Shown here: in pieces, positions 1 to 64,000 of the stretch
Layout of the letters: every line of letters starts with the position of its first letter
How positions within the stretch are numbered: the stretch's first letter is position 1
Assembly (NCBI GenBank): GCA_963770895.1
Contig: CAVYRF010000001.1
Location: forward strand, 1,568,001-1,632,000
From: an uncultured Acidobacteriota bacterium
Lineage (GTDB): Bacteria > Acidobacteriota > Thermoanaerobaculia > Multivoradales > UBA5704
Direction: 5' to 3'
Length of the DNA: 64,000 bases
The notes under the pieces: generated by a model
The model's database searches: none
What the model was told of the DNA's origin: nothing
What the model saw: the letters and a program-made list of their open reading frames with translations, nothing else
Translations under genes and position numbers: made by a program

Positions 1-262
1 TCCAACGCTCGGCCTCGCCAAGCAGCCAGTCGTCCTGCCGCAGGTAGCCGGCGTACCAGTGGGCATAGGCGATGCCCGCGGTGCCATAGGCAAGGTTGGC
101 GTAGAAACCTTGCTGACGGCGGACGATATCGGACCACGACAGGTCCGCCATCGAATCCAGGTAGTCGTCGAGATAGGCGTGAAAGATCTCGGCTGTTGAC
201 GTTGCGGCTGGACCGCCGCCGGAAGCGGTCGGCGCGTACGGAGCATCCGACGGCGGTCTCAC
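1..262 (-). CDS. N-terminal part of a LanC-like (lanthionine synthetase C family) protein, runs off the window edge
   Basis: Hand translation from GTG at 262: VRPPSDAP...EIFHAYLDDYLDSMADLSWSDIVRRQQGFYANLAYGTAGIAYAHWYAGYLRQDDWLLGEAERW. The 'NLAYGTAGIA' stretch resembles LanC GxxG repeats. Starts 9 nt after the stop of the precursor peptide. Not in the ORF track. Confidence 0.55.
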   Translation of the reverse strand, partial: MRPPSDAPYAPTASGGGPAATSTAEIFHAYLDDYLDSMADLSWSDIVRRQQGFYANLAYGTAGIAYAHWYAGYLRQDDWLLGEAERW

Positions 263-271
263 GGCACCGGC

Positions 272-463
272 TCAGTATTGCGTCAGCGAGCAGAAAATCG
301 TGTTGCACTGATTGAGGGTCGGGGTTTTGTTGCTCGAGCAGCCGGTGATCGACGGACACTGGGCGCCCGCCGCCACCTGCTGTAGCTCGCTCGACACCAA
401 ACCGCGGACGGTCTCCTTGGAGAGCTGCAGGGTCTTGCCGGAGCGGGAGGAAAGTCGCTTCAT
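272..463 (-). CDS. Class I lanthipeptide-type precursor peptide (63 aa)
   Basis: Leader has LQLSKETVRGL (LxLxKx5L) and ends ELQQVAAG. Core AQCPSITGCSSNKTPTLNQCNTIFCSLTQY has 4 Cys and many Ser/Thr. AAGGAG RBS at 471-476. Confidence 0.85.
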   Translation of the reverse strand: MKRLSSRSGKTLQLSKETVRGLVSSELQQVAAGAQCPSITGCSSNKTPTLNQCNTIFCSLTQY

Positions 464-743
464 GGTGATTCTCCTTGTCGTCAGGCCGGCCCTCCATGGA
501 CCGGCCGCTGTCCCCGAAACGAACGACCTTCGGGAAGCGCACGACAGTCCTCCTCAGAGCACATGGAATGCCGCCCGGCGAGCCGCCGTGCTCGGCACCG
601 CAAACCACAGAAAAAGAATGCTTTATGGCTCAGTCACAGGTTTGCGGGAGAGCCGGCGCCTGCGCAGTCCCTGGGCACCTGCCCACCGGGATGGCAGGCC
701 GACCGCATTGCAGCACGCCGCGACAAATGATCGAATTGACCGG

Positions 744-1601
744 ATGACGGGACCATGGATAGCCCTCGTGCGCGTGACGGGCCGGCTCGCCCGCGGGGGC
801 GGCTGGGGCCAGCGCCTCGCGCGGGCAGCGCGCTCCCTGCTGGTGACCGTGGCGGCGATTGCGGTGACGGGGGCCATGGCGGTCGCGTCGGCCGGGACTT
901 CGGAGGCCGCGAACCCGTACCAGGAGCACTTTGTGCCGCATGCGCCGGGCAGGGGAGTGCTGTTGCCGCCGCCGCCGTCTCCGACACTGTTCCGCGGCGC
1001 CGACTTTCAGGCGGACGAGCTGGCCTTGCTCGAGAACGGCTACATGCTCCTGGGCGCTTCCAGCTTCGCGGACGGCGGCGGCGATGCGCGCCAGGCGGTC
1101 GAGCAGGGCAAGCGGGTGGGCGCGGCCGCGGTCGTCGTCTATGGCCGCGACTTCAAGGTCTTTCCGGGGCGGCCGCTGCCGTGGTGGCCCAACCTCCCGG
1201 AACCACCGCCGGCGGTGGGGGCCAGCGGTGCCGGCATCGGCGAATCGATGATCGCGGCACCTCCTGCCGCCGCCTTCGCCGCCGGGTATGCCGCCACGTA
1301 CTGGCGCAAGGTCGCCCCGACGATCTTCGGCGCGGTGCTGCGGGCGCTCGACCGCGACGAGATGGCGCGGTTGTCGCGCCGCACGGGCGCGGTGGTCGAA
1401 GCAGTCCGCGTGTGCACCTCCGCCCAGGCGGCCAACATCCTGCGCGGTGACGTCCTGGTGGCGATCGACGGCAAGCCGATCCAGGACGTCGCGGCGATCG
1501 ACCCGTACCTCGATTCGATCGCCGGCCGGAAGATCCACGTCGATCTGCTGCGCAACGGCCGGCCCCGCTCGATCGAGGTCCAGTTGAGCCAGCAGCCTTG
1601 A
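744..1601 (+). CDS. Exported PDZ-domain-containing protein (start uncertain)
   Basis: Hydrophobic signal/TM segment LLVTVAAIAVTGAMAVASA, then a C-terminal PDZ signature (GAVVEAVR..TSAQAANILRGDVLVAIDGKPI...VDLLRNG). The upstream extension to 312 overlaps the precursor gene and is unlikely. Confidence 0.72.
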   Translation: MTGPWIALVRVTGRLARGGGWGQRLARAARSLLVTVAAIAVTGAMAVASAGTSEAANPYQEHFVPHAPGRGVLLPPPPSPTLFRGADFQADELALLENGYMLLGASSFADGGGDARQAVEQGKRVGAAAVVVYGRDFKVFPGRPLPWWPNLPEPPPAVGASGAGIGESMIAAPPAAAFAAGYAATYWRKVAPTIFGAVLRALDRDEMARLSRRTGAVVEAVRVCTSAQAANILRGDVLVAIDGKPIQDVAAIDPYLDSIAGRKIHVDLLRNGRPRSIEVQLSQQP

Positions 1602-1611
1602 ACGCCCGCCG

Positions 1612-3507
1612 CTATTTGAAGTAGCCGGAGACGTCGATCAACAGTTGGGTGCTGGCTGTGCCGGTGGCGCTGTAGGAGGCCCACACGGCACCGAGCGGAT
1701 CGCCCGTGAGGTCGATGACGCCGTTGCCGGCCCGCAAGTCGCCGGCCTTGAAGTTGACGTTCGAAGAGACGTCGGCGATGCCGCTCGGCGCGACGCTGAT
1801 GAAGCCGTCGGCGCCCGGCGTCACCACGGTGACGTTGGCCGCCACCGCCTTGGCGTCGGCGGGCACGCCGCATTGGCCGGCGAGCTGGAAGGCGCGGCGG
1901 CCACCGGCGGCGATCGCCGGTCCGCCGAACGGCCCGGCGGCCTGGCGGGTGTCGACCACTCGGCAGGGCGGCAGGGTGAAAAAGTGGAGCGGCGCGGCAG
2001 CCGGGCCGTAGGCCCACAGGTTGGCGTTTTCGTCGCCGACGAAGAGGCGCCCATCGACCAGGATCGGGCTCTCCCAGTGCAGGCCCGAGGGGCTGGAATC
2101 GCTGAACAGCTGAGTGCCGGTGGTCGGGTCGAGCGCCTTGATGCCGCCGCTGCTGTTGTAGAACAGCATGCCGTTGGCCACCAGCGCCGAGCTGCCGCCT
2201 GGCCCCTGGTTCCATTGCGACACCAGGCTTGGGTTGCCCGAGCCGTCGACCGCCACCTTGAGGCCGGAGATGCCGCTGCCGTTGGCCACGAACACCCATA
2301 CGGAGCCGTCGACCGGGCTCACCCAGACGGCCGGCTGCGGCAGCGTTCCGCCGCCCTGCGGCACCGACATCTTCTGCAGTTCGCCGGCGACGTGCGCCGG
2401 TGCGCCGGCGCCGCTCATGTTGCTCAGGTTGATCAGCCGCAGCTGGCCATCCTTGCCGCTCTGCACGGCGAGGGGGTTGAACTTGCTGCCGGCGATCGGC
2501 GGCAGCAGCGCGGGCGAGGTGCTGCCGAGATCCGCATCGTCGTCCTGCAGCGTCTGGAATTCCGTCGGCGTATAGCTGTCGAGCGGCATGCCGCCGCCGC
2601 TGCCGGTGCCGTCGGGGTTGAGCGCGAGCACCGAATCGCCCCACAGGTGACCGCCGGAGTTGGCGTCGTAGGTGCCGTTGCTGGTGGTGAACAGGATGCG
2701 GTCCAGCTCGGTGCTGTAGAGCACCGCCGGGCGTCCCCACACCGCCGACTGCACGCCGCCCGAACAATCCGGCGAGCCGGGGCTCTCCACGAAGTGGACC
2801 GTCTGGTCGCTGCACATGACGTTGAACACGTTCTGCGTGCCGGTCGAAAGGTTGATCGCGGTGATGTGCCCCTGGTAGTCGCCGGCGTCCCCGGGATAGC
2901 CGCCGTGGGCGACGTAGAGGTACGGAGTGCCGCTGTTGGTCACCGCCACCGAGAGCGGCGGCGAGCACTTTTCCACGCTGGGCTTCAGCGTCACCAGCTG
3001 CGGCCAGCCGCCGGTGGTGATCTCCGTGCCGTTGCCCACCTGGTACTTGTGGACCTTGCCTTCCAAGCCGTAGGAGTACACGTACAGGCGGTTGGGATCG
3101 ATCGCCGGCGACGAGGTGGTGTAGTTGGGTCCGGTCGCCGGCTGATGCGACCAGACTGTCACGCCGGTCGCCGCGTCCAGCGCCAGGATGTGGCCGGCTT
3201 TCGTGGTGAAGAACAGCAGGTCCTTGGTGCCGCTTGCGGTCGCCACGCCGGTCAGGAAGACGGGAGGGCCGTCGGCGACCGCGGGCAACGTCACGTGGTA
3301 GAGCACGTGCAGGGTCGAGACGTTCCCCAGGTTGATGATGGTTTCCTGCTGGTTGTTGCCGTTGTGGCGAGAGTCGATGTTGAATTGCGGCCAGTCCGCG
3401 GCGCCGGCCGGTGGGGACAGGGCCAGGGCGGTCAGCACCGCCGCGATGGGAACCAGGTGCCATCGCCGGTACGGCCTTGGGTCGGTCGCTGGCGGAAGGG
3501 GTCTCAT
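1612..3507 (-). CDS. Secreted PQQ-like/BamB-type beta-propeller protein with C-terminal Thermoanaerobaculia-type beta domain
   Basis: Signal peptide ...LTALALSPPAGA|ADWPQFN; repeated 'ALDAATG...W' and 'ALDPTTG' propeller blades; 'DADLGSTSP'; C-terminal FFTLPPCRVVDTR...CGVPADAKAVAANVTVV...LLIDVSGYFK. ATG at 3507. Confidence 0.82.
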   Translation of the reverse strand: MRPLPPATDPRPYRRWHLVPIAAVLTALALSPPAGAADWPQFNIDSRHNGNNQQETIINLGNVSTLHVLYHVTLPAVADGPPVFLTGVATASGTKDLLFFTTKAGHILALDAATGVTVWSHQPATGPNYTTSSPAIDPNRLYVYSYGLEGKVHKYQVGNGTEITTGGWPQLVTLKPSVEKCSPPLSVAVTNSGTPYLYVAHGGYPGDAGDYQGHITAINLSTGTQNVFNVMCSDQTVHFVESPGSPDCSGGVQSAVWGRPAVLYSTELDRILFTTSNGTYDANSGGHLWGDSVLALNPDGTGSGGGMPLDSYTPTEFQTLQDDDADLGSTSPALLPPIAGSKFNPLAVQSGKDGQLRLINLSNMSGAGAPAHVAGELQKMSVPQGGGTLPQPAVWVSPVDGSVWVFVANGSGISGLKVAVDGSGNPSLVSQWNQGPGGSSALVANGMLFYNSSGGIKALDPTTGTQLFSDSSPSGLHWESPILVDGRLFVGDENANLWAYGPAAAPLHFFTLPPCRVVDTRQAAGPFGGPAIAAGGRRAFQLAGQCGVPADAKAVAANVTVVTPGADGFISVAPSGIADVSSNVNFKAGDLRAGNGVIDLTGDPLGAVWASYSATGTASTQLLIDVSGYFK

Positions 3508-3509
3508 AG

Positions 3510-3528
3510 TCAGAGAATGATATTCTGA
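3510..3528. promoter_or_regulatory. Palindromic, Fur-box-like operator candidate in the divergent intergenic region
   Basis: TCAGA-N9-TCTGA with an overlapping AGAAT-GAT-ATTCT palindrome. GAGAATGATATTC matches 11/13 of the Fur motif GATAATGATAATC. AT-rich island just upstream of two TonB-dependent receptors. Confidence 0.35.
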
Positions 3529-3558
3529 AATCAGGATCTGGGACAGGGGTATCACCCT

Positions 3559-5643
3559 ATGAAAACCGGTGGTCGTCTCGGGGGGCGGCAGCCGCGCGGC
3601 AGCGCGATGCTCGCAGGGCTTCTCTGGCTTTCCGTGCCGTTGAGCGCCGCGGCGGCCGCTGCGGCCACTTCCGCCCCGCCGCCCCCGCCAAACCCCGCGA
3701 GCGCCACGGACACCATCACCGTCACCGCGACGCGCACCGAGCGGCGCCTTGGCGACACCGCGGCCAGCGTCGTCGTCCTCGACCAGCGCGCGATCGCGGC
3801 GAGCGCTTCGCCGGCCATCGACGACATCCTGCGCCAGGTCCCCGGATTCAGCCTCTTCCGCCGCACCAGCAGCCCCTACGCAAACCCCACCACACAGGGA
3901 GTGTCGCTGCGCGGCCTGGCATCGAGCGGCGCTTCGCGGTCGGTGGTGATCGAGGATGGCGTGCGGCTCAACGATCCATTCGGCAGCTGGGTGTATTGGG
4001 GGCGCGTGCCGCTGGCGGCGGTCGAGCGGATGGAGGTGCTGCGCGGCGCGGCATCCGACCTCTACGGCAGCGGCGCGATGTCCGGCGTCATCCAGCTGGT
4101 GACGCGCGGCGCCGCCACCTCGCAGGCGCTGGCGGATGCGTCCTATGGCAGCGAGCGGACGGGCGACGCCTCGGCCTTCGCCGCCGCGCGGCACGGCGAC
4201 TGGCGGGCGACGGCGGCGGTCGAGTCGTTCGGCACCGGCGGCTACGTGGCGATCGCCCCCGACCTGCGGGGTCCGATCGACACCCCGGTGACCTCGACCT
4301 ACGAGAGCGGCCAGGGCACCGTCGAGCGCGTCGCCGAGGATTCCGGGCGGCTCTTCGTGCGCGGCGGCTACTACGGTGAATCGCGCGACAACGGCACGCC
4401 GCAGCAGGTCAACGATACCGAGATCCGGCAGTGGGTCGCGGGCGGCGATTGGCAGCCCTGGAACGGCACGCTCGCCATGCGCCTCGACGGCGCCAGCCAG
4501 GGTTTCTTCCAAACCTTCACGGCGGTCGCGCCGAACCGCGAGAGCGAGACCCTGACGCGCGCCGAATCGGTGCCCTCGCGCTCGCTCGGGTTCTCGGCGC
4601 AGGGCACGGCGGCGATCTCTCAAAACCAGGGGGTGGTCGCCGGCGCCGATCTCTCACAGGTGAATGCCACGACCGACGAGACAGCGTTTCTCGCCGCCGG
4701 CGGAGCGTCCCAGAGCGCGGTCGAGGCGCGCCAGCGCACCGGCGGCCTGTTTCTCGAAGACCTGGTGAGCGTGTCGTCACGGCTCGAGCTCAACGTCGGC
4801 CTGCGCGGCGACCTCTGGCGCAACAGCGCCGAGCAGAGCGGCGCCGCCGCGGCCGCACCGCCGGACCGCGAGCAGACGGCGTGGAGCCCGCGGCTGGGAG
4901 CGGTCGTGCGCGCCAGCGACGGCCTGCGGCTCACCGCCTCGGCGTACCGCGCCTTCCGCGCGCCGACCCTCAACGAGCTCTACCGCGGTTTCCGGGTTGG
5001 CAACGTGGTGACCGAGGCCAATCCAGACCTCAACTCCGAGCGGCTGACCGGCGCCGAGGCGGGAGCCCTGTGGAGCAGCTCGGCCGGCCGGGTGACGGCG
5101 CGCGCGGTCGCCTTCTGGATGGAGATCGACCGGCCGATCGCCAACGTCACGCTGGCAGAGACCCCCAGCCTGATCACCCGCGAGCGCGAGAACCTGGGCC
5201 GCACCCGCTCGCGCGGCATCGAGGCCGAGATCACCGCCCGCCTCGCCCCCGGCCTGACGCTCGCGGCGAGCGGCGCGCTGGACGACGCGACCGTGACGAG
5301 CTTCGCCGCCGAGCCGGCGCTGGTCGGCAAGCAGGTCCCCGAGGTGCCGCGCCAGAGCCTGAGCCTCGGATTGATCTACGAGCGCGACCGGGTGGCCACT
5401 TTCGCCGTCCAGGAGCGCTACGTCGGCCAGCAGTTCGACGACGACCTGAACCAGCTGCCGCTGCGCAGCTGGGCCGGCCTCGACGCCACCGCCACGCGGC
5501 CGCTGCCCCGCGGTTTCGCCGTTTTCGTGGCGGGTGAGAACCTGCTCGCCAACCGTGCCGAGGTGGCGCGCACGCCGCTGCTGACGCTGGGCGCGCCGCG
5601 CCTGTTGCGGGCCGGCGTGCGCTGGGCGCCTGCGAAGCTCTAG
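3559..5643 (+). CDS. TonB-dependent outer-membrane receptor
   Basis: Signal peptide; TonB-box-like DTITVTATR; plug motifs LRQVPG, SLRGL, VIEDGVRLND, ERMEVLRGAASDLYGSGAMSGVI; barrel motifs AFRAPTLNELY, NPDLNSE, GENLL. Confidence 0.93.
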   Translation: MKTGGRLGGRQPRGSAMLAGLLWLSVPLSAAAAAAATSAPPPPPNPASATDTITVTATRTERRLGDTAASVVVLDQRAIAASASPAIDDILRQVPGFSLFRRTSSPYANPTTQGVSLRGLASSGASRSVVIEDGVRLNDPFGSWVYWGRVPLAAVERMEVLRGAASDLYGSGAMSGVIQLVTRGAATSQALADASYGSERTGDASAFAAARHGDWRATAAVESFGTGGYVAIAPDLRGPIDTPVTSTYESGQGTVERVAEDSGRLFVRGGYYGESRDNGTPQQVNDTEIRQWVAGGDWQPWNGTLAMRLDGASQGFFQTFTAVAPNRESETLTRAESVPSRSLGFSAQGTAAISQNQGVVAGADLSQVNATTDETAFLAAGGASQSAVEARQRTGGLFLEDLVSVSSRLELNVGLRGDLWRNSAEQSGAAAAAPPDREQTAWSPRLGAVVRASDGLRLTASAYRAFRAPTLNELYRGFRVGNVVTEANPDLNSERLTGAEAGALWSSSAGRVTARAVAFWMEIDRPIANVTLAETPSLITRERENLGRTRSRGIEAEITARLAPGLTLAASGALDDATVTSFAAEPALVGKQVPEVPRQSLSLGLIYERDRVATFAVQERYVGQQFDDDLNQLPLRSWAGLDATATRPLPRGFAVFVAGENLLANRAEVARTPLLTLGAPRLLRAGVRWAPAKL

Positions 5644-5657
5644 ACGTCAAGCGCCCC

Positions 5658-8150
5658 GTGGAGCTCTCGATGCCAGGTCTCGCTGCGCAGCTCATCCTCG
5701 CCGGCTTCCTGATCCTCGCCGCCGCTCCCGCCGGGCCGTCCGTGGACCCGGCGGCGCCGGACCCGCCGGACCCGCCGGACCCGCCCGCGGCCGCGGCGCC
5801 TGCCACCAAGGAGGCTCCGCAGCCCAGTACCCCGGAGGCTTCGCCGCAGTCGCCGGCTCGCCAGGACGTGCCGCCCGCCTCCCCGCCGCGCTTCAGCGGC
5901 GAGATCAAGGTCATCGCCCAATCGCCGCTCGGGGGCGCCAGCCAGGCGGGAGCGCGCGCGGCCGCCACCGTCGAGTCGGCCACCGCCGCCGACATCGCGG
6001 TGGCGCAGCCGCTCGAGATCTCCGACTTCATGTCCTCGCGCCTGGCGAGCGTGATGGCCACGGACACGCAGGGGAACCCGTTCGAGCGCGACCTGCAGAT
6101 CCGCGGCTTCACCGCCTCCCCGGTGCTCGGCACGCCAGAGGGCATCGCGCTGTACCAGGACGGTGTGCGCCTCAACGAGCCGTTCGGCGACACCGTGGAC
6201 TGGGACCTGATCCCGCTCGCCGCGATTTCACGGCTCGACCTCGCCCAGGGCGCCAGCCCGATGTTCGGCCTCAACGCCGAGGGCGGTGTCATCACCCTGG
6301 TCACCAAATCGGGCCTCACCGATCCCGGCATCCAGGCCAACCTGCACGGCGGCAGCTTCGGCAGCCGCGGCCTGGACGGCGCGGCAGGTCGCCACTGGGG
6401 CGGGGCGAGCGCATTGGTCGCCACCGACCTGTACGATGAAGACGGCTGGCGCGAGCACTCGCCGACCAAGGTTGGACAGTTATTCAGCAACGTCGGATGG
6501 GCCGGCGACCGCGGCAGCATCGACCTGAGCCTGACCGGCTCCGAAGGCCGCCTGGCGGGCAACGGCGCGACGCCGGTGCAGCTGCTGGCGGAGGACCCCC
6601 GCGCCGTCTTCACCTTCCCCGATTCCACCTCCCGGAGCTCGCTGCTCACCGCGGTGCGCTTTGGCTGGAGCCCCGGCTCGACGACGCTGCTTGACGGCAA
6701 CGTCTACGGTCGCGGCATCCTCACCTCGACGGTGAACGGCGACGCCACCTCCTACGATCCGTGCACCCTGGCGGGCGACTCCGGCCTGCTCTGCATCGGG
6801 TCGGGCGCCGGCGAGCAGCCGGTGAACGACCAGTTCGGCCACACCGTGCCGGTCGGAACGCCGCCGCTCAACGGCGCGCTCAACGACACCCGCACTCGCG
6901 AGACGGCCTTCGGCGGATCGTTCCAGGCCGCCTTCTCGCAGGAGGTCGCGGGCCGCCACAACGAGCTGCTCGCCGGCGCCACGACCGACCTCGCGGACGC
7001 TCGCTTCGGCGCGCAGTCGGAGCTGGGCATTCTCACCGACGACCGCGACACGCTGGGCAACGGTCTGGTCACCCTCGACTCCCTGGTGCGCGTCGACAGC
7101 CACCTCGACCACGTCGGCCTTTTCGTCGCCGACACCTTCCTGCCGCGCAGCGACCTCACCGTTCACCTCGCCGGCCGCTTCGACGTGGCGGACGTCCGCC
7201 TCGACGACCAGCTGGGCGGCGACCTCTCGGGGCGGCAGACCTACCGCCACTTCAACCCCTCCGCCGGCCTGACCTACGCCCTAGCGCCGAGCATCGCGGT
7301 CTACGGCCGCTTCTCGGAATCGTCGCGGCCGCCCAACCCGATCGAGCTGACCTGCTCCGACCCCACCTCGGGATGCCGCTTGCCGAGCGCCTTCGTCTCC
7401 GACCCACCGCTCGACCAGGTGGTCACCCGCAGCTTCGAGGTGGGCGCCCGCGGCCAGCTCGCCGCCGGCGGCGGCGGCAGCGGCGGCGGCCGGCCGGAAA
7501 GCCTGCTGGCGCGGGCCGGCCGCGTGCAGTGGAGCCTCGCCCTCTATCGCGCCGACAGCCTCGACGACATCCTGTTCATCAACAGCGGCACGCTCATCGG
7601 GCAGGGCTACTTCGCCAACGTCGGCCGCACCCGCCGCCAGGGGCTCGACCTCGACCTGCGCGGTGCCGCGGGCGAGCCCGTCTCCTGGTTCCTCGCCTTC
7701 AGCCTCACCGACGCCCGCTTCGAGACCCCCTTCCTGGCGGCCAGCCCCGACAACCCGTTCGCCGACAACGGCAGCATCGCGGTGGCGCGCGGCGCACACC
7801 TGCCGCTCATCCCGCTCTACGACGTCAAAGCCGGCTTCGACGTCGGCTCCCAGCGCTGGCGGGCCGGGCTCGAATTTCTCTACCTGTCGCCCGAGTACCT
7901 GCGCGGCGACGAGGCCAACCTCGCACCGCCCCTCCCCGGCCAGGAGCTCTTCACCGCCACCGGCCGCGTCGTGCTGAGCAAGCGCCTTTCGCTGGTCGCC
8001 CGCATCACCAACCTCCTCGACCGCAAGCTCTCGAGCTTCGGCACCTTCGGCGAAGCCAGCGACGTCCTCGGCGCCGCCTTCGACAATCCGCGCTTCCTCG
8101 TGCCGGCAGCTCCCCGCGCCTACACCCTGGGCATCCAGATAGGACGCTGA
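5658..8150 (+). CDS. TonB-dependent outer-membrane receptor
   Basis: Pro-rich N-terminal linker; plug motifs IRGFTASPVLGTPEGIALYQDGVRLNEPFGDTVDWDLIP and FGLNAEGG; barrel motifs FNPSAGLTY, GRTRRQG, ITNLLD; C-terminal PRAYTLGIQI. Confidence 0.92.
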   Translation: MELSMPGLAAQLILAGFLILAAAPAGPSVDPAAPDPPDPPDPPAAAAPATKEAPQPSTPEASPQSPARQDVPPASPPRFSGEIKVIAQSPLGGASQAGARAAATVESATAADIAVAQPLEISDFMSSRLASVMATDTQGNPFERDLQIRGFTASPVLGTPEGIALYQDGVRLNEPFGDTVDWDLIPLAAISRLDLAQGASPMFGLNAEGGVITLVTKSGLTDPGIQANLHGGSFGSRGLDGAAGRHWGGASALVATDLYDEDGWREHSPTKVGQLFSNVGWAGDRGSIDLSLTGSEGRLAGNGATPVQLLAEDPRAVFTFPDSTSRSSLLTAVRFGWSPGSTTLLDGNVYGRGILTSTVNGDATSYDPCTLAGDSGLLCIGSGAGEQPVNDQFGHTVPVGTPPLNGALNDTRTRETAFGGSFQAAFSQEVAGRHNELLAGATTDLADARFGAQSELGILTDDRDTLGNGLVTLDSLVRVDSHLDHVGLFVADTFLPRSDLTVHLAGRFDVADVRLDDQLGGDLSGRQTYRHFNPSAGLTYALAPSIAVYGRFSESSRPPNPIELTCSDPTSGCRLPSAFVSDPPLDQVVTRSFEVGARGQLAAGGGGSGGGRPESLLARAGRVQWSLALYRADSLDDILFINSGTLIGQGYFANVGRTRRQGLDLDLRGAAGEPVSWFLAFSLTDARFETPFLAASPDNPFADNGSIAVARGAHLPLIPLYDVKAGFDVGSQRWRAGLEFLYLSPEYLRGDEANLAPPLPGQELFTATGRVVLSKRLSLVARITNLLDRKLSSFGTFGEASDVLGAAFDNPRFLVPAAPRAYTLGIQIGR

Positions 8151-8210
8151 GCGCGCGCAGAGGCTTGTAGTCTCGAGGCCTGGCGCGACGACTACAACGC
8201 CCGACATCCC
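8151..8210 (+). mobile_element. Possible tiny remnant of an IS3-family transposase C-terminus
   Basis: Frame reads ARAEACSLEAWRDDYNARHP, resembling the 'IEAWRxDYNxxRPH' motif of IS3-family integrase cores. Sits at the boundary of a lower-GC segment. No inverted repeats recognised. Confidence 0.3.
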
Positions 8211-8375
8211 CGCAACCAAGAGCTTCTTCCGCATCCTGGCTGGCGAAGAAATCGGCTCCGGGGTCCGTCTATTGTCGCAAGACCCTGTTACGGCTGCAGC
8301 GTCGGGGCGAGACTAGAACCCCGGTTCCCCAGGCTACGGCCAGCGCTCCCCTGCGAGCCGGAAGGAGGTTCCGAA

Positions 8376-10058
8376 ATGTTGGCGAAATCTGCGCAGGATA
8401 GGTCTGCTGGAGGAAGACAGCTTCGCCAGCTTGGACGAGGAGGTTTGCTCGCGCTGGCCCTCTGCTCCGTGAGCATTGTGATGTCGAGTTGCACTACCGG
8501 GATAGGCAAGCCGCCGAAGACCAACCTCATCGTGGCCGATGAGCAGGGGCGCCCGCTGGAACTGTCTCCGCACTATCCGCCGATGGCCCTGGCAAAATAC
8601 GACCTCTACCTGGACGATATATTCAGTGACCTTGAGCGGTATTGCCAAGGACGTGGGTCTGAACCTTGCCGGGTCCTACTGTTCTTCCATGGCGGATTGA
8701 ACAGCCATGACGATTCGGTGTGCCGCGCTGAGAAGTGGCAGGAGACGATCAGGGCAGCTGGCTTTTATCCCATATTTGTCAGCTGGGATTCCTCGTTTCC
8801 TGCGGCTTGGTGGGATCACGTGGCACATGTGCATCAGGGCGTGTGGACCAGCAACAGATGGGTGTGGGCTTCGCCCTACGTCGCGGCAAAGGACGAGCTG
8901 AAGTCAATCGCCGATACACCACTCGAGTGGATGGCCGAAATCCGACACACTTTGCCCACGATGCCTGGATTGGGAGAGACCGGAGATCTCAACAGGAACG
9001 CACACGCCAGTTACGTTGACCTTGTCGATGGTGCCGCAGAGAACCGGGAATCTCGCATCGACATCAATGATCTCCTGGAAGGTGGAGTGCTGGCAGGGGA
9101 CGACCGCACGCTGGGCGAAAAGGTCGCTCCTGTGGCGCTTCTTCCTTTCACTCTAGCGACGAAGCTTCTTGCGCCGCCGCTGATCATCGAGGGGGCGGGA
9201 TCGGGCGCTTGGGACATCATGCGGCGGCGCACCTATCTCCTCTTCCGTACGGAGGCTGAGGCGCAAGCTCAACCGGCCCGGGAGCGACGAGAGGCTCGAA
9301 ATGGCGAAGCGGTGGGCACGGCGCCGGGAGAGTCAGAAGAGATCGAGAAAGCTCGGGACACGGACACCGTGGCGGCGCTAGCATATTTTATCACTCGCAT
9401 GCAGCAGGTCTTCTTGCCGCGGTTCTGTCCAGAAGAATATGGCATGCAAAGAGTGCAGGCGGTCGGAGAGCCGTCGATGCCAATGAGCGTCGAAGAGAAC
9501 GACCTGTCCTGCGACGGACGATTTAAGATAACCCTCGTGGGGCACAGCATGGGCGCGATCATCGTCGATCAGCTCCTTCGCTATGCGCCCATGCTGCCGG
9601 TCGAGAACATCGTGTTTATGGCGGGAGCAACCACGGTCGAGGATTACAAGGATACGGTCGAGCCCTTTCTCGAAGGTCACCCAGAGACCCAAATGTATCA
9701 TCTGATTCTGCATCCCGGAGCTGAGGTCGCAGAGACAAATTGGTTAGATCTGGCACCTCGCGGCTCTCTGTTGGTGTGGATCGACAACTATTTCACAGAT
9801 CCAGTGACTCGGCAGGAGCGTACGGTGGGACGCTTCCTCAATTTAATGCCCGAGTTGACCAATACTCCGAATTCGATTCGAGCACAAGTGCATGTGAAGG
9901 TCTTTCACTTCGGAGCCGATGGGCAGAAGTGGAATCCTCAAAAGCACGGTGATTTCAGCATCTTTCCCTTCTGGGATAAGGCCTTCTGGAATCCGGAGGT
10001 CGAGAGCGGTGATGGCGCTCCGGAGAGACTTGCTCCCCCGCAGTGCGACGGCCAGTAG
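8376..10058 (+). CDS. Putative lipoprotein alpha/beta hydrolase, lower GC than its surroundings
   Basis: Lipobox-like IVMSS-C; FFHGGLN; nucleophile elbow GHSMG followed by VFMAGA; late 'KHGDF'. Many A/T-ending codons compared with neighbours. GGAGG RBS upstream. Confidence 0.72.
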   Translation: MLAKSAQDRSAGGRQLRQLGRGGLLALALCSVSIVMSSCTTGIGKPPKTNLIVADEQGRPLELSPHYPPMALAKYDLYLDDIFSDLERYCQGRGSEPCRVLLFFHGGLNSHDDSVCRAEKWQETIRAAGFYPIFVSWDSSFPAAWWDHVAHVHQGVWTSNRWVWASPYVAAKDELKSIADTPLEWMAEIRHTLPTMPGLGETGDLNRNAHASYVDLVDGAAENRESRIDINDLLEGGVLAGDDRTLGEKVAPVALLPFTLATKLLAPPLIIEGAGSGAWDIMRRRTYLLFRTEAEAQAQPARERREARNGEAVGTAPGESEEIEKARDTDTVAALAYFITRMQQVFLPRFCPEEYGMQRVQAVGEPSMPMSVEENDLSCDGRFKITLVGHSMGAIIVDQLLRYAPMLPVENIVFMAGATTVEDYKDTVEPFLEGHPETQMYHLILHPGAEVAETNWLDLAPRGSLLVWIDNYFTDPVTRQERTVGRFLNLMPELTNTPNSIRAQVHVKVFHFGADGQKWNPQKHGDFSIFPFWDKAFWNPEVESGDGAPERLAPPQCDGQ

Positions 10059-10081
10059 CGCGCTTGCCCACCGTTGTGGCT

Positions 10082-10118
10082 GGGCGCGCTCCCTGAACGT
10101 GATCTCAGGGTCGCGCCC
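10082..10118 (+). terminator. GC-rich hairpin after the hydrolase gene (possible terminator or REP-like element)
   Basis: GGGCGCG..CCCTGA-loop-TCAGGG..CGCGCCC inverted repeat 24 nt after the stop; no U-tract. Confidence 0.3.
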
Positions 10119-10349
10119 GCTACGCGTTTCCGTGGGACCTTGGGCTGGGGGCACTATGCTCCAGCGAAAGACTGAATCCCTAAACGGTCTACCGTCCTCC
10201 GATCCGGGGCAACACCAGTACCGCCGAGTCAGCTGCCGCAGTCAGCAGACTCTGGAGTGCCAGGAAGTGACCATGCTGGAGGGTGCTTTACCCAGGCGGC
10301 TTGGACCCGCGGCTGTCGACTGGTAGCATCCCTGCTCGACCTCTTGCCG

Positions 10350-10730
10350 ATGCCCGCGACGACAACCCTCTACCGCCCGGTGGGCTTTTTCGAGCTGGAG
10401 CTGATCGCCGCGCGGAGCTTCGCTGCCTTTCCACCGCGGCTGCCGCACCAGCCGTTCTTCTACCCGGTATTGAACGCGGACTACGCAACCCAGATCGCCC
10501 GCGACTGGAACACCCGCGACGCGGCCTCGGGCTTCGCCGGTTACGTGACTCGCTTCGCAGTTGACTCCGCTTTCCTCGCTCGCTACGAGGTTCACACCGT
10601 CGGGGGACGTTTGCACCAGGAGTATTGGATTCCCGCCGAGGAGCTGGACGCATTCAATGCGCACCTGGTCGGCAGCATCGAGGTGATCGCGGAGTTCCGC
10701 TCCGGGTCGCCGGACGACTCTTCGCGCTAA
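10350..10730 (+). CDS. Conserved small protein of the family often annotated 'ADP-ribosylation/crystallin J1'
   Basis: Recognisable motifs TLYRPVG..EL.LI, FPPRLP.QP.FYPVLN..YA.QIARDWN, GYVTRF.V, H.EYWIPAEEL..FN. ATG at 10350. Confidence 0.8.
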   Translation: MPATTTLYRPVGFFELELIAARSFAAFPPRLPHQPFFYPVLNADYATQIARDWNTRDAASGFAGYVTRFAVDSAFLARYEVHTVGGRLHQEYWIPAEELDAFNAHLVGSIEVIAEFRSGSPDDSSR

Positions 10731-10796
10731 ATAAAAATCCATCCGCCATGGCGAATTCGTGCGGCGTCGGCTCCAAGCCTCGATGCCGATACAGAG

Positions 10797-11777
10797 GTGA
10801 CGAACATGCCTACGAGATCATCGGTGTCAGGCGACATGGCGCGGCGGCGGCTCGCCGTCGGCGTCCTTGTGGCGGTCGCCGCGGGGGCCGGGCTGGCTGC
10901 GTTCGCCAGCTCGGGCGGCGCGGGTATCGTGCCCACCAAGCGGCAGACAATCCAGCTCACGTATCTGGGGAACGCGGGGTGGCAGATCGAGGATGGTCAC
11001 GGCGTGGTGCTCGTCGATCCGTACATCTCTCAGTTCAAGGTGCCGCGCGCCAGCTTCGCAAGCTCGTTTGACGAGGAGGATGAGATTGTGGAGCCCGACA
11101 CGGCGGGCATCGATGCGCGGATTCATCGGGCGGACTACATTCTCATCACCCACGGCCACCCCGATCACATGCTGGACGCGCCGTATATTGCCAGGAAGAC
11201 GGGCGCGGTGATCGTTGGCAGTGGGACCGCGGCGAATCTCGCTCGGGCTTATGACGTGCCCGACGAGAAGCTGATTACCGTGCGGGGAGGGGAAGACTAC
11301 GAGTTCGGCGGGTTCTCGTTGCGGGTGATCCCCAGCCTGCATTCCCCGCTCCTTCAGAAGCGCTACTACAACAGGCCGTGGGCGGGTGTGGCGCCGCGCG
11401 GGCTCAAGGCGCCGCTGCATGCCTCGGCGTTCGTCGAAGGGGGCAGCTTTGCCTATCTGCTGCGCATGGGCGGCCATACGATGCTCATCATGGGAACGAT
11501 GAATTTCATCGAGCGCGAGATGGACGGACTGCGGCCCGACATCGCCCTGGTCGGCGCCGGTGCCTCGCGGAAGGAAAGCTACGACTATGCCGGTCGGCTG
11601 ATGCGATCCCTCGGCCATCCCGCCGTGGTCCTCCCCACGCACTGGGACTCCTGGGTTACGGCGTCCGACGAGAAGGCACGGCAAGGCGCTCTGGAATTCG
11701 CCGCCGAGATCAAGGCTGCCTCGCCCGGGACGCGCGTTCTCATTCCTGACTACTTCAAGCCGATCGCGCTGCCCTGA
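10797..11777 (+). CDS. Exported MBL-fold metallo-hydrolase (UlaG-like)
   Basis: RRR plus hydrophobic signal; YLGNAGW; LVDPY; metal motif THGHPDH; PSLHS; PTHWD. Confidence 0.88.
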   Translation: MTNMPTRSSVSGDMARRRLAVGVLVAVAAGAGLAAFASSGGAGIVPTKRQTIQLTYLGNAGWQIEDGHGVVLVDPYISQFKVPRASFASSFDEEDEIVEPDTAGIDARIHRADYILITHGHPDHMLDAPYIARKTGAVIVGSGTAANLARAYDVPDEKLITVRGGEDYEFGGFSLRVIPSLHSPLLQKRYYNRPWAGVAPRGLKAPLHASAFVEGGSFAYLLRMGGHTMLIMGTMNFIEREMDGLRPDIALVGAGASRKESYDYAGRLMRSLGHPAVVLPTHWDSWVTASDEKARQGALEFAAEIKAASPGTRVLIPDYFKPIALP

Positions 11778-11905
11778 TGCCGGCGGCGATGTGCGGGTGG
11801 GGTCGCCTTGGCTCGTGCTCAAGGTCAACCAACCCCTCTCCCGAAGGAAAGGGGCTCGAGGCAGGACGGTGTGGAGAAAAGGGGTGCCGCAGCGAAGCCC
11901 TTCGA

Positions 11906-12058
11906 CTAGGGGGGGTGGACAAAGACGGTATTGGTCATGTGCGAGACCGGTGAAATTGGATACCCCACTGCGAGGCCCTCGATCTCGCGTGATCCCAGGG
12001 GCAGCAGGGTCTCTTTGGCGATCCTCAGCCTCTTCATCTCCGTCTTCTGCTTTTTCAT
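11906..12058 (-). CDS. Cys-free RiPP precursor peptide with class I lanthipeptide-type leader (50 aa; not in ORF track)
   Basis: Hand translation: MKKQKTEMKRLRIAKETLLPLGSREIEGLAVGYPISPVSHMTNTVFVHPP*. Leader LRIAKETLLPL fits LxLxKx5L and aligns with the 272-463 precursor. AAGGAG RBS at 12067-12072. Lies 111 nt downstream of the LanC-like gene on the same strand. Confidence 0.8.
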   Translation of the reverse strand: MKKQKTEMKRLRIAKETLLPLGSREIEGLAVGYPISPVSHMTNTVFVHPP

Positions 12059-12169
12059 CGTCGGTGCTCCTTTCCCCGGCCGTTCTTGTCGGTCAGGAAT
12101 GAACGTTCACCTAAAGATGAAGGTGCGCGAGGCCACCAAATAGCGCACGACGTTCTCGCGGGATGCGTT

Positions 12170-13435
12170 TCAGGAGAGGGGCTCCAGGCGGAGAGGCGAG
12201 AGCAGCAGGATCCGGTCCCACCGGGGATCGACGCCGGTCGCGGCGCCCAGCAGGACCAGGCCGATGCCGCTGGCGCCTCCCAGGAAGCCCAGGTCCGCAC
12301 CGCCCGGTCGGCCCGCTGGATCCACCGGCGAGAACCCGCCGACGCCCGTCCCGGGCACTCGCATCTCCAGGAGGCGAAGGATCTCCCGGCGGGCAGCGCG
12401 CCGGAACACCGGCCGGCCCGTCTGCTGGTAGAGGCGCGCGAAGATCTGCGCGTAGCCCGCCGGTCCGAAGCCGATGCCGGGATGGCGCTCCGGCACCTCG
12501 TCCATGCGCGCGGCCTCCTGTGTGGCCACCAAAAGGGCTTCCTCCAGGAGGTCCGCATCTCCAAGCGCCCGGGCGGCGTGGGCAAGCGCCGCCGCAATGC
12601 CCGCATCCGCGTAGGCCCACCCCGGGTCGAGGCCTTGAGCTACCGGCGGCCGGCCGGGAGCGACCGCCCAGGGAAAGGCGCGCGGTCCGCCGTCCGGCAG
12701 GCGCTGCCGGCGCAGCCAGTGGACCGTGTCGAGCAGCAGCGGGCGCGCCGTGTCGGTTTCGATCCCCTCCTCCGTAGCGCTGGCCAGGAAGGCGATCACG
12801 CCCGCGACGCCGTGCGCGAGCCCCAGGTTGAAATGGCCCTCGGGGCACCAGCTCCGGTTTCCGCTCTGCGGCGGGCTATGCCAGGCAAGACCCTCGGCGG
12901 CGATCTGCTGGCGTGCCGCCAACCGCTCGACGGCCCTCGTTACCAGCGGGCGGCTTGCGGATTCGAAGCCGTACGCCCCCAGCCCGAGGAGACCATCGAG
13001 CAGATCGTACGGCTCAGCGATGTCCCCGGGGCCCTGCAGATACCCCAGCAACTCTTCGTCGAGGGCCTGCGTGGCGTCCGCGGCGCCCTCGACCCCGAGC
13101 ACCCTCGCCGCGTGATGGAGGATCCAGGCAAGTCCGGCGGCGCCTCGATGGAGGCACATCGGCAGGCGCTCGCCGCCGCCGGCGAGGTCGATGGCGGCGT
13201 CGAGCAGGGTCTGCGCCGCCAGGGCGTCGCCGGTCTCGCCCGTGGCTCGCGCCAGGTAGGTCAGGCACAGAGCTGAGGATGCCAGGTCCCAGACCGATGC
13301 GGAGGCCTGCGCCGGCAGTAGGAGCCGGCGGAGATCGCCGGCGATCGCGCCGACCGCCGCCAGGGCGCGCCGGCGATCCTGCGGGGCGAGACAAGGGCGC
13401 CACGGGAGCGACTCGCGAAACCGCCGCGCAGCCAC
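12170..13435 (-). CDS. LanC-like protein lacking the Zn-binding Cys/Cys/His ligands
   Basis: LanC motifs YDLLDGLLG, NLGLAHGVAGV and C-terminal LGFLGGASGIGLVLL...WDRILLLS are present. WCYG is replaced by WAYA (12608-12619) and CHG by GFG (12464-12472). Confidence 0.88.
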   Translation of the reverse strand: MAARRFRESLPWRPCLAPQDRRRALAAVGAIAGDLRRLLLPAQASASVWDLASSALCLTYLARATGETGDALAAQTLLDAAIDLAGGGERLPMCLHRGAAGLAWILHHAARVLGVEGAADATQALDEELLGYLQGPGDIAEPYDLLDGLLGLGAYGFESASRPLVTRAVERLAARQQIAAEGLAWHSPPQSGNRSWCPEGHFNLGLAHGVAGVIAFLASATEEGIETDTARPLLLDTVHWLRRQRLPDGGPRAFPWAVAPGRPPVAQGLDPGWAYADAGIAAALAHAARALGDADLLEEALLVATQEAARMDEVPERHPGIGFGPAGYAQIFARLYQQTGRPVFRRAARREILRLLEMRVPGTGVGGFSPVDPAGRPGGADLGFLGGASGIGLVLLGAATGVDPRWDRILLLSPLRLEPLS

Positions 13436-13439
13436 GTCT

Positions 13440-13514
13440 TTATGTGGCCTCCGCGACCGGCCGCCTACCCACCTGGACGTGTTGCCTCTGTCTCCTGATC
13501 TGCAGCGTCTTCAT
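13440..13514 (-). CDS. Putative 24-aa basic peptide immediately upstream of the LanC-like gene
   Basis: ATG at 13514 with GGAGG 6 nt upstream; MKTLQIRRQRQHVQVGRRPVAEAT*; stop lies 4 nt before the LanC GTG. Confidence 0.35.
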   Translation of the reverse strand: MKTLQIRRQRQHVQVGRRPVAEAT

Positions 13515-13904
13515 CTCTGGCCTCCGTCGTGGGCAGTCCTGGCTCGCCGTTCAGGTCAGCGCGCAGGTGGCGGTGCGGCAGTCGCGCCCGGCGCAGGTGG
13601 CGGCGCGGCGGGTGGAGCGGCGCGCAGGGACGGCCCCGTAGACCGCCGCCGTTCGCCAGTCCTTATACGTGACGGCGGCATCCGGCGTCACTGCGGCGGC
13701 GCGCGGGGCCTCAGGCGCGGACGGCGCCTGGGCCAAGGTGGCGACGCTCGGAACCTGACCCAGGGAGCCGGCCGAAAAGAGCCTCGGCCATGCCATACGG
13801 ACGTGGTAGCATTCCATGTGAAGCTATTGCAACAATAATCCGCACGGACAGCTCCTGCGCCATTTGAACGCCCCCGCCGGCGCGGAAACCACCAAGGAGA
13901 TCTC

Positions 13905-14807
13905 ATGCCGACCTTGATCCTGGCTGCGGCCCTGTGGGCGTTGCTGGCCACGCCCGCGCCGCTGCCGGTTGCCGAGGATTTCGTCGTGCGCTTCGATCGG
14001 CCCCTGGTTGCCGGGGCCGAAATGCGGGTGACGGAAACCCTGACCAACTCCTCGACGGCCTCGGTGAGCGGCATCGACATGCCGGCGCCCACCGAGCAGC
14101 GCGCGGTTCTCCACCTGGACGCCGCCGTCAAGGTCCTGGAAGTCGGCCCCAAGGGGACGCCGCGGCACGCGACGGTGACCGTGCGCCAGCTGACCCGCGA
14201 GGATCGAGGCACAACCACCGAGTTGCTCGCGCCCGGCTTGACCGTCGATGCCCACCTGGAAAATGGCAAGAAGGTCTTTACCCTCGACGGCAAACCGCTC
14301 GATGGCGATGCGAAGGCGGTCCTCGCGGGCGCCGGCATCGTGACCACCGAGGGACCAACCGATGACGAGATCATGGGCTCCGGCCAGCGCCGCCGCATCG
14401 GCGACAGCTGGCCGGTCAAGACCGAGGCAGTGGCGCGGCTTCTGGGCGACACCTTTCCGGTGCGGCCGGAGAGCTTCTCAGGGATGGTCACCCTCGCCGC
14501 CAAAGCCGAGATCCGGCACATCCCTTGCCTCGAATACCACGCCAAGATCGAAGGCAAGGATTTCCGCTTTCCCGCCGACGGCCTCCCCGCCGGCTTCGAA
14601 GCCGGGCAGGCGAACCTGGTGGCCACGCTCTCGGAGCTTGTGCCCCTCGACCTGGCAGCCCCGGTACCGAGCGTCGACTACTCCCTGAACCTGCATGTTG
14701 CCTTTCCGGGCACCCTGGCCGGCAAGAAGGTGACCATGACCCTGGACATGCGCGTCAAAAGCCACGCCGAGACCCTGCCGCTCATCCCCCTCCCGCCGTC
14801 AAGCTGA
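13905..14807 (+). CDS. Secreted hypothetical protein (beta-rich)
   Basis: AAGGAG RBS; signal peptide MPTLILAAALWALLA; GC3-biased coding frame; no recognisable catalytic motif. Confidence 0.75.
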   Translation: MPTLILAAALWALLATPAPLPVAEDFVVRFDRPLVAGAEMRVTETLTNSSTASVSGIDMPAPTEQRAVLHLDAAVKVLEVGPKGTPRHATVTVRQLTREDRGTTTELLAPGLTVDAHLENGKKVFTLDGKPLDGDAKAVLAGAGIVTTEGPTDDEIMGSGQRRRIGDSWPVKTEAVARLLGDTFPVRPESFSGMVTLAAKAEIRHIPCLEYHAKIEGKDFRFPADGLPAGFEAGQANLVATLSELVPLDLAAPVPSVDYSLNLHVAFPGTLAGKKVTMTLDMRVKSHAETLPLIPLPPSS

Positions 14808-15380
14808 CCGCCGCGGGCAGGGAGACAAGGGTGCGGGCCAGGGCGAGCGCCTGGGTGCAGATCTCGGGCATGGCGATCGATTCCCAGAGGGCCGGGATGC
14901 GGAGCGGCCCGAGCGTGAACAGGCCGGGTACGGGGCGGCCGGCGGAGTCCAGGAACTGACCGTCGGGATCGGTTTCGCAACCGAGGCGCAGCGGGTCGGG
15001 CACGAGCAGGCCGGCAGCGCGCAGCTCGGCGATGAGCGGCAGGCGGCTGGCCGAAACGTCGCGCGCCGGTCCGGTGCAGTTGAAGATGCGCTCGACGGAC
15101 AGGGTGCGTTGCGCTCCCTCCGGATCGCGCCAGGTCAACAGGGCGGCGCCGCCCTGGTCCCGCGCGGCTTCGAGCCGCCCGCGGTGCAAGGTGAGAATCC
15201 CCCGCGCCACCAGGCTGTCGATCTCGGCCGCCACCTCGGGTGCCATGCGGTGGCGGTGCATGTCCCAGAGGTTGCGGGCGTGGCGCAGGAACGTGCCGCG
15301 CTTGGCGAGGCTCCAGCTCTGCCAGATGCCGGCGGTATGCGGACGCAGACTGTCGACGACGGCCCGCCAGTCGGAGCACA
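14782..15380 (-). pseudogene. C-terminal fragment of a FAD/NAD(P)-binding oxidoreductase (YdhS-like)
   Basis: Motifs DWRAVVDSLRP, W..HRHRMAPEV, IFNCTGP, GLF.LGPL, WESIAMPEI. The N-terminal GxGxxG FAD-binding half is absent and similarity stops abruptly near 15380. Confidence 0.7.
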
Positions 15381-15469
15381 GATTGGGCGCCGCCAGGGGT
15401 CGTGCAATTGCGATTGGCTTACTATCACTAAGGAAGTAGATGACGCCGCACCTCTGAGGGGGGAATGAT

Positions 15470-17035
15470 ATGAGACTCGACCTGCTTCGTCGCCGCATCC
15501 GTCTGCCCATCCGGCTGCTGCTCGCCAGCGCCGGCCTGGTGCTGTCGCTCGACCTGGGCCGCGCGGCGGCCATGGCGGCGGCCCACCGCGTTGCCGAACC
15601 GGCCCCGCCGACCGCCTTGCCCGCGAGCGCGGCATCCGCCAGCCAGGGGATGTGGTCGCCGCTCATCAACTTCGAACCGGCGGTGGTCGCCATCCACACC
15701 AGCGTCCTTCCCAATGGGAAGCTGCTGTTGTGGGAGCGGTTTCCGGGCCAGCCGGAGCCGCAGTGGTCCAACACCTACGTCTGGGATCCGGCAGGCACAC
15801 CGCTCAACAAGCTCAAGGACATCAAGAACACCTTCGCCAACGTCTTCTGCGCCGGTCACAACTTCCTGCCGGACGGCAGGCTCCTGGTCGCGGGCGGCCA
15901 CGACAGGTTCGACGGCTGGGGCACCAAGACCCTGCTGTTCTTCGATTCCCGGACGGAGCAATGGAGCCGCGGGCCGGACATGAACAAGGGGCGCTGGTAC
16001 CCGACCACCACCGCGCTCGCCAACGGGGACGTGCTGGCGATCAGCGGCGAGGCCCAGGGTGACGTCGAGGCTCCCAGCTTCAACGATCTGCCGCAGGTCT
16101 GGAACGGGACCCTGTGGCGCGACCTGACCGACGCCCGCCGCAGGCAGAGCCTCTACCCCTGGATGCTGCTGGTCCCCAGCGGCAAGGTCTTCTGGGCCGG
16201 GCCGGAGGCGGCGACGGCCTTCCTGGATACGTCCGGGAAAGGGACGTGGTCGGACGGGCCGGCCAGGCCGGGCGACCTGTACCGCGACTACGGCTCCGCG
16301 ATCCAGTATGAGCCGGGCAAGGTGCTGGTCGTCGGCGGCGGCGACCCGCCCACCAACACCGCCATGAAGATCGATCTCAACGCCGATGCGCCGGTCTGGC
16401 AGACCGCCGGCTCGATGCGGTACGCCCGCCGCCAGCTCAACGCCACGCTGTTGCCGGACGGCAAGGTGCTGGTGACCGGCGGCACCAGCTCGCCCGGCTT
16501 CAACAACGGCGCGGTACCGGTGCGCGCCACGGAGCTGTGGGATCCACAGACCGGGCAGTGGTCGGAGCTGGCCCCCTTTTCCCAGGACGTCAAGCGGCTC
16601 TATCACTCCACCGCGGCCCTGCTGCCCGACGGCAGGGTGCTGAGCGCCGGCGGCGGGCTGCCGGCAGCGGACAACGACAACAACCGCAACTACCCCAACG
16701 CCCAGGTCTTCTCGCCGCCCTACCTGTTCGCGGGCGCTCGCCCCTCCATCGCCTCGCTGCCGCCGACCCTGCGCTACGGCACCAGGTTCATCGTCAAGAC
16801 GCCAGACGCGGCGAGCATCCGTCAGGTGACGCTGCTACGGCTGGGCTCGGTCACCCATGCTTTCGATCAGAGCCAGCGCTTCGTGCGGCTGGCGCCGCCC
16901 GCGCAGGTGCCGGGCGGTCTCGAGGTGACCGCGCCGGCGCGGGGCGAGATCGCCCCCCCGGGTCCCTACCTGCTGTTCATCCTCAACGGCGCGGGTGTGC
17001 CGTCGGTGGCCAAGGTCGTCGAGCTCGGGAAATGA
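15470..17035 (+). CDS. Copper radical oxidase (galactose oxidase/glyoxal oxidase, CAZy AA5-like), Kelch propeller plus C-terminal Ig-like domain
   Basis: Signal peptide; FCAGH (cross-link Cys), RWYPT (Tyr), LYPW, RLYHSTA (Tyr/His Cu ligands), SVTHAF (His), APPGPYLLF. Confidence 0.92.
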   Translation: MRLDLLRRRIRLPIRLLLASAGLVLSLDLGRAAAMAAAHRVAEPAPPTALPASAASASQGMWSPLINFEPAVVAIHTSVLPNGKLLLWERFPGQPEPQWSNTYVWDPAGTPLNKLKDIKNTFANVFCAGHNFLPDGRLLVAGGHDRFDGWGTKTLLFFDSRTEQWSRGPDMNKGRWYPTTTALANGDVLAISGEAQGDVEAPSFNDLPQVWNGTLWRDLTDARRRQSLYPWMLLVPSGKVFWAGPEAATAFLDTSGKGTWSDGPARPGDLYRDYGSAIQYEPGKVLVVGGGDPPTNTAMKIDLNADAPVWQTAGSMRYARRQLNATLLPDGKVLVTGGTSSPGFNNGAVPVRATELWDPQTGQWSELAPFSQDVKRLYHSTAALLPDGRVLSAGGGLPAADNDNNRNYPNAQVFSPPYLFAGARPSIASLPPTLRYGTRFIVKTPDAASIRQVTLLRLGSVTHAFDQSQRFVRLAPPAQVPGGLEVTAPARGEIAPPGPYLLFILNGAGVPSVAKVVELGK

Positions 17036-17682
17036 CCGCGATCCGTGCCGCCGCCGCTGCCGCCGCGGCATTGCTGGGAGTCGCCGCCCCGGCCCTCGGC
17101 GTCGCCGAGCCGGCGGCGGCGACTCCCGTCGCGGCAGCCCAGGTCTCGCCGTCGCCCCCGCCCGCCGCCGCGAGCGCGCCGGCCATCCCGGACGTCGAGG
17201 TCCGCGACCAGGATGGCCGCAAGTGGAGCTTCGCCAGCGATCTGCTGCGTGGCCGCACGGCGGTGATCAGCTTCATCTACACCAGCTGCACCGCGACCTG
17301 CCCGCTCGTCGGCCGCGTCTTCGCGGAGCTGCAGGAGGCGCTCGTCCAGGCCGGCCGGGACGACGTGGTGTTGCTCTCCTTGTCCCGCGATCCGGAGACC
17401 GACACGCCGGAACGCCTCGCGCAGTGGGGGAGGCGCTTCGGCGCGCGGCCCGATGCACGGCCCGGCTGGCTGCTGCTCTCCGCCGACAAGGTCGCCATGG
17501 ACGACCTGCTGCTGGCCCTGACCGGCGATCCGGCGCGCCGCGGCGCACACTCCGCCGCGGTGCTCATCATCGACCTGGACCGGGGGATCTGGAGGCGCGA
17601 GAGCGGCCTGGCCGCCACCGCCTATTACCTCGGCATCCTGGACGACATCCGCCCACCAGCGCCCGCCGCCAGCCGCCGGTAG
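17032..17682 (+). CDS. SCO/SenC family copper chaperone
   Basis: ATGA overlap with the oxidase stop; signal peptide; DQDG, FIYTSCTATCP (CxxxC), DPETDTPE, distal His in GAHSA. Confidence 0.88.
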   Translation: MTAIRAAAAAAAALLGVAAPALGVAEPAAATPVAAAQVSPSPPPAAASAPAIPDVEVRDQDGRKWSFASDLLRGRTAVISFIYTSCTATCPLVGRVFAELQEALVQAGRDDVVLLSLSRDPETDTPERLAQWGRRFGARPDARPGWLLLSADKVAMDDLLLALTGDPARRGAHSAAVLIIDLDRGIWRRESGLAATAYYLGILDDIRPPAPAASRR

Positions 17683-17725
17683 CGCCAGCAAGGGTGCGCC
17701 GGATGGGGACGCTGGCTGGGTTGAT

Positions 17726-18955
17726 TCACGGCAGGCTGCTTTGCCGTTGCACTTGTGCGTAGGCTCGCAGGGTTGCTTGCGTCATCGCCGCGCGGCTGCG
17801 CTGGCGGGCTCGCAGCCGGCCGCCGGCGGCCAGGCGGCGCGCCAGGTCGGGGGCGCGCAGCACGCGCAGCTGGGCCGCGGCCAGGGCGGCCTCGTCGACT
17901 TCGCGACGGCTGCCGGCGCCGGCCTGGCGCACCGGCACGAGCAGCCCCGAGACGCCGTCTTCGACCAGCTCGGGCAGGCCGCCGGCGTGCGTCGCGATCA
18001 CCGGCACGCCGAACTGCATGGCTTCCAGGGCGGCATAGCCGAACGGCTCCCAGATCGACGGCACGAGGGCCAGGCTGGCGCGCGCGTAGAACCGCGGCAG
18101 CTCGCGGCGGTCGATGCGGCCGCAAAATAGGATCCGGCCGGCGACGTCGGGCGCGGCGCGGCGGATGGCGTCCAGGGTTTCCTGGTAGCTGGGATCGGCC
18201 CAGCCGGCGATGCCATAGAACGCTTCCGGGATGGCGCGCAGCACCGGCACGGCGGAACGCAGCAGCGCCTCGATCCCTTTCATTGCCGCGAGCCGTCCGG
18301 CGAAGCCGATCATCGGTCCTGCCGGCGGCAGGGCAGCCTGCCAGGCGGCGGGCGCCCCGGCCGAGGCCGGCGGTGGAATCGGATCGCAACCGTTCCAGAT
18401 GCGGATCACCCGCGCCGGCTCCCGCGGGTGGCGGTCCAGGATGAGGCCGCGCATGGCGTCGCTCACCGTGATGACGGTGTCGGTGTCGCGGCACATGCGG
18501 GCCTCCATGTCGCGGATGGTGTCCGAGACCGGGTCGCCCCAGTAGTCCGCCAGCGGATGGTTGAGGAAGTGGACGGTCGCCACCAGGGGCGCCGCCAGCC
18601 GGCCGCGCAGGCGGGTCCCCGCCTGGATTCCCATCCAATCGTGAACGTGGATGACGTCGGGCCTTGCTCGTCGCCGCTCGTAGTGGAGCAGGGCGGCGTC
18701 GGCAAGCTGGTCGTTGAACGCGGCGAGCGCCTGGGCGGGAGTCTGCGCGCCGCCGGCCGGGCGCGGGGTGAGGAAGCGGGCGGTGACGCCGTCGCGTTCG
18801 ATCAGGTCGTCGACGCCGCGGCGGAACACGAAGACGGCGACCTCGGCGCCCGCCCGCGCCAGCCCGGCCGCCAGCTCGCCGGTATGGGTGCCCAGGCCTC
18901 CCACCAGGTGAGGTGGGAACTCGGCGCAGACGATCAGCACCCGCAGCGGCGTCAT
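17726..18955 (-). CDS. Glycosyltransferase family 4 (GT-B)
   Basis: MTPLRVLIVCAEFPPHLVGGLGTH; PDVIHVHDW; FAGRLAAMKG; VPSIWEPFGYAALEAM (EX7E). ATGA overlap with the upstream gene. Confidence 0.92.
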   Translation of the reverse strand: MTPLRVLIVCAEFPPHLVGGLGTHTGELAAGLARAGAEVAVFVFRRGVDDLIERDGVTARFLTPRPAGGAQTPAQALAAFNDQLADAALLHYERRRARPDVIHVHDWMGIQAGTRLRGRLAAPLVATVHFLNHPLADYWGDPVSDTIRDMEARMCRDTDTVITVSDAMRGLILDRHPREPARVIRIWNGCDPIPPPASAGAPAAWQAALPPAGPMIGFAGRLAAMKGIEALLRSAVPVLRAIPEAFYGIAGWADPSYQETLDAIRRAAPDVAGRILFCGRIDRRELPRFYARASLALVPSIWEPFGYAALEAMQFGVPVIATHAGGLPELVEDGVSGLLVPVRQAGAGSRREVDEAALAAAQLRVLRAPDLARRLAAGGRLRARQRSRAAMTQATLRAYAQVQRQSSLP

Positions 18956-19938
18956 CGTCCGGCGCCTCCGCCGCAGCGCGCCAGGATCCGCCGCCACGAA
19001 TCGATCAGGTGCCGTTCCTGACGTTCGCAGCTGAACTCGGCCGCCGCTCGCCGCCCTTCCTGGACGTTCGCCTGCCAGCGCTCCAGGCGGTCGGGGTACG
19101 ATTCCATGATCGACTCGACGTGCTGTGCCATGGCGACGATATTGCTGTGCTCGAAGCGATACGCGGGCGGCAGGATCTCCGCCAGCGGCCCATTGGGATG
19201 GGCGACCACCAGGGTGCCGCAGGCCATGGCCTCCAGCGGCATCCGCGCCAGGCCCTCGGCGACGCTCAGGAAGACGAACAGCAGCGACTCGCGCAGGATG
19301 CGCGCGGCTTCGGCCTCCGAGCGGTCTTCCAGGAAGATCCATTCGAAGGCGCGGCCCCGGTTGAGGCCCGCGGCGGCGCGCGCCTGCAGCGTGTGAAACA
19401 GCGCCAGCAGCGATTCCGGCGCCTTGCGCATGCAGGAGATGACGGGGCGCTTGGCGGCCAGCGGCACGTACGAGTAGAGGTCGGGCCGGATGTCCGGGTA
19501 CTCGCGTTCGACGACCAGGTTGGGAAAGGCGTACTGGAGATGCGCGCGGTTGTGCTCCGACACGGCGAAGGCGGCGACGACGCCGGGCGACTGATAGGGA
19601 TAGGCGGCGGGGACCGCTTCGCCGAAGCAGCGAAAGCCGTAGAAAAGGTTTTTGTTGAAGATCACCTGGCGGCCCGGAAAGTCGCTCATGAAGGTGCCGA
19701 GGTCCTCCGGCAGCACCACGAAGTCGCGCTCGGCGTCCACCTGCCGGCGGTATTCCGAGACATCGACCACCCGCGTGTCGTTGTCGAACCAGGTGAGCCG
19801 GAAGCCATCCACCGGGTGAAAGACCGCGGCATCGAAGCCGTGCCGGTTGAGGATGTCGACGTGACGGTAGGTGTGACGCTGGCCGCCGCGCGGCAGGTTG
19901 TGGTCGTAGCAGAAGTAGTAGATCCGTTCAGCCGCCAT
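18952..19938 (-). CDS. GT-B glycosyltransferase-like protein
   Basis: N-terminal IYYFCYDHNLPRGGQRHTYRHV; DFVVLPE; VSEHN; C-terminal EGLARMPLEAMACG (EX7E). Confidence 0.82.
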   Translation of the reverse strand: MAAERIYYFCYDHNLPRGGQRHTYRHVDILNRHGFDAAVFHPVDGFRLTWFDNDTRVVDVSEYRRQVDAERDFVVLPEDLGTFMSDFPGRQVIFNKNLFYGFRCFGEAVPAAYPYQSPGVVAAFAVSEHNRAHLQYAFPNLVVEREYPDIRPDLYSYVPLAAKRPVISCMRKAPESLLALFHTLQARAAAGLNRGRAFEWIFLEDRSEAEAARILRESLLFVFLSVAEGLARMPLEAMACGTLVVAHPNGPLAEILPPAYRFEHSNIVAMAQHVESIMESYPDRLERWQANVQEGRRAAAEFSCERQERHLIDSWRRILARCGGGAGR

Positions 19939-20473
19939 GTCCGTCGCCTCCGCCGGCCGCAAGCAGCGCGTCGACGCGCCGCAGCAGCTCCCGGTTCACC
20001 GCCTCGCCGCAGCCGTCGAAGGATTCGCGCTCCCGGCTGCCCGCGTAGCCAAGGTCGCGCAGCCCTTCGCGGCTGGTGTAGAACGCGCACAGGGCGAGCA
20101 GGCGCAGCCCCGCCAGCATGCGGATTCCGGGTCCCAGCCCGGCCGCCGGCGCGTCGGGCCCGGCGTCAGGCCACGCCAGGGCGTCGAGCATGGCGCGCTG
20201 CCGGTCGCGGCAGGCGTCCACGAAGCTGGTGCCCGCGCGCCGCCGCATCGCGGCGTCGAGCCAGGCCAGGCCGCCGCGGATCGTGGTGTCGAAGCCGCCG
20301 CCGATCTGCGCCAGCAGCCAGCGCGGGATGAACGCTTCGTGGCGCGCCAGGTAGTCGACGAACTCGGCGACGCCGGCGGCGATGCCGCCGCCGGAGCGCT
20401 CGTCGGCTGGCAGGAGCCATTCGGACAGCGCCTCGACCGTCCGCCGCTCGTGCTCGGAGAGCGGTCCCGCCAT
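19928..20473 (-). CDS. Gluconate 2-dehydrogenase subunit 3 family protein (GMC partner subunit)
   Basis: TVEALSEWLLPADERSGGGIAAGVAEFVD; GGLAWLD; AFYTSREGLRDLGYAG. TGATG overlap with the GMC gene. Confidence 0.85.
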   Translation of the reverse strand: MAGPLSEHERRTVEALSEWLLPADERSGGGIAAGVAEFVDYLARHEAFIPRWLLAQIGGGFDTTIRGGLAWLDAAMRRRAGTSFVDACRDRQRAMLDALAWPDAGPDAPAAGLGPGIRMLAGLRLLALCAFYTSREGLRDLGYAGSRERESFDGCGEAVNRELLRRVDALLAAGGGDGHGG

Positions 20474-22218
20474 CAGCGCGCGCCCCCGGCGCGCAGCGCC
20501 GCGAGCAGGTGGTCCGCCGTTCTCCAGGCCAGGGCCAGGATGGTGAGGGTCGGATTCTTCTCGGGATTGCTGGGGAAGACGGCGCCGTCGGCGATCCAGA
20601 GGTTGGCGACGTCGTGGGCGCGGCCGCTCGCGTCCACCACCGAGTCGCCCGGATCGGCGCCCATGCGGGCCGTGCCCAGCTCGTGGACGTTGCCCCCCGG
20701 CGGCATCAGCTCGCCATTGGCGGGATCGCCCACCGCGGTGGTGCCGCCGAGCGCCGACACCACGTCGTGGAGGGTCTTTCTCATGTGGGCTTCCATGGCC
20801 CGTTCCTCGGCGCCCCAGCGCCAGTGGAAGCGGAGCACCGGGATGCCCCAGGCGTCCACCTGGTCCGGGTCGAGGTCGCAGTAGGTTCCGGCGTTGGCGA
20901 CCATCTCGCCGCGCGTCGACAGGAAGATGCGCGAGCCCCAGGTCTCCCGAAAGCGCCGCTTGAGATCGCTGCCGTAGCCCGCGAGCCCGCGCGCCCGCGC
21001 GGCGATCAGCTCGCAGTTGGGCAGGCTGGGGCCGCCGCCCAGCTCGATGTGGTAGCCGCGCGGGAACGGCAGCCGGCGCTGCGCCTGGTGCAGCCACCAG
21101 GGGCAGAACATGTGCAGCGCGCCCGTCCCCTCGTGGTCGTGCGGCGCCAGCCCGGCCAGCGCCGGGATCTGGGCGCGCAGCGACAGGCCCGCGGTGTCGG
21201 TGAGGTTGCGGCCCACCTGCCCGCTCGAGTTGGCGAGGCCGTCGGGAAAGCTCCGCGACTTCGAATTGAGCAGCAGCCGCGCCGTCTCGCAAGCGCTTGC
21301 CGCCAAGACCGCCGTGCCGCAACGGATGCGCCGCTCCTCGCGGCTGGCGCGATCGACGTAGAGGATGGCCCGCACCCGGCCGTCCTCGCCGGTTTCCACC
21401 TCGCGCGCCATGGCGTTGGGAACCAGCGTCAGACTGCCGGTTGCGAGCGCCGGCTCGATCAGCACGCGGGTGGCGGTGAAGGTCGATCCGCGCACGGCGT
21501 CGCATTCCATGCGCCCGCAGTAGTGGGAGGCCGGACGGCCGTTGAGCGGCCGCGTCAGGGTGGCGAGCCGGGCGGGGATGCACGGGATGCCGAGCCGCCG
21601 GCAGGCGCGCTGAATCATCAGGTCGACGCAGCGCGGCGCCGGCGGCGGCAGGAAGATGCCGTCCGGCGCGCTCTCCAGCCCCTCGCGGGTGCCGAAGACG
21701 CCGATCAGGCGTTCCACCCGGTCGTAGTAGGCGGCAAGCTCCCGGTAGGCGATCGGCCAGTCGGCGCCGTGGCCGTCGCGGCTCCTGCCGTCCAGGTCGT
21801 AGGCGGAGAAGCGCGGCGAAATGCGGCCGTAGAAGTTGGTGCGGCCGCCCACCCCCCGCGCCCGGCACCAGACGAACCCCGGCGATCCGGGAGCGGTCGC
21901 GTACGGCTCGGCGTCGCTCCATTTGAAGAGCGGCTGGTCCGCGTCGCCGTGGCGCGCGGCGGCGATCCCCAACCCGCGGTCCTCCGACTCGTGGGGCCAG
22001 TCGTGACGACTGGTTGCCGGCAGCACGCCGGCGGGGCCGGCCTCGAGCAGCGCGGTGCGGACGCCGGCGTCGGCCAGAACCTTGGCCGCCATGCCGCCGC
22101 CGGCGCCGGCCCCGACGATGACGACGTCGTAGAACGGGACGCCGGACGGCGCCTCCCCTGCGCTGCCTGGGGAGGGGGAGGGGCCCGTTCTAGGTGTTGC
22201 GGTGAAAATAGAAGTCAT
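20473..22218 (-). CDS. GMC-family FAD oxidoreductase (glycoside 3-dehydrogenase-like); start uncertain
   Basis: YDVVIVGAGAGGG (FAD binding), GVGGRTNFYGR, DWPIAY, ETARLLLNS, GLANSSGQVGRNL, HELGTARMG, KNPTLTILALA. Confidence 0.88.
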   Translation of the reverse strand: MTSIFTATPRTGPSPSPGSAGEAPSGVPFYDVVIVGAGAGGGMAAKVLADAGVRTALLEAGPAGVLPATSRHDWPHESEDRGLGIAAARHGDADQPLFKWSDAEPYATAPGSPGFVWCRARGVGGRTNFYGRISPRFSAYDLDGRSRDGHGADWPIAYRELAAYYDRVERLIGVFGTREGLESAPDGIFLPPPAPRCVDLMIQRACRRLGIPCIPARLATLTRPLNGRPASHYCGRMECDAVRGSTFTATRVLIEPALATGSLTLVPNAMAREVETGEDGRVRAILYVDRASREERRIRCGTAVLAASACETARLLLNSKSRSFPDGLANSSGQVGRNLTDTAGLSLRAQIPALAGLAPHDHEGTGALHMFCPWWLHQAQRRLPFPRGYHIELGGGPSLPNCELIAARARGLAGYGSDLKRRFRETWGSRIFLSTRGEMVANAGTYCDLDPDQVDAWGIPVLRFHWRWGAEERAMEAHMRKTLHDVVSALGGTTAVGDPANGELMPPGGNVHELGTARMGADPGDSVVDASGRAHDVANLWIADGAVFPSNPEKNPTLTILALAWRTADHLLAALRAGGAR

Positions 22219-22528
22219 AGCGGCCGCTGATCTCGTAGGTGACGCCGCCCGGGAATGCGGTGCCCTTGTAGGAGCCCTCGCCGAGGATGCCTTGCGCCTC
22301 GCCGGTGCCGCCGCTGAAGCGCCAGGTCCCCTGCGAGGAGTGGAGCGTGCCCTCGACCTCGTATTCGACGCCCTCGAAGCTGATGCGCATCGTGCCGCGC
22401 CGGGAGGATGGCTCTGCGGCGGCGGCGGCGGCCGCGACGCTCGCATCGGTTTCCGCGCCGGCGGGCGGCAGCGGGGAGAAGCCGTTGATCGTGACGGTGA
22501 GCTGGTTTGCGATCTGGTGATCTTTCAT
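22190..22528 (-). CDS. Small hypothetical protein (112 aa) with a beta-barrel-like C-terminus
   Basis: GAGG RBS, ATG at 22528. C-terminal GTWRFSGGTGEAQGILGEGSY resembles the 'GGTG..G..G.G' motif of allene-oxide-cyclase/dirigent/DUF3224-like barrels. Confidence 0.6.
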   Translation of the reverse strand: MKDHQIANQLTVTINGFSPLPPAGAETDASVAAAAAAAEPSSRRGTMRISFEGVEYEVEGTLHSSQGTWRFSGGTGEAQGILGEGSYKGTAFPGGVTYEISGRYDFYFHRNT

Positions 22529-22548
22529 CGGTCGCCTCGAAGTTGCGG

Positions 22549-33762
<11,214 letters not shown>

Positions 33763-33766
33763 GCTG

Positions 33767-36700
33767 TCACTCCTCGGGAGCGCCGGCGGGCGCGGTCACC
33801 GGCCGCCGCCTGCTGGTGCCCAGCCTGCCGCGCGCGGCCTCGGCGTAGCGCCGCCGCTCGTGGCCGGCGAGCGCCGTGGCGGCGACTTCGCCGATGGGTG
33901 CGTCCTGCCAGGCGGGCAACCCGTCACAGACCGCCGCCAGCGCATCGAGCAGCAGCGCGGCGTGCTCGGCGTCGAAGCGGTCCTCGTCGTAGCGGATGAA
34001 GCAGTCGAGCTCGCCGCGGGCGCGCACCGTGAGCACCAGCGGGTAGCTCTCGGTGAGCCGCAGCTCCACCTCGCCGATGCGCAGCCCCGCGACCGTGGCA
34101 GCGACGGCCTGGTCCAGCGGGTAGTTCTCGAAAACGAAGAGGGTCTCGAAGAGCGGCTCGCCCGCGGGCACCTCGCTCCACGAGCGCACGCGGGGCAGCG
34201 GCGCGTGCTCGTGCCGCCGCATCTCCACCTGCTCGGCCTGGAGCCGTGCCAGCCAGGCCATCAGCGGTTCGTCGCCCGCCACCGCGACCCTCACCGGCAG
34301 GGTGTTGATGAACAGGCCCACCATCCGGTCGCTGCCCGGCAGCTCGGCCGGGCGCCCCGCGACGACGGTGCCGAAGAGCACCTCGCGGCGCTCCATGAAG
34401 TGGGCGAGAACCAGCGCCCAGGCGCCCTGCACCAGGGTGTTGAGCGTCAGCTGGCGTTCCCGGCCCAGGCGCGCCAGCCGCTCGACGGCGCCGATGTCGA
34501 TGCGGCGCTCCTGCTTGCGGTGGCTGGCGCCCGCCGCGGGTCGTCCGGCGGCGGGAGCGCGGTCGAAGCGCAGCCGGCCGCGGGCGTGCCACCCCGCCAG
34601 CCGGCGGCGCCAGTAGCGTTCGGCCGCGCCCAGGTCGCGCCGACGCAGCCAGTCGACGTAGCCGCGAAACGGCGGCGCCGGCGCCGCCTGCAATCCGCTG
34701 CCCTCCAACGCCGCCGCGTAGCCGGTGAAGACGTCGGCGAGGACCAGACCGTTCGACCAACCGTCGAGGATCAGGTGGTGGCTGGTCCAGACCAGGCGCC
34801 AGGCGTCGCCGGCCGTGCGCACCAGGTGGAGCCGCAACAGCGGCGCCGCCGCCAGGTCGAAGCCCCGCACCCGGTCGTCGGCGAGCAGGCGCTCCCAGCG
34901 GCCGGCCAGTTGCGCGGCGTCCAGGCCGCGCCAATCGTGGCTCGCCAGCGGCACGGTCGCCTGGTGGTGGACCCGCTGCAGCGGCTCGCCCGCGCCGCTC
35001 CAGTCGAACGCGGTGCGCAGCGCCGGGTGGCGCGCCACGGCGCCCTGCCAGGCCCGCGTCAGGGCCTGCACGTCGAGCGCCCCGTCGATGCTGCAGGTGA
35101 GCTGCACGACGTAGAGGCCGGGCTCGCCGCGGTGCAGCACCTCGAACAGGACGCCCTGTTGCAGCGGCGAAAGTGCGTAGGCGTCCTCGCTCTCCGCTCC
35201 CTCCACCCAGCCGCCGCGCGGCGCCGCGTCGGGCCGGCTCGCCTCGGCCAGCCGCCGCAGCTCGCCGACGAAGCCCGCGGCCAGCGCCGCGACCGTCGAG
35301 CGGTCGTACAGGTTGCGGCTGAACGCCCAGGCCGCCCGCAGGCGCCCGCCGGCGACGCGGGCGTTGACCTGGAAGAGGTGGGTGAGCCGGCCGCGCTCGT
35401 CCTGCGGCGAGCCGATCGGCTCGTCCGCGAGGTCGAACAGGGGTGCCTCGCCCAGCGCCCGGTCGAGCTGTCCCAGGTAGTTGAAGCTCACCTGCGCCGG
35501 CGGGCGCTCGCGCAGCGCGGCTGCCACGTCGCTGTGCGGCCGGCCGTAGCGCAGCAGACCGTAGCCCAGGCCCTGGCGCGGCAGCCGGCGCAGCGACTCC
35601 CGGACGGCGCGCACGGCGTCCAGGGCATCTCCGGCCGCTGGCAGGTCGAGCGCCAGCGGCGCCCGCACGGTGAACCAGCCGACCGTGCGCGAGACGTCCA
35701 TCCCGTCGAGGTCGGCGCGGCCGTGCCATTCGCGGTCGACCACCAGCGTGCGCTCGCCCGTCCAGGCGGCGAAGGCGCGGGCGAGCGCGGCCAGCAGCAC
35801 GGCGTCGATCGCGCCGTCCCAGGTCTCGGCGGCGCCGCGCAGCAGGGCGGCGGTCTCGTCGGCGGCAAGCTCGGTTTCGACCGTCTCGCCGCCGGCCACG
35901 CGGTCGTCGCCGCCGGGATGGTCGACCGGCAGCGGGCGCACCGCCCGGCCGCTTTCCCCCAGCCAGTAGGTCATCTCCGCCGTCACCGCGGGCGACCCGG
36001 CGTGGCGGGCGAGCGTTTCGGCCCAGGCGCGGAAGGAGGCGGTCTTCGCCGCGAGACGCGCCGGCGCGCCGCCCAGGAGCTGGCGGCAGGCCGTCTGCAG
36101 GTCGTCGAGCAGGACGCGCCACGACACCCCGTCCACCGCCAGGTGATGCACGGCCACCATCAGGCGCCGGCCGCGCGCGCCGAGGTCGAATGCGGCGGCG
36201 CGCAGGAGCGGCCCGCGGCCGAGGTCGAGGCTCGCCTGGACGGCGCGGGCGCACGCCGTGAGCGCCCGGCCCTGCCGCGCCTCGCCCAGCCCGGCCAGGT
36301 CGATCTCGCACAGCGCGGCGCGTTCGCCCGCCGGCGCATGGGCCTGCCGCCAGCCCGCCGCGCCGGGCGCGAAGCGCAGGCGCAGGGCGTCGTGGTGTGC
36401 CAGCAGGTGGTCGAGCCCCCGGCGCAGCACCGCGGCGCCCACCGGCGCCGCCAGGCGCAGCAGCACAGCCTGGTTCCAGTGGCTGGGGTTGGGCGGCGCG
36501 GTGTCGAAAAACCAGCACTGGACAGGCGTCAGCGGCACCGGCCCCTGGACGGCTCCCTGCTCGGCGGCGGCGGCCGGCGTGGCGGCGCTGCCGGTGACAG
36601 CCGCATTGGCGGCCATGGCGGCGAGCGCCGCGACGGTGGGGCTGTGGAACAGGTCTCCGGGCGTCAGCAGGATCCCCGCCTGGCGGGCACGCGCGACGAT

Positions 36701-39388
36701 CTGCACGCTCACGATCGAGTCTCCCCCCAGGCGGAAGAAGTTGTCTTCGACGCCCACGCGCGGCAGGCGCAGCACGCCGGCCCAGATCTGCGCCAGCGTC
36801 TGTTCGACCGGGGTGCGCGGCGCCACGTAGCCGGCGGCGGCCGGCGCCGGAGCGGGGAGCGCCCGGCGGTCCACCTTGCCATTGGCGGAGAGCGGCAGCC
36901 GCGGCAGGACGACGCAGGTATCCGGCAGCATGTGGGCCGGCAGCTGCAGCGCCAGGTGCTCGCCGAGCTCCGCCGCCGCGAGGGCCGCCCCTGGCGCCGC
37001 CGCCACCCAGGCCACCAGCCGCCCCTCGAGCTTGGCCACCGCCGCGGCCGCCACCCGCGGGTGGCGGCGCAGGGCGCTCTCGATCTCGCCCAGCTCGATG
37101 CGGAAGCCGCGGATCTTGACCTGACCGTCCTGGCGCCCGAGGAACTCAAGGGCGCCGTCGAGCCGCCAGCGGGCCAGATCGCCGGTGCGGTAGAGGCGCG
37201 CGCCGGGAGCGGCGGCAAAAGGATGCGGCAGGAAGCGCTCGGCCGTCAGGTCGCCACGCCCCAGGTAGCCGCGCGCCAGCCCGGCGCCGCCGACGTACAG
37301 CTCCCCCGCGGCGCCCGCCGGCGCGGGCTCCAGCCGGGAGTCCAGCACCCAGACCTCGGCGTTGGCGATGGGGCGGCCGATGGGGACGCTCTCCAGACGC
37401 TCGTCCCCGGGCAACAGCTCGTGGGCGGTGCAGCCGACCACCGTCTCGGTCGGGCCGTATTCGTTGATCAACCGCCGCCCGCGCCGCCAGCCCAGCCAGG
37501 CGACGGCGCCGCGCCCCAGCGCCTCGCCGCCGATCACCACCACGCGCTCGCCCAGCTCGTCGGCCGAGAGCAGCTGGGCGAGCGCCTCCAGGTGCGCCGG
37601 GGTGAGCTTGAGCAGCGCCGGCCCGCCGGGTTGGCGGAGGGCGGCGGCGAGCGCCTCGATCCCATCTGCCAGAAGCGTCACCGCGCGGCCCGCCAGCAGC
37701 GGCCCCCAAAGGCTGGTCACGGTCAGGTCGAAGCCCAGCGGCGAGCTCACCGCGGCGTCCAGGGCGCCGTAGGCGTCGCGGCACCAGAGCAGGTAGTTGA
37801 CGACGCCGCCGTGGGTCACCGCGACGCCCTTGGGGCGGCCGGTCGAGCCCGAGGTGTACAGGACATAGGCCAGGCTGTCGGCGGTCGCCGCCACCGCCGG
37901 CGGCGCCGGCGGGCAATCGCTCGCCGCCGCCGTCTCCTCCAGGTCCAGGCGCAGGGCCGGCAGCCCGAGATCCGCGCCGTCTCCGTCGCCGCTGAGGACC
38001 AGGGCGACGCCCGCGTCGCGCGCCATCCACTCGCGCCGCGCGCGCGGCAGGGTGCCGTCCAGCGGGACGTAGGCGCCACCCGCCTTGAGTACCGCGAGCA
38101 GCGCCACGATCATCTCCGGCGAGCGGCTGGCGGCGACTCCGACGCGCGACTCCGCGCCGGCGCCGCGGCGCACCAGCTCGCGGGCCAGGCCGTTGGCGCG
38201 CCGATCGATGTCGCCAAAGCTCCACTCCTGTCCGCCGCGGCGCACCGCCGCCGCCTCAGGCCGCCGGCGCGCCGCGGCCTCGAACAGGCCGTGCAGGGTG
38301 GCGGCGGGGTCGCGCTCCACCCGCGCTCCCGCCGCCTGCGCCGCCAGCCACCGGCGCTCGCCGGCGCCGGCGTCGCCGCCGGCAAACCGCTCGAGCAGCC
38401 AGCCGGCGCCGCGGGCGTCGAAGGCTTCCGGGTCGTAATAGAGCGTCGCCCAGGAGCGCTCGGGGGTCCGCACCACGGTCAGGCCGAGCTTCCAATCCTC
38501 GGCGAAACAGTAGAGGTCGACCAGCTCCGGCCCCTGCCAATCGATGCCCTCCCAGCCGATGGGGCGCCGCGCCGCGCCGGCCGGCGATCGTGGCGCCGGC
38601 GGCGATGTCGGCGCCGCGCCGGCCGGCGCCCCGTTGCACGGTCCGAGCGTGTGCCGCAGCTCGTCGAACTCGCGCCCCGGCGTCACCGCCGCGATCGCCG
38701 GGGCCGGCTCGCCGGTGAGCCGCGCCAGCAGCTCCTGCCAGCGCCCCAGGCCGGCCGCCGCGGCGGCCGCCGGCAGCTCGGCCGACGCCGTGGCGATGCG
38801 CTCGCTGCGGGTATCGCGTTCGAGCGGCAGGGTGACGGACCCGGCCGGCTCGGCGGCGGCAGCCGGCCGCCCCTCCTGGTGCAGCCATTCGGAGTACTGG
38901 AGGTGCTGCACCACGTCGGCACCAGGAGGGCTCCCGGCGCAGCAGCCGGCGACGTCCGCCAGCAGGATGCGCAGCGAGTCGCTGTCGGCGGCGAGCGCCG
39001 GCAGGGTGACGACCAGGATGGACGCCGCGCCCTGCCCGGCAGCGTGCGCCCAGCAGGCGCGCAGCAGCGGACCGGCGGCAAAGTCGAACGGCGCCGCCCG
39101 TTCCTCGGCGAGCAAGCGCGGCAGTGCGGCGGCGGCGTCCGCCTCCCGCCAGGCGAAGCTGCCGGCGGCGTGGATCACCTGCATCGGCTCGCTGCGCCCG
39201 GTGGGGACCACGAAGGTGGTGCGCAGCATCTCGTGGCGCTCGACGGCGAACGCGAGGGCGCGGCGCAGCGCCGGCGCGTCGACGCCGCCGGGCAGCCGCA
39301 CCGCGGCCTGCGCGCGGTGCGCTTCGCGATGGCGCCAGGCCCACAGCCGTGCCTGGCGCGGCGAGGCGCGGAACGCTTGCCCGGCCAT
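33767..39388 (-). CDS. NRPS3: I(shortened degenerate C)-A(Asn)-T-E-C
   Basis: LPALAAD replaces HHxxxDG; A domain FDLTVT/LKLTP/NEYGPTETVVG; T motif GGDSI (E-associated type); E domain HHLAVDGVSW, RTVGWFT, FNYLGQ; C domain HHLILDGWS. Confidence 0.92.
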   Translation of the reverse strand: MAGQAFRASPRQARLWAWRHREAHRAQAAVRLPGGVDAPALRRALAFAVERHEMLRTTFVVPTGRSEPMQVIHAAGSFAWREADAAAALPRLLAEERAAPFDFAAGPLLRACWAHAAGQGAASILVVTLPALAADSDSLRILLADVAGCCAGSPPGADVVQHLQYSEWLHQEGRPAAAAEPAGSVTLPLERDTRSERIATASAELPAAAAAAGLGRWQELLARLTGEPAPAIAAVTPGREFDELRHTLGPCNGAPAGAAPTSPPAPRSPAGAARRPIGWEGIDWQGPELVDLYCFAEDWKLGLTVVRTPERSWATLYYDPEAFDARGAGWLLERFAGGDAGAGERRWLAAQAAGARVERDPAATLHGLFEAAARRRPEAAAVRRGGQEWSFGDIDRRANGLARELVRRGAGAESRVGVAASRSPEMIVALLAVLKAGGAYVPLDGTLPRARREWMARDAGVALVLSGDGDGADLGLPALRLDLEETAAASDCPPAPPAVAATADSLAYVLYTSGSTGRPKGVAVTHGGVVNYLLWCRDAYGALDAAVSSPLGFDLTVTSLWGPLLAGRAVTLLADGIEALAAALRQPGGPALLKLTPAHLEALAQLLSADELGERVVVIGGEALGRGAVAWLGWRRGRRLINEYGPTETVVGCTAHELLPGDERLESVPIGRPIANAEVWVLDSRLEPAPAGAAGELYVGGAGLARGYLGRGDLTAERFLPHPFAAAPGARLYRTGDLARWRLDGALEFLGRQDGQVKIRGFRIELGEIESALRRHPRVAAAAVAKLEGRLVAWVAAAPGAALAAAELGEHLALQLPAHMLPDTCVVLPRLPLSANGKVDRRALPAPAPAAAGYVAPRTPVEQTLAQIWAGVLRLPRVGVEDNFFRLGGDSIVSVQIVARARQAGILLTPGDLFHSPTVAALAAMAANAAVTGSAATPAAAAEQGAVQGPVPLTPVQCWFFDTAPPNPSHWNQAVLLRLAAPVGAAVLRRGLDHLLAHHDALRLRFAPGAAGWRQAHAPAGERAALCEIDLAGLGEARQGRALTACARAVQASLDLGRGPLLRAAAFDLGARGRRLMVAVHHLAVDGVSWRVLLDDLQTACRQLLGGAPARLAAKTASFRAWAETLARHAGSPAVTAEMTYWLGESGRAVRPLPVDHPGGDDRVAGGETVETELAADETAALLRGAAETWDGAIDAVLLAALARAFAAWTGERTLVVDREWHGRADLDGMDVSRTVGWFTVRAPLALDLPAAGDALDAVRAVRESLRRLPRQGLGYGLLRYGRPHSDVAAALRERPPAQVSFNYLGQLDRALGEAPLFDLADEPIGSPQDERGRLTHLFQVNARVAGGRLRAAWAFSRNLYDRSTVAALAAGFVGELRRLAEASRPDAAPRGGWVEGAESEDAYALSPLQQGVLFEVLHRGEPGLYVVQLTCSIDGALDVQALTRAWQGAVARHPALRTAFDWSGAGEPLQRVHHQATVPLASHDWRGLDAAQLAGRWERLLADDRVRGFDLAAAPLLRLHLVRTAGDAWRLVWTSHHLILDGWSNGLVLADVFTGYAAALEGSGLQAAPAPPFRGYVDWLRRRDLGAAERYWRRRLAGWHARGRLRFDRAPAAGRPAAGASHRKQERRIDIGAVERLARLGRERQLTLNTLVQGAWALVLAHFMERREVLFGTVVAGRPAELPGSDRMVGLFINTLPVRVAVAGDEPLMAWLARLQAEQVEMRRHEHAPLPRVRSWSEVPAGEPLFETLFVFENYPLDQAVAATVAGLRIGEVELRLTESYPLVLTVRARGELDCFIRYDEDRFDAEHAALLLDALAAVCDGLPAWQDAPIGEVAATALAGHERRRYAEAARGRLGTSRRRPVTAPAGAPEE

Positions 39389-39392
39389 GGCT

Positions 39393-42300
39393 TCAGAAGC
39401 TCCTCATGTCGCCCATCGCCACCAGCATCCGGCGCGGCCCCTGGTAGGCGTTGCGGCCGTGCGCGGTCAGCATGTTGTCGACCAGCAGCATGTCGCCGCG
39501 CTGCCAGGGGACGACGACCTCGATGCTGCGATAGACCGCCAGGATCTCGCCCATGTCATCGTCGGCGATCGGCGAGCCGTCGCCGTAGCAGCAGTTGCGG
39601 GGAAAATCTTCGGGCGGGAAGAGAGCGGCCATCGACTGGCGGGTTTCGGGGTCCAGGCACGACGGGTGCCAGTGCTGGGCCTGGTTGAACCAGCAGCTCT
39701 CGCCGGTCACCGGATGGCGCAGCACCGCTGGCCTCACCGCCACGGTGCGCAGGCTGTCGCCGGGCCGCCACTCGCAGCCCATGCGGCCTTGCCGGCAGTA
39801 CGCCTCGGCTTCCTCCCGGCGCTCCGTCCCCAGCACCTTCTGCCAGCTCAGACCGAGCTCCGGCCGGTAGGTTCTGATGTACATCACGCCGCGTTCCGTG
39901 AAGCGGTCGCGCAGGCGCGCCGGCAGGCGGCGGTAGACCTCGCGGCTGTCGGCGAGCGGCATCTCGCCGCCCGCGGCCGCTGGCACGGCGCAGCCGAACC
40001 AGATCTGCCCCGGCCACTGGTGATTGAAAGAGTTTTCGTTGTGCCACAGGAGCACCTTGGCGGGCGAAAAGGCGACGGGCGTGTAGACCTTGCCGCTCAC
40101 CGATTCGCGGTGGTGCTCGCCGTTTTCGTCGTAGAGCGGCGAAGTGAGCGTCTCGGCCACGGGCTCGAAGTCGGCTTCGGGATCCACCGGAAAGCCGCGA
40201 AACAGGACGGCGCCGTGGCGCGCCAGCTGAGCGCGGACCAGGTCGCGGTTGGCGGCGGCCCAACCTGCCAGGTCGACGCCCGGACCGAGCGGGCGCACCA
40301 CCAGCGGCAGCGAGGCGCCGGGCACGAGCGGCGCCGTGTCGATCAGGTCCGCGGCGTCCAGACTGACGGGTTTGGGGGTGACCAGCTTGAATGTCATCGG
40401 TTTCGCTCCTTGCCCTGCGCAGGGTGACGCCAGCGCCGTCCGCGCGATCTCCGCCAGGCTCGCCTCGGGATGCGCCAGAGCCTCGTCCAGGACGCGGACG
40501 AAGCCGTCCAGCAAGGCGGCGACGTCGGCGGCGGCGAAGCGCTCCGGGTCGTACATCGCCTCGCATCCGTAGGGGTCGCTGGGGACGACGGTCAGGGTCA
40601 GCGGGAAGTTGTTCTGATCGAAGCCGCGCAGGTCGGTGAAGCGCACCTGCAGGCGCTCGTCCAGCTCCGCCCCGGCGCGGCTGAGGGAGGGAAAGTTCTC
40701 GAACACGAAAAGGGTGTCGAAGAGCGGCTCGCCGGCGGGCAGCTCGCTCCAGGGCTGGATGGCGGCGAGCGGGGTGTGCTCGAACTGCCGCATCTCGACC
40801 TGCTCGGCCTGCAGGCGCCGCAGCCAGGGGACCAGCGGCTCGCCGCCGTCGACCGCGACGCGCGCCGGCAGGGTGTTGATGAACAGGCCCACCATGCGCT
40901 CGACCTCCGGCAGGGCGGCCGGCCGGCCGGCGACGACCGTGCCGTAGACCAGGTCGCGCGCGCCGGCGGCGCCGGCCAGGACCAGCGCCCAGACCCCCTG
41001 GAGAACGCTGTAGACGGTGAGCTGACGCTCGCGGGCGAAGCGCGCCAGGGAAGCGGTGGCCGCCGCCGTCAGCCGCCGGCGCTCCTTGCGATCGCTGGCG
41101 CCGGCGGTGGCGCGGCCGGCGCCGGCGCCGCGGTCGATGCGCAGGCGGTTGCGCGCGGCAAATCCGGCCAGACGCCGGCGCCAGAATCGTTCCGCCTCGC
41201 CCAGGTCCTGGCCGGCGAGCCAGGCGACGTAGTCGCGGTACGGGCGCACCGCCCCCAGCGACGGGCTCAAGCCGCGCGCCAGCGCCTCGTAGGCGGCGAA
41301 CATCTCGTCCAGCACCACCGGTCGCGACCAGCCGTCCAGGATGATGTGATGATTGGTCCACACCGCCTGGTGCAGATCGTCCGCCAGCTGCAGCAGGCTG
41401 AGCCGCATCAAGGGCGCCGCGGCGAGGTCGAAGCCGCGCGCGCGGTCGGCGGCGAGAAAAAGGTCGATGCGGCGCTCGCGCTCGCTCGCCGGCACGCCGC
41501 GCCAGTCGTGGCGTTCGACGCGCAGGTCCACCTGGCGATGGACGACCTGCAGCGGCTCGTGGCCGCCGTGCCAGTCGCAGGCGGTGCGCAGCGCCGGGTG
41601 CCGTTCGACGACCAGGCGCCAGGCGCGCTCGAAGGCCGCGGCGTCGAGCGCGCCGGTGACGCGGCAGGTGACCTGCTCGACGTAGACGCCGGTTTCGCCG
41701 GCGTGCAGGGCGTGAAACAGGATCCCCTGCTGCAGCGGCGTGAGCGGATAGGAGTCCGCCAGGCCGCGCGCCGCGCTGCCGACGCCCGCCAGGCGCCGCA
41801 GCTCGGCGGCGAAGCGGGCGGCATGGCCCGCGATGGTTTGGCGGCGGTGCAGATTGCGGCTGAAGGTCCAGGTCGCGCGCAGCCGGCCGGCGCTGACGCG
41901 GGCGGTGATCTGCAGCAGGTGGGTGCGCAGGCCGCGCTCGTCCTGCGGCGGGCCGGTGGGCTCGTCGGCGAGCGCGAAGAGCGCGCCGTCGCCGGCACTG
42001 GCGCCGGCTTGGCCGTCGATCTGGCCGAGATAGTTGAAGCTCACCTGCGGCCGCACCGCCGGCCGCTGCCCGGCTGCCTGGAGGGCGCGCCGCACGGTTT
42101 CGCGGACGGCGGCCAGGGTGGCCGCGGCGTCGGCGTCGGCGAGCGTCGCCGGCAGCTCGACCGGCACGCGGGCGGTGAACCAGCCGACGGTGCGCGACGT
42201 GTCGAGGTCGGGAAAGGCGCCGCGGCCATGGCCCTCGACGTCCACCCAGAGCGGGCGGTCGCCGCTCCAGGGCGCCAGCGCCAGGACCAGCGCCGCGAGC

Positions 42301-45300
42301 ATCGCGTCGCGCATCTCCTGCAGCAGGGCGCCGGTCTCCGCCGCCGTCAGCTCGACCTCGACCAGGTCGTTCGACCCCACCGTGTTGGCGCCTGCCGGAT
42401 GATCGAGCGGCAGCGGCGCGATCTGCCGCGGGGCGTCGCCGGGCGGTGCGCTTCCCGGCTCGCCGCCCTGCTGCCGGTTGCGCTCGGCCCACAGCTCGGC
42501 CCAGCGCCGGTAGGAGGCGGTCCTGGCGGGCAGCGCGACGGGCTCGCCGCGCTGCAGCTGCGCGCTGGCGGTTTCCAGGTCTTCGATCAGGATGCGCCAC
42601 GAGACCGCGTCCACCACCAGGTGGTGGATGACCAGCAGCAGGCGGCGGCCGCGCGCGCCGAGGTCGAACAGCGCGGCGCGCAGCAGCGGCCCGCTGCCGA
42701 TGTCGAGGCCGGCCTGGGTCTCGCGGCCGAGCGCGGCCAGCGCCCGGTCCTGGGCCGCGGCGTCTTGCGCGGCCAGGTCGTGCTGGGCGATGGGCGGGGT
42801 TTGCGCGGACTCGCCGGCATCGGCGCAGGTCTGCTCCCAGCCGGCGGCGCCAAGGTGAAAGCGCAGGCGCAGGGCGTCGTGGTGCGCCAGCAGCTGATCC
42901 AGGGCGCGCCGCAGGAGCACGGCGGGAAGGGGCCTGGCCAGGCGCAGCAGGATCGCCTGGTTCCAGTGGTTGGGATTGACCGCCTGGAGATCGAAGAACC
43001 ACCGCTGGATGGGGGTGAGCGGCAGCGGCCCGGCGGCGGCCTGCGGTGCCGCCGCGGGCTCCGCCGCCGCGCCGTCGGCGACGGCCGCCAGCCCGGCGAT
43101 CGTGGGATGCAGGAAGATCTGCATCGGCGTCAGCCGCAAACCGGCCTGATGCGCCCGCGCGATGATCTGGATGCTGAGGATCGAATCGCCGCCCAAGGCG
43201 AAGAAGCTGTCCTCGACTCCGACCTCCGGCAGCCGCAGCACGCCAGCCCAGATCTGCGCCAGGATCGTTTCGGTCGGCGTGCGCGGTGCGATGTGGGCGG
43301 CGGCGGCCGCCGCCGCCGCGGTGGGCTCGGGCAGCGCCCGGCGGTCCAACTTGCCATTGGCGGTGCGCGGCAGCTCCGGCAGGAAGACCAGGGCAGCGGG
43401 TAGCATGGGTTCCGGCAACGTCCGCTCCAGGTGCTCGCGCAGTGCGTCGGCGGTGAGCGCGCCGTCGGCTGCCACCCAGGCCACCAGCCGCCCCTGCCGC
43501 GCCGCCGCCGCCGCCGCCCGCACTTGCGGATGGCGCAGCAGCGCCGCCTCGATCTCGCCCGGCTCGACGCGATAGCCGCGGATCTTCACCTGGTCGTCGC
43601 GCCGGCCGAGGAACTCGAGCTGGCCGCCGGCGCCGTGGCGCGCCAGGTCGCCGGTCCGATACAGGCGCTCCCCGGCCGCGCCGCAGGGGTGCGGCACGAA
43701 CCGCTCCGCCGTCAGGTCGCCGCGGCCGACGTAGCCGCGCGCCACGCCCGCGCCGCCGGCATGGAGCTCGCCCGTCACGCCCGCCGGCAGCGGCTCCAGG
43801 TTGTGGTCCAGCACCAGGGCGATCGCGTTGGCCAGCGGGCGGCCGAGCGGCACGACGTCGCCGCCGGGCGGCGGCGGCAGGCGGCCGGCGACCACGCCCA
43901 CCGTCGTCTCGGTGGGACCGTAGTGGTTGAACACCTCGCACCGTGGTGCGAGCGCCGCGATCTGCCGCGCCAGCGCCGGCGGCAGAACCTCGCCGCCCAT
44001 CACCAGGAACCGGCGCGGCAGGCTGCGGCGCGATTGCAGCAGGGCTGCCATGTGCGACGGCACGATCTTGACCGCGTCGACGGCGTGCCGCTCCAGGTAG
44101 GCGGCGTAGCGCTCCGCGTCGGCGGCGTCGGCGCGCGGTACCAGGTGCAGCGTGCCGCCTGTCAGCAGGCTGGGAAACACCATGGTGTTGCACAGGTCTG
44201 CCGCCAGGGTCGACACCACGGCAAAGCACAGCCCCTCCGGCAAGGCCAGCAGCTCGCGCACCGCCTCGCAGTAGCTGGCGAGCGCCGCGTGCGGCACGCC
44301 GACCGCCTTGGGGGCGCCGGTCGATCCCGAGGTGAACAGCACGTAGCAGAGGTTCTCCGGCGCCGCCTCGCCTCCCTGGTGCGGCGGCGCGGCTTGCGGG
44401 CGGGGGAGCCGGGGGGCGCGGCGCTGCGGCCGGACCGCCGGCGCCAGGTCGTCGACCCAGACCAGCGGCAGGCCGGTCGCGGGCAGGCGCTCGGCCAGCG
44501 CCCGCTCGGCGACCACGCAGCGGGCTCCCGCCGCCGCCAGCTGCTCGCCCAGGCGGTCCGGCGGCGCCTGCTCGTCGAGGGGGGCGTAGGCGCCGCCGGT
44601 CTTGAGGATGCCCAGCATGCCCGCCACCCACGCCGGCGAGCGCGAGGCGAGCAGACCGGCCACGGCGTCGGGCCCCAGGGCGTGCTCGGCCGCCAGGCGG
44701 CGGGCGATGGCGGCAGCCCAGGCGTCCAGCTCGCCGTAGGTGAGCGCGCCGGCGTCGCCGGCGACGGCGACGCGATCGGGGGTGCGCAAGGCCTGCTCCT
44801 CGATCCGCCGGTGCAGCGGCCGGCGGTCGGCGCCGGGCCGCTGCGGGCCGGCCGCCGCCGCCAGCGCCGCCCGGCGATCCTCGTCGCCGAGCAGCCGCAT
44901 GCCGGCGCCGGGCGCCGCGGGGGTGCACGCCGCGCTCGCGGCGAGGGTTTGCAGGCAGCGCGCAAAGAGCGCCGCGGCCTCGCCGTCGACGCGGCCGCGG
45001 TCGTGGCGCAGCTCCGCCCGCAGCGCGCCGCCGGAGCGGACGGCGAGGAGCTTGAGCGCGGCGCCCGCGGGGCCGGCCTGCACCCGCTCCACGGCAAAGC
45101 GGGCGCCGGCGCTGGCGATCGCCGCGGGGAGCTCCAGGTACTCGAATTCGTACGCTGCCGCGGCGGCGTTCGGCTCCTCCAGCGGCAGGTGTTCCACCAG
45201 CCCGGCAAGGGCGTCGAGCCGGACCGCGATGGCGGCGGCGAGAGCGCTGAAACTGCCATCGAGATCCAGCTCCAGGCAGAGCGGCAGGCGCCGCGCATAG

Positions 45301-46202
45301 GCCCCGAACGCCGCCCCCAGCTGCTCGTCGCGGCCGCTCGCCACGTAGGCGAGCCGCAACGCGCCGCCGTCGCCGCCGCCGCCGCCGTCGAAACGCTGCA
45401 GGAGCGTCGCCCAGACCGCGAGCAGCGCCGCTTCCCCGGCGGCGCCGGCACCCGCCAGGTCGAATCGCACCGTGCCGAGCAGGCCGCCGCCGGCCGGCGG
45501 CGCCGCGTCGTCCGGCTCTGCCGTGCCGCCGCGCCGCGCGCCGCGCAGCGCCGGCCGGCAGAGGGGGCGCGGCGCGATCCGCGTGTTCTCTTCCCAATAC
45601 CGCTGCGCCGCTTCGCCGGGGCCCGCCTGCCCAGCGCCGCCGGCGTCCAGCTCTTCCTGCCAGGCGGCGTAGTCGGCGTACTGGATGGCGCTCTCCGCGT
45701 CCGCGTCCGCGGCGCCGCCGTAGGCCCGCGCGATCGCACTACCCAGCAGCGACGCGGTCCTGGCGTCGGCGCAGAGTCCCGGCAGGCTGAGCAGCAGGGC
45801 GTGGCGGCCGGCTGGCAGGCGCAGCAGCCCGGCGCGCAGGGGCGGTTCCTCCGGCGGGCCGGGCGGCCGCGCCGCCTCGCTGTCGAACAGATCCGCGACC
45901 GCCGTCGCGGCGTTCGCCGCCGAGGCGGCGGTCAGGTCGCGCTCCCACCAGCTGAAGTCGGGGGCCTCGCGGAACTCCTGCAGCGGAAAGCGCAGCCCGG
46001 GGTGGTCGAGGAAGACGGCGCGCAGGATCTCCTGGCGGCCCACCACCTCCCCCAGGGCGGCGCGCAACGCGGCCGCGTCGAGAGCCCCCGCGATCTCGAG
46101 CAGGCAGACGGTGCGCGGCACGAGGTCGGGCCCGCCGCTCGCGACGCAGAGGGCGCGCTGCTGGGTCGACAGGCGGTAGCCCTGGACCAGGTCGGTGGTC
46201 AC
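39393..46202 (-). CDS. NRPS2: I-A(Asp)-T-E-C-TauD-like beta-hydroxylase
   Basis: GTG start overlapping the TauD stop; LPGLCAD degenerate C; A domain ADLCNT/VKIVPSH/NHYGPTETTVG; T motif GGDSI; E HHLVVDAVSW, EGHGR; C HHIILDGWS; C-terminal dioxygenase WHNENSF...AHGRNAY. Confidence 0.92.
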   Translation of the reverse strand: MTTDLVQGYRLSTQQRALCVASGGPDLVPRTVCLLEIAGALDAAALRAALGEVVGRQEILRAVFLDHPGLRFPLQEFREAPDFSWWERDLTAASAANAATAVADLFDSEAARPPGPPEEPPLRAGLLRLPAGRHALLLSLPGLCADARTASLLGSAIARAYGGAADADAESAIQYADYAAWQEELDAGGAGQAGPGEAAQRYWEENTRIAPRPLCRPALRGARRGGTAEPDDAAPPAGGGLLGTVRFDLAGAGAAGEAALLAVWATLLQRFDGGGGGDGGALRLAYVASGRDEQLGAAFGAYARRLPLCLELDLDGSFSALAAAIAVRLDALAGLVEHLPLEEPNAAAAAYEFEYLELPAAIASAGARFAVERVQAGPAGAALKLLAVRSGGALRAELRHDRGRVDGEAAALFARCLQTLAASAACTPAAPGAGMRLLGDEDRRAALAAAAGPQRPGADRRPLHRRIEEQALRTPDRVAVAGDAGALTYGELDAWAAAIARRLAAEHALGPDAVAGLLASRSPAWVAGMLGILKTGGAYAPLDEQAPPDRLGEQLAAAGARCVVAERALAERLPATGLPLVWVDDLAPAVRPQRRAPRLPRPQAAPPHQGGEAAPENLCYVLFTSGSTGAPKAVGVPHAALASYCEAVRELLALPEGLCFAVVSTLAADLCNTMVFPSLLTGGTLHLVPRADAADAERYAAYLERHAVDAVKIVPSHMAALLQSRRSLPRRFLVMGGEVLPPALARQIAALAPRCEVFNHYGPTETTVGVVAGRLPPPPGGDVVPLGRPLANAIALVLDHNLEPLPAGVTGELHAGGAGVARGYVGRGDLTAERFVPHPCGAAGERLYRTGDLARHGAGGQLEFLGRRDDQVKIRGYRVEPGEIEAALLRHPQVRAAAAAARQGRLVAWVAADGALTADALREHLERTLPEPMLPAALVFLPELPRTANGKLDRRALPEPTAAAAAAAAHIAPRTPTETILAQIWAGVLRLPEVGVEDSFFALGGDSILSIQIIARAHQAGLRLTPMQIFLHPTIAGLAAVADGAAAEPAAAPQAAAGPLPLTPIQRWFFDLQAVNPNHWNQAILLRLARPLPAVLLRRALDQLLAHHDALRLRFHLGAAGWEQTCADAGESAQTPPIAQHDLAAQDAAAQDRALAALGRETQAGLDIGSGPLLRAALFDLGARGRRLLLVIHHLVVDAVSWRILIEDLETASAQLQRGEPVALPARTASYRRWAELWAERNRQQGGEPGSAPPGDAPRQIAPLPLDHPAGANTVGSNDLVEVELTAAETGALLQEMRDAMLAALVLALAPWSGDRPLWVDVEGHGRGAFPDLDTSRTVGWFTARVPVELPATLADADAAATLAAVRETVRRALQAAGQRPAVRPQVSFNYLGQIDGQAGASAGDGALFALADEPTGPPQDERGLRTHLLQITARVSAGRLRATWTFSRNLHRRQTIAGHAARFAAELRRLAGVGSAARGLADSYPLTPLQQGILFHALHAGETGVYVEQVTCRVTGALDAAAFERAWRLVVERHPALRTACDWHGGHEPLQVVHRQVDLRVERHDWRGVPASERERRIDLFLAADRARGFDLAAAPLMRLSLLQLADDLHQAVWTNHHIILDGWSRPVVLDEMFAAYEALARGLSPSLGAVRPYRDYVAWLAGQDLGEAERFWRRRLAGFAARNRLRIDRGAGAGRATAGASDRKERRRLTAAATASLARFARERQLTVYSVLQGVWALVLAGAAGARDLVYGTVVAGRPAALPEVERMVGLFINTLPARVAVDGGEPLVPWLRRLQAEQVEMRQFEHTPLAAIQPWSELPAGEPLFDTLFVFENFPSLSRAGAELDERLQVRFTDLRGFDQNNFPLTLTVVPSDPYGCEAMYDPERFAAADVAALLDGFVRVLDEALAHPEASLAEIARTALASPCAGQGAKPMTFKLVTPKPVSLDAADLIDTAPLVPGASLPLVVRPLGPGVDLAGWAAANRDLVRAQLARHGAVLFRGFPVDPEADFEPVAETLTSPLYDENGEHHRESVSGKVYTPVAFSPAKVLLWHNENSFNHQWPGQIWFGCAVPAAAGGEMPLADSREVYRRLPARLRDRFTERGVMYIRTYRPELGLSWQKVLGTERREEAEAYCRQGRMGCEWRPGDSLRTVAVRPAVLRHPVTGESCWFNQAQHWHPSCLDPETRQSMAALFPPEDFPRNCCYGDGSPIADDDMGEILAVYRSIEVVVPWQRGDMLLVDNMLTAHGRNAYQGPRRMLVAMGDMRSF

Positions 46203-47263
46203 GGGCGCGGCTCCAGCTCGTGCTCGCCGCTCATCTGGCCCATGGCGACCAGGATCTTGCGCGGGCCGGTGAAGGGGTTGCGCGCGTGGGCGGTCATCAT
46301 GTTGTCGGCCAGCAGCACGTCGTGGCGCTGCCAGGGGGCCGCCACGGAGTTTTCGTCGTAGAGGCGGCGGATCTCGGCCACCACCTCGTCCTCGATCGCC
46401 GCGCCGTCGCCGTAGAGCACGTTGCGCGGCAGGTCGGGCGCCGCGAAGAGGGCGCGCACCGGCGCCTGCACGGCCTCCGGCAGGCAGGCGACGTGATGGA
46501 GCTGGATCTGGTTGAAGAAGAGCTTCTCGCCGGTGGCCGGGTGGCGCGCCACCGCGACCCGGCGCTGGCGGGTGGCAAGGGCGTCGCCCTTCCACTCGCA
46601 GGCGACCCCGGCGGCGCGGCAGGCCGCCTCGACCTCGCGCCGGTCGCCGGTGCGGAAGAACTCCTGCCAGCCGACGTCGATGCCGGGGATGAAGTTGCGC
46701 ACGTAGAGCAGACCCTGGCGCTCGAAGCGATCGGCCAGCTCGGCCGGCAGCCGGCGGTAGATGGCGCGGCAGTCGGCGACGACCGTCTCGCCGCCCGACT
46801 GCGGCGGCTGCACGCAGTAAAACCAGATCATCAGCGGCCAGCGGTCCATGTGCGAGCTTTCGTTGTGGAAGAGGATCGGCTGGTCGGGCGGGTAGGGGGT
46901 CGACTGGTAGATGCGCCCGGAAACCGTGCCGCGCGGCAGGTCGCCGTACTCTTCGAAAAGCGGCCCGAAGGCGGCGGCCAGCTGCTCGAAGGCGGCGGCG
47001 GAGCCGACGGCGAAGCCGCGAAACAGGATCGCTCCGTGCCGCGCCAGGCGCTGTCGCAGCACGTCGAGGTGCTGGCGCACGAAGCCGCCCAGGTCGACGT
47101 CGTCGAGGGCCGGTTGGAGCACCAGCGGCAGGGGATTGCCGGGGTGCAGGGTCGACTCGCGGGCGAGTTGCGCGGTCGAGACCTGGACCGCCTTGCGGCG
47201 TGCCGCCGAGCGCGGCGCGGGAGCGGCGGCGGGCGCCGCGTCAGGCGAATCTTTCGGTTGCAT
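46199..47263 (-). CDS. Stand-alone TauD/SyrP-like Fe(II)/alpha-ketoglutarate beta-hydroxylase
   Basis: HGAILFRGF; IYQSTPYP; FHNESSH (HxE); GGETVVAD; FFNQIQLHH; DNMMTAHARNPF (distal His/Arg). ATG at 47263. Confidence 0.92.
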   Translation of the reverse strand: MQPKDSPDAAPAAAPAPRSAARRKAVQVSTAQLARESTLHPGNPLPLVLQPALDDVDLGGFVRQHLDVLRQRLARHGAILFRGFAVGSAAAFEQLAAAFGPLFEEYGDLPRGTVSGRIYQSTPYPPDQPILFHNESSHMDRWPLMIWFYCVQPPQSGGETVVADCRAIYRRLPAELADRFERQGLLYVRNFIPGIDVGWQEFFRTGDRREVEAACRAAGVACEWKGDALATRQRRVAVARHPATGEKLFFNQIQLHHVACLPEAVQAPVRALFAAPDLPRNVLYGDGAAIEDEVVAEIRRLYDENSVAAPWQRHDVLLADNMMTAHARNPFTGPRKILVAMGQMSGEHELEPRP

Positions 47264-50200
47264 GGGGGAAGCTCTCCGCGGCGCTGAAAGCGCACGCCAG
47301 ACGGTCAAGACGGATCTCGGGGGATGCCACGGCGCGCTCGATCACCGCCGCGTAGGCGGCGGCGAAGCGCCGCACAGTGGCCGGTACGAAGAGGTCGGGG
47401 TTGAAGACCCAGGTCTGGTGGAGGCGCCGCTGGTCGTCCTCGTGGGGGAAGAGCGCCAGGTCGAAGCGCGAGGTCTCCTGCGCCGCGTCCTCGACCTCGA
47501 CGGCGAGGTCGGCCAGCGCCAAGGCCGGCCGCTCGGCGTTCTGCAGCACGAACAGCAGGTCGAACAGCGGCGTGCGCGCCGGATCGCGCCGCGGCCGCAG
47601 CGCGCTGACCAGCTGGTCGAACGAGACGTCCTGGTGGTCGTAGGCGTCCAGCGTGGTTTCGCGCACCCGCCGCAGCAGCTCGCGGAAGGTGGGGTTTCCC
47701 GACAGGTCGGTGCGCAGCACCAGGACGTTGACAAAGAAGCCGATCAGACCTTCGATCTCCGTCCGGTTGCGGTTGGCGACGTCGGTGCCGATCACCAGGT
47801 CCTGCTGGCCGGTCAGCGCGAAGAGAAAGGCCAGCAAAGCCGCCAGCAGGGTCATGAAGAGCGTCACGCCTGCGCCGCGGCTGAGCGCCGCGAGGGCCGC
47901 GGCCAGCTCCGCCGGCAAGGCTGCCGCGTGGCGCGCGCCGCGGTGGGTCTGCACCGGCGGGCGCGGCCGATCGAGCGGCAGGTCCAGCGCCGCCGGCGCG
48001 CCCGCCAGCCGCCGCTGCCAGTAGGCAGTCTGCCGCCGCAGCTCCTCTCCCTGCAGCCACTGCCGCTGCCACGCCGCGAAGTCCGCGTACTGGATCGGCA
48101 GCTCGGGCAGCCGCGGCGGCGCGCCGCCGCGGGCGCGCTCGTAAAGATGCGTCACCTCGCGCACCAGCACGCCGATCGACCAGCCGTCGGCGACGACGTG
48201 GTGCATGGTGAGCAGACACGTGTGCTCGGCGCCGTCCAGCCGCAGCAGGGTGGCGCGCCACAGCGGCCCGCGCGCCAGGTCGAAGGGGAGTGCCGCCTCC
48301 TGGGCGGCGCGGTGCGCCGTCTCGCGCCGCCGCGCCCGCTCGCCGAGCCCGGCCAGGTCGACGACGGCGACGGGGATCGCCGGCTGCGGCGCGATCTCCT
48401 GGCTGGGCAGGCCGTCGAGGACCGGAAAGCGGGTGCGCAGCACCTCGTGGCGCAGGGCGAGATGGCGCAGGCTCAGGCGCAGCGCCGCGACGTCCAGGGC
48501 GCCGCGCATGCGCAGGGCGATCGGCATGTTGTAGAACGGGCTGCCGGGCTGCAGCTGATCGACGAACCAGAGGCGCTGCTGCGACAGCGACAGCGGCAAC
48601 GGCCGGTCGCGCGGTGCCCGTTCGATCGGCGGCGCGGCGGCGCGCGGCGACTGCCGGGCCAGCTCCACCTGCGCCGCCAGGTCCGCCACCGTCGGGTGCT
48701 CGAAGAGCAGCCGCAGCGGCAGCTCCAGCCCCAGGGCGCCGCGCAGCCGTGCGACCGCCTGCGCCGCCAGCAGCGAGTGCCCGCCAAGGGCGAAGAAGTC
48801 GTCGTCGACACCGACCCGCGGCAGGCGCAGCACCTCGGCCCAGACTCCTGCCAGGATCTCCTCGACGGGCGAGCGCGGCGCCGCCAGCGCCGCCGCCGCG
48901 GGCGACGCCGGCGCCGGCTCCGGCAGCGCCCGGCGATCCACCTTGCCGGCGGCGGTCAGCGGCAGGTGCGGCAGGAACACGAATGCCGCCGGCACCATGG
49001 CGTCGGGCAGCAGCTGGGCGACGTGCCGGCGCAGGCGCTCCGCCATGCCGGGCGCGGCCGGGTCTGCCGGCGGCTCGCCGGCAGCGACCAGCCGCACCCA
49101 GGCCACCAGCCGCTCGCCGTCCCCGTCGCCGGCGGCCGCCACCACCGCCTGGCGGACCGCCGGGTGCTGTTCGATCGCCGCTTCGATCTCGGCGGGCTCG
49201 ATGCGATGCCCGCGCACCTTGACCTGGCCGTCGAGGCGGCCGGCGAGCTCCAGCTCGTGCCGCGCCGTCCAGCGCGCCCGATCGCCCGTGCGGTACATGC
49301 GGCTGCCCGGCTGGTCGCCGAACGGCTCCGGCAGGAAGCGCTCCGCCGTCGCCGCCGGCTGGTCCAGGTAGCCGCGGGCGACGCCGGCTCCGGCGATGAA
49401 CAGCTCGCCGTAGACGCCGACCGGCAGCGGCGCCCAGCGCTCGTCGAGCACGTGGACGCGGACGTTGGCGATCGGCCCGCCGATCGGCGGCGGCTCGCCG
49501 GCGGCGAGCGGCCGCGAGATGGTGGCGCAGACCGTGGTTTCGGTGGGTCCGTAGGCGTTGAGCATCCGCCGCCCGCGCGCCCAGCGGTCGGCGAGCGCCG
49601 GCGGGCAGCGCTCGCCGGCCACCACCAGGGTGGCGAGCCGCGGCAGCGGGATCGCTTCCGGTGCGGGCGGCGCCGGCAGCAGGTGGAGCACCGACGGCAC
49701 CAGCGTGGCGGTCTGCACGGCGGCGCCGGCCAGCAGGTCGTACAGTGCCGCACCCGCGCCCAGCGCTTCAGGCGGCGCCAGGATCAGGCGGGCGCCGCAG
49801 GCGAGCGCCGTCGTCCACTCGGAAACCGCGGCGTCGAAGGCCGGCGAAGCGAACAGCAGCACGGCGCTGTCCGGCGTCACCGTGAAGGCCGCGATCTGGG
49901 CGAGCGCCAGGTTGCAGACGCTGCGGTGGGTGACGGCCACGCCCTTGGGCGTCCCCGTCGAACCCGAGGTGTAGATCACGTAGGCGAGGTTGTCCGGCGC
50001 CGCCGCCGGCGGCAGATCTGCGGAGGGCTGGGCGGCGGCGCGCCTGCCCAGGCCGTCCAGGGCGACGACGGGCACCGGCGGGGCGGGGAACGTGGCGCGC
50101 AGCGACTCCTGGGTCAGCAGCAGGGCCGCGCCGCTGTCGTGCAAGGCGCGGGCGAGCCGCGGGCGCGGATGCGCCGGGTCGAGCGGCACGTAGGCGCCGC

Positions 50201-53200
50201 CCGCCTTGAGCACCGCCAGCATGGCGGTGACCAGCTGCGGCGTGCGCTCCAGGCAGATCGCCACCCGCGTTTCGGCTCCGACGCCCAGCTGCCGCAGGTG
50301 GTGGGCCAGCTGATTGGCGCGCCGGTTCAGCTGGCGGTAGCTCAGCGGCTGATCCCGCCACACCACGGCGGGCGCGTGCGGGCGCAGCGCCGCCTGGCGC
50401 TCGAAGAGTTGATGGACGCAGTGCGGCGCGGCGCGCTCCACCCGCGGGCCGTCACCCAAGGCGAGCACCGCGAACCGTTCGGCGTCCGTCATCAGCGGCA
50501 GGTCCAGGACGCCGCAGCCGGGATCGGCGGTCGCCGCCAGGAGCAGCGTCTGGAAGTGCCCGAGCAGCCGGCCGATCGTGGCGCGATCGTACAGATCGCT
50601 GGCGAAGTCGACCGTGCCCGCCAGGTCGTCGCCGGTTTCGCGCAGCACCAGCGCCAGGTCGAACTTGGCGAAGCGGTTCTCCGCGGTCTGCTCGGTGAGC
50701 CGCAATCCAGGCAGGTCGAGGTCCTGGGCCGGCGCGTTCTGCAGCACCAGCATCACCTGGAAGAGCGGATGGCGCGCCAGGCTGCGCTCGGGGCGCAGCT
50801 CGTGGACCAGCTGCTCGAAGGGCAGGTCCTGGTGGGCATAGGCGGCGAGCGTGGTGTCCCGCACCCTGGCCAGCAGCTCGCGGAAGCTGGGAGCGCCGCC
50901 CAGGTCGGCGGGCAGCGCCAGGGTGTTGACGAAGAAACCGATCAGGTTTTCGACCCCGTCGTAGTGGCGATTGGCGATCGCCGTCCCCACCGCCAGCCGC
51001 GGTTGCGCGGCGAGGCGTGCCAGCAGGTTGGCGACGCCGGCAAAGAGGGCCATGAAGAGCGTGACGCCCTCCTGGCGGCTGGTCCGGCGCAGCGCCGCGG
51101 TGGACGCCCGCGGCAGGAGGAACGGCAGCTGTTGGCCGCGGAAGCTCTGCACCGCCGGGCGCGGCCGGTCGGTGGGCAGGGCGAGCTGGGGCAGGCCGGT
51201 CAGCTGGACGCGCCACCAGGCCAGCTGCCGCGCCAGCGTCTCGGCGGTCAGCCAGCGGCGCTGCCAGACGGCAAAATCGGCATACTGGAACGGCAGCTCG
51301 GGCAGCGGCAGGCCGCGGTACAGGGTCGCCAGCTCGCGCACCAGGAGCCCCGCCGACCAGCCGTCGGCGACGACGTGGTGCACGGTGAGCAGCAGCATCC
51401 AGTCGTCGCCGTCCAGACGCAGCAGCAGCGCTCGCAGCAGCGGCCCGCGCGCCAGGTCGAAGGGGCGCCGCGCCTCCTCCTCCGCCCACGCGCCGGCGAC
51501 CGCCAGCGGCGCCGCCAGGCCGGCGAGATCCACCATCGGCAGGGGGCGCGCGGACGCCGGCGCGATGCGCTGTGCGGGCTCGCCGTCGAGCGCCGGGAAG
51601 GAGGTGCGCAGCACCTCGTGCCGCCGCACGATCGTCGCCAGGGCCCGCGCCAGCGCCGCCGTGTCGAGCGCGCCGCGCAGGCGCAGGCCGAGCGGCAGGT
51701 TGTAAGCCGGGCTGTGCGGCGCCAGCTGCTGGAGGAACCAGAGCCGCCGCTGGGCGAAGGAGAGCGGCAGCGGCCGGTCGCGGCCGGCGGGCTGGATGGG
51801 CGGCAGCGCCGGGCGCTGCTCCGCCGACCGCAGGCGCGCCGCGAAGGCGGCCAGCGTCGGGTGCGCGAACAGGTCGCCCACCGGGACGTCGACGCCGAGG
51901 GCGGCGCGCAGCCGGGAGAGCACCTGCATGGCGAGCAGCGAATGCCCGCCCAGCGCGAAAAAATCGTCGCCGGCATCCACCCGTGGCACACCGAGCGCCG
52001 CGGCCCAGATGGCCGCCACGATCTCCTCGTGCGGGGTGAGCGGTGTCGAGCGCGCGGCGGCGGCTGCCGGCGGCGGGTCGGGCAGCGCGCGGCGGTCCAC
52101 CTTGCCGCGCGCGGTGAGCGGCAGCGCCGGCAGCACCACGAACGCCGCGGGGATCATGTGCTCGGGCAGCAGGCGCGCCAGGTGCCCGAGCAGATCGGTC
52201 GCCAGCGGCCCGCGACCCGGGTGGGCCGCATCGCGCTCGCCGTCCGCCGCGGCCACCCAGGCGATGAGGCGTCCGGCACGCACGGCCGCGGCCGCCGCGC
52301 GGACCTGCGGATGGCGCGCCAGCGCCGCCTCGATCTCCGCCGGTTCGACGCGGAAGCCGCGGACCTTGATCTGCTCGTCGGTGCGCCCCAGGCACTCCAG
52401 CGTGCCGTCGGGGCGGCGGCGGGCGAGGTCGCCGCTGCGGTACAGCCGGGCGCCGGGCCGCGCACCGAAGGGGTGGGGCAGGAAGCGTTCGGCGGTCAGG
52501 TCCGGCCGGCCCAGGTAGCCGCGCGCCAGGCCGATCCCCCCCAGGTACAGCTCGCCGGCGACGCCGGCCGGCACCGGCGCCAGCCGCCGATCCAGCACAT
52601 GAGCTTCGATCGCCGCGATCGGCCGTCCGATGGGCACCGGCCTGCCGGCGTCCGCCGGCGTCAGGCGCGCCTGCACCGAGACCACGGTGACCTCGGTGGG
52701 TCCGTAGAGGTTGACCAGCTCGAACGGCAGCTGCCGCGCGGGGACGTGGCTGAGCCGGTCGCCGCCGACGCCCAGCCGCCGCAGGTGCGGCGCGCCGGCC
52801 GACCAGGGCAGGCCGAAAAGCAGCTCGGCCACCGGCGTGGGCGCGAAGGCGACGTCGATGCGGTGGCGCGCCAGCCAGTCGGCCAGCTCGGCCGGGGCGC
52901 GGCGCGCCTCCTCGGGCACGATCCACAGGGCGGCGCCGGCGCAGAGCGCCGGCCAGATCTCCCAGGCCGAGGCGTCGAAGCCGAAGCTGGCGAACTGCGA
53001 CGTGCGTTCGCCGGGCGCCAGCGGGTACGCGGCGAGGTGCCAGGCGACCAGGTTGTGCAGTCCGGCGTGCGTCACGCCGACCCCCTTGGGCGCGCCGGTC
53101 GAACCGGAGGTGTAGATCACGTAGGCCAGGCTCTCCGGCGCCGGCGGGGCCTCGCCGGCGACGGGGGCGGGGACCGCGGACGGCTCGCGGCGAGCGGCGA

Positions 53201-56200
53201 GCGGCGGCGCGGTGTCGGTGAGCATGACCGCCGCGCCGCTCTCGGCCCGCAGCAGCGCCAGGCGCTCCTCCGGCAGCTGCGAGGCGACAGGCACGTAGGC
53301 GCCTCCCGCCTTCAGCACCCCCAGCATGGCGACGATCCGCCGCGGGCCGCGCGGCAGGTGGATCAGCACCCGCGTCTCCGGCCCGACGCCGCGGCGGCGC
53401 AGGTGGTGAGCCAGCTGGTCGGCCTGCCGGTCCAGCTCGCCATAGGTCAGCTGCTGGTCCTCGAACACCACGGCAGGCGCCGCGGGCCGCCGCGCCGCCT
53501 GCAGCTCGACGAGCTGGTGGACCCAAAGCGGTGGAGCGCCGGCGGCAGTCCTGGCGGCGCCTGGCGATCCGGCGGCGGACGGCCACTCGGCGAGCAGGGC
53601 ATGGCGCTCGGGGTGGGTGAGCAGCGGCAGGTCGTCGACGCCGCGGGCGGGGTCCGCTGCCGCCGCGGCGAGCAGCACCTGCAGGTGGCCGGCCAGGCGG
53701 ACGATCGTCGCGGGGTCGAAGCGGTCGGCGGCGAAATCGAGCGTGCCGGACAGGCCGCCGCCGGCCGTGGCGCTGGCGCTCCACAGCAGGTCGAACTTGG
53801 CGTCGCCCACCCCGCCCGCCCACGCCGCGGGCGCCGCGGCGGCCCCGGCGAGGCGCCCCGCCGCTGCCAGGGGCGAGGCCGCCAACCCGTGCAGGTCGAG
53901 CGCCGGCATGGGGAGGTTTTGCAGCACCAGCATGACCTGGAAGAGAGGGTTGCGTCCGGGGTCGCGTGCGGGCTGGAGATCTTCGACCAGCTGTTCGAAG
54001 GGGAGATCCTGGTGGGCGTAGGCGTCCAGGGTGGAGTCGCGCACGCGGTCGAGCAGCTCGGCGAAGCCGCGGTCGTCCAGGTGGGCCGGCAGGGCAAGGG
54101 TGTTGACGAAGCAGCCGATGAGGTCTTCGACGCCCCCCTGGTGGCGGCCGGCGATGGCGGTGCCGACGGCGAAGCGGCTCTGGCCGCTATGGCGCGCCAG
54201 GAGGACTTCGAAGGCGGCGAGCAGGGTCATGAAGAGGGTGGCTCCGCGCTCGCGTGCGAGGTGCAGGAGCTGCCCGGCCAGAGCGTCTGGGAGGGCGAAG
54301 GGGACCTGTGCGGCGCGGGCGAGGGGTGCGGCCTGGCGGGGCCTGTCGGTCGGGAGGTCCAGGGGTTGGACGCCGGCCAGCTGGGCGCGCCAGAAGGCGC
54401 GCTGGCGGTCGATGCGATCGGCGGTCAGCCAGGAGCGCTGCCAGAGGGCGAAGTCGGCGAACTGGAAGGGCAGCTCGGGCAGGGTGGCACCGCGGTAGAG
54501 GGTGGCGAGCTCGCGCACCAGGATGCCGAGCGACCAGCCGTCGGCGACGGCGTGATGCAGGGTCAGCAACAGGACGGCACGGTCGGCGGCGAGGTGGAGC
54601 AGGGTGGCGCGCAGCAGGCCGGCCGACCGCGAAGGCCGGCCGGCACTCGCCTCCTCTCGCGGTCCGCGGGCCAGGTCGAAGGGGCGGCGGGCTTCGTCGG
54701 CGGCGCGGTCGCGGGCGGCGGCCTCGGGATCGCTCTGATCGCTCAGGTCGACCCGCGCGAGCGGCAGCGGCGCGCCGTCCGGGGGTTCGACGATCTGGAC
54801 GGGTTCGCCGTCGCGTTCGCCAAAGCGGGTGCGCAGGATCTCGTGGCGGCGCACGATGGCGGCCAGGCTGGCGGCCAGCGCGGGGGCGTCGAGCCTGCCG
54901 TCCAGGCGCACGGCCAGCGGGATGTTGTAGGCGGCGCTGCGCGGGTCCAGGCGGTGCAGAAACCAGAGCCGGCGTTGGGCGAACGACAGCGGCAGGGGTC
55001 CGGTGCGCGGCGCTGGCAGGATGGGTGGCGGCGGCGGCTCGGCGCCGTCCTTTCGGGCCGCTTCGGCCAGGGTTGCCATGGCGGCGACGGTGGGCTGGTC
55101 GAAGAAGCGGCGCAGGGGGATCTCGACGCCGAGCGCGGTGCGCAGTCGCGCGGCGACGGTCATGGCCAGCAGGGAGTGGCCTCCCAGTTCGAAGAAGCTG
55201 TCGTCGATGCCGACGCGGCGCCGTCCCAGGACGTCGGCCCAGGTGGCGGCGACGATCTCTTCGATGGGGGTCCTGGGCGGCCGGTGCGCGCCGTCGTCGG
55301 TCGCCGGGCCGGTCGTGGCGCCGGGCTCGGGCAGGGCGCGGCGGTCGACCTTGCCGTGGGCGGTCAGCGGCAGCTCGGGCAGCAGGACGTAGCGCGCCGG
55401 GAGCATGTGGTCGGGCAGCGACAGGGCCAGCTGGCGGCGCAGCGCGGCGGCGTCCGGGGCGGGCTCGCCGCTCTCGCCGCACGCATCGTCTGGCGCGTCG
55501 CCGGCGACCAGGTAGGCGACCAGCCGGCCGTCGCGGCCGGCGACGGCGGCGGCGCGGACGCCGGGACAGAGCAGCAGCGCGGCCTCGATCTCTGCCGGCT
55601 CGATGCGGTAGCCGCGGATCTTCAGCTGGTCGTCGCGGCGTCCCAGGAAGTCGAAGCTGCCGTCGGGTCGCAGGCGCGCCAGGTCGCCGGTGCGGTAGAG
55701 GCGGGCGCCGCCGCCGCGGAAGGGGTGCGGCACAAAGGCTTCGGCGGTGCGTTCGGGGCGGTCCAGATAGCCGCGGGCCAGGCCGCCGCCGCCGATGTAA
55801 AGCTCGCCCGGAGAGCCGAGCGGCACGGGTTCCATCTCGGCGTCCAGGACGTACAGCTCGGCGTTGGCGATGGGCCGGCCGATGGGGATGGGATCGCGGC
55901 GGTCGGCGAGCTCGTGGAAGGCGCAGCCGACGACGGTCTCGGTGGGCCCGTACTCGTTGATGAGGCGTCGTCCGGGCGCGGCCGGCAGCCAGGCGACGGC
56001 GGCGGCGGGCAGCGCTTCGCCGCCGATGACCAGGACGCGGTCGTCCAGCTGGCGGGGTTCGAGCAGGCGGCTCAGGGCGAGCAGGTGGGCGGGCGTGATC
56101 TTGACCAGCGGCGGTCCGCCGGGCTCGCGCAGCGCGGCGGCGAGCGGCTCGACGCCGTCGTCGACCAGGGTGATCGAGCGGCCGCAGACGAGCGGCGTCC

Positions 56201-58232
56201 ACAGGCTGGTGACGGTGAGGTCGAAGCCGAGCGGCGAATGCACCAGAGCGTCGAGCGGGCCGTAGGTTTCGCGGCAGAAGCACAGGTAGTTGACGACCGC
56301 GGCGTGGGTGACGGCGACGCCCTTGGGCAGCCCGGTCGACCCGGACGTGTAGAGGACGTAGGCGAGCTGGTCGCGGTCCACGGCCGGCGGCTGGTGCGGT
56401 GGATGCGTCGGGTCCAGGTCAAGCAGGGGTCGGTCGAGCCGGACGGTCGGCAGGTCCAGGTCGGCATCGCCGTCGGTGAGCAGGCAGGCGACGCCGGCGT
56501 CGCGCGCCATCCACTCGCGTCGCCGGCGCGGCAGGTTGGCGTCGAGGGGCACGTAGGCGCCGCCGGCCTGGAGCACGGCGAGGAGCGCGGCGACCATGTC
56601 GGGGGAGCGGCGCAGGGCGACGCCGACGCGCGTTTCCGGGCCGACGCCGCGGCGGGCGAGCACGCGGGCGAGGCTTCCGGCGCGGTCGGCCAGCTGGCGG
56701 TAGCTCCACCGCCGGCCGCCGTGGCGCACGGCGGCCGCCTCGGGGTGGCGCTCCGCCGCGGCGGCGAACAGACCGTGGACCGTGGCCTCCGGCTGCCGCC
56801 GGCGGCGCTCCCCGCGGGCCCGCTGCAGCAGCTCCTGCCGCTCGGCCGCCGACAGCAGCGGCGCGCCGCCGAGCGGCAGCGCCGGCTGCGCGACGACCGC
56901 TGCCAGAAAGTGGATGAAATGGCCGCACAGGCGGCTCATCGTCGCCGGCTCGAAGAGCGCCCGGGCATACTGCCAGGAGCCCGCCAGCAGCTCGCCGGCC
57001 TGCGCCATGGTGACGGCGATCTCGAACTGCGAGCCGCGCTCGCCGATCCCGAGCACCTCGGCCGGCATGTCGCCCAGCCGTGCGCGCGCGCCGTCGCGGC
57101 CCAGGGCGACGCCCGCCACGTCACCGCCGGCGAGCGGCACGTTCTGGAAGCCGAACGACGCCTGCACCAGCGGGAAGCGAGCGGCATCGCGTTCCGGCGC
57201 CAGGTCGCGCACCAGCAGCGCGAACGGGTAGTCCTGGTGCGCCAGCGCCTCGCGCACCGCGGCGTGGGTCTGCTCCAGCAGCTCGGCGAACGACATGCCG
57301 CCGGCGAGCCGCGCCCGCAGCACCACGGTGTTGGCGAAGCACCCCACCACCCGCCGCCACTGCCGCCGGCCGCGCGCCGCGAAGGGCGAGCCCACCAGCA
57401 GATCGCGGGCGCCGGTCGCGCGCAGCAGCAGGCCCTGGAAGGCGGCGAGCAGCACGACGTAGGGGGTCGTGCCGGCGTTGCCTGCCGCCGCCAGGACCGC
57501 GCCGCTCAACGCCGCGCCGAGGTCGAAGGCGAAGGAGGCGCCGCGGAAATCCTGTGCCGCTCCCTGGCCGCTGTCGTGGGGCAGGCCCAAAACGGTGGGG
57601 GCTCCCGCCAGTCGGCGCTGCCAGTGATCGCGCTCCGCGGCGCCGTCCGGCCCGGCGAAGCGGGCTCGCTCCCAGGCGGCGAAGTCGAGGTACTCCGCGT
57701 CCGCGGGTCGCGGCTCGCGGCCTGCCAGCAGCAGATCCAGGTCGCGGTACAGCAGGGCGAGCGACCAGAGGTCGGCCACGATGTGGTGGACGGCGAACAG
57801 CAGCACGGCTTCGCCGCCCTGGCGCAGGAAAAGGCGCACCCGCAGCGGCGGCGCGGTGCCGAGGCGAAACGGTCGGTAGCCGGCCTCGACCAGCTCGCGG
57901 CGCAGGCGCTCGTCGTCCCATGCGGCCGCGTCGATGGCGGCAAAGTCGAGCCAGGCCCCGTCGGGTGGATCGGTCGGATCGGACGGCGCTGGCGGGGCGA
58001 CGGGTGCGAGCGGGCGCTGGCGGGGCCGGCCGTCGCGGATCTCGAAGACCGTGCGCAGCGCGGCGTGGCGCTCGACCAGGCGGCGGCAGGCCGCTTCCAG
58101 GGCCGCCCGCGCGGCGGCGCCGCGCGGCAGGCGCAGGGCGCGCACGATGTGGAAGGCGGGGTTGCCGCCGGCAAGCTCTTCGAGCAGCCACATCGCCTCC
58201 TGGCCGTAGGACAGGTCTCCGTGGAGGGTCAT
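47241..58232 (-). CDS. NRPS1: C-A(Asn)-T-C-A(unknown/hydrophobic)-T-C-A(Tyr)-T-C
   Basis: ATGA overlap at the start; starter-like C with HHIVADLWS; three A domains; three GGHSL T motifs; C motifs HHAVADG and HHVVADG (twice); ends on a C domain. Confidence 0.93.
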   Translation of the reverse strand: MTLHGDLSYGQEAMWLLEELAGGNPAFHIVRALRLPRGAAARAALEAACRRLVERHAALRTVFEIRDGRPRQRPLAPVAPPAPSDPTDPPDGAWLDFAAIDAAAWDDERLRRELVEAGYRPFRLGTAPPLRVRLFLRQGGEAVLLFAVHHIVADLWSLALLYRDLDLLLAGREPRPADAEYLDFAAWERARFAGPDGAAERDHWQRRLAGAPTVLGLPHDSGQGAAQDFRGASFAFDLGAALSGAVLAAAGNAGTTPYVVLLAAFQGLLLRATGARDLLVGSPFAARGRRQWRRVVGCFANTVVLRARLAGGMSFAELLEQTHAAVREALAHQDYPFALLVRDLAPERDAARFPLVQASFGFQNVPLAGGDVAGVALGRDGARARLGDMPAEVLGIGERGSQFEIAVTMAQAGELLAGSWQYARALFEPATMSRLCGHFIHFLAAVVAQPALPLGGAPLLSAAERQELLQRARGERRRRQPEATVHGLFAAAAERHPEAAAVRHGGRRWSYRQLADRAGSLARVLARRGVGPETRVGVALRRSPDMVAALLAVLQAGGAYVPLDANLPRRRREWMARDAGVACLLTDGDADLDLPTVRLDRPLLDLDPTHPPHQPPAVDRDQLAYVLYTSGSTGLPKGVAVTHAAVVNYLCFCRETYGPLDALVHSPLGFDLTVTSLWTPLVCGRSITLVDDGVEPLAAALREPGGPPLVKITPAHLLALSRLLEPRQLDDRVLVIGGEALPAAAVAWLPAAPGRRLINEYGPTETVVGCAFHELADRRDPIPIGRPIANAELYVLDAEMEPVPLGSPGELYIGGGGLARGYLDRPERTAEAFVPHPFRGGGARLYRTGDLARLRPDGSFDFLGRRDDQLKIRGYRIEPAEIEAALLLCPGVRAAAVAGRDGRLVAYLVAGDAPDDACGESGEPAPDAAALRRQLALSLPDHMLPARYVLLPELPLTAHGKVDRRALPEPGATTGPATDDGAHRPPRTPIEEIVAATWADVLGRRRVGIDDSFFELGGHSLLAMTVAARLRTALGVEIPLRRFFDQPTVAAMATLAEAARKDGAEPPPPPILPAPRTGPLPLSFAQRRLWFLHRLDPRSAAYNIPLAVRLDGRLDAPALAASLAAIVRRHEILRTRFGERDGEPVQIVEPPDGAPLPLARVDLSDQSDPEAAARDRAADEARRPFDLARGPREEASAGRPSRSAGLLRATLLHLAADRAVLLLTLHHAVADGWSLGILVRELATLYRGATLPELPFQFADFALWQRSWLTADRIDRQRAFWRAQLAGVQPLDLPTDRPRQAAPLARAAQVPFALPDALAGQLLHLARERGATLFMTLLAAFEVLLARHSGQSRFAVGTAIAGRHQGGVEDLIGCFVNTLALPAHLDDRGFAELLDRVRDSTLDAYAHQDLPFEQLVEDLQPARDPGRNPLFQVMLVLQNLPMPALDLHGLAASPLAAAGRLAGAAAAPAAWAGGVGDAKFDLLWSASATAGGGLSGTLDFAADRFDPATIVRLAGHLQVLLAAAAADPARGVDDLPLLTHPERHALLAEWPSAAGSPGAARTAAGAPPLWVHQLVELQAARRPAAPAVVFEDQQLTYGELDRQADQLAHHLRRRGVGPETRVLIHLPRGPRRIVAMLGVLKAGGAYVPVASQLPEERLALLRAESGAAVMLTDTAPPLAARREPSAVPAPVAGEAPPAPESLAYVIYTSGSTGAPKGVGVTHAGLHNLVAWHLAAYPLAPGERTSQFASFGFDASAWEIWPALCAGAALWIVPEEARRAPAELADWLARHRIDVAFAPTPVAELLFGLPWSAGAPHLRRLGVGGDRLSHVPARQLPFELVNLYGPTEVTVVSVQARLTPADAGRPVPIGRPIAAIEAHVLDRRLAPVPAGVAGELYLGGIGLARGYLGRPDLTAERFLPHPFGARPGARLYRSGDLARRRPDGTLECLGRTDEQIKVRGFRVEPAEIEAALARHPQVRAAAAAVRAGRLIAWVAAADGERDAAHPGRGPLATDLLGHLARLLPEHMIPAAFVVLPALPLTARGKVDRRALPDPPPAAAAARSTPLTPHEEIVAAIWAAALGVPRVDAGDDFFALGGHSLLAMQVLSRLRAALGVDVPVGDLFAHPTLAAFAARLRSAEQRPALPPIQPAGRDRPLPLSFAQRRLWFLQQLAPHSPAYNLPLGLRLRGALDTAALARALATIVRRHEVLRTSFPALDGEPAQRIAPASARPLPMVDLAGLAAPLAVAGAWAEEEARRPFDLARGPLLRALLLRLDGDDWMLLLTVHHVVADGWSAGLLVRELATLYRGLPLPELPFQYADFAVWQRRWLTAETLARQLAWWRVQLTGLPQLALPTDRPRPAVQSFRGQQLPFLLPRASTAALRRTSRQEGVTLFMALFAGVANLLARLAAQPRLAVGTAIANRHYDGVENLIGFFVNTLALPADLGGAPSFRELLARVRDTTLAAYAHQDLPFEQLVHELRPERSLARHPLFQVMLVLQNAPAQDLDLPGLRLTEQTAENRFAKFDLALVLRETGDDLAGTVDFASDLYDRATIGRLLGHFQTLLLAATADPGCGVLDLPLMTDAERFAVLALGDGPRVERAAPHCVHQLFERQAALRPHAPAVVWRDQPLSYRQLNRRANQLAHHLRQLGVGAETRVAICLERTPQLVTAMLAVLKAGGAYVPLDPAHPRPRLARALHDSGAALLLTQESLRATFPAPPVPVVALDGLGRRAAAQPSADLPPAAAPDNLAYVIYTSGSTGTPKGVAVTHRSVCNLALAQIAAFTVTPDSAVLLFASPAFDAAVSEWTTALACGARLILAPPEALGAGAALYDLLAGAAVQTATLVPSVLHLLPAPPAPEAIPLPRLATLVVAGERCPPALADRWARGRRMLNAYGPTETTVCATISRPLAAGEPPPIGGPIANVRVHVLDERWAPLPVGVYGELFIAGAGVARGYLDQPAATAERFLPEPFGDQPGSRMYRTGDRARWTARHELELAGRLDGQVKVRGHRIEPAEIEAAIEQHPAVRQAVVAAAGDGDGERLVAWVRLVAAGEPPADPAAPGMAERLRRHVAQLLPDAMVPAAFVFLPHLPLTAAGKVDRRALPEPAPASPAAAALAAPRSPVEEILAGVWAEVLRLPRVGVDDDFFALGGHSLLAAQAVARLRGALGLELPLRLLFEHPTVADLAAQVELARQSPRAAAPPIERAPRDRPLPLSLSQQRLWFVDQLQPGSPFYNMPIALRMRGALDVAALRLSLRHLALRHEVLRTRFPVLDGLPSQEIAPQPAIPVAVVDLAGLGERARRRETAHRAAQEAALPFDLARGPLWRATLLRLDGAEHTCLLTMHHVVADGWSIGVLVREVTHLYERARGGAPPRLPELPIQYADFAAWQRQWLQGEELRRQTAYWQRRLAGAPAALDLPLDRPRPPVQTHRGARHAAALPAELAAALAALSRGAGVTLFMTLLAALLAFLFALTGQQDLVIGTDVANRNRTEIEGLIGFFVNVLVLRTDLSGNPTFRELLRRVRETTLDAYDHQDVSFDQLVSALRPRRDPARTPLFDLLFVLQNAERPALALADLAVEVEDAAQETSRFDLALFPHEDDQRRLHQTWVFNPDLFVPATVRRFAAAYAAVIERAVASPEIRLDRLACAFSAAESFPHATERFA
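53910..56832. repeat. Copy 2 of the ~2.9-kb A-T-C duplication
   Basis: Near-identical to 29698-32607. Confidence 0.92.
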
Positions 58233-59845
58233 CCGACCCGCTCCAGATAGCCCTGCTTGAGGGCCCAGGCCGCGGCGTCCAGCGCTCCCGGACGGTTCCG
58301 CTCCGCCACCAGGTCGCCCAGCGACGCCGCGCCGCCGGCGCAGCGGGCGACCAGCCAGAGGACGTCGTCGCGGTCGATGCCTGCCGGCGGGCGCAGATCG
58401 GTCGAGCGGAGCGGGCCGGCGGCGCGGCGGGAGCAGTGCACCCGCACCTCCGGCCCCAGCGCGGCGCTGGCGAAGTGCCCGAACAGAGCGTTGTAATCGA
58501 ACGGCGCGGCGCCGCGGCCGGAGCTGGCGCGGTGGTCCGTGCGCTGCCACTGCTCACGCCACAGCTCGCTCCACTGCGCCATCACCGGCCGCCACCCGAA
58601 GACCTCGACGGCGCGCCGCCGGCCGTTCTCGCCGAAGGCGCGGCGCAGGCTGGCGTCCGCCGCCAGGGCGTCGAGCGCGCGGTAGAGCTCGCAGGGATCG
58701 ACCGGCGTGCGCTGCGCGAGGAAGTGCCGGCTCACGCTGTAATCGCACAGCGGCGCCACCGGCGAGATCGCCGCGGCCGCCGCCGCGTTCCAGGCGGTGG
58801 CGACCTTGAAACCGGTTTCGCCGTGGACGACGGTGTCTTTGTAGCCGCTCCAGTCCGCGGCCACGACCGGCAGGCCGCACGCCATCGCTTCGATCACCGA
58901 CAGCCCGAAGGTCTCCTGGAGGTTGTCCACCGGCGAGACGAAGACGTCGCAGGCCGAGTAGATGAGCGGCTTGACGAAGTGCGGGAAGTTGGTGATCACC
59001 GTCAGCCGCTCGGCGATACCGAGCCGCCCGGCCAGCGCCCGCACCTCGCCGCCGTACTGGTCGGCGACGTCCTGGCCGGCGAGCACCAGCGAACAGTCGG
59101 CGCGCGCCGCGAACAGGTCGTGGCACACCGTCAGCAGCGGCGCCAGGTCCGCCTTCTGCTGGCCGTCGAGGCGGCCGAGGTAGAGGATCAGCGTCCCCGT
59201 CGCGGGCAGCCCCAGGGCCTGGCGCGCGGTGGCCCGGTCGTAGGGCGTCAGAAAGTCGGTGTCCACCCCCAGCGGGATCTGGACGATGCGAGGCGGCGCC
59301 GGCGCGCGGGCGCCCATGCGCTCCGCGAGGAAGCTGGCTGCCGCCGCCAGCAGCGCCTCGACCGCCCGGCGCCCGGCGTCGCTCGTCGCCACGATGGCGT
59401 CCTGCTCCGCCGCGAACAGCAGCGCTCCCACGTAGGCCAGGCTCATCGCAGGGCCATCGATCGAATGCAGCAGCGCGCAGATCGGAAAGCTGGCGCCGGC
59501 CAGGGCGCGCCGCACCTGTCCCAGCGGCTGGAAGTCCACGCCCGGCACCACGAAGGCATAGCGGTGGGTGCGCGCCAGCTCCGGCAGCTCGAGCGCGGTC
59601 TTGACCTGCACCCGGGAGGCGCCGACCTCGCGCCGCAGCTCCGCGAGGGCCGGCTCCTGGCTACGCCGCGCCGCGTCGGGATAGGTATCCAGGAACAGGT
59701 GCGCCGCGTCCACGGCGGCGGTGTCGAGCGCGGCGCGCACCAGGTCCTGGTGCACCACGCCGGCGCCGAACTGGTCGGCGATGCCGAAGGCATAGCGGCG
59801 GCGCCCGTACTGCACGGCCTGGGCGAAGGTGATCGGCAGGCTCAA
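58229..59845 (-). CDS. Glycosyltransferase family 4 (GT-B)
   Basis: TTG start overlapping the PKS stop, with AAGGAG RBS; IPLGVDT; LYLGRL; DVFVSPVDNLQETFGLSVIEAMACGLPVV (EX7E). Confidence 0.9.
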   Translation of the reverse strand: MSLPITFAQAVQYGRRRYAFGIADQFGAGVVHQDLVRAALDTAAVDAAHLFLDTYPDAARRSQEPALAELRREVGASRVQVKTALELPELARTHRYAFVVPGVDFQPLGQVRRALAGASFPICALLHSIDGPAMSLAYVGALLFAAEQDAIVATSDAGRRAVEALLAAAASFLAERMGARAPAPPRIVQIPLGVDTDFLTPYDRATARQALGLPATGTLILYLGRLDGQQKADLAPLLTVCHDLFAARADCSLVLAGQDVADQYGGEVRALAGRLGIAERLTVITNFPHFVKPLIYSACDVFVSPVDNLQETFGLSVIEAMACGLPVVAADWSGYKDTVVHGETGFKVATAWNAAAAAAISPVAPLCDYSVSRHFLAQRTPVDPCELYRALDALAADASLRRAFGENGRRRAVEVFGWRPVMAQWSELWREQWQRTDHRASSGRGAAPFDYNALFGHFASAALGPEVRVHCSRRAAGPLRSTDLRPPAGIDRDDVLWLVARCAGGAASLGDLVAERNRPGALDAAAWALKQGYLERVG

Positions 59846-62800
59846 CGCCGCGCTCCTTCCCACGCCAGCTCGTCCGCGGCCGGCGCCGCCACGACACCGT
59901 GGAGCAGGCGGGCGGCGCGCACGGCGTCGCGCAGCCGCGCGGCGAGATCGGCGACGTGCGGCGGCGACATCATGGTCTGGTGGCCGCCGGCAACGATCTG
60001 GGTTTCCAGGCCGCCCGCCGCGCGCTCGATCCAGTAGCGCTCGGGAAAGCTCCCTGCGGGCTGCTCGCGGGCGCGAAAATAGATCGCCCGACCCGGCCAG
60101 GGACGGGGCTCGTAGCGCAGCATCGCGGTGTAGTTGCTGCGCCAGATGTCGATGCGCAGGCGCATGCCCGCCAGGTCCGTCTCCGCCAGCGGCTTGCCGG
60201 CGAGCGCCAGCAGCCGCGTGACGTGCTCGATCTGCTCGTCGGTCGCCAGGGCGGCCAGCGTCGCGCGGTCGAGCGCGATCTGCTGGCCGAACAGCTCGAT
60301 CAGGACGTCGGCCGACGAGGTGACGGGAGCGAGCGGCAGGTCCGCTCCCGGCGTATCGATCAGCGCCAGCAGGGCGACCTGGGCGTTCGCGGCCGCCAGC
60401 TGCGCGGCGATCTCCCAGGCGAGCGTGCCGCCGAACGACGCGCCCGCCAGCAGGTACGGTCCGCGCGGCTGCACGCTGCGGATGGCGCGCACGAACCGTT
60501 CCGCCATCGCTTCGACGGTGGTGAGCAGGGCGGAGCGGCCGTCGAAGCCGGCGGGCTGGAGGCCGAAGATGGCATGGCCGTCGCGCAGCCCCTGGGCGAG
60601 CGGCGCGTAGCGGAAGACGCTGCCGCCGACGGCGTGGGGCAGGAAGAGCGGGGCGTGCCGGTCGCCCGGCTCGATCTCCACCACCAGGCCGTCGCGGCCG
60701 GACGCCGCGCCACCGGCTCCCGCGGCGCGCGGTCCCAGGTGCGCGTCGACCACTGCCGCCAGACCGCTGAGCGTCCGCGCTTCGAGCACGGCGTGCAGCG
60801 AAAGATCCAGGCCGTACGTCTGATTCAGCCGCGCGGTCAGCTGCAAGGCGAGCAGCGAATCGCCGCCCAGCGCCAGAAAAGAGTCGGACGGCCGCACCGC
60901 CCGCACGCCGAGCATCGCCCGCCACAGCGCGGCGACGTCGCTCTGCACGGCCGTCCCGCCATCGCCGCTCTCGGTGCCGTCGGCGCCGCCGCCGGCGGCG
61001 GCCGGGGCGGGTCTGGCGTGGGGACCGGCCGCCGGGGTGTCGGCCTGGGCGGCCCAATAGCGGCAGTGGTCCCAGGCGTAGGTGGGAGCGGGAACCCGCC
61101 GCGGCTCGGTGCCGGCGTGGAGCGCCTGCCAGCGCACGCCGGCGCCGGCCTCCCAGAGCCGACCGACCGCCTGCAGCAGGTGGGCCCGTCGCGGCAGCTC
61201 CTCCCCGGCGGCGGGCAGCGCCGCGACCACGATCGCGCTCGCACGCCCGGCCGCGGCCGCGGCGTGGCGGGCAAACGGGCTCACCACCTGCGCCGGACCG
61301 GCTTCGAGCAGCAGCGGGTCGGGCAGCTCGAGGAGGCGCGCCAGGCCGTCGGCAAAGCGCACCGTCTCGCGCAGGTGGCGCACCCAGTAGCCCGGATCGC
61401 ATGCCTCGTGGGTGGTGATCCAGGTGCCGCTGACGTTCGAGACGTAGGGGATGCGTGGCGGCTGCAGCCGCACCCGTGCCACCACCGTCGCGAACGGCGC
61501 CAGGATCGCATCCATGGCGGGGGAGTGATAGGCGCGCGCCACCTTCACCCGCCGGGCGCCGATGCCGCGCTCGGCCAGCCGGCCCTCGAGCTCCGCCATC
61601 GCATCGGCGTCGCTGCCCGCGACCACGCAGTGGTCGGCGGTGTTGAGGATCGCCACCCAGGTTTGCCGGGGCAGGAGCGGCCGCACCGCCGCCTCGCCGG
61701 CCTGGATGCTGAGCATGCTGCCGGCAGGGGTCTGGTCCATCAGCCGCGCCCGCTCGGCCACCAGCAGCAGCGCGTCCGGCAGCGACAGGACGCCGGCCAG
61801 GCACGCGGCGGTGTACTCGCCGAGGCTGTGGCCGAGCATCGCCTGCGGCGTCAGACCCCAAGCCATGAACGTGCGCGCCAGCGCCCACTCGACCGCGAAC
61901 ACCGCCGGCTGGCCGAGCCAGCCCTCGTAGATCCGCTCCGGCGGCACCTCCTGCCGCGCCAGCAGCAGCCGGCGCAGGTCGAGGCCGAGGAGCGGCTGGA
62001 GGATGGAGCAGCAGTCGTCGAGCGCGGCGCGGAAGGGCGGCTCGGCGTCGTAGAGCTCTGCGGCCATGCCGGGGCGCTGGCAGCCGAGTCCGGGGAACAG
62101 AAAGCAGAGGCTCGGCCGTTCGCCGGCCCTGGGGGGCGCCGCCGTCGCTGTGGCCGCCATCGCCCCTGTCGCCGCCGTTGCCGTGAGCGGCGCCGCCGCG
62201 GCCAGCTCGCCTGCCGCCTCCTCGGCGCTCGCGGCGACCACCGTCAAGCGGCAGGGGAGCTCACGCCGCCCCGTCTGCAGGGTGAAAGCGAGGTCGCCCA
62301 GGTCGCCATCCGGGCGCTCGCCAAGGTGGGCGGCCAGGCGGCGCGCGCCGCGGCCGAGAGCGCTTGGAGTCTTGGCGGAGAGGGTGAGCAGATGGGGCGG
62401 CGAAAGCGGCCGCCGCGCCGGCGGACGCGGCGCCTCTTCGAGCAGCAGGTGGACGTTGGTGCCGCCGAGGCCGAAGGAGCTGACCCCCGCCCGCCGCGGC
62501 GCCGCCGCGGAGCGCCAGCCGCGCAGCTCGGTATTGACGTAAAACGGGCTGGCGGCAAAGTCGATGTGGGGATTGGGCCGCTCGTAATGCAGGCTGGGGA
62601 CGAGCTGGCCTTCGCGCACCATGAGCACGGCCTTGATGAGCCCGGCGATGCCCGCCGCACTGTCCAGGTGGCCGATGTTGGTCTTGACCGAACCCAGCGC
62701 GCAGAAGCCCACCGCGTCGGTCGAGCGGCGATAGGCCTGCGTCAGGGCGCGGACCTCGATCGGATCGCCCAGGGCGGTGCCGGTGCCGTGCGCCTCGACG

Positions 62801-63738
62801 TAGCCGATGCTCGCGACGGGCAGGCCGGACAGCGCCAGCGCCCGCTCGACGACCTCCGCCTGGCCGTCGACGCTGGGCGCCGCATATCCCACCTTGGACG
62901 CGCCGTCGTTGTTGGCCGCCGAACCGCGGATGACGGCATGCAGGAAGTCGCCGTCGGCCAGCGCGTCGGCCAGCCGCTTGAGCACCACCAGGCCGACGCC
63001 GCTGCCTCCCACCGTGCCGTCCGCGCCGGCGTCGAAGGCCCGCGTCCGCCCGTCGGCGGAGCCGGTGCCGCCGGCGTAGGCGAGGTACCCGGTCTGCTGG
63101 TCCACCCGCACCGACACGCCGCCGGCCAGCGCCAGGTCGCACTCGCCGGCGAGCAGGCTCTGGCAGGCAAGGTGGACGGCCAGCAGCGAGGTCGAGCAGG
63201 CGCTCTGCACGTTGACGCACGGTCCGCGCAGGTCGAGCTTGTAAGCGATGCGTGTCGCCAGGTGATCGCGGTCGTTGCCGAGCGACACCGTGGCCTCGCC
63301 CAGCGCCGCCACCGCGGCGGGATCGGACCAGACGTTGAGGATGTACCAGTTGGAGCTGGCGCCGGCGAACACTCCCACCGCGGCGGGGAGCGCGCCGGGG
63401 GCCTGGCCCGCATCTTCCAGGGCTTCCCAGGCGCATTCCAGCAGCAGCCGCTGCTGCGGGTCCATCGCCGCGGCCTCGCGCGCGGTGATGCCGAAAAACG
63501 CCGCGTCGAACGCGTCCGCGTCTTGCAATACGGCGCGCGCCGGAACGTAGCGGGGGTTTTCGATCAGATCGGACGGCACTCCCGCGGCGCGCAGCTCAGC
63601 GGCGGAGAAAAATGTGACGCAATTGACGCCGCGCGTCAGGTTTTGCCAAAACCGCGCCAGGTCCGGCGCCTTTGGAAAGCGGCCCGCCATGCCGGTGATG
63701 GCGATTGCCGCCTCGCGTGAGTAGTCCTCTGCCGACAA
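59842..63738 (-). CDS. Type I PKS: KS-AT-ACP-TE
   Basis: TTG with GGAGG RBS; KS triad QSACSTS, EAHGTGT, NIGHLD; AT GHSLGE and RAYHS; ACP LGGDSL; TE GASFGG and GGHQTMM. No KR/DH/ER. Confidence 0.94.
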   Translation of the reverse strand: MSAEDYSREAAIAITGMAGRFPKAPDLARFWQNLTRGVNCVTFFSAAELRAAGVPSDLIENPRYVPARAVLQDADAFDAAFFGITAREAAAMDPQQRLLLECAWEALEDAGQAPGALPAAVGVFAGASSNWYILNVWSDPAAVAALGEATVSLGNDRDHLATRIAYKLDLRGPCVNVQSACSTSLLAVHLACQSLLAGECDLALAGGVSVRVDQQTGYLAYAGGTGSADGRTRAFDAGADGTVGGSGVGLVVLKRLADALADGDFLHAVIRGSAANNDGASKVGYAAPSVDGQAEVVERALALSGLPVASIGYVEAHGTGTALGDPIEVRALTQAYRRSTDAVGFCALGSVKTNIGHLDSAAGIAGLIKAVLMVREGQLVPSLHYERPNPHIDFAASPFYVNTELRGWRSAAAPRRAGVSSFGLGGTNVHLLLEEAPRPPARRPLSPPHLLTLSAKTPSALGRGARRLAAHLGERPDGDLGDLAFTLQTGRRELPCRLTVVAASAEEAAGELAAAAPLTATAATGAMAATATAAPPRAGERPSLCFLFPGLGCQRPGMAAELYDAEPPFRAALDDCCSILQPLLGLDLRRLLLARQEVPPERIYEGWLGQPAVFAVEWALARTFMAWGLTPQAMLGHSLGEYTAACLAGVLSLPDALLLVAERARLMDQTPAGSMLSIQAGEAAVRPLLPRQTWVAILNTADHCVVAGSDADAMAELEGRLAERGIGARRVKVARAYHSPAMDAILAPFATVVARVRLQPPRIPYVSNVSGTWITTHEACDPGYWVRHLRETVRFADGLARLLELPDPLLLEAGPAQVVSPFARHAAAAAGRASAIVVAALPAAGEELPRRAHLLQAVGRLWEAGAGVRWQALHAGTEPRRVPAPTYAWDHCRYWAAQADTPAAGPHARPAPAAAGGGADGTESGDGGTAVQSDVAALWRAMLGVRAVRPSDSFLALGGDSLLALQLTARLNQTYGLDLSLHAVLEARTLSGLAAVVDAHLGPRAAGAGGAASGRDGLVVEIEPGDRHAPLFLPHAVGGSVFRYAPLAQGLRDGHAIFGLQPAGFDGRSALLTTVEAMAERFVRAIRSVQPRGPYLLAGASFGGTLAWEIAAQLAAANAQVALLALIDTPGADLPLAPVTSSADVLIELFGQQIALDRATLAALATDEQIEHVTRLLALAGKPLAETDLAGMRLRIDIWRSNYTAMLRYEPRPWPGRAIYFRAREQPAGSFPERYWIERAAGGLETQIVAGGHQTMMSPPHVADLAARLRDAVRAARLLHGVVAAPAADELAWEGARR

Positions 63739-63784
63739 GCGAACCTCCGACGACTTGAGCTGCGGCGAGCATGGCTCGAGCTCC

Positions 63785-63860
63785 GACCTGACTTACGATG
63801 ATTTATTTATCCTTAATAGAAATCTGGCGCCCACTCCCACCTTGCGTTGATACCCATACT
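63785..63860. promoter_or_regulatory. AT-rich probable promoter region of the PKS-NRPS operon
   Basis: ACTTACGATGATTTATTTATCCTTAATAGAAAT island in very GC-rich DNA, 50-100 nt upstream of the PKS start. No specific -10/-35 assigned. Confidence 0.4.
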
Positions 63861-63934
63861 CTCTGTCCGCATTGCGGCCGCGGCGGGCGGCTCTGCGGAT
63901 CACAAACACTGGTGTGCACGGAGGTGGGGCGACC

Positions 63935-64000
63935 GTGACAGCGAGGATCGATACGGATGAAATCGTTATTCTGCCGGCGTTATATCGGTTTCATGTTGAC
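63935..64000 (+). CDS. Possible start of a divergent gene (truncated by the window end)
   Basis: GGAGGT at 63920-63925, then GTG; open to the window end (VTARIDTDEIVILPALYRFHVD). Confidence 0.25.
   Translation, partial: MTARIDTDEIVILPALYRFHVD

Follow-up and report, generated by a model that had tools for sequence, protein, structure and literature searches.

The window, a stretch of 64,000 nucleotides from an uncultured soil bacterium of the Acidobacteriota, encodes an enzyme that descends from LanC, stands alone, and appears to have given up zinc binding; it is paired with a dedicated precursor peptide. Together the two genes make up a self-contained RiPP cassette, conserved within a small lineage of the Thermoanaerobaculia (Acidobacteriota). 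We assign a probability of roughly 45% to the reading that the enzyme is a neo-functionalised cyclase, which adds His to the Dha/Dhb residues supplied by LanB in trans. The features concerned are as follows.

12170 to 13435, minus strand: LanC-like gene, 421 aa, GTG start, stand-alone, without internal stop
11906 to 12058, minus strand: precursor-type peptide gene, 50 aa plus stop, Cys-free, leader at residues 1-32 and core at residues 33-50
11963 to 12058, minus strand: leader region, 32 aa, motif K-[KR]-L-x-I-x-K-E-T-L-L-P-L
11909 to 11962, minus strand: core region, 18 aa, two tandem [ST]xxxH motifs, no Cys
12067 to 12072, minus strand: ribosome-binding site AAGGAG, 8 nt ahead of the peptide ATG
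11831 to 11856, minus strand: G+C-rich hairpin predicted by folding, 11-bp stem, UUCG loop, about 50 nt past the peptide stop
13440 to 13514, minus strand: 24-codon ORF that has a GGAGG site and lies immediately ahead of the LanC start

The LanC-like protein matched the Pfam family PF05147 (LANC_like) with an E-value of 5e-26 and 91.6 bits (cut-off, 23.2), and the match extended from residue 53 to residue 411, corresponding to positions 13-350 of the 350 in the profile. The window enzyme therefore belongs to the LANC_like superfamily, the curated cut-off being exceeded over the whole domain. The GC3 of its gene was 0.85. The active-site residues were mapped by alignment to the LanC-like structure 8byk_A and the NisC chain 2g02_A, the index of which becomes the literature NisC numbering when 6 is added, an offset that agrees at all seven residues. 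The alignment placed A274, G322, and F323 at NisC Cys284, Cys330, and His331, respectively; the NisC-type zinc triad Cys-Cys-His, sought in the window LanC by this alignment, is thus not present. H208 (in GLAHG), D144, and Y275 correspond to NisC His212, Asp141, and Tyr285, and all three are kept. An earlier note on this DNA, made from the letters alone, had read all three zinc ligands as replaced and the GLAHG His as kept, and the alignments to both structures agree with it; a further replacement, D270 at the position of NisC Arg280, was absent from its list. The codons at 274, 322, and 323 are GCC, GGC, and TTC, which lie 2, 1, and 2 base changes from TGC, TGC, and CAC. The same note's statements that two of the three ligand losses need two base changes each and that the ORF is intact hold as well, since the 421 codons read through without an internal stop at exactly the coordinates given.

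In canonical LanC, the His212 equivalent protonates the enolate and the Tyr285 equivalent stabilises the enolate oxygen, as described in PMC9934072, and the roles of Asp141 and His212 are described in PMC10604976. The half of the site that handles the dehydro-amino acid, consisting of the His212, Tyr285, and Asp141 equivalents, is retained in the zinc-less LanC. The metal-and-thiolate half is swapped for an invariant Ala, an invariant Gly, an aromatic residue, and an Asp in place of Arg280. Judged from the NisC alignment, the clade-specific residues would line one pocket.

The same triad replacements were found in 35 of the 42 aligned homologues. In the phylogenetic tree, the zinc-less homologues form one clade (SH-aLRT 100, stem 0.63), which is nested among the class-I-type LanCs with Cys/Cys/His and points to a single origin. 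The earlier note had proposed a survey of such homologues, and its outcome is one conserved clade. When 30 zinc-less sequences were compared with 147 canonical LanCs, A274, G322, and D270 were present in 100% of the former, whereas the latter carried Cys (100%), Cys (100%), and Arg (92%) at these positions; H208, D144, Y275, and W273 were retained in both sets. Among the best 150 representatives of 50%-identity clusters, 2 were zinc-less, 147 had Cys/Cys/His, and 1 was truncated; on passing from the zinc-less to the canonical representatives, the score drops from 443 bits to 303.

The loss of all three metal ligands would also be compatible with a non-catalytic LanC-fold pseudoenzyme serving as a leader- or core-binding chaperone, as a specificity adaptor to LanB or a transporter, or as a regulator; other enzymes would then modify the peptide, or it would stay linear (dehydrated). 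LanC proteins bind leaders and work in LanB complexes, and the cassette has no further enzyme linked to it. For a LanM-like protein that lacks zinc ligands, a role in quorum sensing is on record (PMC10301443). Nevertheless, we regard a pseudoenzyme as unlikely. H208, D144, and Y275 are invariant across all 30 clade members, and the former metal site holds new invariant residues, including an R-to-D charge reversal at position 270, so that a reshaped catalytic pocket fits better than a mere binding surface. Moreover, pairs of [ST]xxxH motifs are conserved within the fast-changing peptide cores, pointing to chemistry at those residues.

The peptide gene starts 111 nt downstream of the LanC-like gene. 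The earlier note had described a downstream peptide of 50 aa with a strong ribosome-binding site, an LxLxKx5L-type leader, and a Cys-free core, and the ORF, its AAGGAG element, and the core composition (2 Ser, 2 Thr, 2 His, 1 Tyr, and 0 Cys) were all recovered, the leader of the window peptide being read as LxIxKx5L. An AAGGAG/GGAGG element also precedes all 8 orthologous peptides displayed. K9, E16, T17, L18, L19, L21, G32, and H40 are invariant in the peptide alignment, and the leader terminates in this invariant Gly, which resembles a double-Gly end. When the peptides were scored with NCBIfam NF038153 (lant_leader_L1a), the class I lanthipeptide leader family with a cut-off of 22 bits, the orthologues at loci L011 (30.2), L016 (31.7), and L014 (34.6) and the orphan peptide L092 (28.5) were above the cut-off; the window peptide (13.6), the peptide of its paralogue (21.8), and the peptide of L019 (12.6) were below it. 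The leader-only pN/pS of the peptide was 0.04-0.29 versus 0.04-0.29, values drawn from too few sites to carry information.

The hairpin at 11831 to 11856 likely marks the end of the transcription unit; it has no T-tract, and a hairpin of identical sequence also lies behind the peptide gene in locus L013. A consensus scan of 11600 to 14000 found no promoter or terminator, and an Rfam search of 11000 to 14500 at E-values up to 0.1 gave no match. The 24-codon ORF at 13440 to 13514 is what decay and truncation have left of a homologue of the peptide gene found upstream in locus L012, with whose DNA it has the start and the first approximately 30 bases in common. An 88-aa ORF at 13551 to 13817 on the minus strand, with a Cys/Thr-rich tail, has neither the leader motif nor a family match and was set aside as probably spurious. 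Contigs of relatives (approximately 88-93% alike) from the RNA library of run X19 run from the peptide gene across the spacer into the LanC gene, most of which they include.

The association of enzyme and peptide could be read at 15 loci, namely the window, a paralogous zinc-less LanC-peptide pair in the window's own genome, and 13 loci elsewhere. A homologous peptide adjoins the zinc-less LanC in all 15 and is Cys-free in 14. In this genome, the two paralogous cassettes fall with different sets of orthologues, and none of the 6 window neighbours was matched in 11 loci of relatives. No dehydratase, protease, or transporter linked to the cassette was seen in the flanks of any locus. The enzyme and the peptide have thus been inherited, duplicated, and retained together, and the paralogous pair, the 13 further loci, and the genome-wide Cys tally given below place their pairing beyond chance.

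The earlier note had named neutral decay, with dN/dS near 1 and frequent frameshifts, as an outcome that would speak against its reading. A decaying LanC paralogue beside a chance small ORF, both functionless, would agree with the multiply frameshifted homologue P0040 (1 of 41 database homologues) and with the decay of the window's second, upstream peptide copy. However, the zinc-less LanC CDS was intact in 9 of 9 compared, and the dN/dS ranged from 0.38 to 0.70, mostly approximately 0.42; a full-length LanB compared between the same two genomes as a control gave a matching 0.418, and values near 0.4 represent moderate constraint only. The replacements stay invariant in sequences down to 44-47% identity, and the ribosome-binding site, the leader, and the motif of the peptide are conserved in all 15 loci. 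The relatives' sequence was also found among contigs from two RNA libraries, a weak hint only, since transcription is not proved by contigs and DNA carry-over is possible. Decay is therefore hardly credible.

The genome contains 56 leader-type peptides, of which 52 have at least 2 Cys, 2 have one Cys, and 2 have none. Both Cys-free peptides are exactly those adjoining the two zinc-less LanC paralogues. Two orphan peptides of the window peptide's subfamily carry one Cys each, and no obvious RiPP enzyme was seen near them in the ORF listing alone. The same genome also holds a canonical cassette, in which a 4-Cys peptide lies directly upstream of a LanC with Cys/Cys/His, with LanB not nearby; the window cassette has the same layout.

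The earlier note had suggested that the loss of the zinc ligands and the loss of the substrate Cys were concerted, and had proposed to test whether the peptides beside zinc-less homologues are consistently Cys-free. The sequence-based tests that it proposed favour it, with a Cys-free peptide at 14 of the 15 loci, and its interpretation is supported in part. At the most distant locus, L019, the core of the adjoining peptide has one Cys, and L011, L095, and L096, which belong to one lineage, have 2-3 Cys-rich precursors within 1.2 kb upstream of the zinc-less LanC, one of them on the same strand at a distance of 39 nt. These loci would suit a thioether cyclase that works without zinc and has converged on the class III domains. 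Its true substrates would be Cys-containing peptides, either the neighbouring Cys-rich precursors or those subfamily members that have one Cys. Class III domains make lanthionine and labionin without zinc (PMC10604976). Since these zinc-less domains still use Cys, ligand loss alone does not imply a new nucleophile. Nevertheless, the ETLLPL-type peptide alone is kept as a partner throughout the 15 loci, in 14 of which it lacks Cys, and no Cys-rich precursor lies near the window locus or the paralogous locus. The clade nests in class-I-type LanCs, apart from the kinase-fused forms, and its Ala/Gly/aromatic replacements are unlike the Ser/Phe/Asp of ThurKC. A thioether cyclase is consequently very unlikely.

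In the 14 distinct cores, [ST]xxxH occurred 25 times, compared with 4.38±1.88 in shuffled cores, and none of 5000 shuffles reached 25. Since the peptides are related by descent, this result indicates a conserved pattern rather than independent recurrence. The motif is present twice in 12 of the 14 cores, one core His is invariant in all 14, and a Ser/Thr precedes 27 of the 29 core His by 3-4 residues. The spacing [ST]-x2-H was seen in 2 of the 14 cores, and the L015 core has a single His with no exact [ST]xxxH and a Thr at -3. In the 52 Cys-rich cores, [ST]xxxH was not enriched (7 versus 6.1±2.1) and His made up 2.3% of the residues; the spacing signal there is from Ser/Thr to Cys at i+5 (89 versus 49.6±6.2).

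None of Lys, Tyr, Asp/Glu, and the N-terminal residue shows conservation over the 14 cores. Since the core His and the preceding Ser/Thr are conserved and the others are not, His is the favoured nucleophile among those that the earlier note had listed (His imidazole, the N-terminal amine, Tyr, or an external small molecule). The retained electrophile-handling residues could also serve an active enzyme with another reaction, in which a different peptide nucleophile or an external small molecule is added to Dha/Dhb or the unmodified peptide is the substrate. In the last case, the conserved His would serve the product in recognition or in metal binding; the second His lies 8 residues past the first in 10 of the 14 cores, a pair that could bind metal, and noursin is known to bind copper (PMC10206099). 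Eukaryotic LanCL proteins add glutathione, an intermolecular addition to Dha/Dhb (PMC9934072). LanCL enzymes retain the zinc triad for activation of the external thiol, whereas it is replaced in the window enzyme and lost throughout the clade. This difference and the conservation of His with its preceding Ser/Thr, rather than of any other candidate residue, make another reaction distinctly unlikely.

With regard to the dehydratase, no LanB lies beside the window LanC and precursor, as would be expected of a class I cluster, and the flanks in the relatives likewise have none. The genome has two LanB matches, both on another contig (C2), and a full-length LanB is present (C2, locus L094, 6054 to 9584, minus strand). 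LanB was found somewhere in 10 of 10 cassette-bearing genomes. This co-occurrence was rejected as a discriminating test, because 7 of 8 other genomes of the family and 34 of 81 of the order have LanB with or without the cassette. The genome also gave 9 Peptidase_C39 matches. The overall layout is one LanB, many LanC paralogues, and approximately 56 dispersed precursors.

In the His-adding mechanism that we propose, the Ser/Thr of each [ST]xxxH would be dehydrated by a class I dehydratase, a LanB that is encoded away from the cassette in the same genome and would also serve the approximately 50 dispersed Cys-rich precursors sharing the leader motif. The zinc-less LanC would bind the leader and catalyse a Michael-type addition of the His imidazole to Dha/Dhb. 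D270 may orient or deprotonate the imidazole, and H208 and Y275 would keep the roles that they have in canonical LanC. Two small histidinoalanine or histidinobutyrine rings would result, and the double-Gly-type leader would be cut off by one of the C39-peptidase transporters of the genome. Taken as a whole, the proposal is that a metal-free class I LanC descendant has switched from the Cys thiolate to the His imidazole and, with LanB in trans, gives a bicyclic His-linked peptide that may bind metal; we hold this fuller version tentatively, somewhat short of an even chance.

Compared with the class I LanCs of the NisC/SpaC type (PF05147), the window enzyme has the same fold family, the same stand-alone size, a phylogenetic position nested among them, and the same His212, Asp141, and Tyr285 equivalents. 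The leaders of orthologous peptides pass the cut-off of NF038153, a family with LxLxKx5L/double-Gly leaders. The differences from class I systems are that the zinc triad and Arg280 are replaced, the core is Cys-free, and no LanB is adjacent. The class III LanKC cyclase domains (e.g., ThurKC) are likewise LanC-like folds without the zinc triad; however, they are fused to lyase and kinase domains and act on SxxSx(2-5)C cores, and the triad positions of ThurKC hold Ser/Phe/Asp (PMC10604976), whereas those of the window clade hold Ala/Gly/aromatic in a stand-alone enzyme. The LanKC model NF038151 gave the window enzyme 32.6 bits against a cut-off of 575, which places it outside class III. The loss of the zinc triad in the window clade is independent of that in class III.

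The closest chemistry on record is that of NorKC, a class III enzyme with a cyclase domain of the metal-independent type, which cross-links the Thr8-derived Dhb of noursin to His11 in an enzyme- and leader-dependent, not spontaneous, reaction (PMC10206099). NorKC/LanKC-Hbt and the window system are alike in having a zinc-less cyclase of the LanC type and a His that lies a few residues C-terminal to a Ser/Thr. However, NorKC is a three-domain lyase-kinase-cyclase and the window enzyme a stand-alone protein of 421 aa with class I ancestry; NorKC needs Cys for the labionin ring first, whereas the window peptide is Cys-free and such peptides mostly have two His motifs. The histidinobutyrine cross-link is established for NorKC, and the window pair carries a candidate sequence signature for it, [ST]xxxH.

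Lanthipeptide mining drops Cys-less ORFs and files dehydratase-less clusters as 'unclassified' (PMC7268733, Walker et al. 2020). Because the mining rules described there demand a core Cys and a neighbouring dehydratase, loci like the window cassette would be discarded by design. The survey PMC11251773 lists some non-class-III cyclases that lie near LanB or DUF4135 and whose triad is neither Cys/Cys/His nor Cys/Cys/Cys; its groups 'B-Unk' and 'D-Unk' hold 14 and 47 predicted peptides, respectively. That survey took Cys-containing peptides near a dehydratase and gives no mechanism; the window peptide is Cys-free and has no dehydratase adjacent. Full-text searches of the article bodies turned up no earlier account of a stand-alone zinc-less LanC accompanied by a precursor that lacks Cys.

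If the His-adding reading is true, evolution has converted the LanC fold into a small, separable enzyme that closes rings by aza-Michael addition. The active-site changes would form a short, defined set, in which the two Cys gave way to Ala and Gly, the His to an aromatic residue, and the Arg to Asp. The residues that decide the choice of nucleophile in LanC enzymes would then become testable. His cross-links are hard to make chemically (PMC10206099), and peptide engineers would gain a compact catalyst for them. The class I RiPPs would gain a new product type, a 'histidine analogue' of the lanthipeptide. It would also follow that dispersed cassettes of a cyclase plus its substrate can plug into one shared dehydratase; the architecture of this genome, with one LanB, many LanCs, and approximately 56 precursors, is a class I counterpart of the prochlorosin arrangement.

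The LanC-like gene and the precursor-type peptide gene are separated by a spacer of 111 nt, in the setting given below.

Features of the cassette and its flanks (window positions)
10797..11777, MBL-fold hydrolase, convergent flank
11831..11856, minus strand, stable hairpin (11-bp G+C-rich stem, UUCG loop) 3' of the peptide stop
11906..12058, minus strand, precursor-type peptide ORF, 50 codons, ATG start
12170..13435, minus strand, LanC-like ORF, 421 codons, GTG start
13440..13514, minus strand, 24-codon ORF with a GGAGG site, 4 nt 5' of the LanC start
13551-13817, minus strand, 88-aa ORF, final 16 residues Cys/Thr-rich
13905..14807, unknown 300-aa protein, divergent flank

As the earlier note had stated, the LanC-like ORF is intact, uninterrupted through its 421 codons, and the peptide has a ribosome-binding site (AAGGAG, 8 nt 5' of the ATG). 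The GC3 values of the enzyme and peptide frames were 0.85 and 0.78, respectively. The protein is a LANC_like superfamily member, the Pfam model covering its entire 421 aa (E 5e-26, 91.6 bits, cut-off 23.2); against the models for fused synthetases of classes II, III, and IV it fell far short of the cut-offs, and it has neither the class III domain architecture nor the zinc triad that defines LanC cyclases. The hairpin lacks a T-tract and was therefore missed by the consensus terminator scan; the same hairpin is conserved after the orthologous peptide gene at locus L013. Neither the MBL-fold hydrolase nor the 300-aa protein was found near any relative. The 24-codon ORF is a decayed, truncated homologue of a peptide gene of the ETLLPL leader subfamily, which is intact upstream of LanC in locus L012, and the ancestral cassette may have carried a peptide gene on both sides of LanC. 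The 88-aa ORF, with no leader motif and no family match, probably arose by chance in G+C-rich DNA.

Active-site residues were mapped by aligning the protein with HMMER to 8byk_A, a LanC-like protein of solved structure, and to NisC chain 2g02_A, in which the chain index plus 6 gave the literature numbering at all checked residues.

Residues of the window protein and their NisC equivalents
A274 (codon GCC), Cys284
G322 (GGC), Cys330
F323 (TTC), His331
D270 (GAC), Arg280
H208, His212
D144, Asp141
Y275, Tyr285

The alignments bore out the three zinc-ligand replacements noticed earlier and revealed a fourth change, that of the Arg280 equivalent to Asp; two base substitutions apiece are required for three of the four. 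In NisC-type LanC, His212 is described as protonating the enolate and Tyr285 as stabilising the enolate oxygen (PMC9934072), and Asp141 and His212 are termed conserved and functionally essential (PMC10604976). With H208, D144, and Y275 retained and the ligands and Arg280 replaced, the dehydro-amino-acid half of the active site has been kept and the thiol-activating half replaced. A protein with such a pocket might instead be a non-catalytic binder or adaptor, which we consider unlikely.

A search of 5.8 billion proteins (E up to 1e-5) returned 41 hits. Ala, Gly, and Phe, Tyr or His occupied the triad positions in 35 of the 42 aligned rows (query included), at identities to the query as low as 47%, and Cys/Cys/His was found in the five hits at ≤41% identity; of the remaining rows, one was truncated and the other, P0040, multiply frameshifted. 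In P0040, a metagenome homologue, well-matching stretches alternate with garbled ones; the protein comes either from a gene copy with multiple frameshifts or from a contig rich in errors. By the source names of the hits, the clade hosts are Thermoanaerobaculia (Acidobacteriota). Among 1.84 billion cluster representatives, a profile search found 7612 relatives; the best 150 comprised 147 Cys/Cys/His, two Zn-less, and one truncated protein, and the score falls from 443 bits in the Zn-less group to 303 in the Cys/Cys/His group. In a 77-row tree, made by a quick method without bootstrap, the 13 Zn-less rows came out as a single group, nested within the class-I-type LanCs (SH-aLRT 100, stem 0.63). 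When 30 clade members were compared with 147 canonical proteins, residues 270, 274, 322, 315, 319, 321, and 325 were invariant and clade-specific, and additional changes were seen at 107, 201, 211, 252, 256, and 307. The clade is rare (present in 3 genomes of a 301-genome sample of the class, the window's own counted), and triad-less stand-alone proteins were confined to it among the 81 loci checked.

Decay of the gene pair, for which dN/dS had been suggested as a check, is very improbable: all nine coding sequences compared were open, and the Nei-Gojobori dN/dS over their 36 pairs was 0.38-0.70. Between the window's genome and G218, another cassette-bearing genome, the full-length LanB gave 0.418 and the Zn-less LanC 0.437, so the latter is ordinary for RiPP enzymes in this G+C-rich lineage. 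The Zn-less LanC is no broken copy but one member of a clade that has been conserved.

The peptide partner was surveyed in 15 readable loci (eight from species genomes, five from metagenomes, and two copies in the window's own genome), with contig-end locus L018 left out and the more divergent clade members P0029-P0037 outside the survey. A homologous peptide adjoins the enzyme in all 15, downstream of LanC in 13 and upstream in two (L012, L019). The supposition that such neighbours are Cys-free held at 14 loci and failed at L019, where the peptide has one Cys and the enzyme is the most distant (44% identity). Some loci being near-duplicates, the distinct adjacent sequences number 13. The orthologous peptide leaders pass the NCBIfam class I lanthipeptide leader model, and the window copy fails it. 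RNA-library contigs from relatives, from two libraries, span the cassette, a weak hint of its transcription.

One lineage has a cluster of two or three Cys-rich leader-type precursors (L095 1260-2061, L096 1925-2462, L011 3004-3733) within the 1.2 kb that precede the Zn-less LanC, and on the same strand one of them ends 39 nt 5' of this gene. These upstream precursors and the single Cys of the L019 peptide speak for a zinc-independent thioether cyclase acting on Cys-containing neighbours, a reading that we nevertheless regard as improbable.

Thirteen genes of the window's own genome account for its 14 LANC_like matches.

Loci in the window's own genome (contigs C1 and C2)
C2:2707677..2709035, second stand-alone Zn-less LanC gene, then a Cys-free peptide of 49 aa sharing the leader of the window's peptide
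C1:652841-652984, minus strand, and C2:5020187-5020345, minus strand, orphan peptides L093 and L092, each with an ETLLPL leader, two [ST]xxxH and a single Cys (C-P-T context)
C1:1011293-1012987, control cassette L105, with canonical LanC at C1:1011596..1012987
C1:1011293-1011451 and C2:4304002-4304220 (L106), examples of leader-type ORFs
C2:5178249-5183584 (L094 4406-9584), full-length LanB (PF04738 plus PF14028) and canonical LanC, tail to tail

Eight of the LanCs have Cys/Cys/His and two Cys/Cys/Cys; the triad-less ones are two stand-alone Ala/Gly/aromatic proteins and one zinc-less domain in a 1035-aa frame. Besides the LanC of the cassette, a stand-alone LanC-like gene at window positions 1-271 (minus strand) and extending before the window start (C1:1567039-1568271), has a 411-aa open frame (PF05147, E 9e-11) and, by paralogue alignment, the triad Cys/Cys/Cys, not Cys/Cys/His. 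A six-frame scan of the whole genome for the leader motif gave 56 small ORFs, with at least two core Cys in 52, one in two, and none in two. The two Cys-free ORFs are exactly those adjoining the Zn-less LanCs; the two one-Cys ORFs are the ETLLPL orphans, which have no LanC-like gene nearby. At L105, the gene immediately upstream of a stand-alone Cys/Cys/His LanC encodes a peptide of 52 aa with four Cys and a related leader; no LanB is close by. Cyclase-plus-substrate cassettes thus occur in this genome in both versions, and the metal site and Cys travel together.

Fourteen distinct peptides (12 adjacent, two orphans) were aligned. Several leader positions, the leader-end Gly, and one core His were invariant; Ser/Thr precedes this His at -4 in 12 peptides and at -3 in two, and a second His follows at +8 in 10. 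The [ST]xxxH motif, which goes beyond the earlier note, was counted 25 times, where shuffles that preserve composition gave 4.38±1.88 (0 of 5000 reached 25), and 12 of the 14 cores have it twice; since the peptides are kin, these figures show that a pattern is conserved while the rest of the core diverges fast, and do not count independent events. Ser/Thr stood at -4 or -3 of 27 of the 29 core His. His made up 29 of 294 core residues, versus 2.3% in the 52 Cys-rich cores, where [ST]xxxH was not enriched (7 vs 6.1±2.1) and the Ser/Thr-to-Cys spacing i+5 was (89 vs 49.6±6.2). In the usual lanthionine ring layout, the nucleophile lies a few residues C-terminal to the dehydratable residue. The same holds for the Thr8/His11 cross-link described for noursin.

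From the enzyme-peptide coupling, the His motif, and pocket residues that are altered yet conserved, as they appear in the sequences, we infer, with a probability of roughly 0.45, that a LanB in trans would dehydrate the motif Ser/Thr and that the Zn-less LanC would add the His imidazole to Dha/Dhb. The nucleophile would be prepared by D270 in place of the metal, with H208 and Y275 working as in NisC. The precedent for His addition is NorKC, for which enzyme- and leader-dependent His-to-Dhb links are described (PMC10206099). Another reaction or another nucleophile, external ones included, is less likely even than the binder role.

Our literature searches found no description of a stand-alone zinc-less LanC with a Cys-free precursor; the supplementary data of Walker et al. 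and of a 2024 survey, outside the search, could hold related loci. The pipeline of Walker et al. is described as discarding Cys-less ORFs and dehydratase-less clusters (PMC7268733), and the 2024 survey, which was limited to Cys-containing peptides, lists undefined-triad cyclases near LanB or DUF4135 (PMC11251773).

Imidazole addition as proposed would draw on machinery encoded elsewhere. No recognisable precursor gene was found around the L094 LanB/LanC pair, consistent with action in trans. All 10 cassette-bearing genomes have a LanB; so do 7 of 8 other genomes in the family and, at the level of the order, 34 of 81, which makes its co-occurrence no more than permissive evidence. The window's own genome yielded nine Peptidase_C39 matches, and these proteins could provide double-Gly leader removal. 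The roughly 56 leader-type ORFs share K-[KR]-L-x-L-x-R-E-T-L-x-x-L and end near Gly-Gly; the 52 Cys-rich ones are dispersed, distant from any LanB, LanM or LanC, in a genome with only two LanB, two LanM-size, and 13 LanC-like genes. The dispersed precursors of this organism resemble the prochlorosin arrangement and may be its class I/II counterpart.
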